Below, in pieces: positions 1 through 44,001 of a stretch of 44,001 bases of DNA (its first letter is position 1; each line of letters opens with the position of its first letter). The notes beneath the pieces were generated by a model. That model was not told the DNA's origin and did not search any database. It worked only from the letters and a program-made list of their open reading frames with translations. Location: the NCBI GenBank assembly GCA_000708835.1, contig DF237594.1, forward strand, positions 4,963 through 48,963. The letters are read 5' to 3'. The DNA is from Klebsormidium nitens. Lineage: Eukaryota > Plantae > Klebsormidiophyceae. The position numbers and the translations under genes are program-made.

Positions 1-288
1 ACAAGTACAGAGGTTTGTATTGGTTTGTCTTTCAAAGCAAACTTCGGTCCGATTTCGCCGTCTTCCTTGGATACGGCCTCGCTCAATCTGCTCCATGTAA
101 AGCTGACTATTTTGAAGCTGCTAAAGCCGGTGGCCAGCTCGCGCGCACGGCACAATTTCAATCGAAACCGTCGATCGGGACGCAGAATCACATCGGACGG
201 CTTCGATCCTGCACATTCACTCTCCACGTATTCAAGCCTTCGCAGCTCGCTTGGCTCGTGCAGTCTGTGCATAGCTGCTGCATGCAGT

Positions 289-318
289 GCACTGTGCAGC
301 ACTGTGCAGCACTGTGCA
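289..318. repeat. Tandem 10-mer GCACTGTGCA x3 in a TGCAG-rich low-complexity tract
   Basis: Three exact adjacent copies read directly; flanks (~240-345) are rich in degenerate TGCAG. Confidence 0.85.
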
Positions 319-900
319 GGGCTGAGCACAGCAGATGCAGCTGCAGATCTCTTGTAAGAATCTTGTCTTACTGTGGGATCCTGAGCCAGGCTGCCAGCAG
401 TTTGTGAGAGCGGAAAGCCGCTGCTGCATGCTGCAGATTTCGGCGGAAACAGATTGAGCTCACACAATGTGAACAGGTGATGCTTCAGAGGAAACAAGAG
501 CGCAATGCACAGAAGCAACGCCAAATTTCTTGCGGCGGCAGCTTGCTTACCCTGCCACGTTACAGTCATCAAATCCAGTCAAGCTTCATTGGGAACCAGA
601 CGCACGCAGTTTCTATACTCTTGGCCCACGCCCCATGCTGCCTCTAATTGAGGTTCTGCGCTGATCAGGACTATGCGGCATGTCTACATCAATGTTAGAG
701 CTAGAGAGCCTCTAGAAAGCATCTGCAGCTGGCGGAATGCTTTTCTGAAGGATGCTGCTACGACCTGAAGCCACTAGACTGGAAGACAAGAACGCAACCA
801 GCGGCAGACACACGAATGGTGAGCAGCTCCAATGAAGTCTCAATCGACGTTGTACATGGCAGGGAAGAAACACTGGGGCTTATTGTGTGGCCAGAACAAC

Positions 901-1850
901 TTAAGTTGCTTCAACGGAAACCTGCAATACACGCTTTAAGTCAACTGGATGGCAACTTTGATGTAGCCTTTTCTCAAGCGCAAGCAGCTTGAAATTGTCA
1001 CAACAAGGGTTCCCTTGCAGCTGACGGTGGTGGTGTCTGAATTCTTTGATGTCAGAGACACACTCTGCAGAAAATAGCATACCTTCTATACTGAGTTCCT
1101 GCAAGGATTGGGAGTGCCTTACGATACGGAGCTGATAACAGATAGCTCCCAATCGGTGTCCATCTGCGGGGTCATCACCCTACACTTCTGCTGGTGTGCT
1201 TGTAGGACCGCGCACAAGAATTGACAGCATCTCAAGTTCACCACTTCATATTTACGGCTGCAAGGGAAGAAGCTGGGCCAGGCATCAGAAGGGGCCGGAA
1301 TGGCAGCCGCCGACATAGCAATGCCAAGCATCAGACTTTAATGGGGAAGTAAGCAGGCCAGGTCGTCTTTGCCATATGTCGAATCCCCGTACGTTGAAGC
1401 TGAGATGAGGAGCGCTCTTCTGCCACTGGGCCACTGTGCCAAAGCCACATGTCTGAAGAATATTGCAAAGCACTAAGACATGCGAATTGCTACTCTGAAG
1501 TTGGTGAGTCAAGCGGTGAATTACTTTGATGATTGGACAGAGGTTTCAAGTCCATCACCCTGAGCATGTAGGTTAAGATGCGGTTCCCATCTGACTTACT
1601 TTAGATTCCTACAGATCAGTCAACGTCCTTTATTGCCAATCTTCCTGTGCAGGCCGGCAGAACAGAGAGCAATTACTTGTGCGCAGGACACCAAAGAGGC
1701 GGAGAGCGCGGGTGTAGGTCAAGACAACAACCACAGTGCATCTGCCTTGGAGGAACCGCATCAGTAGGTTTGCCATGAGCCTTTCAGAATGGAACACCGC
1801 TGGCTGCAGGTGCTGGAAGCTAGATTGGCGAAACACGCTGGGCTTTCCAA
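901..1850 (-). pseudogene. Possible decayed leucine-rich-repeat (RNI-like) gene fragments
   Basis: Minus-strand fragments such as SLQELSIEG and KIGNKGR*LICRNLK*...LNLHAQGD resemble LRR units but are broken by stops; no clean exon chain. Weak motif recall only. Confidence 0.2.
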
Positions 1851-2390
1851 AGAGTCTCTGAATGCAGCTGTGTACAAGCGAGGCAACTCTACGCTATTTG
1901 CAAGCAGAAATGCTTGCCTGGCATACTGGTATTGGGAAGAGGTAGCTTAGTCAACTCCATTGGACAGATTATGTGGCTAGTTTCCTGGTACCTGACTTTG
2001 TGTATTCTTTCTGGCTGTCAATGCAAGAATGTAAGAAGCATAGGGCACCTGCAGCCTCTTTTTAAGAGCAAACGATGCTAAACAGCAACTCATGCCTCTA
2101 CTTGCACCTCTGTCTCATCCGCGCAATATCTGAGCAATTTTAGCTGAAAGGGTGGCTCTTCAACCAGTAGAACCTCTCCAACAGGCAGAGAAGGTCAGCG
2201 AAACCCTTAGCATGGCGAAGCTTTCTCTTCAAAGCTCCTAACGACTTTGAGTAGTTCCAACCCCGTACTCAATCTGCCAAGGCTTGACACGCTTTCTCTG
2301 ATCCGTCTTTTCTTCGGCTGCAGACGCTTTGAGCACGTCCTGAACAACCTGTCCTCATCCGTCATTTCGCTGTTGCGCAAAAATCACGAG

Positions 2391-5300
2391 ATGGCCCAGA
2401 ACCGGAACCAGGCACAGCACTCCAGCGGAGTCCCCTCATACACTCAGCAGCGGACCATCCTGGGAGCTGTAGTACCTAACGCCCCTGCTCTCTGGTATGG
2501 AGCATCCCCGTCGGTCGAGAGTGCAAGTAAAAGCGAGCCTGCTAGAAACGAGGAAGCGGTCTTCAAGGTAAAAGAGGAGCCGAAGAGTAGCGAGTCGGGC
2601 ATGGACGCAGTTGGTGCAGCAGGAGAAACGAGAGCGGAAGAGGGGAAGGCTGTGGGTGGAGAAGAGAGTACCGCACCGGCGCATCAAGAAGAAGAGGAGC
2701 CCCAGCAACTCAATCAGGTCGGCCCTCGGTTCTCGTGCGATTGAAAAGATCTTCCTGAAGGCGTCCGTTCTTGATCTCAGGAGCACAGTTGTCCCAAGAA
2801 CGCACAACGTGATCGTGCTCATTTCGAGCTCACTTGTTTCAATGTGGGAGTGATACCAACCAGATCATGTTTTCAAGAAATGCAAACTCTAACTGTCTAG
2901 CAGTATGGCTTGAAGCAAAGGGTATACTTCTTCTGTCTGGCTATCCATGCAAAGGCCTTCACCGCCAACGTTGAAAGCCTTTTTGTTCTGTGCAGGTGGA
3001 CGAGAGCTTGAAGCTTGAGGTTCTCAGAGAGTGGCTAGAGCTCTTGGTACCAGGATCAGGTCAAAACCTTGTCTTTCCAAATGCGCGTGGGCCGACCGAG
3101 AGACCCGTGAAGCATCCCGATGGAGCTGCCTTCGGAGCGGCCGCTACAGCAGGCAACATGAAGGAGCAGTATTTTTTGAAGGTAGGCTTAGCTTCCACTT
3201 CAGAGACATGCTCAATTGCCCCGCTGTAAATTTCACAACGCAGATACGTCGTGACAATCTGTTACAGTGCAGATACGTAATGACGATCTGTCACAATGCA
3301 GATACGTCATGTCGAGTTCACTCAGAATCAAGGACCGCAAAGGGAGCTGGTTCGGCCTTTCTTGCATGCTTCCCGAGATCCTGCGACTTGCAGTGTTTCC
3401 TTGTTTGTTATCAAAAAATGGCAAGGTTCTGATGATGTCAACCGAGCAAAGGGACCCTGCAATAAGGATGGCAATCAAGCTGCTTCGGCCCTTTCAACAG
3501 AGACGGCAAGTTGATTCTGACGCTCGCTGCATCAACCACGCTTTACGTGCAGAGTGCGTTGAATAAAAGGCTTGACGAAGTGAGGGAGGGGTGCAAAGCT
3601 GGGCTGAAGAACGGGCCGCGCCTTGAGTACATCTTGCGCAATTTCGTGGACCTTCTCAATCTGGGACTCGAGAAGCTGACCCCTCGCCAGGTGAGCTGCT
3701 CCTGCGCCAGGCTCAAACAGGAGCGCGGTACGCATTCTGGCCGTTTGACGAAAGCTTGGATGGCTTGATTTGAGTAGAAAGGTTTGCGGACCGTACGTTC
3801 TTGTTTGTTGATTTGGTCGTCTGCTTCTTGCGGCTGCTGGTTCGGGGCCTGGCATTCGCTTCAGGGTCGAACAAACTACTTCGCTACTCGCTTGGGCACG
3901 TGGTTCCCGGAACCGAAGCCGTGAACTGATGGATGATGAACCGACTAGCAATGAGACCCGGTCGCGCATCCGGCGTTCCATCATTACAGCTTGTCTCGAA
4001 GCAGAGCTTGAAGAGCTCTATTTGAAACTGCCGTGTCAAAGCAGAGCCCTTCGCTCTGCTTGCTTTGCCGCTACATCGCTCCGTCGCAACATGCTCTTGT
4101 CCTTGGCTCATAAGATCCACCTTCGCTACTTTCTTCGCAGTTCAAGCCGCTCTTCCGCCGGGCCATGTCCTTCCGGTGCCTGCGCCGCGCGCTCCGCGCA
4201 TGCTTCGACGCGCGCGACAGCCGCGCCCAGTTCTGGTACGCGGCCGCGTCCGTCCTCGCGCTTCTGGCGCGCGACCCCGCGTTGCTCCGGAACCACCTCG
4301 ACTTCGTCCGGGGCATCATCGACCAGTTCTGCATCGTGGGCGAGATGCTCCACGCCGACAATGGAACCCTCCGGAGGAGGCTGCTCTCGCTTACCCGGTC
4401 TCTCATCGACCTTGTACCGGTGAGTGGCTACGGGTATCCGTTCTCCAGCCACTGCTGACGGAAGGGCCTCTACCTTGACTTCAGAGCTCCAAGCCGCAAC
4501 TTGAATATGACTCGCGCTGCCTCGCCGAGCTGCGTTGCGGTTAGTCGTCCTTTGCATACTTACGGTGTGATTGACTTCGTGACCGGTGTATTAGGAGAGC
4601 ACACCTGACCATTGTTCCAATCAAGACTTGCATCAAATCCTATCAATTCGATGAGCCTTTTGCTCATGTTTCTGGAAAGAATGTGACGCCAAGGCCCAGT
4701 TTATGGTATCCCTTTTGCCCCTGCGGATTTGAAACCTGCTCGGCGTTGTCCCTCAGCATGCATGTTGGTGCAGCATGCACTGAACGGGTGCAAGCTGTTG
4801 GGTTTCCACCTGCGAACTTGATATACTGCAATGAGCATTTGAGGAGCCATAGAACCTCGCCCGTCGCTTCGATGTACCCAGTTAGGTTGGAGTTCTGGTC
4901 CTTCTCCTTTTTCAAATTAACGGAACAGGCACTCAACCATCACCTCTTTCTAAACCTCGTGCAGTCGAATGGATCCCCGTGGCTCGAGCCCGTCCTCGAC
5001 GTGATCATCGAGCAGATGGTGACGCAATTGAAGGCTGACGTCAGGGACCCGACGGGAGCCTTGGCCGAGAACAGCGACGGGTTGGCCCGCGCCTGCGCGC
5101 TGCTGACGTACTGCGTGCATTACCACGGGGCCAGGTTACGGTGCGCCTCATCCTGTGTCGCTTGCGTTTTGAGTGTGAATGAGCAGCCAGTAGACTCGTG
5201 AGTTTGCGGTCACTCACATTTGACTTGGGAAGCAACCACGTTTGCGATTCAAACACCCTGAACCACCTGACTTGTTTGGCTCAAGGGGAATGTGATAGCA

Positions 5301-6798
5301 TCCCTGAGAATGGGAAATATCCCGCTTCTTGTGCAAGTCAGCTCGCCACCACCGAGCTTAGTCTGCCATCTGCACGGCAATCTGAGCGCTTGATGCATGT
5401 CCTTACCTTGAACTCGACTGAGTCGCCTGCCTTGCGGAGTTCCAAAGATTGAAGTCTCCGTACGTTTGCTTGACTGACTCGGGGGCAAATTACTTTGCCA
5501 TCCCATGGAAGTAGACCGGATTCTCCCCTACAAAATTCTACACCTCTCCCTCTGAAGGCGCACTAACATTACATTTGTTGGTCTGGAGTCATCGTGACTT
5601 CCGCCCTGCGGAAGGCTCATCAGCCGCATCGCCTAAACAAGCGCTTAGCTTCGAATTCTCAAGCGCAAGGTCCGCGAAGGACAAAAGTCAGAGTGTCATT
5701 GACCGCAAGGTTGCCACGTGTTCGCTCCTGAAGGTACAAATAGATAACAAATCAATCCTTCCTCACGACTTTCGTTCATCTGCCGTCTACCCCGTCCTAA
5801 ACATGTCTCAAAACGTTGTACGAGGGGGCCACAGATGGAAACAAACGTCTGATTTACCTGAGCTTCAATTCATATAAATCCAGCCTTGACATGTCGGTAT
5901 GCTCGGCCAACGCTCCGGTTCTTCTGCGCCAGGCCGCTTCTGTTCCGTCACGGCGCTCTCGAAGCGGTGGCGCGCCTGGCAGGCCACGTGGAGCCGCACG
6001 TCGCGATAGCCGCCGTCGGCTTCCTGCGCGCGTGCCTGGCCAAGCGCGACCCGCACTACGTGGTCCGCCTGATGCAGGGCGACCTCTTGGCGCCCGCGAT
6101 CACGACCTTCCGCGCGGCCGCGCATGCGCGCACCAACACTGAAATCACGGACGCGGTCCACCAACTGCTGGAGTTTGTACTTGAGGTGAGCAGGCGCCGA
6201 ACGAGAGAATCATTCCTACATCGAGGTGTAGCCAAACCCTGAGGCGACTCAGAGTCGACAAGATTTTGAAGGCTCTCATGTGTAGGCTTCGTCTGGATGG
6301 CTTGCATGCCTCTTTCTTGAAGTGCTGATCTTGCTTCCGTCCGGTCTCGGGGCGTTGCTAGATCTTGGGATCTCTTGTGCTAGAGCTACTTGCGATGGCA
6401 CCGATGTGCAATTTTAGGTTACTGGAGCACCGGTTGAATGTTATCCAGCCCCTGTCCAGGTGTCCTCTTTACCGACGCAAACTCGACGCAAAGGTCGATC
6501 TTTAGCGGAGTCAGACGCCGACTCGCTTTCATGGGCATTAAAGCGCATGCCTCCGTCACGCTCTTCTTATCTGCTTTTTGGGGAATGTTTGGATTCGAAA
6601 CGCTGTTTTACCGTCATGCAGGAGGACGCGCCGGTCGCGGCACTCGTCCGCCACATTCTCGAGAGGTTTGACCAATCTGACTTCCCGGGGCCTTATGCAG
6701 GCGTGTTCCAAAGACTAGTGCGCAGGTTTACGAAGCTCATGACTCGTGACCTCATCGAAGCAACGGGCAAGGTGATTCAAAAGAAAGGGCCCTGGTAG
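2391..6798 (+). CDS. PPP4R3: Divergent PP4 regulatory subunit 3 (SMEK/PSY2-like), multi-exon
   Basis: ATG 2391; approximate GC-rich exons with GT/AG ends at 2391-2717, ~2996-3059, ~3394-3508, 3552-3690, ~4141-4418, ~4963-5137, ~5933-6186 and ~6622-6771/6798. Peptides ACALLTYCVHYHGAR, HVAIAAVGFLRACLAKRDPHYVVRLMQGDLLAPAITTF...TEITDAVHQLLEFVLE and PVAALVRHILERF...FQRLVRRF align by eye to the SMEK C-terminal HEAT-like region (LALCALRFMR..IGLKDEFYNRYI..GNLFEPV...NLLNSAVIELFEFIR; IKSL.AHIVE.F). The 3' end may continue to an exon at ~6982-7092. Confidence 0.7.
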
Positions 6799-7937
6799 GA
6801 TCTGCGCGTTAGTCCATGTCCTGAAATTGTTTGCTTATGATATTGTTGGAAGAACTCGATATCACAGAGCTGATTCAAAAACAGCAGTGGGGCTGACCCA
6901 ATCCCTCTTCTAGAACTTCGTTAGATTCCATCCGGGGCAAGTCGGGCTAGTAGTACGGTCTCAAACTTCATTCCTTGTCAGGTGAAAAGAACAACGTACA
7001 GTCGGCTACGAAACCCAATCTTCTGTAGATGGAAAAAGCAACGTTGCAGATTGGTTACAATGTTGCTATGCAAAGCGGGTGGGAGATTGTGATTCGACCG
7101 GAACTTCTATTGATCTCATGGCATGAGCACTAAGCTACTGCCGTTGTTGAACACGTTTTGCACCTTTAGAACCCAAGGAAGCGGGCCTGACACCGATGCA
7201 ATAGATGGCCGGGCTCCAATAATGACCGTACGTCCAATCTCGTGATCAAATTAGTCAATTCTCGAACTTCGAAAGACGGTTTTGCTGACAAAGCTAAGCC
7301 GTCACGTGAGGCGGGCCTGATGTAAGTGCGACACATGTGGTAAAATTTGAAAGTCATGCGGGCGCCATCGACCTCCCATGATGCATAATCTCCTTTGAAC
7401 CTGTGTGCCGCACAATCTCCGCGCGTGCCACATAATGCAGCGAGCTGACTGCATATATGCCTCAGTGCCGCGCGCTGGCACTGAGCCCGCATGCATGTGC
7501 TTCAAAATGCGAAATATGTTTCTCACTGATTCAGCCTGAATCTCACGTACGGACAGCCGTCTAGAAAAGGTTCAATGCGCAATGAATCATTCTGAATCTC
7601 AAACGTGTTCCAAGTAGAATCAATCTGGATTGCGATTCGAGCTTGATAATTTAGTTCCTATCAAAACCTGCATAATGCACACTGAGCATTCATAGCCTTG
7701 CATTGTGATCACGGTACTAAGTGCTCTTGCATGAATCAGCCTCGAAACGATATGTTACAAACTGCTCGCTTCGGATCGTGCTAGCGTACAAGAACCTGTT
7801 CCTGATTCTATTACACCGTGCAATTACCGCTTTCCCACGTTTGTCACTCGGGCCACGCTTCCTTCCAACGGCACGGTTGCAGCCGTCTAAGTACCTGTCC
7901 GAAGATCGATCGACGGTTGGCGTGGCAGGAGCAGCTT

Positions 7938-7978
7938 GGCCCACAGATGATAGAGATGGAAAATGTGCTGTATATAAC
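7938..7978 (+). promoter_or_regulatory. USE-like box GGCCCACAGA (7938) plus TATATAA (7971), U6-type Pol III promoter candidate
   Basis: Same box and the same 33-nt box-start to TATA-start spacing as at 35637 and 39452; CAACAA at 7995-8000 just before the tRNA-like 5' end. Confidence 0.7.
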
Positions 7979-8006
7979 CAAAGAGGTTTCAGATCAACAA
8001 CGGCAT

Positions 8007-8172
8007 GGGGCTGTAGCTCAACTGGTAGAGCGCCAAGAAACGGATCCGTCCGTAGTGGTGGAAGCTTCTCGCCGCGCGCCGTGAGCTGGCCAAGCCGCTG
8101 CCGGGCTCCGCGCTTTGCCCAGAGACCCTGGGCCGAGTCTGAGAGATGCGGGTTCGAATCCCGCCAGCTCCA
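8007..8172 (+). tRNA. Atypical tRNA-like RNA: Ala-type acceptor stem, intact D and T arms, anticodon arm replaced by ~110-nt structured insert
   Basis: Acceptor GGGGCTG(8007-13)/CAGCTCC(8165-71) with G3:U70 and discriminator A8172; D arm GCTC-AACTGGTA-GAGC; T arm GCGGG-TTCGAAT-CCCGC (8148-64); A box TAGCTCAACTGG and B box GGTTCGAATCC. No canonical anticodon stem-loop, even after removing a 37/38 intron. Confidence 0.8.
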
Positions 8173-8179
8173 CAACCCC

Positions 8180-8183
8180 TTTT
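8180..8183 (+). terminator. Pol III oligo-T terminator candidate
   Basis: TTTT 8 nt after the discriminator, with a further TTT at 8188-8190. Confidence 0.55.
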
Positions 8184-9801
8184 CCCCTTTGAACAGCCTG
8201 AGTCTAAGCATTTCAAGTGGCCACTTTTATCCCCGCTGAGAATAGCGAATCTCAAAACAGAGAAGATTCGTGTGCCGCGTGCCTAATATGCTGGGATTCG
8301 TGCAGTATGACGCCATCGGAGGAAGTCAAAATCAGTAGTTGCCTATCAAATCTTTCATATGATCCAAGACATCAGCCGCACCGGCCGCGGCTGGTCGGGC
8401 AGCCGACCTGATGCAAAAGCCTCCGGGGCTTGGAAAGCGCTTCGAAGACCTGCTGATATTGGACATCCCCTGGACGCATCTAAAATAAAAGAATCCAAGC
8501 TGGGCACTTAGTAATCCCTTCGTGAACGTAGATAATTAGCTTACCTCGATCTTGATGCTGAACTATTCTGCTGATCTTCAGATCGTCCGTGAGTCCGCCC
8601 TTATGTATGTTCAGCAGAATCTTGCTCCTTTTTAAGCATCTAAACTCAGCAAACTCCTGCTCCTTTTTAAGCATCTTAGCAACATTTGCTTTTATCAATA
8701 AGGGAGACCGAAGCAGCCTTATGATTTTAGAAATACTACTTCGGAAAGTCAGACAGCGCCAGTGAAAAGAATACGAGTATGCGCTTAATCATCATACAAA
8801 CAGCATGAGTCTGCTTCTCGCAGTTGTGCTCTCGACACTCTTGAGTGCTGAAATTCGCGACCAGCATTACTAGGAAGAGATGCCAAGCTGAATATCTATA
8901 TTTCGATGCTTAGAGGCACTTCAGTCGCCATGCATCGACGCGCCGTTAGAAGTCAGGGTGAGAGTAGGGCAGTTTGATAATGAGAGGATCACTTCGCCTT
9001 CTATATGTGAACAGTGATAAACGCGGCCCCAATAGACTGTTCCTTTTCACGTAAAAGCCGGACGGCGGAACAACCTTTTGCTTCAGCTTGGAGCAGCGGA
9101 TAGTGCCATCTAGGGCCGAGCGAAGATCATCACATTACAGCAAGTCTTACTAAGTCATGCAGCTTTAGGAACATTGACGGAGCGCGCCCCCCATTGTGAT
9201 CGCAACACAAAAATCAGCACTGACCAATTGAGTAGGGCGCTGGCAACAAACAAGCCGGGCCGAAACATTACAAACAAGACTGAAGCATAAACACGTCCGT
9301 GCAAGAGCCGAGGTACACGTCTAGGTGAGTCCGCTTTCGAAGAACTCTCTCTGTGAAACTGCAATCCTTTTTCCACCTTGATCGTTATAGTAATACTATC
9401 GAGTCTAATGCTCGTTGAAGAAGGTCTGAACGAGGGTCATTTCTTTGTGAAGCGCGTGCGCTATTCTTAGATTCCGCCCTCGTTCTTCTCCAAACTACCA
9501 AAGAAAGGAGGCAAAGGCCCCTAGTCCAACTGGAGGGCTTAAGCATGCAAAACCGTAAGCAACTTATCCCGATACATTGAATGCCATGGCCGAGGTCCGT
9601 CCAGGAGAACGCGCCTGCATTGTCTCTCATCTAGTTAGAAAAGTCGTCTAGACTACTCTCTCATCTACCAAAACCAAAACACGCCGTTTTGAACACCACC
9701 GGATGCCGACTATTGGGCCTCGAGTCACCGTTCCCGAGAACTGGCAGCCGTCAAAGTTTTTCGCCACACTACTCTGGATCCTCTGCCTCCAAGCTAGAAA
9801 T

Positions 9802-12590
9802 CTAGCAACCGGCATGAGATCCGTTGGTTGCGGGCGCGATCCCGCAGTTTGGAAGGCAGATCCCGTTAAACCCGGGCTTCTTGTAGCTCACTCCGCCGCA
9901 CCCGCCGCCGCAGTTGTAGCGGAAGGGGCAGTCGGCGTCGGTGTTGCAGGCCATGCAGGCGGCGCACTGGACGTTCGCCTGACAGCTGTTACCGGTGGAA
10001 ATGCTGGTGCTGCCGCCCACGTACTCGGCGCAAACGCAGTTGGAGCTACCGGGGCCGAACGGGGTCGGGATGTTGGCGCACTCGTTGCCGGCCGGGTAGA
10101 CACACCCCATGACTGCGCAACAAGAAGGAGAGGCACGTCAGGACTTTCTGCTAAGCCGCCCTTTCGGCCAAATCGGGGGCACTAGCGCTATTAATCGATC
10201 GAGGTGACTTTTTGAGTTGAGGAACCGTAAAGAGACGTTGCCTTCCCCCACACGTCCACTCTTGATTATCGAGTTGCCGCGTCTTCTCTCAGTTTCCTGA
10301 AACTTTGGGTGCAAAAGAGGAGAAGTCCTGACGACCACAATATTCAGCTTTTGGGTCTTGTAGCAGAGAACGAAAGGCTCAGCTCGTCTCAAACGAGTCA
10401 CTCGATCGAAGGTTGCGCACAAATAGAGTGGCGTATCCAGAGGACAAAGAAGCTTCTAACCTTCGACTTCTCCTAGTTTCCAAGGCAGAGCCCTTTTCAG
10501 ACGCTTTCAAATGGGCGCTGGACCACGAGCGGATTAGGCTTTAGAGCTTTTATTTCTGCTGTGGTTAGAAGGCCCCGCTGAAGGAGACGGCCGAACATTT
10601 TACCCAGGAGCTGGTAACTTAAACGTCCAAAACGGACAACTCCAAGTTAAGCACAGACTTTGAGAAGATTCTGACTCTGAAAACGACTTACCGGTCTTCT
10701 TGTAGGAGGCGGTCCTGGCGTTCGACGTCTTGCCGGTCTGAACGCTCTTGAGGTAGCAGCAGTTGTTGTCGGCGTAATGCGCGATACCGACGCACGCGAG
10801 CGTGTTGTCGCAGCGCGCGATACAAGCACTGACGCTCTCCTGAGTTGCGCTGTTGCCGCACAGGCCAATGTTTTTGGGGCCTGCTGTGGCGGTGATGTCG
10901 TTGTTCGGGTAATCCTGCACCGTAGGTAAAGTGAGTTTTAGCCAACGCTGCACCTGAATTGGCGTCGAGTCTTGATTCACAAGGAAAAGAGGCTCTACCC
11001 TGAGTTTTCTCTTGCAGCTTAGCAACGAGAGAAATGGGTGCTGATAGAAAGTGGATCCGAGATGAGATCGACAAGGGACAGGATTACATGCTTGTCCCCC
11101 GAAAAGAAGAAAGCAAGAACTGGGTTTTAGAAAGGCCGGAGCCAAGCCCTGACTTGAAGGATGCTTTTCTGAAAATGACAGTCGTTTGCAAAGCGGCAAC
11201 CAGCAGAGTTGCTTTTCAAGAGCATCTAAAGTCCGATCCTGAATTCAAAGAAACTTCACGAGAGTAGTATCAACATGGCCACTGGCACTCACCGCCCCGT
11301 ATTCGACGATGTATCCGGGGTAGCCTGCACGACTACGGACGAGGGAATCAGACGAGAGTCCTCAAACTATATATACGGCCGCAATCTGCTGATTGCAGAT
11401 TCTGTCAATCAGCAGTCTGCATGTCCAACTCCACGTCACATATGGCAGCTTCGAGTACAAAGAATGGTATGACTCGAATTTACTGTCCTGAGCAGCTCGC
11501 CTTCGAAAAGTCACGCAGCCCGCCTCCTGATATCAGTAAATTGCATGAATTTCATTACTGGGCAATCAGTCCAAAGTTGGTCAATGACCATATCGATACG
11601 CAGCGCATACAAGAGACTCTTGAGTTCTGCAGCAAGCTCGGAGCTCACCTGTCTTTAGATGGGTGACGGTCCGTGCGTTGGCAGTGGGGTTCACCAGCTT
11701 GCTCTTGATGTAGCAGCAGTTGAGGTCAGCATAATGGACGTACCCCGCGCACGCGGCGGCCGCGTTGCAGCGCGCCTCGCAGGACGTGGCGTTCTCGCCA
11801 TACGCGATGGAGCCGCACGCGCTCGGAGCTGCGGGGCCAGCCGAGGGGTGGATGTCGTTGTACGGGTAGTCCTGCGCGAGCACACAAGAGAGAAAGTTAC
11901 TGACGGGGATGAGCTGATACTTGACTCTTCTGGAGCTCTGACTAAGACACGGCGTATCCCCCAACTCCAAGCAGCTATTCAGCGGCAATAGAGAGGACTG
12001 CCAGAGCATCTCTCGTTCGCATGGAAGAATTTCTGGATTGTCACCATGTCAAGCAGACTCCCGGGAGCATAAGTTGGGTGTCGCAATGCTGGCCCGGGGG
12101 TCAGAAGCTATCTATATGCTCAACTGTGCTTTCAAAGCAACGGCTTAGCGATCAGCAGCATATGAAGGACCTGATCAGACTTCCCGCAAAGATCGAATGA
12201 TGGACGCAACCACATGAGCAAATTATCAACCTAGACACGGGGAGCTGGTGCTAGCAAACCTTTTCCATAAGTGAACACTTTAGCAGCTCCCGATCCAGCT
12301 CAGGCATGACCTGATCCACTGAAGCTTGGAACCCAGAACTTCCTAAGCCAACCTGGACACTAGGGGTCTCACACTATCTGGCTGCCCCACTAGCTTGTCC
12401 AGTCAGCAATAGAACCACCTTGCACTCCACCAAGGTGCGGCTGATGTGTACTCACCGTGCCTGACTGCACCGTGTACGTGTACGGTTGTGCGGCGACCTG
12501 GCTGAGCATCATCGCTGGGAGGAGGAGGAAGGCCAGGATTCCGCCAGCGGCTGCGGAAGCACTCCGAACGGAAGGAGCTGTGGGCGCCGT
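9802..12590 (-). CDS. Secreted protein with two PAN/Apple domains and a Cys-rich C-terminal domain
   Basis: Five phase-consistent exons: 12590-12456 (signal-peptide-like GILAFLLLPAMMLSQVAAQ), 11871-11649 (DYPYNDI...CEARCNAAAACAGYVHY...CCYIKS), 11324-11293 (GYPGYIVEYGA), 10914-10692 (DYPNNDI...CIARCDNTLACVGIAHY...CCYLKS) and 10112-9802 (Cys-rich, TAG stop). All introns are GT-AG. The start codon is uncertain (ACG at 12590 or ATG further in). Confidence 0.85.
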
Positions 12591-12776
12591 GATGCTGGTG
12601 ATCTGCGCAGGCTGGCTTGAGGTTGAGAAGCTGAGGATTGGTACCGAGCTGCTGGAAGACTGGAAGATTGGACCCAGGACTGGCGACTGGGGCTTTGAGA
12701 GCTGCGGGAAGGAGGGGCGGTGCCAAATGGGAATGGAAAAGTGTGGGAATGAAGAAGCTGAGGATTGGGGGCTGCA

Positions 12777-12783
12777 ATTTATA
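12777..12783 (-). promoter_or_regulatory. TATA box (TATAAAT) of the PAN-domain gene
   Basis: Minus-strand CCTATAAATTGC ~190 nt upstream of the inferred start. Confidence 0.5.
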
Positions 12784-14517
12784 GGGCTAGCGAGGGGCTA
12801 GCAAGTGAGCAGTGAGCTGGACATGAGGGTTCCACTAGCAGCTCCCCGTCCTTACTACACAGTCTGCATGCAACCAGGCACTTATGGCAGGTTTTACAGG
12901 GGGTGATCAGAAGGCAATTAATGGAACTCACACTCAACTAGCTAGCTCCGCCTGGCCAGCTGGCTGGACATCGGTACCTCACTAGAAGTTGGAGGGAATT
13001 CGAAAAGTTCCTGCAAAATCGAGTGCCTTTCGGCAACCTTAACTTAAAGGACAGTGGGAGAGAAACCCGGCAAAGGTGCCCATGTGTCATGATGCACAGT
13101 AAAGGCTTGCGAGAGAGCGAGTGCCAGAGTGCGTTAGTGGTCTCATGTTAGTAAATGCATGCGGCAACCGCCGCCTCTGAGGCCAGTTAGGTGAACCGGG
13201 CCGGCAGCTGCCGGCCTGCCAGGAGCACTAATTGCGCGTCATTAATGCTCATAATGCATCACTCCGGACGGAGGTACTGCCCGGGAAAAGAACCTGACTT
13301 ATATGATCTTAGGCCGTAGGAAATCATGCATGGGAGTCAATAACGTCAAGCCCGGGGAACGAAGAAGGTTTCTATATCCTTTAAGGGACCTGGTTAGTGA
13401 CGAATTCGCCGCCATTCACTGTGGTTCAGGTATCTGGGTTAGGCTTGACCATTTGTCTTTGACCGGTAAAACGACTTTGTTCAACACCGTGGACCTTCCT
13501 GAATAGAATCGATTTTCCCCGGCCATGAGTATGGTATTCAATTAGTGCTCAGCCCGGTAGGTACTCCGGTAGATAGTACGCATTGCTGGTCCTCAGGCAA
13601 CCGCTGAGCGGTTGCACAGCTCGGTGCCTGGGTGCCAGAAGTAGACTTCTATATATACGTGACTGGGTTCGCAATCAGCTAGTCAGCTGGATTGCTAGCT
13701 GTAGCTGGTACTAGGCTGAGAGGGGGCTAAAGTGAGCTGTGTCTCAAGCTAGTCTATAGCCAATCACAGTTCTCCGACTTGTGGTGTAAGCCTGGCCCCT
13801 TTTCAACAACTCGCCGGGCACGAAAGTTGGGTGTTTACGCGCTTAGCAGTCCGCAGTGCGCAACAAACCAACCCTTCCTAACCACCGGGCTAACCCCACT
13901 AATCATACCCCGGGCGTTTCTACTCTCTCATTTAAAGCACTGAATCATTAGGCTGTTACCAAGGGCACCCATACGTTACAGGTTGCAAGCAAGTTGCTGT
14001 GCTTTGCATGAGTCACGTGATGAGAACCAGATGCACAGGCCATGCTGCAAGACGTTGCCACACATCACGTGACGCATTAACTACAGTACTTGAGCTGATG
14101 AGCTGTCAACTGCACGCTGCGCGGCGGCCGTGTTACTCTCTCGATTAGAAGCATACTTCAGACAGCTGACTCGACTTTACATATCAGCTCCGCGGGAACT
14201 AAAAACCACACATCTTTCTGGTTCTATTAGGGGAGTATACTTACTGATTCTCAATTTCTTGTCCCTTGGTTATCAGCTGAAAGCTAGATACCACCAACCT
14301 CACAATAGTGCCATGACGTAATTCAAACCTAGGCAAGTCAGGCACTATGGTGCTCAGCTGCGCTCAGCTGGGCTGTTCGCTCAGCTCAGCCGGGCTGCCC
14401 GCGGTCGCCCCAGGAGTCGAAGAAGGCACTGCGCGCTCGCGGCCGTGTTCATATTACTTAATTGCAAGCAGCATCAGGAGGGCGCGGCCTTAGCACTCCG
14501 CACCCAGTTCGCATACA

Positions 14518-14611
14518 CATAACAGCATCATAGCATAACAGCATAAGAGCTTAAGAGCATAAGGGCATAAGAGCATGAGCGGTACTGTAAGAGCGTAAGC
14601 GCATAAGCATC
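14518..14611. repeat. Degenerate tandem 8-mer (GCATAAGA)n
   Basis: Several GCATAA(C/G)A-like units read directly. Confidence 0.75.
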
Positions 14612-16503
14612 TTATATCGTAGAGGTGCAATCATGGGCACCTGTCTTCTCGACGTCTTTTGTTGTATGCTGCGGTCACTTCGTGTGTTTGTGAGGCTATG
14701 TTTAAGGTTGCAAACAACGTCACTGAGTCAGACTCGTTGGGGGTGAATCCGGTATCGCCACAAATGTATCATATCAGGATGGCTTCCATCTTTGCCGCAT
14801 AATAACGAGCCGAACTAGTGAAGACGTCAAGCTAGTGTGACTCCAGCCGTAGATTAAAATGTTGCTGCGCCTTTAGCTTTGTTGAAGGGCTATGTGAACG
14901 ACGCTCAGCATGTCGACGGCCATGTGATCTTGTCCTGTCGGACTCGCCTCAGATTTGCATTCATGATTGCACCAACGAAAAACTCGCAGCTCGATCTACT
15001 TCTCCTTTCACACGTCTTGTTGCTTCGCTTACATTTTGACACCTGGACCGGACGTGGCCGATTCGGCTTCTTAGACACTAGAAGCAGTTTCCTGCACCTG
15101 ATTCCATGCAATATTACAAGCGAGGAGGCATACGTTGACTTATACGCTGGCAGCCGCCTGTAAACACTGGAGTAAAGCGCCCCCCTTGGCAGTGCCATTG
15201 TAACGCTGGCAGCATTGCGACTACCGTAGCAACTACTAAGGTCAATGGAGTAAGGTTGTGGGCTTGGCGATGGTAAAGCTGTCTTTCTGGGGCAGGATCA
15301 GACTCGGCAAGCGCCGTGTAAGGCTGTGCCGGACCTATCATGCTCAGGCCGGGTTCAAACAGAAGCGGCCGCCTCAAAGCCGCGAAGCTGGCTAAAGAAT
15401 CATTGCAGTTGCTCGTCAATTCGCTGTGTTGGCAGATCCTGGTAACTCAATCTGTGCTCCAGTGAAGCGAGCTGGCCTAAGCCCGCGAAAATCGAGTATT
15501 CGCAGCCGGGCCTGCGGCGCTTGTAATGCACCCTTTTTTCACAGTCTTTCGTTTATGAATTATTGTTCTCCTAATGCGTCAAAATCCCCTTTCAGAACAA
15601 CTGCTTCAGCTAGGCTCTCGACTCTCAAAGATGTCTCTCGACAGTTGTTTAGCAATCCACTGCTCTGTACACGCACGTTGGAACGTGCTCTCTATACCAT
15701 ACTCAGCTTGTCTACTGTTACTTCGGTGGCTTTCCCTGACCCCACGTTTGACGCGCGATGGTTGCCAGAACCCGTTCCGAGGCCCCTGTCCAACGGCGTA
15801 TCTCCGAAGCACGCATGGACATACTCTAACAACCGGTTTAGAGTATCCGGGTCTACAGTCCCGTACTGCAGAAAGAAAGATATGGTGTTTAGTAGGAAGG
15901 GAAAAAAAGTTAGTAACTGCCCAAAGAGGTGAAGGGGAGGGAGAAGTGTAGGGAAGCGATTGCCACCGTAGTTTCTGTAGATTCAGATTACCACCAGCGC
16001 TTAGAAGCTGCTGGCTACGTCGCAGGAATGGTTCTCAACAGCAGTGGTGTGCTTAATATCAGTGTGAACCACCCCCCAGTTCTAGTAATCGTTCTATCAA
16101 GCTTTTTTCAGAGAAACTGGTCATTATAGCATGCGTTAGTTTCTTCTACGCAGCTTCTGACTTGAACATATAAGAACATTCGCTTTCCACGCAGCTTTAT
16201 GGCTTACTAGAACAGTGGGGTGGGCATATTGTGTATCAAGCATTAGCACCAGCCTTGCTACTTAGCCTCCAGCCTCTCAGAGCCCAGCCGTTTCTTGCGA
16301 GGCCTACGACGGCCAGGGGCCAAAGGTTAACGAAACCCACATTTATCCAAGTTCAAAACAGAAATTGATTTGGCTCTTCTTCATCCTTTCGACAAGTCTC
16401 TAGTTAGGATCATTCACCTGCTCCTCCAGGCACCGGGTCAAGATTGCTCTCATCTGAGACTGCGGCACATCCACCCCGTCCACAAATAACACGTTATCTC
16501 GCC

Positions 16504-17671
16504 AGGTGTACTTGCTCGACGGCTTATCTGAAGACGAGAAGGGAAAGGCCGTGAGAACGCTACCGTCTGATGTGAATCAGGAACGTTCCTGGTCCAAGGA
16601 TTGATAGATTTTCTTCGCTTCGCAAGTCTGCACTGTCTATCAGATTGTAATGCATCCTGTTTTTATATGTTTGCTTTACTTCAAATGCAATCCTGGATTT
16701 GTCTTTTTCACATCCACCTCCGAAAAAGAGATGGAAAGCGAGCACAAAGGTATCTGATAATTTGGAGCTTCTTTGCAAGAAACTGGGGGCAAAAAAGACA
16801 AGCAGATTCCCAGTATTAAAAAGACATAATTCAGATTCTACCCATCTTGTTTTCGACTTCAAACCAGAGCGCGACTCATAAATTGCGGCGCGGCTCGACC
16901 CTGAGGTGCAGATGACACACAGAAATGCCTGGCGCTTTTCTCAGGCCCCCAACCAACTTCGTAGCACGAATACAAACTGAGTCTAAGTCCCACGTGGCGG
17001 GCTGCGCGGGCCGTCGCTGGCATATCCACACAGGTCAAAACCTTTGAAGGCTGTGATGGCCAAAGAGTGCTCGGGCTTTGAACGAATGTCGCTCGAAGAA
17101 GGACGAGGTTCTGCAGAACTTGAACTCAGAGCTAAAAATACATTTTGGCCCACCTTGAACGACTGCCTTCGGCTTCGCTTTCCCGCCACTACCACTGCCG
17201 GCGGAGCCGCGGTGTTGAGTGTGTTTATGCTGCATATTGGCACCCAAAGGATTTGAGTCCCGCTAGGTCTTGATAAAGTGCAAAGGCGTTTTTCGATCAT
17301 GAGCCCTCCTCGTTGACAGAGCCGTTTAGCAAGCCACCATGCGGTAGTGTAATAGTACAGACTGTATCTCAGAACGGGTACGGTGGGAGGCAATACGAAT
17401 ACTCGAGAAAGCGTCGGACATTCGGCCTGAGGCTCACGTGCATATGCTTCTCTTTGTAGGTGCCCACGATAGCTTGCAATGTCCGCACGCTGCCCAAATG
17501 CCTCCAATGACGTACGAGCCATCTGAACTCGACGCGCCAGTCCAGGCTCTGCTTCTCTTGGAGCGCAATTTCGTCTTTGATCACCTGTGGTGGAAAAAGC
17601 CCACTGAGTTTCAGGATCCGACGATTCTGACGCCGTCTCGGGCGTACGACCAATCATTACAGCCAGGATGA
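16504..17671 (+). other. Possible exons of an unidentified or decayed plus-strand gene
   Basis: Splice-bounded protein-like segments: cag|VYLLDGLSEDEKGKA|gtgag at ~16504-16549, and tag|...PSELDAPVQALLLLERNFVFDHLWWKKPTEF...* at ~17459-17671. No family recognised; exon chain not closed. Confidence 0.2.
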
Positions 17672-20600
17672 GCTTTGAAGCTGACACGTCAGCCGCTCAC
17701 TTAGCGCCGAAAGATCTCGTAGCTGGATTTTGAATTGACCCAACGTGTCGATCATGTTGCCAAAGCTTGAAGTGGATCCTTCAATATTTAACAAAAACAT
17801 CTCGTCAGGATAGGGATGAAATTCGAAGTCACGGTCAGACGATAAAGCTGGATCGAAGTAATTTTTGAGTAACGGGAGGGCTGGAGACAAAAGGTGCTGA
17901 AGTGGACTTCCGTGTGACTAGCCTGACTCGGATTTGGCAGATACTAGAAATCGCTTCTCGAGCAGGCAGACGAAGTTGCTCAGAAGACAATCTTTTCGGT
18001 TACGCGACGCTTGGCAGGAACGTCAATCGTATAGAGGGATCCCCGCAATCAGTCTTTAGAACGGGATGGTTCTAAAACCCTTGGATCACGTGGCTGTGAG
18101 GACCAGAAGCGGAACCTGATCATTTGCTGAGCGACGCACAAAAGGCTTACTGTCCGTTTCACGACTTAAATCAGCAACCGAAGGCGTCGTTCCTTCCCAC
18201 GGAGACAAAACTTATTCACTATTTTAACCTACGATCTTTTATGGACCAATAAAGAGCTAGTAGGCAACGGGCATCATAGGCTCACCCCGAACACGTCAAC
18301 AACGATGGCGACCAGGAACTGAAGGATGATGAATTGCGCCAGGATGTTATAGGTCCAGAAATAGATCCGCGAAGGGATCTTATCCCACATCGTCGTGGAT
18401 GCGTCAAGCAAGGCCTGATTGATCTGCAAGGAGGGGCAACACAGGTCCGAGTTTCTATGCCTATCAGTATCAGAAGACCCGGTGTGCACATCTCGTCATG
18501 CGGGTTCAAGTGGGCGCTTGCAGCGCCTGAAAGTGACAGAGACGGATTTCCAGAACATCAGATAACACTTGTAGAGGAGAGAGATCGATGCAAAAGCAGA
18601 CTGCCGCGCTAGTCAGAAGAATCAAGGACACATGCTTTCTGCAATCTTTTACTCTGATCAGTTCAGGTCAGACAAATCAGTCACAACCGTACAGAAATGT
18701 TTCTTTTCGGTTGCTGAAGTGCGTGCGGTGTATTCCGAGATTAAAAACACCTCTGGTACAAACGCTAGCGGCTCACCGAAGTGTCTCCAAGAGACATGAC
18801 GATGCACTGGTTGAGCGCCAGACTGAAGGTCGACAGCTCATAGACCGTCGTCCCAAAGATGAGCTGGCCCATTGAAGAGTAGATGAAGACAAAGATGGTC
18901 CAGACGACGAAGAACGCCGCCAAATTGGGCACCGCCGCGTGGAGGGTGCGCGTGACCATTCCCAAGCGGGGGTGGAAGTGCATGTGGTCCAGAATGCGCA
19001 GGAAGACGAGGAGCATGCTGTGGGGGGAGCAAAGGACTTCGAATCAAACTTATGATTTTTGATTACTTGAAGCCTTCGCTACATTAAGCCTTTGATTTTC
19101 TTGATGAAGGTTGGGTTTGCGAGACGTAGCTTCAAGCCGTTGTGCGCCTAGGGCAAAATACATAATCTGAAGAGTTAGTACAAGGAATGGTAGTTGATCG
19201 AAAGTGACTTATCATTGAAAGGAAACCGTTCGTCTAATGTATAGACTTGCTCTGCGCTTTTCGTCGACCTTCCGGGTGAAGAAGGGAGGCTCGATGCACG
19301 GGGGATCGAGGAGGTGGGCCATTCGCCCGCCCAAAGTACGGTGACCAGTTTCTATGACTCTCTTCTTCAGCATCTGTGGTCGGAAAAACGTGGACGCGTT
19401 GATAGTGAAGCCCTGATAAGCTAAGGCCATGCACAGGTCTTGCAACCACACCAGAAACTTCGTCGCTGGCAGTGATCTGAACGAGTGTGCTTCCAGATAG
19501 GCAGAAATGCTGCACGAAGGTGGGCACTGGAAAATTGAAACAAGGGCGCTGAGAGGGGCTCTGAGACTGTCGGTCCGGACAAGCAAGGCGACCACGGACA
19601 AGAATTGCGGACAGTCGGAACGATGCCCCTGCCCAAGTGACAAAAGACACGCGCCCAACGGCAGACAATCTTTCCCAAAACCCGAAGGCTGAAGTGGGCT
19701 CCAGAGAAAGATTGACCAGAGTTACGGCCTTCCAAGAAAGTTTCGACTGCTTTAGAGTACTGCTTGGTAGTACGTACAGCGGTGCCTGCTTTGAGTGTCT
19801 GCACACTCAGATGTTGGTCGTACACCTTAAGCCCAATTGTGCATTTGCTGCAAGTAAGTACCTAGCAAGTCCTTGCGAAACTTTGCAGCAGACTGGATCA
19901 GCCAGAAAACATCCGTTTCTCCAGGAAAACCGCGAGTCTTCTCCGTCAGTGCATCATCTAGACCAACGGAGAATGCACAGGGGCGCACTCCGGCTCCTCC
20001 GAGTGTGTTCTGAACGGTTGCCTGGCTAGCGCCAGAGCACGATCAAAGCACCACGGAATAATTTCAAGTCACAAGCACTGCGAATCTGACAACACTTACT
20101 TGATCCCCGTCAGCGTGATGTAAGCCTTGTTGATCACGACCATATCCCAGTCGCGATCGAACTCCTGATTCATCAGCAGCGCAGGAGCAAGGTCCCCCTC
20201 GACCAAGCGGGTGTATCTGGCGGGCGCGTTCAGGTCTTCATAAACGTTGTACCGGCTCTTGGGCTTCAGGTTGCTGACCTGAATCTCTTTTGCAATCCTG
20301 GAGAAACAAAGTCTCAAAGTCTGAGTGAGCTTGAAGCTGCACATGGCAAATATTGGCCGAACGTTCAGCTGACTCTTTCCAAGGATAACCCTGCAAAAGT
20401 TCGTCGGTCAGCTCGCTGGTCTGCAGGCTGAAGCGTTTTCTGTCAAGTAATCTGCTCGGTGGGTGATAAAGCTCATTTTTCCGTCTCGGTGAAAGACTTT
20501 CGACCATATATTCTGCTTGCTTGACTCGTGGGACTAATGAAGTCGTGATCATGGGGGTTCAGATTAAACGTTGCTGACGTCTTCTGGAGCCGATTTACTT

Positions 20601-23600
20601 CCACAGGGGAACTGGTCGATAAATCAAGCAGGTTAACGTTGTGCCCATGTTACTCCAAATTTCGCAGCGTAAGCTGGAGGGTAACCTAGGGTTTTGAGTT
20701 TGACCAGAGTGATCGTATTGGAACTGGAGTATAAGTTGTTCTGGCATGACCTGAATCCATGAATCAGTTGATTGAAATCGAAAGATTCATGTCAGTGGGC
20801 AACCGATTATTAGTGGGTTGCAGGACAAACAAGACACGTTTTAGCACGTACGTACTAGCGTAGATTTGTACTACTATTGGGTCTTGGCCGGCAACTCTGC
20901 TTCTGTCATCGCAGAAGATTGCTGAATGCGCCCTTCTTGGGCAATGGGTGCCGTTCTCCGTGAATCACTGAATGTGGTTAATCGCCAAAATACCCTGTAG
21001 CGATGGTTTGCTTACCAGAGCCCTAGCATGATCATGAAGATGAGGTTGGACATCGTCCTGATCCACCGTTTCAAAGAGCGGTACGCCCGACCCAGCCGCC
21101 CTTGCCGAGCCAACGTTACTGCTTTCCGAAGGTCTAAGCCGAAAAGGAAAATGGCGCTCGCAAAAAACAAAGCCTGGACGAACCAACCCCCTGCAAAAGC
21201 ACCGGCGGTTGGGCTCAATCTTGTTCAGATAGGCAGAGTTTTTGAAGGGCCTTGTTTTGATGAACTCTTAGTTAGCGTTGTAGCACACTAAGTTTTCAAA
21301 CGTCAACTGGCGATCATGCTACAGCATCTTGGCATAAAGACTACTTCAAGAAGGTTGTTCAACCCTCAGAAAAGTGAACAACCTTCTTCTAGCTGGTTTG
21401 CATGTTTCTTTGTGATCACTTCGATGACATAAGCTCACTCTACGGATCAGGAATCACCGATGAAAAACGGATACGCTTCTTGAGTCTCACCGATGCTGAA
21501 ATACGGTATTGAGAGTGACTCCACGCGTGGCGTGATCCTTAGGCTCCCGTCGAACTCAAACCGGACCTCAACTGACAGCAGGGAGAATATGGAGTAGATG
21601 CCTGTAAACAACGGAGCCAGACTGCGTTGGTGGCAGAGCGGCGGCGTTTGCTCTAGCAAGTAACGTAGCTCTTACAGCTCTTTCACTTGGTCATTTTCCA
21701 AGGGCAGGAAGATATGCATGCAGAAAATATGGGACGCAACGGTTTGGAATTACGGGACACGGGTCCGTAGGAGCAGATATCCGAAGTGAAGTGGGCTTCA
21801 AGGGGCCGCACGCAGTCGGGGGATTCCATAGAGAGGATGACGAATCCTGAGGTCAGAAACGAAGAGAGCAGGCAGAAAAAGCCTCCTAGTAAGCAAGACG
21901 AATGGAACAGTTGCTGAGGACACGGCGACTAACTGTTTTTAGCGTTATCTGTCACGTGGCTAAGTTGTCCGGATCTAGTTAACGGTGCCATGACTCACCG
22001 TTGTAGACTTTTACTTTGATTTTGATGTCGCTGGTTTGCCGATGGAAGAACTGGCTGTCGACCAGGTATTGCAACCAGTCTTGCGCCCGGTTTGCGCTAA
22101 GGTTCACATCGAAGAGGACGTAGAATCCTTTGGCCTGCGAGATCGATTGGGTTGAGTGCGGGGAAAAAGCAGCTCAAGCAGGAAAAGCGTCAATCCAAAC
22201 GGTAATCGTGAAACGCAGGCGGAAAAAGGTCACTTACCGGCCCTAGCTACATGCGATTAAATCACCAACTCAACCATATGCGTGACATATCTGGGCCGGA
22301 CAGAATCATAGTACCGCTAATACCGTGACTTTTGAGTCCTTTTGTGCCTTTCAGGGCCACTGGCGCCCCTACAGAACACCGTGCTTACAACGTTCGTCTT
22401 CCAACTGGCAACCTTTTCGCCGAGATGTTAACAACCACCCACCGTGCGATTGTAGAATGCGAAGGGGAGGCCGGTTACGTGCGAGATCTCCTCGGGCGCA
22501 TAAAAGTCACTCGCGTTGAGGGCTGGGTTGTACAAGGACGAAGTTGGAAGGAAGACGGGGTCCATGCCAAACGGACCGTCGAGATCGATGCTATAATGCT
22601 CGCACCATGGGTCAATCGAGCCGTACCTGAAGGAAGGGGTCGAGAAAAAGTTTCGGGATCAGACTGAGCGCTTCGCAAACGCGAGTAGAGCGATGCAGCA
22701 TGCGGAGAGCAAGATGGATGATCTATGACCGCATCAGGAATACCGAAACGAGGCTTGCATCTTCCTGATGTCAGACAGCAATCAATCACTTGCCCAAAAC
22801 TTTCAGCAGAGCGGTCCAAGCACCTAGCCGTGGACAAGATCGATCCGGCCAGACTAAGCGGGTCTCCTTTGAATAGTTTTGGGTCCGCATATAGTCGAAA
22901 TGCGTACGATCAAAGTGGAAGTAAAGCCAAAGACCCGTGTCACGTGCTAGCGCTCGCTCGGGCGCGCGCCCTTTGCCGCCGGCGTCGGCAGTGGCGTACA
23001 GGAATGAAGAGCGCTTATGTAAGCCTCCAGGATCCAAGTGAACTCAAGCAGGTGTTTGGGCCGGCAGCCTTTCAGGTCTCCGTGAGCACTGACAAGTGAT
23101 GCGTCCAAGGACCGGCCAGGCGAGAAAGGTGCTCAAGTCGTTTAAGAAGGGAAGAGCGGGAATAACTGGTTGAAAGGAATAATAGTGGGCACATGAGAAC
23201 GTCGTAAAGTCAGAGAAGAAGGTGAAGATGACAGTCTCGTGAGCCCCGCGGTGTACTTTTAATTGCGCTTACACATTGTCGGCCCCTCACTTGTCTGCGA
23301 ACTGGTGGTAGAAGAATTGGCCCGTCTTGTTGTAGATGTGCTGAAAGTCGCCGCACTGCTTGTGTGAGAATGCCTTCCGCTTTTGCCGGATGAGTAGGCC
23401 GGAAACCACGCTGCGGCAGAAACGTTTTGTCAGAGAGTGATTTGACAAAGATTTGACTCCGCAACAACTTGACGCTCACGAAGCGTACGACGACCCCGGT
23501 CGACAAGACTCGGAAAACTGTCGACTAACAGAATTCTGGTTTTAGTACTTATTCTCGATCGCCGTATGCTAGTCAAGCCAGCATGAGTAGGCACTGGGTC

Positions 23601-26600
23601 GACAAACATCCGTCAAAGACAGCATTACCGCTGCTGTTATAGTCCTAAAATTCTGTCAGCAGAATCCTGGAGGCAAAGGTATGCAAACCAAAGACAGAAG
23701 CTGGTGGATTTGAATGCAAGTAAGGTCCGCGCGTCCCTGACCGGTTCGCTTGCATGTCGGACGCGCCGATGACGCGCGGCGTCGTCTTGAGCAACTCTTG
23801 GTACAGCTTCTGCGGGTTCAGTGACGGCAGGCTGACGTTTGCGCTCCTGGGCCCCACGCAACAGCCGGCCGGAGGAGGGGTGATTGAGGCTGCGAGAAAG
23901 ATGGTTGGTAAATGATTTCTGCCTCAAGTTCCGAATTTAGGAAATTCAACAGGACCATGGCCGGTGGATGGTACCCTGCCGAGCACGTTGGGAAAGTCCG
24001 ATCAGCTTATATTCCAGTTCGCTATGTTCGATCCTTCGTTGCGCGGAACGCCGGCTACTTCGTGCTTGACTAGAGTATTCGGCCACGAACTCATTGCTCT
24101 TCTGCTCGAAGCGCGCTCAATGGCCCCAAACCAAGATTACCGCTTGAGGATCGCGCGCTCCAACGGGCTCCCAACGCATGAAGAACGGGTGCTGCAGCGC
24201 GGGCTGTTAAGCGCGGACGTCTTGAGGAAAGGGACGCCTCTAAGCGAGCGCGCCAGTTGTCAAGCTTGTCAAAACTGATCATGTTCGAATAAGCCACGTT
24301 TCTATCAGATCGACCGTTTGGAAAGGTAGAATTTGCAAGTGCAATCTAGAACGTCAAATGTCGTTGAAAAAGAGCAGATTTTTGGTCTGCCAAAAGTGCA
24401 AAAAGGACCAGTGGGCAGGCGGCCGAACCTTTCAGCTTACGACTCAGCGCCTGATTCGTACTTGCATGCGGTTTAATCCGACACACACTGGTCCTCCCGA
24501 TCGGAAGGGGTGAATTCGCATACAAACAGAAGCCTTTCAGCACTGACGTACTCATTTGCAACCTAGCTCGAAACAATGCTCAGCACGCGAGGCCTTACGA
24601 TTGAAGGGTATAGAGCAGGACTCTGTGTAGTCGAATCCTGCGGAGCACGCCTGCGCCGGGTCCAAGTATTCGGCCAGCGCCCGACCGTCCAAAACGACGG
24701 CCCGCGTATCGGACGTCGGCCGTAGCCACCACGTATTGATTTGCGGACCGGACTGGCCGGGGTCTGGGCCGCCGAACAACTGTACAATGATGCGCATAAA
24801 GGATTATGGCTGCTAACCAGGTTACTACCAGACTTGTGTCTTGAATTATTGGACAAGTAACCCGGTTTAAACCTGGTTTCAAGGCTGGTTACCGGCGGCC
24901 CAAGTTTTGATTATTGGACCTCTTTCTAACCAGCCCATAACCAGCCTTGGAAAGGCTGGTTAAGCCATCTTTGCTTAAGCCAAAAAGTCCTGTGGCAACG
25001 AGGCAATTTCTGGGAAAGTGCGACGAAGACGATTGGCAAAGAGCCTTTCTCTTTGTCGAAAGTCTGATAGTGAGCGCGGTACCGGACTTTGCTAGAGGAT
25101 AGACTGCTGGGAAGCTAAATCGAGAAAGATCAAGATCTTTGAACGGCCGCTAGCTTTTGTGCTTGTACATTTAGAATGACGGGCGCTGCTGACGGGTCAA
25201 GAGCTCGACCGCTCCAAACGAATGAACGGGTTTAAGAAGAGCGTTTGGAAACAGACTGTGCGGAAAGGGCCGCTGACGCATATAGACGCAGCTGCAAGAG
25301 GCAAGTTATTGTAAGCGCTCCGAGTCTGCCGCAAGCCAAGCCTGGCAGTTACAGGAACATTGGCCTCGTAACTGCATTACTGAGAGCAAAATAAGAGCGC
25401 GAAAGAGAAGGCGGTGGGATTCTGCGGATCCCGCGAGCAGGATTTACCAGGACGATCTGCTCCCGCAAAACCAGGGAGATTTGCGCCGTCTGGCCTGTAC
25501 GCAAGGATGAGACTGGGTTTCAATCATGACTAGTGGTTGCGCGGAAGTGAAGGTTGAGTCGTTTAAGAGCCGATTTAATGTCTGATTGTCTTACGATTCC
25601 TCTGGGGAGTCGATTGTGCCAGGGAGTCTCGCCGATGGAGATCTGCTTTACACGAGACGCTTGATACCGAGACGTACCAGTTCCATTCAATTAGAGGATC
25701 TGAAACAACTGCAAAGAGCAGAAGCTTACACGGATGCAACAACTCCCACTACTGTGTAAAGCTTTGTGGGTTCAACAATTTGACCTGATAGTATTTGCTT
25801 CTCGGGAAGCCGACTAAGTGTGGTTCCCAGAGGGAAACTTTCAGAAAGCCGACGAACTTGATAAGTACCCTCCCCGAAGCCGACAGCACACGGCATGGCC
25901 CAAAGCCAAAAGCCAACATTTCCAAAATCTGTGACGGCCCCTGGTGCTTGTTCGGAGCGGCTCATTTCGCACCCAAAGAAAAGTGGTGTAAGAAAGTCAG
26001 CATGTCCTCGAACCGAAAATTCGCGATTCGCTACAAAATTGTCAAATAGAGGACTGGGGTCCCCCAACCTTGGAAAGGGACCACTACGGTCCACTTGGCA
26101 GCTGCTCCTTGGTCTAAGTAGAAGTCGACCTGCACGCCACGGTGAGAATTAGTCAACATCAGCATGAAATGCGCTTTTACCCCAAACGATAACCTCACGG
26201 CTGAGCCCGTAAGTCGCTGGAATTAGCTGCTGCTCCAATTGTAGTTGGTGCAAGGAGCCTCGACAAGATCGGATGGCTTAAAAGGGCTTCAATCAAACAA
26301 CTTCGATCAGATGGGCTGCTTCCAAGTTTCGTCCCAGAGTGGTACGACGAAAACGAAAGCCTTAGCCACATTTCATACGCTGCCCTGAACGACACAAACG
26401 GACAAAGCTCGAACAGACAAGTATGTGACCAATGGAGCTAGAACCTGACCCGGACTCCTCACCTCAAAGTAAACAGACTCTTGTGTCGCAATAGTTGCGT
26501 CTGGGTTGGGGACCCCTTGCCTGCAGGAACCAACGCGAGAATCAGTCCCTGATAGCTCGAGCTCCGCAAGGAGTGACGCGCAATACCGGTATGTTGGTTG

Positions 26601-29600
26601 GAAGATCTTAATTGTTAAGTACATAGGAAGAATCAAGTTGCCAGAATCAAGCTTTGTACGTGGTTGGTAAAGTGTCCTTCTACCAAGGAACATGCTGCTT
26701 TGATGCCCTCTAACCCGCCATGCTGAAGGGCAAACGCTTCCAGTATCCAAAGACTTGCTCGACCCGCACCGCCAGTGTCAAATACACCACACAGTTCTGC
26801 ATATGAAGTTCAAGCACGGAGTCTGACGTCTGAGACCCAAGCACGGCACGGAAGCTATCACAGCGGAAAGCCGGGCGGAACGCTGCCCAAGCGGAACACT
26901 CACAGGCAGCCAGCGTCGTTTGGCGCCACCCAGCACATCTGGACCGGAAAGGTGTCCCTCGATGCTGAAAAAGCTCGCCCAGCGCTGCATAAAGTGGTGC
27001 ACGGCAATATCATGTAGGAGCTTATGATTTTAGCTCTCGGAGCAGTACGCTTTGGTCCAGTACGGCTCTGAAGAAATGGAAGGAGACGGCATTTGAGCCG
27101 GGGGATCTGCTGGCTCTTGGACCTACTGTGGTGTCTTGCCTGGTCATCAGAGATTACAGCGCAAACTGGGCAGAGCCACAGTCAAGATCCTGACGAGGAC
27201 CTGCTGTGCTGAAAGTTGCGCAGTCGCCCATCAAGATTGCATGAGACACTCGGAGTGGCTGTTCTTCCAAACCGAAAAAAGGGTCGTCTCAAAGCCGCGG
27301 TCGAAGAGTTTAACGAGAATTGCGTCTTTTCAAAGCTCTCACCTTTTAGCTTCTGAAACGTGCGTTCAATGATTGGCCATTTAACAAGTCTCACTTCACA
27401 TCTGTTACTACCTTTGGACGGCGACACAATCTGAATTTGACGTTTATGCGCACCGATCCGCAAAGCGCAAGCAACTAGTACGGTGGAGAAGCTCACTCGC
27501 CGTACAGCGTCACTTGCACGGTTGCGTTCCGGACGTCTCCGCAATCGTCCGGGCAGCCTCTGTCCGCATAGATACCCCCTGGTAGCTCGGCAGGGCTATT
27601 GCACACCCCATTCCCGCACCTGATCACTTACGAAAGAAAGGGCGTCAGCTACAATTACGAGCCTCTTGCGTGCGGTGCTTCATATGTCACGTGCGTCACA
27701 AGTCGTTGCCCTCACTTCGGACTACAACCATATCGAAATCATAAACCTCCCAACGTAACAGCGCTAGAACAGCCACACAAGTCCCCGCTCAATGTAGAAC
27801 GCCCCCTGGAGTAAGGCATGTATGCAGGGCATGTATGGGGCGCAACCAGTCTGGAACCATCATGATAGGGACCATTTCTAGTTGCAAAGGTCTAAGCATT
27901 TGAGCCTACAAACCAACGCCACCACCTAACAGATTTATTCAAAATCGCGAGCAGTGACGCGACCTGCCCATCTCAGCCGTCAGGACCTTTCGCTAGGCTT
28001 TTGAAGCTGTCAAAGCTGGAATTGATTCCACCTGCATGTTACGCGCGGTATATCGAAACCGAGGGGAAAGGCGCGAGTGGATTTAGTAGATCTTTCCCCA
28101 AACCTCTGCTGCAAAACCTGGAAACCCGCCTGCGCGCATGCTGCGCGCAGTAACAGTTACACCGGGAGGAAGAGGAACAGAGAGCAACTTGCAGGTATAT
28201 ATCCTCGAAGGTACTGAGAGGGATCGATCGAGAATAGTATGCCTCACCCGGGGTCGTTCCAGATGGGTGTGATGAGTGACGTGTTGAGCCACGTCACCAG
28301 GTCGTCCACTGACGCAAAGCTTTGCAGCGTCTCCCCCGTGGAAGGGTCCTGGGGCAACGCCTGCAACAGCGACTCGTTGACCCCGTATTCATGCCCCACA
28401 CGAACCTGCACCACACAGACATTTTGGCCATTAACCAAGGATGGTTATGAGCTGGGCAAGAAGTGGTTATGTGTTCGATAACCAGACTTGCGCGGTCTTT
28501 AACCCTGGCGCAGGATCAAACGCCGGCTGCTTCTCTGATTACCTGAGACCAAGTCTGGTAAACAGCCTGATTAGCAAAACTCCCTGTGCCAACAGGTTCG
28601 GGTCAGCGGATGCATGCGATCAGACGCTGTCGAATCATTAAGCTGGTGTGATTGCCTTGGTATGAGCTCTGAGATTGCGTGGTGCAAGATTCACAGCAGT
28701 GGGGTGAAGCGCGGCTGTCAGGCATGGTTAGCGGCCCGGATTCTCCCGATTCCCCCTAACTCAGGATATTTCCGGACTGGCATTAAGCCTTGGTGTAACT
28801 CAAGCAGGATGAGGGGTACCCAGGCGCCATTAACAGCTAGACAATTGGGTTAGAGCAAAAGCCATGCATACCTATCACCCTCACAGACGGTGATAGGTAG
28901 CTGATGACTAGTGATCACCATGCAATTGTCCCACCTCAAGGGATCATGCCGCGGTACCCAATATGGGGAGTTACCGTTGGATGTAACTTTGCAAGCAGGA
29001 ATATTCAGGTCACTCTCGAGCTTTTTGTGGACCCTTGCTAAAGTGTTGCGGAGTTGAATCTGCATACTTCATGCGAAACTATTCAACGGCTGCTTAGACT
29101 GTCATGCTGGAAACCACTCGTGACTAGCTCGCAAACAGGTTTGGCAGCCTGACGTTCTCTTAATGACCGAGCGTCTAAATCGAAGGACAGTTGTGCAGAG
29201 CAAGCTCACCTGGTATCCAATGGCCGCAAAAAAGAGTGCAGCAAACGCCAGGAAGGCAATGAAGCTCAAGTAATCATGACTGTATTGGACCCGCCAGTCC
29301 GCCTCCGCAATCAGTGCTTGCATCACCTGACAAATGATAGAAGGCGGTCCAAGAGTTTTAGGTTAAATCCCCTCATTTGTGCACGAAAGAAGTTTGACCC
29401 TCATAATGAAAACGTTTCTGAAAATGTGAATGCAGGAAGTCTAGGGACTTACCACCAGCATGCTCTGATGATCCGGTCTTTGGACAACACAGCCAGTGTT
29501 CTGAGCGCTCAGGCTTTTCATTGTACATAAATCACTTAGGACGGCAGTCAAGCAAATGCTGTGCCAAACCACTTCAAAAGTGGCTGCTTTGTTCGATGCC

Positions 29601-30427
29601 AGCTTTATACCTGCATCTATGTATTGGGTCAGGTTCAAGCTAAGCCACCAGAAAGTCAGGTCTCTGTGACAAATCCTTAATTCGGCCACTTCTCTAGCCG
29701 GCCAGATAGCTTGCAACACCCCCTGATCAGAAATCTGCGTACGTGTGGCGGGCTATATGATTGGGCCAGAACATGCGCCACAAACTTGCTTGGTAACCTG
29801 AGTCTGAAGATCAGCTCATACTACAGCCTTGCTACACAATGCCAGCACATGCGATTGCAATGGGATGTATTGACCTTGTCAAAATTATTGAACACCGGAA
29901 AAAGACTAGGTATGTTCAAAAACATCAGCTTCCAACATTTAAATTATGAATATAGAGCCCAGCAGCTCTCCCTGAAGCTACTGTTGCCCACGCGCGCGCC
30001 GCGCACGAAGAGCATTACCCAAAATAAAGCGGGACAGGTTTACCTGGAAGTTGACTCGGTGCTAGGATCAGACGGTCACTCAAACCCTATCAGAGCTCAG
30101 GGCACACGCTTTGCTTAGACATGAGGAACAGCTCACCGCATAAAGACAACCTGCCCCCCGACCTGACCTTTACAGGTTGTGTCAGGAAAAGGATCTATTT
30201 TAGGCCCATGTTACTCTGTGGTCAGGTTCTGTCAAGCTGATTACCTGAGTGTCGGGGACCGTAGCGCCCGCCAGCTTAGCCTTCACATGCTCTGCTGTCA
30301 CGGCCCTGTGGGAAGTCAGGTGCGGTGTGTTGTCGTCCTCATCAGAATGATAGCCGGTCAGTATCAAAGGGTTTGCAGCATCCTGATCTGGTGAATGGCT
30401 GCATTCCTCCATACCGCTTTTGGCCAT
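17657..30427 (-). CDS. PKD2: Polycystin (PKD2/TRPP-like) cation channel with large extracellular loop, >15 exons
   Basis: Exons include 29326-29210 (TM1 YLSFIAFLAFAALFFAAIGYQ), 28405-28248 (FASVDDLVTWLNTSLITPIWNDP), 24239-24141, 23846-23742, 23410-23291 (VVSGLLIRQKR), 22626-22443 (PFGMDPVFLPTSSLYN), 22134-21999 (GFYVLFDVNLSANRAQDWLQYL...VYN), 21601-21491, 21190-21016, 20297-20100, 19017-18777 (FLRILDHMHFHPRLGMVTRTL...MGQLIFG...LSTFSLAL) and 18423-18286 (IYFWTYNILAQFIILQFLVAIVVDVF). These are polycystin channel motifs. Phases are consistent from 24239 to 18286. The first exon (ATG 30427-30245) and the tail (to 17657) are tentative. Confidence 0.85.
19212..19830 (-). mobile_element. Possible decayed tyrosine-recombinase (DIRS/Crypton-like) N-terminal fragment within a PKD intron
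   Basis: Fragments GTAVRTTKQYSKAVETFL and SAYLEAHSFRSLPATKFLVWLQDLCMALAYQG resemble an integrase SAM-like N-terminus; no catalytic motifs seen. Confidence 0.2.
24806..24968. mobile_element. Degenerate MITE-like inverted-repeat element in a PKD intron
   Basis: Ends ATGGCTGCTAACC / GGTTAAGCCAT are imperfect inverted repeats; internal TAACCAG motifs and a perfect 10-bp hairpin at 24938-24962. Confidence 0.35.
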
Positions 30428-32090
30428 CTTGATGTTTTCTTTCCAGGTGTTGCAGGTTGGGAATTGCAACAGAGAATATGCTGTCTACCTGCGGGCTGAC
30501 TTACACACGCTGGATCTCAATGAAGGCTGTATTATGGCAGATACGTTGCGTCTTTTGACAGCAGGAGAGCTGAAGTTAGCGCGCCGGTCAGCTTCCGGCG
30601 CTTGCAAAGAAAGTTGGCCCCGATGGCACTAAAGCTCAGCCTCTGATTCTCGGGCATTGAGGCAGCCCCTGCGCCAGACGTGGCTTACGCCCTGCTCCCG
30701 CGCTGGCCGCTTATCATAATATATTGAAGATATGAATTGGGATATTTGCCACAGGTTTTGTGCAGCTCTGCTCAAGCTGCTGATCCGTCACCTAATTCTA
30801 TTCAACAATGCTGGCACACGCAGCGCCCCGCTAACCGTCGGGTTGCCGTTGAGGAGGCAACAAGTCGGAGCCAGCGCCGGCCCATGATAGACAGCTCTGA
30901 TTTGGCTGCTAATGAGGACGTCGCAGAGATTAGTTTTTCGAGAGTCAGCTCATGAAGCTGGGCCTCCACAACCCGAAATTCATGAGTCGCAAATCTTGAA
31001 AAGATAGTGGTAGTATGTAGTCGAAGAAGAAACAACTTGTCACAAGCTGAAATTTGCCACAACTTGAAGCTCCAGCGTGGCACCTTTACCAGAGACAATG
31101 GTACGGTAATAAATGTATCATCCGCTAGGTGCAGCTGGTGAAAGTGCGCCGGGCATGCACCAGCTTGTTTCTTGAACGAGCTCAACGCTGATGTACGGAA
31201 TTACCGTAGTTCCGACGCTTCAGTTGGTGCGTTGAACGTTCGGTATCACGATTCACAGATTACGGTATATACCTGGTCGAGGTACATAGATGTGTGCCTA
31301 GGTACGGTAGTCAGAAAACGCACCAAACACAGCTCTATGTTTGGAAGCTCGTCGCACTACAGATCCGGTGCCAATTGAAGGCGCCATATGACGCCCAGCT
31401 CCGTTGAAACTTGAGTCTGCAGTTCTCTACACACGAGTGTCGACATCTGTGGAGATTTAGGAGTACGATTCTGACACTCGGATCCCGGCGACGTACGGAC
31501 GTTAGATCTTGGGGAGCTAGCATTTACCCACTTTTATATGTGGGGTTTGAGCCCTTATCCCGTAGACGGGGACATGGTACACGCAAAAGGGTAGGAAACC
31601 CGACGTTAGTATTTTAACCCAATTGAGTTAGGGTTGCGGTCGACAAGAACCGGCACCGCGGGCCGTCACCGCGCTGCGCGCCCTCCGGAAACGCGGATTG
31701 AGTCCTTCGCACGTGAGCGTACTTGCTCCGCTTTCCCGGGATACCTCCCGGCCGCGCCCAGCGGTTCACCGTCAGACGTATCCCCATCGAACGGATTCTA
31801 GTCTATATTAATAGATAATCTAGGCTTTCAGTCTGGACTTCTACCCAAAAGTCCACAAAGAATGAACGCACCTCTGATTGGATGTTGAGGATGTTGCTCG
31901 GAGCTTTGTCCCGAATGGGATCGCCAGCAACTTCATCGCGGAAGCTGCTATTATTTTACGGCGAACGCGGCCTGCGAGTTGGAAGCCCGAACTTTGAATC
32001 GAGTGAACATCATGAAAGATCCTCCACCGGTGCACTCGGCCATTTTCGCCTATGAGCGATTGGTAGGCGCTTGTCAAAACGTAACGCTAC

Positions 32091-32137
32091 AAGTGGCAGA
32101 AAAGTGGCAAAAAACAGTGACAGAAAAAGTGGCAGAG
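32091..32137. repeat. Short tandem repeat of AAGTGGCAG-like units
   Basis: Four related units read directly. Confidence 0.6.
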
Positions 32138-35100
32138 AACACCTTCGTTTCTCTTACTCCAGCTGTGTGTCAGGTGACCAGTGTAGGCTCTAAGCGCTCC
32201 AGATGGCCTACCAGCTGGCGGGAACTTTTGTGAACCGCGAGACCAATTGGCTGTGGTGCTGCGCTAACTATTCCGGCGCCCTTAATCCGGTCTGTGTTTT
32301 GCAACCACGGAAACTGGAAAGGCCTGTGCGAGGTGCATCTTCTGCACATCTGCCTGTTCAGACTGAATAGTGGAAGGACTTGGTTGGAATACGGGCAGAG
32401 TCGAGAAGACTGGAAGAGAGGACGTTAGTGGACCAGTGGAATGCTGTCACCGCGAGTTAAACCCAAACGGACTTCGTGACGTTTGCGAATGAGCCTAGAA
32501 AATTGCAGGGTCAGGCCCATCATAAAGCTGTGGCAATGCACTTGTTTTGCCGGCACTTTCCTAGTCAAGTGGACGGCGTCGGGGCGAAGGATTGGCTTCG
32601 AAGAGACGACCAATCCGGGTTGACGCAGCGGCCAGGCCAGGCGGCCGTCCAGCTTGATTCCTCCTCGATTGGACGAGTTTTCTCCGAACCAGGATTGCGC
32701 AGACTGCCAGAAGCGCACCAAGAGGTGCTCTGGACAATCCGTCAGCAATTTTTGGCTCTGTAGGGTCACGTAGTAAGCAGAATACAGAGCATTGTGGCCC
32801 CTTCCGGCCCTTTCGAGACACACTCGGAAGAGGTTTCTCCAATCAAGGGGGCTCCACTTGGTTCTGGCGCGCGCGCCCTCCCGCGTGACCCACAGTCCCA
32901 CTCAGCGATCGTTCAAACCTCCCACAGACTGCCTTTATAATATGCATATGCTGCAGCAATCAGCAGTGAATGCTTCTTAAGCGTGGCGGTGCCTCGGTCA
33001 GAGGGAGCTTCTGCGGGAGCCCTCATCGCTAGACGGAGGCCTGGGGCCTTCACGTCGGTCGGGGAGTAACCCCCAGCGAGCAGACACCCAGGCAGAGCTG
33101 AGGTATACAGCGCACGAGCGAAGTCCCGGCGCGGCTTGTCAATACCTGCCAAGACACGCTGCACCCCAGCCGCACTCGTAGGCTTGGAAGAAACGGAGGC
33201 ATTGTGGCGAGGTGACTTGGTCATGTCGCCTGACGTCCGATGTGCTGCGTGGCACGATCTGACGGCTTCAGTATATAGAACGCTGCTCGACGTCCGATCG
33301 CGCTGAGATTCTGAGATTGGTGGGGCGCTCGCCAGAGGTAAAGCACTTCGCAGGCACTTCGCAGAGGGGTTGAATGCAAGATGCAAAGATGACGGACTCT
33401 TCGCTTGAGTAGGCGGCCCTTAGTAGAGGGAAAGAGGGGTCCTGGGCTTCCTACTCGATTATATCTACTTTCGTCATGGGATCTCTCAGCATCCTAAAGA
33501 ACCAGCTCGACATGGACAGGGTCCTCAATCTAACGAGAAAACCCTGACAGCAATAAGCCCAGTTGTGGCTTTGCAATACACGTCTTTGAAAACACGAGTC
33601 TCGGCGAATGTCAGCACATTTCGACCGCTTCACAATCTCCTGATTGGCCCAATGCTGCAGAGTGTGTATCATTTCAGCAGCCTCGTACACCTTTCGCACA
33701 CGCTTTCCCTCTGAAGGGCCCTCGAGAGCACCAACCTTGGCACTTCAATCTCCCACAGAAACCTCGTCCTTTTCTGGCCAAACCGTCGACGCCCGCACCC
33801 TGCAGCTCTTTCCAGCCAGAACTTGAAGTGGCGCCCTCGCGGAGGGTGTGATTGCACCTTAAGCTTAGCGGCGCGAGTTTCTTTTGGGAGTGTTACCAGT
33901 CAACACAGGCGTCCTCTTTTGGACGGTTCGGATTGTGCAGCCATTCCCCCGAACCAGCGCAAGAGCTGACCTTAGCCTCCGGACGGGGCTGCGGCGCCAC
34001 AATCTCGGACGTTTGGGACGCCTTGGAAACGAAAGCGGACGTACGTTCGGTGGCGAGAGCTCGGGACGCCCTTTTCGACAAGTGCAGAGCGCCTTAAAGC
34101 TGCGTCGTCGAGCTGGTGGCACCGATCACGCGCAGCCGGGAAGCATCCCCTCGCCGCCCTAGCTCGATCTGTGCGAATCCCTAACCCCACTCTGCTGGGA
34201 AGCGAACATTTCCAAACGAGAGCTGCTTGCAGCCCTGAGTGCTGCGCTGCTGAACAAAGATGCGGACGTCCGGGAGGCGCTGCGGCCGTCAGAAGCAGAT
34301 ATGATGACATCGGCCCGTTGATTCCGGACATTGGGATGCGGGTGAAGGAGCTCAGCCTGATAGCGCGGGTGTCTAGTGATCCGTCCGCAGAAGCGTTCAA
34401 CTGGTCAGCGAAAGGAGAAAGTAGTAGTGCAAAAGTGCAAGCGCCCGGTCTGATGAGCGCGCGGGTTAAGACCGGTGACCCCGGCCTGTTTGAAAGGCGT
34501 CGAGAGGGGTCGAGAGGGCATTGAAACACGAATCTCTTGCAGTAATCTGCGAGGCGGCTCTTTCAGCAGGACGCACTGTAGAGCCACCAGACGGAATCAC
34601 GGCTTGACCTTGTGATGGGGGTTATTAGCGAGTCGAGATGAGCACAGCCAAAGAGGCGGGAAACGGAGCCCACGAGAGACTCCGTCCCAGGTCAAACGAG
34701 GATAGTGGGGTGCTTCTTTACATTGTAAGGGAGCACCCAAGTAAAGCGCTCCCTGGGCATCAGGAATTTGCACAGAGTTCGTTGCCAGTGCTTTGCTTGA
34801 GGGCCAACAGGCCCGTACGTTGTCTTGATTTCAAGCCGGTGTCCAGCATTTGTTGCGGAGGGTTTGCTCTACAACTCCTTAGGCATGTGTTCCGATCTGC
34901 CTTCCCTTTGCGAGTCGATCTCTTTTTGGCTTCATCTTTCTTTCTGTGATGCCCACGAAGTTCCCACGGGGTAAGTGAACGCTCAGATCGCACGCTATTC
35001 TGGCCTTGACCAACGGCCTAATGTGGTAATTTATAGGGGAGAATCTAGGCAGGTATCTGAAGAGCGCTGCCGTTGTGGATCGTAAATAAGCAGCTAGGCT

Positions 35101-35636
35101 CTGCCTTAGCAGAGCTAAGGTTGGACACAATCCGGAAGCTAACGGCACATCAAGGCGCTATCGTGACCGTGCCAAAGCAAGGAAAGCAGGGCTGCGTCCT
35201 AGAGGAGTATCCTTAATCTCAGATGGCTCTGGCTACCGGAAAATATGGTTTCTGCACCAGTATGTACAGTTGTCTCGTCTGAAGAACGATAATATATCTG
35301 CCGTCAGTGACAAATTTCGCATTGGAAAGAATGGAACGGACAACAAGGCGGTAAAAGAACTGTTGCATGAAACCGTCACAATCCAGCAGAAACGTGCGTG
35401 AAGGAAAGGAGTTACTGCGTTTGGGCTCCTGTACAAAACCCAACACTTGGCTTGGCCTGGCCGTGGGCGTTGCCAATTGTCACGTTTCCGAATCATGTTC
35501 CATTCGAGGACCTTGTTTCTGCGGCTTCGCGACATTCGCGCCGTGGCCGACCGTCGTAATTTTGGTGCCCAGGCTTGAAGCCGTTGATTCTGACACGTGG
35601 CGTCATCGGGCGGCTGGACTCGAGCTGAATTCATCT

Positions 35637-35677
35637 GGCCCACAAAGTCTGGTTTTAGCAGAAGACGCCTTTATAAA
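35637..35677 (+). promoter_or_regulatory. USE-like GGCCCACAAAGT plus TTTATAAA, U6-type Pol III promoter candidate (copy A)
   Basis: Box 35637-35648, TATA 35670-35677; predicted +1 at A35700 after C. Confidence 0.7.
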
Positions 35678-35699
35678 CACGAAAACAGCTGCTTTCTCC

Positions 35700-35839
35700 A
35701 ACGCCAGCTAGGCGTTCAGGGCTGCGGTCCCTGTTTTCTATTTCCTTACCGGGCTGCGGTCCCGGTTTTCTGACTTCCTTACCGGGCTGCGGTCCCGGTC
35801 CAGGCTGCGGTCCTGGGGAACACGCGCTACGGGTGATCA
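35700..35839 (+). ncRNA. Unclassified four-hairpin small RNA candidate, copy A
   Basis: 5' hairpin AACGCC-AGCTA-GGCGTT, then hairpins at 35717-33, 35749-65, 35782-98 and 35800-16, each a 5-bp stem with loop CTGCGGT, joined by pyrimidine linkers. Stems show compensatory changes. Confidence 0.7.
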
Positions 35840-36652
35840 CGATCATCATTAGCGCATGCTCCAACATACGTTGCACTTTTGCTGCAGAAGGAAGCTGCTT
35901 GGACTTGGATCGAAATTGCGGCCCTCTTGAAAGTAGTAACCCACCACTGCAAAACTATTCCGTCTGCATCGTAACCTGGAGCAGCACCGCTAAAGCATTC
36001 CTCCCGCATCCTTCCAATCGCGTAACGATATACGATATGCTAGCTGCAGGATCACATGTGTGGGGGAGCTTCTGTATCACACTTATCCACATCGAACAAC
36101 ACAGCATGCATCTAGGAGGAATTTTGGACGCTGAATATGAGTCATCTTGACCTTCTCAAGAGTGTCACTTGAACCCTGCAGCTGTTCAAAACCATGAATC
36201 TGTGTTGTTCAAAAATGTAAAGAACTTGGGTTTGTTCAAAACGGCGGGACTCTATGGCTGAGTATGCGGCCCGGTCCATGGCCCGGCTTTCGAAAAAATA
36301 GCGTCGGCCGCTGGCAAGTTTTGTGGATAAATATCCAGAGTACCCCTGGATTTGTTCAATTTCTCACCTCTTCATATCAGATGAGATCAATCTGTGCTTG
36401 AAACTTTGTTTGTTAAGCGTTCTTTTGTGAAATTCGACATACCTTCCTATGTAAGAAAGGACTTTTGAGAAATACAGGTGTCATTTTGTACGTTCTGGTT
36501 GGAGTTGGAATGATTTGGCGTTGAATCTAAATCAACGAATGTCGTGGTGCTTTTCCGGGGGAGCTCCAGCCCTGGAGCGGGGGGGACTGAAACGGAGAAC
36601 TGATTACGGCCGCCTACAGGACACGTGGCCTTAGTCGAACGGTTCGAGAATT

Positions 36653-37399
36653 TTAGGAGAGCGCGCCTCGGGTCACACCAGTAGAGCCCCCGAGGCGGCC
36701 CGCACGCGCCCGACTACCGTTCAGGACCGCGCACCGCACCACGGCGGCCTGCTGAGAGTCGCGCGCCGCGGCCGCGGCGAAGCGCTCACCGCACTTCCTG
36801 CAAACGAACGCCACGTCGCACGCGCGCACGTGCGCGAGCAGCGGCTTCAGCGAGCACAGGTCGAGGTCGCGGGTGAGGCGGCGCGCGAGCGCGCCCAGGG
36901 AATAATACCGGGGGTCCGAGCTTTCGAGAGACGTGTCTCGCAAGTGGGCAATCAATTTCGCCCCGGCAGAGAAGTCCAGAAAGCAAACCGCGCACTGGTA
37001 GACGGTTGTGCAGCCTCCCAGCAGGGGGTTGGCCTGGAGACCGTGCAAGGGTGGGGCGCGACAGACGGACCAAGAACGAAGTGGCGCGAGGCGCTTGGTT
37101 CTTCCGTTTCCATTGCTTTGCCGTGCACTTTGCTGCTGCTCGGCCGGCCCAACGGCCCCACAGGTGCTGCCACATGGCGGCAGCCCACAGGAGGTCTGCA
37201 GGTAGCCAAGCGGGAACTTCTCCTCGCAGATTTGGGACACTTCCTTCCGTCCTCGAGGCCCCACGCGGCTTCGGCGGCCGGAACTAGAAGTCACTTCTTG
37301 ACAGAACGCCGGACACGCTCCATCACTGTGGCCGGGAGGAAGTGCGTTTGAATCGAGGAAATAGCGGCGCTTTCCAGGCAGCGTTTGGGGAAAGCACAC
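36653..37399 (-). CDS. C2H2-like zinc-finger protein, copy A (possibly pseudogenising)
   Basis: YQCAVCFLDFSAGAKLIAHLRD (C-x2-C-x12-H) and FVCRKCGERFAAAAARDSQ (His lost). True start not resolved; TATA-like motif on the minus strand near 37555. Confidence 0.5.
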   Translation of the reverse strand: MCFPQTLPGKRRYFLDSNALPPGHSDGACPAFCQEVTSSSGRRSRVGPRGRKEVSQICEEKFPLGYLQTSCGLPPCGSTCGAVGPAEQQQSARQSNGNGRTKRLAPLRSWSVCRAPPLHGLQANPLLGGCTTVYQCAVCFLDFSAGAKLIAHLRDTSLESSDPRYYSLGALARRLTRDLDLCSLKPLLAHVRACDVAFVCRKCGERFAAAAARDSQQAAVVRCAVLNGSRARAGRLGGSTGVTRGALS

Positions 37400-39451
37400 G
37401 TTAATAATCTTTCAAGACTTTCCGTCTAGGAGTCGCTCAAACATTTGGCAGCGATTCCAACTGGCAGCCCTTCTGGCTTGCATAGCATGTTTGCCCTTGG
37501 GGAGTAGATCCAGCGGATCCTGATCGAAGTCGGTGTGTAGATGGTATGCATATTATAAAGCTTGAATTCACGACTTCAGGCTTAGCTGAACGCCGTACAT
37601 TTTGCTTAAGGACGTCGCGAAGAGCCGGCACGAAGTCAAGGTGGCATCTCAAGAGTACGCTAGCATGGTGCAAAAGGAGACTGAATATTTTCTTTAGGGG
37701 CTGGTCCCGTCTTTGAGTTATTGCAACAGTTGCGCGCCACGTGGTCCGGTCTGAGGAAAGTGGCTCGTCGCTACAGATGGCTGTCGGGAAGGTACAGAAT
37801 CTTTGTTTCAGTCTTTTTGGATTGACTCGCATTTGGGAACTGAACCATTCCCTCTTTGTAAGAAGTGGTACCACGTTGCAGAATCACGTTAACGGTGTTG
37901 GAGACCTGTGACTCAAGATTGATCCATTTTCAAGCGAACCGGTTGGGATCCATGAGGAAGTAAGAATGAACGTCAAAGATTACTTAGCCCCAAACTAGAC
38001 GGTCTTTTCTTCCTTCCTTCTCGCTTTGCAAGATGTTCTCCAAAGTTTTCTGCTCTATGACCGGAACACTATATCGTCGAAGCACAAGAGTGGGAGCTTG
38101 ACGTGGAAAGCCTCATGCGAAGAAGGTTTGAAAGGGGGAAATCTTTTCTCGTGATAGCCCCAAGTGCGCTTCGAAAGGCTTCAAGTGAGAACAGGCTCAT
38201 CACGACTCGCGTCAGAGACCGTTTGCTTCTAACCGCCCATACTGTTGACTTGTGGGTGCCCTGAATTTCGCTGCAGAGGTGGCTCTGCTAGGCGGCTTTG
38301 TCGAGCGCTGTGCCGTTTGGAAGGTTCCATTTCGTCTCTTAGGAACCCTGGCCACCAGCCTAAAAAGTGCCAGTGCTGATCACTGGGCCATTATGGGCAG
38401 CTTTGGAAAGGGCTAAGTTCTGCGTCATAATAGCGCTGCTCGATCTCGGCCCACAGAACTTCGATTCCAGGGTAACCTTTCGACTCGCCTTCCCATCATA
38501 TGTAAGCGGAAGGGGCTACGCGACGACTGTAATCTGGTCCAAGTCGCCAAAGTTTGACCAGGTTTTCTACTCGTCCTTCGACGTCCTGAAGGTCCTAGCT
38601 GAGTACGCGCAATTGCAAGTATGAGCATGGTGAGGAAGTCGTTACAAATCAGCTGAAGTTTCGCGAAGTTGGGAAGAGAAGATGGGGTTTGAGCAGCGCT
38701 TACAACAAGTCCAATCAGAGTCGAAAATTGAAAAACAAAGCATGGATGAAGTTAGGTTCTTCTAAGAGCTGAGAGGTTCTAGAGAACAGTGCCTGGCTAA
38801 AGACTCGAGAAGCTGTCTCCTACACTAGTGTATGGCATGGGGTTGAGATGCTCGAGAAGAAAAGTGGCGGTTTGATCTTGGAAAAGGTGCTGATGAATCA
38901 TAACACCTATCTGCTGGCAGGGCCATCAGTTGGTTGAAATGAAAAGTGCTACTGATTACGTTAATGATTTCGACAACGAACACGTGCAATAATCTGCTGA
39001 GCTGCCGGCTTAAGAAGGCTGTCAGGCTGTCACCGCCTAGGCTACATCGCCTTTCGTCGTGGATCTCTTTCGAAGCTTACTTTAACTTCTAAGCTCCTAA
39101 AAGTTTGCCGAGCTTCCTAAAGGGCCCGTTAAGCTGTACTTGCAACCATCCCATGCCTGCAAATGCAGCTAAGACCCTTTGAAAAACAAAGCTAGCTCCT
39201 GTAGATGATGTTCAGACTCAAACACGCGGATCTGAAGCGAAGAAGGGATGTCATTAATGCGGTCTTGAAATCCGCTTTCTGTCTACAATTCTTCGGGCCG
39301 CCCCGGGCTCGTTGCCGACAGTCCGTTTGCGTTCCGAGACAATATCGTCGCGCGTCGTGGGCGACCGTCGCACTGTCGGGTGCCTTCTTAGAACCGTCAG
39401 ATTCGCCAAGTGGCATCATCGGACGGCTCGAAACTAAAAACCTATCCTTTG

Positions 39452-39494
39452 GGCCCACAAAGTTTGTTCTGCACGTAAGACAGCTTTATATATA
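39452..39494 (+). promoter_or_regulatory. USE-like GGCCCACAAAGT plus TTTATATATA, U6-type Pol III promoter candidate (copy B)
   Basis: Box 39452-39463, TATA from 39485; predicted +1 at A39515; spacings identical to copy A. Confidence 0.7.
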
Positions 39495-39514
39495 CAAATG
39501 CCGCCCCTCTAGGC

Positions 39515-39653
39515 AACGCCAGCTAGGCGTTCAGGGCTGCGGTCCCTGGCTCCTATTTCCTTACCGGGCTGCGGACCCGGTTTTCTGACTTCCTACCGGG
39601 CTGCGGTCCCGGTCCAGGCTGCGGTCCTGGGGAACACGCGCTACGGGTGATCA
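39515..39653 (+). ncRNA. Unclassified four-hairpin small RNA candidate, copy B
   Basis: Hairpins at 39532-48, 39564-80 (loop CTGCGGA), 39596-612 and 39614-30; five differences from copy A, all in unpaired positions. Confidence 0.7.
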
Positions 39654-39747
39654 GTTGACATAATTAGCGCATGTTCCAACATATGTTGCACCATTTGCTG
39701 CCGAGTAAACAATCCGCTTGGATTTCGAACTTGCTGTCTCTTTTAAA

Positions 39748-40235
39748 CAGGGCGTGCCCCTATAAGACCCCTTTTCCCGAGACTAAATTGTGCCCGGGGA
39801 TTTGGGGTTTAGCATAGTGGTAGAGTGCAGTCCCGCATGTCCAAAAGCTTCTTTTACGTCCTTTTTGTGTACCCCGCACAGCGGCGCACATCGATTCACA
39901 GTGCTTTCCTATAAAGTGAACTCGTTACGGTCTAAGATTCAATCCATGGACCTAGCAACCTAAATGGCGTACTTTCAGGCGCTCTGCGGCGCTGGTCCCA
40001 TGACTTTCACAGCGATCTGATATTTGGCCGTGGCTCTCCTCCCGGACTCGGTGCGTTTGCAATCTGCCGTACGCTTTTGCTCGATAACTTCGACCGGTCG
40101 CTGAATCGGAAGCTCCAGGTCACTCCGTCGATTCACTCTCGCGCCCTCAGATCGACGGTCCGCGGCTTGACGGATTGTCACCGACGGCTGCCGCGAACCT
40201 CTTCCGTCCGGGTGATTACGCGTAATCAAACTCCC
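39748..40235. mobile_element. 488-bp insertion flanked by 8-bp direct repeat CTTTTAAA
   Basis: CTTTTAAA at 39740-47 and 40236-43; copy A has a single related site (ctcttgaaagtag, ~35925). Starts with CAGGG; no matching right TIR. Confidence 0.5.
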
Positions 40236-41233
40236 CTTTTAAAGTAGCCCACTATTGCAAGAACTGACGCGTCTTCATCATCAGGCGGTCTGCAGATCTG
40301 AGAAATGGCTGGGGGACAAGCCTCTTTGCTGTCACCAGCGTCCATCTTGTTAACGTTAACGGATTGGACGGTTCAGATCGCTCCGTCAAAATCTATACCA
40401 GAGGTCCTGATCACGTGGGAGGTCCTAGGTGTTCACAGCTAAAGCCCAAATTGCACTCTTAGACTGGCTTCATTAGCTGAAGATCGGACGGCTGTGACAG
40501 CGTTTCGGCCATCGGAGCGGGTCTGCGGTCCGCCTGTCATAACCCGGAGCAGCACCGCTAAGCATCCCTCCAATCGCACATATGGCTAGCTGATCAAGAG
40601 CACATGTATGGGGAAGCTTTTGTTGCATACTTTATTCAAGTATCCACACCGAACATCATAGCATGCATCTATCATGTGAGATTGGCCGACAGTGACTGAG
40701 TCATCTTGACTTCTAATGAATGTTACTGGAATATTGCGGTTGTTCCAATCATGAACCTTTGCGTTGTTTACAAAAACAAGAACTTGGTTTTGTTCAGAAC
40801 AGCGGGGATCTGTAGCTAATTATGCGGCCCAATCCATGGCCCGGCCGATCCACCCCTGGTACAAGAAGGAAAGCGTCGGCCGCTGGCAAGCTTTGTGGAT
40901 AGATATCCAAAGTAGCCCTGGGTTTGTATCCACCTCTTCATATTGGATGAGATGGATCTGTGCTTAAAATTTTGTTTGGGGCAGTCTTGTATAGTTTTTG
41001 ACATACCTTCCTATGTACGAGTGACTTTGAGGAAGAGAGGTGTCTCTTTGTACGTTCTGGTTGGAATAATAACGTGAATCTGCTGATCTGAATCAACGAA
41101 GATCGTGGTGCTTTTCCGGGGGAGCTCCGTGGAGCACTTCTGAACCCCGGCCCTGGAGGGGGGGAAACTGAAACGGAGGACTGATTTCGGCCGTCCACAG
41201 GACACGTGGCTTTCATCGAACGGCTCGAAAAGT

Positions 41234-41935
41234 TTAGGAGAGCGCGACTCGGGTTGCACCAGTAGAGCCCCCGGGGGCGGCCCGCACGCGCCCTCCGAGT
41301 CCATCATGCCGTTCAGGACCGCCCACCGTGGCGGTTTGATGCGCGTCGCGCGCCGCGGCCGCGGTGAAGCGCGCGGCGCACTTCAAGCAAACGAACGCCA
41401 GGTCGCACGCGCGCAGGTACGCGAGCAGCGGCGTGATCGCGCACAGGTCGAGGTCATAGTTGGGGCAATGCAAGATCAGGCGGCGTGCCGCCAGGCGCGC
41501 CCAGGGATTGTTCGAAGGGGTGGAGCGGTCCAGACACGTGTCACGCAAGTGGCGATATCCTCTTCCGCCCTGGAAGAAAACTCCAGAGAACAAACCGGGC
41601 ATCGGAGGCGGTTGTGCAGCGTCCCAGGGGGCTGGCCTGGACCGGGCGAGGGCGGGGGGCGACAGACGGACTAGCAACGAAGTGCGAGTTGTCGACTGGT
41701 TCTTCTTCTTCCTTGGCACCATGCTGCTGCCTTCAGTGGCGTTTAGCTTTAGGTGCATGCCGTTCAATTTGTTGCTGCTCGGCTCATCGGTCTTGCAGGT
41801 GCTGCCACGTGGCACCAGCCCACAGGTCCCCGCGTGCGGCTCCAGATCAGCCAGCCAAGAACTTGTTTTGAAGATGGGAAACGAGTCCCTTCCGTCTTCA
41901 AAGCCCCACGCCGCTTCGGGGGCGGATCGTTGAAT
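41234..41935 (-). pseudogene. C2H2-like zinc-finger paralogue, copy B, frameshifted
   Basis: FVCLKCAARFTAAAARDAHQ is intact. The first finger (CPVCSLEFSSRAEE) lies in another frame because of indels relative to copy A, and the upstream region is interrupted by a MITE. Confidence 0.6.
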
Positions 41936-41989
41936 CACTTCCGGACGGACGGACGTGATCCGTGAGCGTAGCCGAGAGGGAGTGCGTCG

Positions 41990-42269
41990 GAGGCCTCTCC
42001 TGGATCCGGAGGTCGCGGAGTTGTGGTGAAAGACGCGGACGAAAGTCGCAGAAAGTCGCGGAAAGTCACGTAACGTCGCGAAGCATTGCAAGTATCTAAT
42101 GTCAAACATGTTTGAAAACAAAGTTCCAAAAGATATGTAAGGTCGCGGTGAAAGTCGCGGAGGTCGCGGAACAAAGTCGCGGAACAGTCGCGTAAAGTCG
42201 CGCAGGATCGCGGAAAGTCGCGTAACGTCGCGGGCAACTCTGGCAACCTCCGGGCCCAGGATAGGCCTC
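41990..42269. mobile_element. 280-bp MITE with ~34-bp TIRs and internal (AAA)GTCGCG repeats
   Basis: Left end GAGGCCTCTCCTGGATCCGGAGGTCGCGGAGTTG versus reverse-complemented right end GAGGCCTATCCTGGGCCCGGAGGTTGCCAGAGTTG; flanks GTCG/GTCT; absent at the homologous site in copy A (~37345). Confidence 0.8.
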
Positions 42270-44001
42270 GTCTGAAGCATGGATAGGCGAGCGGCGCTTT
42301 TCAGGCAGCGTGAGCGAAACACGCGTGAAGAAGGTAATTGAGCATCGTTTGTCTAGGACTCGCTGAGATTGGCAGCGAGTCCAACTTGCATGGGGCAGCC
42401 CTTCGGCTCGCGAATCATTTTTGCCTTCAAGGGGTGATAGATTCAGTCGAGTCTGATTGACGCCGTTATGTAGATGGTCAGTCTTTTATAGAGCCTTTTT
42501 GAGTAGTCAGCTGAATGCCGTACGTTTTCTCAACCAGAAAAATACGTCTTAAGGACGACGTGAGCCCGCCACGAAGTCAAGGTGGCATCTCAAGAATACA
42601 CTAGCAGAACGGTGCAAGAAGAGTTTTGATCTCTTATATATAATTAGGAGCTGGTCGCGTCTTTGCTTTGAAAGGTGGGCACCAAGTGGTTTGGTCTGAA
42701 GAGGGCAGCTGGTCGCCAGGGCTGTCTGAAGAAGTGAAGTACAAATTTTTTATTTCGTCTTTTTTCGACGACTTGCAATTTAAACTCCGACCATTTTCTC
42801 TCTGCAAGTAACAAGTCCGGTTGCAATGGGTTTGGAGACCGTTGAGACATCTTTCAAATTACTTCCGATATCTCGAAGAGGTCGGAAGCCGCGAAGTAAA
42901 TTATCGACAGGCCTGTCGTCTGCCTGAAGAAAATTCTGCGGATCAACCTTGACGTCTGAGCAGAATCATTTCCTGCTCATAAAGGCTAGGTAGTGCGGCC
43001 CCATCGTGATCAAAATTCATAAACAACTCCTTCGCCTTACACTAGGCGTTCTACTCGTCCTTCAAATTCCTTGTCTTTGTCAATTCGTCTATAAAGCTCT
43101 CTGCTCTGGTCTGCCCTGCGGCCGGGTGACAATGGTATCAAAGTACAGGAGGGGAGCGCCACGTGAAAATTCCCATGCGTAGACGGTCTGAAAGCGGGGG
43201 CTCTCGTGTTTTGTTAGCCCTAGGTGCGCTTTGAAAGGCTGTGAACGGTTTCATCACGACGTCAGCGGTTGTTTGCTTCCAAACGTTAACGGAGAGACAC
43301 ATTGAATTGATGACTGAAGCCATGTAGAATCTTCCCATCACCAATCGAACCTCTGGTGGCTCGGCCGCCTCTAGTCTTATGCAAGCGTCAGGTGGCTTAG
43401 GTTGTACTACTGCTTTGCAAGTCAGAGTAGTCAGAGCCGCCAGGAAAACGCCCACGCAAAGTGATTACTAGTAGTCCTTATGCGCCCGAAATCTGATTGT
43501 CGTGGATTTGCATCTTGCATAGGCTTCGGCTAGCATCATCATGTGTGGGGGAGTAAGCCTAAGGCATAGCTGTGATCACGTGCAGGATAGAAGCCTACAT
43601 GTCTAAGATGGAACAAACAGTTGGTTCTCGATATCAAAACTGTACAGAAGCTAGCCTAAAATATCGTCCTTGAGGTTAAATGCGAGTAATACAGCTGGGT
43701 ATGCCGTGTTAAAGCTGAGATACGTGCATCCCTTCTAACGGCCATTGCAAAGGTATTGCAGGATCGACTCCGTATCATTCAGTGGCTGCAGCTCGAGCCG
43801 ACGATCCCCGGTTTCTGACCGAAGGAATCGGCTGCCAGAAGAAGAAAAAGGGCGCCATCAATGCCACCAATCTAACTCTGGGCTGAGAGCTTAGGTCGCA
43901 ATTGACAAAGCCAGCAGGTATTGCAATATGATAGACACTGTACTTCGTAAGACAGCAAAGCAAGTAGCTGTGCTTAAGGACTTCCTGCATCGGATAAAGT
44001 G

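Follow-up and report, generated by a model that had tools for sequence, protein, structure and literature searches.

Two copies of a small-RNA gene

The window, meaning the whole 44,001-nucleotide stretch of Klebsormidium nitens DNA that was analysed, contains two copies of a small-RNA gene, termed A and B. Their features, all on the plus strand, are as follows.

35542..35556, plus strand: far-upstream box CGTGGCCGACCGTCG of copy A, a block conserved between copies A and B within an otherwise diverged flank
35597..35615 (copy A) and 39409-39427 (copy B), plus strand: distal promoter box GTGGCRTCATCGGRCGGCT, identical in both copies except at two R positions
35637..35647 (copy A) and 39452-39462 (copy B), plus strand: USE-like box GGCCCACAAAG, invariant in a three-promoter alignment
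35670..35677 (copy A) and 39486-39495 (copy B), plus strand: TATA box TTTATAAA, in copy A about 28 bp upstream of the first conserved base, 35700
35700..35880, plus strand: transcribed RNA of copy A, about 175-181 nt, covered by RNA contigs; near-identity of copies A and B begins exactly at 35700
35700..35716, plus strand: 5′ hairpin AACGCC/GGCGUU with a 5-nt loop, present in every predicted fold
35717..35733, plus strand: hairpin 1, CAGGG / CUGCGGU / CCCUG, with pair 2 A-U instead of C-G
35734..35748, plus strand: linker 1, pyrimidine-rich, variable between copies, with a T4 run in copy A only; shorter in organism C (a dip in depth, and gaps)
35749..35765, plus strand: hairpin 2, CCGGG / CUGCGGU / CCCGG, with pair 4 changed to A-U in organism C
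35766..35781, plus strand: linker 2, pyrimidine-rich, with a T4 run in both window copies that is not among the variable sites in the runs compared and is crossed by RNA contigs
35782..35798, plus strand: hairpin 3, CCGGG / CUGCGGU / CCCGG
35800..35816, plus strand: hairpin 4, CCAGG / CUGCGGU / CCUGG, with pair 3 A-U instead of G-C
35817..35862, plus strand: long 3′ hairpin of 46 nt, GGA.CA.GCGCUA ... UAGCGC.UG.UCC, with a variable tip, found in all folds
35863..35880, plus strand: single-stranded tail AACAUACGUUGCAC followed by T4, a candidate Pol III terminator
39515..39697, plus strand: transcribed RNA of copy B, whose tip sequence type is found in RNA-library contig X11
39532-48, 39564-80, 39596-612 and 39614-30, plus strand: the four hairpins of copy B, with the same four stems as copy A

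Four 5-bp hairpins closing CTGCGGT, described in an original prediction made from the sequence alone, are present at 35717-35816 and repeated at 39532-39630. Between 35700 and 35839, the only differences between the copies are three sites in linker 1 (35734, 35735 and 35737), position 35760, and one T deletion in linker 2. Pairwise comparison within this interval places all of these differences at unpaired sites, as that prediction also held. Position 35760 is the last loop base of hairpin 2, and it changes from U in copy A to A in copy B. The predicted end of the unit at 35839, giving 140 nt, was wrong. The two copies stay alike from 35700 as far as about 35876-35885, which makes the RNA about 175-180 nt long. 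The tail words TTTGCTGC are retained in every paralogue seen.

Transcription

The small-RNA gene is real and its RNA is produced. Unstranded contigs from four RNA libraries of the same organism, in sequencing runs typed only as ‘RNA?’, are restricted to 35711-35880, with depth zero on both flanks, which disposes of the possibility of a gene that has no transcript. Transcript 3′ ends map to 35873, with an A/G-rich tail beyond it, and to 35876, with adapter sequence beyond it, and the RNA contig of one paralogue extends 57 nt beyond the T4. Words of the RNA also occur in a lake-water run and in runs of RNA type whose labels name organisms C, F and H; for organisms C and F, contigs were aligned to the RNA.

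It had been cautioned that an internal TTTT, at 35766-69 and in copy A also at 35734-37, could end Pol III transcripts at about 70 nt. Both runs are real, and an internal T4 at +67 is present in A and B alike. However, RNA contigs run across both, so that any product of about 70 nt would not be the sole product. The T4 at 35877-80 is found in copy A and in most of the paralogues compared; the corresponding run in copy B and in organism C is no longer than T3.

Both copies are preceded by a USE-like box and a TATA box at fixed spacing, as first proposed. The layout consists of a GGCCCACA box, a TATA box 24-25 bp further on (24 bp in copy A, 25 bp in copy B) and a start about 28 nt past the TATA. 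A third paralogue has TATATA at the same distance. In the window, the combination of CCCACA and TATA occurs 3 times, compared to 0.12 expected. A tRNA-like gene at 8007 has the same promoter geometry, with a gap of 22 bp, and ends in T4. ACCGTC-like words, which resemble the far-upstream box, recur in the paralogue flanks and in the promoter of this tRNA-like gene. In organism D, which has many copies, depth within the promoter is greatest at the distal box, where it is 600-640.

On inspection by eye against the plant consensus, copies A and B share no conserved downstream motif that resembles the Pol II 3′ box. In Arabidopsis, a USE-TATA gap of 23-24 bp marks Pol III genes and one of 32-34 bp marks Pol II genes, while in green algae a TATA box alone marks Pol III (PMC8287931). 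Because the spacing of the promoters fits Pol III, transcription by this polymerase is considered probable. The plant Site II motif is TGGGCY, of which GGCCCA is the reverse (PMC4660826), and GGCCCA could be a Site II element instead of a USE.

Covariation in the hairpin array

The loop core GGCTGCGGTCC occurs 8 times, in two loci, compared to 0.83 occurrences expected in the whole window, and a scan of the whole window found no such hairpins elsewhere. All 20 of 20 stem cells are Watson-Crick, and 2 of the 5 pairs have changed on both sides. There are three stem sequences in the window; a fourth, CCGAG/CUCGG, results from a double change in organism C (G35752A with C35762U), which is the third compensated change. 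This agrees with the earlier observation that the stems differ by compensated double changes only. The base for covariation is small (4 distinct hairpin rows and one change in one relative), and the covariation score was equalled in 38 of 500 shuffles. One variant paralogue keeps both stems and has shortened or different loops (CUGCCG and CUGCG, of 6 and 5 nt), so the identity of the CUGCGGU loop is not absolute. On comparison of these sequences, the view that the stems are maintained by pairing rather than by sequence is supported.

Copy number and selection

The depth of DNA words is 200-325 within the RNA compared to 22.6 in the flanks, which corresponds to about 10-14 copies. The depth reaches about 1500 in organism D, and depth points to more copies in a relative than in this genome. 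Exact 31-base words of the RNA occur in runs labelled as at least 10 other organisms.

Interspecies divergence is 1-3% of sites in the RNA and about 21-23% in the promoter. In organism B there are 14 substitutions in 62 nt of promoter compared to 4 in 140 nt of RNA, and in organism F there are 12 in 58 nt compared to 2 in 166 nt. This means that the RNA evolves about 8-17 times more slowly than its promoter. Of the six RNA substitutions in organisms B and F, those outside loops and linkers either leave a G.U pair or disrupt the terminal base pair of the 5′ hairpin. For example, the 5′ hairpin of organism B retains a G.U pair at C35704U and carries A35706U in its loop. The 3′ hairpin is the deepest-covered part among copies in all organisms; its indels are confined to the tip at 35839-35843, and A35836G in organisms D and F retains a G.U pair. 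The linkers, too, are better conserved between species than the promoter is. These sequence comparisons show strong purifying selection along the whole length of the RNA, and the locus very probably represents a real, new and conserved gene family.

Local hairpins or one long rod

The stems of the four-hairpin fold in the original prediction, and their compensation, are real, but another fold has the lowest energy. In the energy model, a nested rod comes out better by 14.3 kcal/mol (-83.0 compared to -68.7 kcal/mol), and the equilibrium ensemble gives the local hairpin pairs probabilities below 0.001. In the rod, hairpin 1 pairs with hairpin 4 and hairpin 2 with hairpin 3, linker 1 forms a bulge and linker 2 forms the apical loop. 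This one long imperfect hairpin could itself be the functional shape, or a Dicer-like substrate for small RNAs.

The rod is both the minimum-energy and the centroid fold (z = -5.7), and it is also the consensus fold of both copies. With G.U pairs allowed, the CUGCGG of the loop is self-complementary, and the A and U introduced by the changes in hairpins 1 and 4 are also able to pair with each other in the rod (35718-35814 and 35732-35802). Moreover, the weak Rfam similarities of the RNA are solely to microRNA precursors, the best being mir-665 (E = 0.11; 19.9 bits compared to a gathering score of 52). In Cuscuta, microRNA loci driven by U6-like or snRNA-type promoters are reported (bioRxiv 10.1101/2022.07.06.498962), which is a precedent for a precursor with such a promoter.

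However, a rod of this kind is expected in silico from any tandem array of palindromic hairpins. To form, it needs six G.U pairs along with several bulges; the local stems consist entirely of Watson-Crick pairs. Each compensated change costs the local fold 2-3 kcal/mol and the rod 8-9 kcal/mol: the long hairpin is predicted, but every natural stem change weakens it. In organism C, the rod acquires an A.C mismatch while hairpin 2 is still perfect. In addition, the best conservation across species is in the 3′ hairpin, which lies outside the rod, and full-length contigs are found. A functional rod or precursor is considered improbable, and the local hairpins are probably the selected fold.

Relation to known RNA classes

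At the gathering thresholds of Rfam 15 neither copy has a match, and searches at E<=10, one covering 4.6 kb and one, with lax filters, covering 191 nt, returned sub-threshold microRNA-like noise only. The check proposed at the outset thus matched no family at gathering or permissive thresholds. The RNA could instead belong to a known class (snRNA, snoRNA including the U3-like type, 7SK, Y RNA or vault-like RNA) and have diverged too far for current models to recognize it. This reading would fit the multiple copies, the USE/TATA promoter, the length of about 180 nt and the words in at least 10 organisms, all of which are typical of a housekeeping snRNA. Against this stands the blank Rfam result. 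Direct reading of the RNA for consensus motifs showed no Sm site, well-placed C/D or H/ACA boxes, ACAGAGA box or terminal stem, and this also speaks against a known class. A telomerase template was sought in both copies as any permutation of CCCTAAA, CCCTAAAA, CCTAAAA, CCCTAAAAA or CCCTAA plus one base, and none was found. Taken together, membership in a known class has only a slim chance.

Individual candidates were rejected on similar grounds. Telomerase RNA is ruled out, as the gene is multicopy and its RNA has no template. U6 and U6atac do not fit, since the ACAGAGA box is missing and the short words shared with them come in another order. The AUGAUGA word of a C/D snoRNA lies on the minus strand only, the 3′ hairpin has no tandem G.A arrangement that would make it a K-turn, and the CNGG loop of Smaug or Vts1 gives no fit.

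Searches beyond known families were also negative. A metagenome scan for two loop cores with a variable gap, a loose pattern, gave 120 loci, none of them similar to this RNA by BLAST; one of these loci, L027, was rejected as a GC-rich bacterial sequence with two hairpins by chance. Viral contigs gave 0 matches, or lone chance hairpins in phage contigs, and prokaryotic genomes gave 0 matches. A 73-aa reverse-strand open reading frame that spans the RNA was searched as a protein, and nothing was found. Among 26 open frames compared with Pfam, and for the longest of them also with the protein atlas, no domain was credible. Full-text literature searches, by loop sequence as well as on Pol III RNAs of streptophytes, gave no description of this RNA. 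The locus is judged to belong to a real and apparently undescribed family of Pol III-type RNAs.

Proposed function

The following explanation accounts for the architecture. The family consists of multicopy genes for a structured non-coding RNA, each with its own snRNA-type promoter. Pol III would mostly pass the two weak internal T4 runs and stop at the T-run after GCAC. The RNA would fold co-transcriptionally, so that a 5′ hairpin is followed by four GC-rich hairpins of 5 bp, spaced by linkers rich in pyrimidines, and then by the long 3′ hairpin, which leaves a free tail. Each of the four hairpins would display the same CUGCGGU loop, possibly as a UGCG tetraloop with a bulged U, and a single RNA-binding protein or domain would thereby find several docking sites on one molecule. 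On this view, an abundant RNP would be built around the RNA as its multivalent core, with a role as a scaffold or as a titrating decoy, and the 3′ hairpin and U-tail may serve stability and assembly, e.g., through La or LSm-type binding. The probability of this whole explanation, mechanism included, is put at about 0.45. The role as a multivalent protein platform, which is read from the architecture alone, is likewise held tentatively, at somewhat less than even odds. A broader proposal is rather unlikely: that the RNA is a lineage-wide eukaryotic Pol III class which works like CsrB/RsmZ, with four identical hairpins, conserved through pairing, that capture several copies of one protein, possibly a reader of anticodon arms, and that it is part of a wider type-3-promoter set in this alga with anticodon-less tRNA-Ala-like RNAs, built by modular hairpin expansion.

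A special case of the decoy model is that the hairpins copy the anticodon stem-loop of a tRNA, the closest being the arginine tRNA reading CGN, and would bind or distract a synthetase, a modification enzyme or an anticodon nuclease. The 5-bp stem, 7-nt loop, C32, U33, GCG and G37 fit in 8 of 8 hairpins, and the genome also has Pol III tRNA-like RNAs that lack an anticodon arm. As a general precedent, the operator of E. coli thrS binds its synthetase through mimics of the anticodon arm. However, position 38 holds a U (an A in one copy), the loops of the variant paralogue have 5 and 6 nt, and a UGCG tetraloop with a bulge is equally possible. About 1 random loop in 16 meets the three fixed positions, so the anticodon-arm fit is weak evidence, and this mimicry is considered quite improbable.

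Alternatively, the loops or linkers may base-pair with other RNAs, either by loop-loop kissing of CUGCGG between copies or by pairing of the linker sequence UUCCUUAC with a GUAAGGAA-type sequence. CUGCGG pairs with itself through 4 G-C and 2 G.U pairs. UUCCUUAC is found in both linkers of copy A, is complementary to a GUAAG 5′ splice site, and is similar to the U12-type branch site UCCUUAAC once the bulged A is left out (consensus UCCUUAACU; PMC2846911). The conservation of the linkers relative to the promoter also favors such a role. However, the match was spotted post hoc, and a self-complementary 6-mer is expected in about 1 of 10 loops. In copy B and other paralogues, linker 2 lacks one U and reads CUUCCUACC, linker 1 of organism C is shortened, and the loops of the variant paralogue have no self-complementarity. 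Base-pairing as the function is given little likelihood.

Finally, a repeat, SINE, transposon remnant or pseudogene family with no RNA function of its own would explain the many copies per genome and the internal direct repeats, but is very improbable: the copies compared, namely A, B, the third paralogue and those of organism D, retain the upstream promoter, which retroposition would not carry, and are therefore not the bare retroposed copies that a transposon origin was expected to leave; the RNA evolves far more slowly than that promoter, its stem changes are compensated, and there are no terminal inverted repeats or flanking duplications around copy A.

Significance

To our knowledge, the set of type-3 Pol III genes outside animals and a few model plants has been thought small and essentially complete, with U6, U3, 7SL, MRP and telomerase RNA. 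The locus adds a further, abundant-looking multicopy RNA to this set, and its design of repeated hairpins with one loop is not catalogued in Rfam. A role as a multivalent protein platform, if it holds, would make the RNA a eukaryotic analogue of the titrating RNAs of bacteria and would hint at an unknown RNP in streptophyte-type algae. The defined promoter, with distal boxes, USE, TATA and start site, could serve for guide-RNA expression in the lineage. In addition, the array is a clean test case for local hairpins versus an inter-repeat duplex.

Comparison with known systems

The gene is most directly compared with the USE- and TATA-containing type-3 Pol III genes for U6, U3, 7SL, MRP and telomerase RNA. 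It shares with them the CCCACA-core element, a TATA box 24-25 bp on, a start about 28 nt after the TATA, a 3′ T-run (here a candidate terminator), small multicopy genes and a low share in poly(A) libraries. In contrast, its transcript matches none of their RNAs and has no telomere template, and the gene has two internal T4 runs and extra conserved distal boxes around -85 to -105 and around -145 to -160.

Bacterial CsrB and RsmZ also carry several short hairpins with the same loop and unstructured linkers, a design suggestive of the multivalent capture of a single protein. However, the GGA motif of CsrA/RsmE sites is absent from the CUGCGGU loop, and here the gene is eukaryotic and nuclear, with an snRNA promoter and four sites only. 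The likeness is one of design, not of descent, and the RNA would at most function in the manner of such a sponge.

The Xist A-repeat has short GC-rich hairpins with U-rich spacers, is ambiguous between local and inter-repeat duplexes, and is a multivalent protein platform. It belongs to a mammalian Pol II long non-coding RNA, has 7-8 units and has no sequence relation to the algal array, but the ambiguity of the fold is the same. The thrS operator likewise has a repeated 5-bp stem with a 7-nt loop, a pyrimidine-U start and a purine at 37; it lies in an mRNA leader, whereas here four copies lie in a stand-alone, putative Pol III RNA.

A hairpin with a tetraloop and a bulge is a shape often read by a dedicated protein, as in operators of the MS2/PP7 kind. 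The algal hairpins come from a cellular gene with no sequence relation to those operators, and their bulge would lie on the 3′ side, one pair below the loop, at the position that is the sole hairpin difference between copies A and B (U to A). Nevertheless, the fold model also allows the 7-nt loop to close with a C-G pair, and in that case the hairpins would share with these operators a 6-bp stem, a tetraloop (here UGCG) and a single bulge.

Architecture of the Conserved RNA

The gene present as copy A (RNA from 35700) and copy B (RNA from 39515) gives rise to an RNA of ~175–180 nt that is transcribed, multicopy and strongly constrained, its hairpins being kept by pairing and its loops by sequence. 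Base-by-base reading of 35500-36000 (copy A) and 39320-39820 (copy B) matched the four-hairpin array of the original prediction base for base in both copies. The core GGCTGCGGTCC occurs 8 times in these copies, against 0.83 expected window-wide, and a hairpin scan found no further hairpins of the type elsewhere in the window. In an alignment of both loci, near-identity begins exactly at 35700 and continues to about 35876, past the end first placed at 35839; the word TTTGCTGC is conserved in both loci beyond ~35876. Upstream of 35700, identity falls to separate blocks.

Features of the gene (+ strand, copy A unless stated; 5' hairpin to hairpin 4 and the copy B array from sequence reading, the others from the A/B alignment)
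35542-56, +: conserved upstream block CGTGGCCGACCGTCG
35597-615 (copy B 39409-39427), +: conserved upstream block GTGGCRTCATCGGRCGGCT
35637-47, +: conserved USE-like block GGCCCACAAAG
35670-77, +: conserved TATA block TTTATA
RNA start, +: conserved CAACG
35700-35716, +: 5' hairpin, AACGCC / 5-nt loop / GGCGUU
35717-33, +: hairpin 1, CAGGG/CCCUG, loop CUGCGGU
35734-48, +: linker 1, pyrimidine-rich
35749-65, +: hairpin 2, CCGGG/CCCGG, loop CUGCGGU
35766-81, +: linker 2, pyrimidine-rich
35782-98, +: hairpin 3, CCGGG/CCCGG, loop CUGCGGU
35800-16, +: hairpin 4, CCAGG/CCUGG, loop CUGCGGU
35817-35862, +: 3' hairpin, 46 nt
3' of the 46-nt hairpin, +: single-stranded tail AACAUACGUUGCAC
39532-39630, +: copy B hairpin array, repeating that of copy A

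When the eight hairpin units are aligned, stem cells are 100% Watson-Crick and 2 of 5 pairs are changed on both sides, bearing out the predicted double changes; the shuffle control for this covariation (38/500 shuffles) is weak, as only 4 rows are distinct. Across 35700-35839 the copies differ, as predicted, only at unpaired sites, namely at 3 positions in linker 1, at the final base of the hairpin 2 loop and by a single T in linker 2. In the 3' hairpin, indels vary the tip (35839-35848) and the stem is conserved.

Transcription and Copy Number

Transcripts, whose absence would have told against the original prediction, were found. Contigs of three RNA-type runs from the source organism (organism A), placed on 35560-35960, cover only 35700/35711 to 35880, with zero depth on either flank. 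These runs are typed only "RNA?", their contigs are strandless and depth is low (3-9), as is expected in ordinary libraries for non-polyadenylated Pol III RNAs (PMC8287931). One contig ends at 35876, followed by adapter, and one of run X6 ends at 35873, followed by a heteropolymeric A/G-rich tail, which indicates defined 3' ends within the T-run 35877-80 or immediately ahead of it. The A-rich tail, 3' on the + strand, fits the promoter orientation; it may also reflect the tailing of an intermediate in decay or processing. One paralogue's contig extends 57 nt past the terminal T4. The internal TTTT suggested as a terminator at ~70 nt is real, but RNA contigs cross both such runs (35734-37 and 35766-69), which therefore do not stop all transcripts.

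In a DNA run matching the window, word depth is 200-325 over the RNA versus 22.6 over the flanks, corresponding to roughly 10–14 copies. A third paralogue carries TATATA at the same distance (read off a contig overhang at 35699). A retroposed repeat was rejected: copies keep their promoter, evolution is much slower in the RNA than in that promoter, and none of the flanking repeats that promoterless transposon copies would show were seen around copy A.

Conservation in Other Organisms

Exact 31-base words of the RNA occur in runs labelled as other organisms, B–I with a 401-nt query and additionally J–L with a 181-nt query, and in lake-water and wastewater samples. Relatives' contigs were compared at 80% likeness, their sequences being known through difference tables only. 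Organism B has 14 substitutions in 62 nt of promoter and 4 in 140 nt of RNA; organism F has 12 in 58 nt and 2 in 166 nt. In organism D copies are numerous (summed depth reaching about 1500), and the distal promoter box too is deeply covered.

The RNA substitutions are structurally neutral or nearly so: C35704U and A35836G give G.U pairs, A35706U sits in the 5' hairpin loop, C35770U and C35774U fall in linker 2, and U35715G disrupts the 5' hairpin's terminal pair. In organism C (168-nt contig, RNA run), G35752A and C35762U together replace the G-C at pair 4 of hairpin 2 by A-U, a compensated change that arose independently. A variant paralogue in organisms A and D keeps stems CCGGG/CCCGG and CCAGG/CCUGG with loops CUGCCG and CUGCG; these shortened-loop hairpins adjoin without a spacer. 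The variant lies outside the window (contig overhang at 35816) and links the region of the distal box with the 3' domain.

Promoter and Polymerase

The pattern CCCACA, 18-40 nt, TATAWA has 3 sites in the window versus 0.12 expected, and both copies fit it, confirming the predicted USE-like box and TATA at fixed spacing. The third site belongs to a tRNA-like gene with its RNA at 8007:

7938-8183, +: tRNA-like gene, GGCCCACA box 7938-48, TATA 7971, T4 8180-83 (sequence, Rfam)

The three promoters share GGCCCACA, TATA and CAACG at the start, with box-to-TATA gaps of 24 and 25 bp (copies A and B) and 22 bp (tRNA-like gene). In Arabidopsis, gaps of 23-24 bp specify Pol III and 32-34 bp Pol II, and green-algal Pol III promoters are marked by having a TATA box at all (PMC8287931). 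Downstream, no Pol II 3' box-like motif is conserved between A and B (by eye, against the plant consensus), and T4 ends most paralogues compared. On these grounds, transcription by Pol III is the best reading, with a probability of about 0.8. Against it stand the internal T4 at +67 in both window copies, the T3 only at the end of copy B and organism C, and the fact that GGCCCA equally corresponds to a reversed Site II motif.

Further upstream than the USE lie two conserved boxes, one spanning about -85 to -105, the other -145 to -160. Of the whole promoter, the distal box is conserved best across the many copies of a related organism, and a weaker version (GATCGACGGTTGGC, GCCGTC) precedes the tRNA-like gene. 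In this lineage the boxes may form an enhancer-type element of type-3 genes.

The Rfam tRNA model scores 44.9 bits on the tRNA-like gene (acceptor, D and T arms, 8007-8172), and ARAGORN called no tRNA there. Its acceptor stem has G3.U70 and A73, the alanine identity set, and in place of the anticodon arm there are 109 nt of hairpins; the predicted fold keeps the three arms around this multi-hairpin insert. The window holds three Pol III-type genes. It has a GC content of about 52%, with long open frames frequent on both strands; Pfam gave no credible domain in 26 open frames (140-372 aa), and the window looks gene-poor or composed of short exons. Between the copies, a GC-rich hairpin (36770-36823, -) matches mir-4888 below threshold (25.2 bits versus 90, E = 0.27), probably by chance.

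Local Hairpins or a Nested Rod

The RNAfold optimum is a nested rod pairing hairpin 1 with 4 and 2 with 3 (z = -5.7), its loops pairing mutually via G.U pairs. It is also the consensus fold of copies A and B, and forcing four local hairpins yields an equilibrium probability < 0.001. A rod, or loop-loop kissing, is a live alternative. Palindromic units arrayed in tandem will always give a rod in silico, so it was asked which fold natural variation protects.

Predicted energies (kcal/mol)
Four identical stems (hypothetical): rod -91.2, local -71.7
Real sequence: rod -83.0, local -68.7
Organism-C change added: rod -73.6, local -66.6

Every compensated change destabilises the rod by 8-9 kcal/mol and the local fold by 2-3, and the organism-C change introduces an A.C mismatch into the rod while hairpin 2 stays perfect. 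Because of these unequal costs, this mismatch and the all-Watson-Crick local stems, local hairpins are likely the selected structure; the rod might still be a functional shape or precursor. The model closes a C-G within the loop, giving a UGCG tetraloop with a bulged U, and the sole A/B hairpin difference (U to A) falls at this bulge.

Identity and Possible Function

Rfam 15 gave no match at gathering thresholds, and none at E<=10 on 4.6 kb or 191 nt. With the RNA contigs and Pol III-like promoter spacing, this largely supports the predicted novel Pol III small RNA; a very divergent member of a known RNA class is a rival reading. Direct reading against known motifs found no Sm site, well-placed C/D or H/ACA boxes, ACAGAGA box or terminal stem. 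Telomerase RNA was rejected, the sequence having no telomere-template word. Exact-pattern scans found no match in prokaryotic genomes and single chance hairpins only in viral collections.

A decoy or scaffold function, as originally proposed, is plausible. The simplest reading of identical hairpins with conserved loops and spacing is that they would serve as repeated docking sites for one putative RNA-binding protein, with the 5' hairpin, 3' hairpin and U-tail contributing to stability and assembly. RNA-RNA pairing is a rival mode, by way of either the UUCCUUAC linkers or the loops, which are self-complementary. The linker has a likeness to the U12-type branch site UCCUUAACU (PMC2846911), but linker 2 no longer carries this motif intact in copy B and other paralogues. 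The hairpins may instead mimic an anticodon arm, whose layout C-U-GCG-G-U on 5 bp matches. Comparison systems include the Xist A-repeat, the thrS operator, the MS2 operator and the U12 sequence. The bacterial CsrB/RsmZ RNAs have a like design of repeated identical hairpins, but carry GGA in their loops; the CUGCGGU loop lacks it, and the RNA is therefore not a member of that family.
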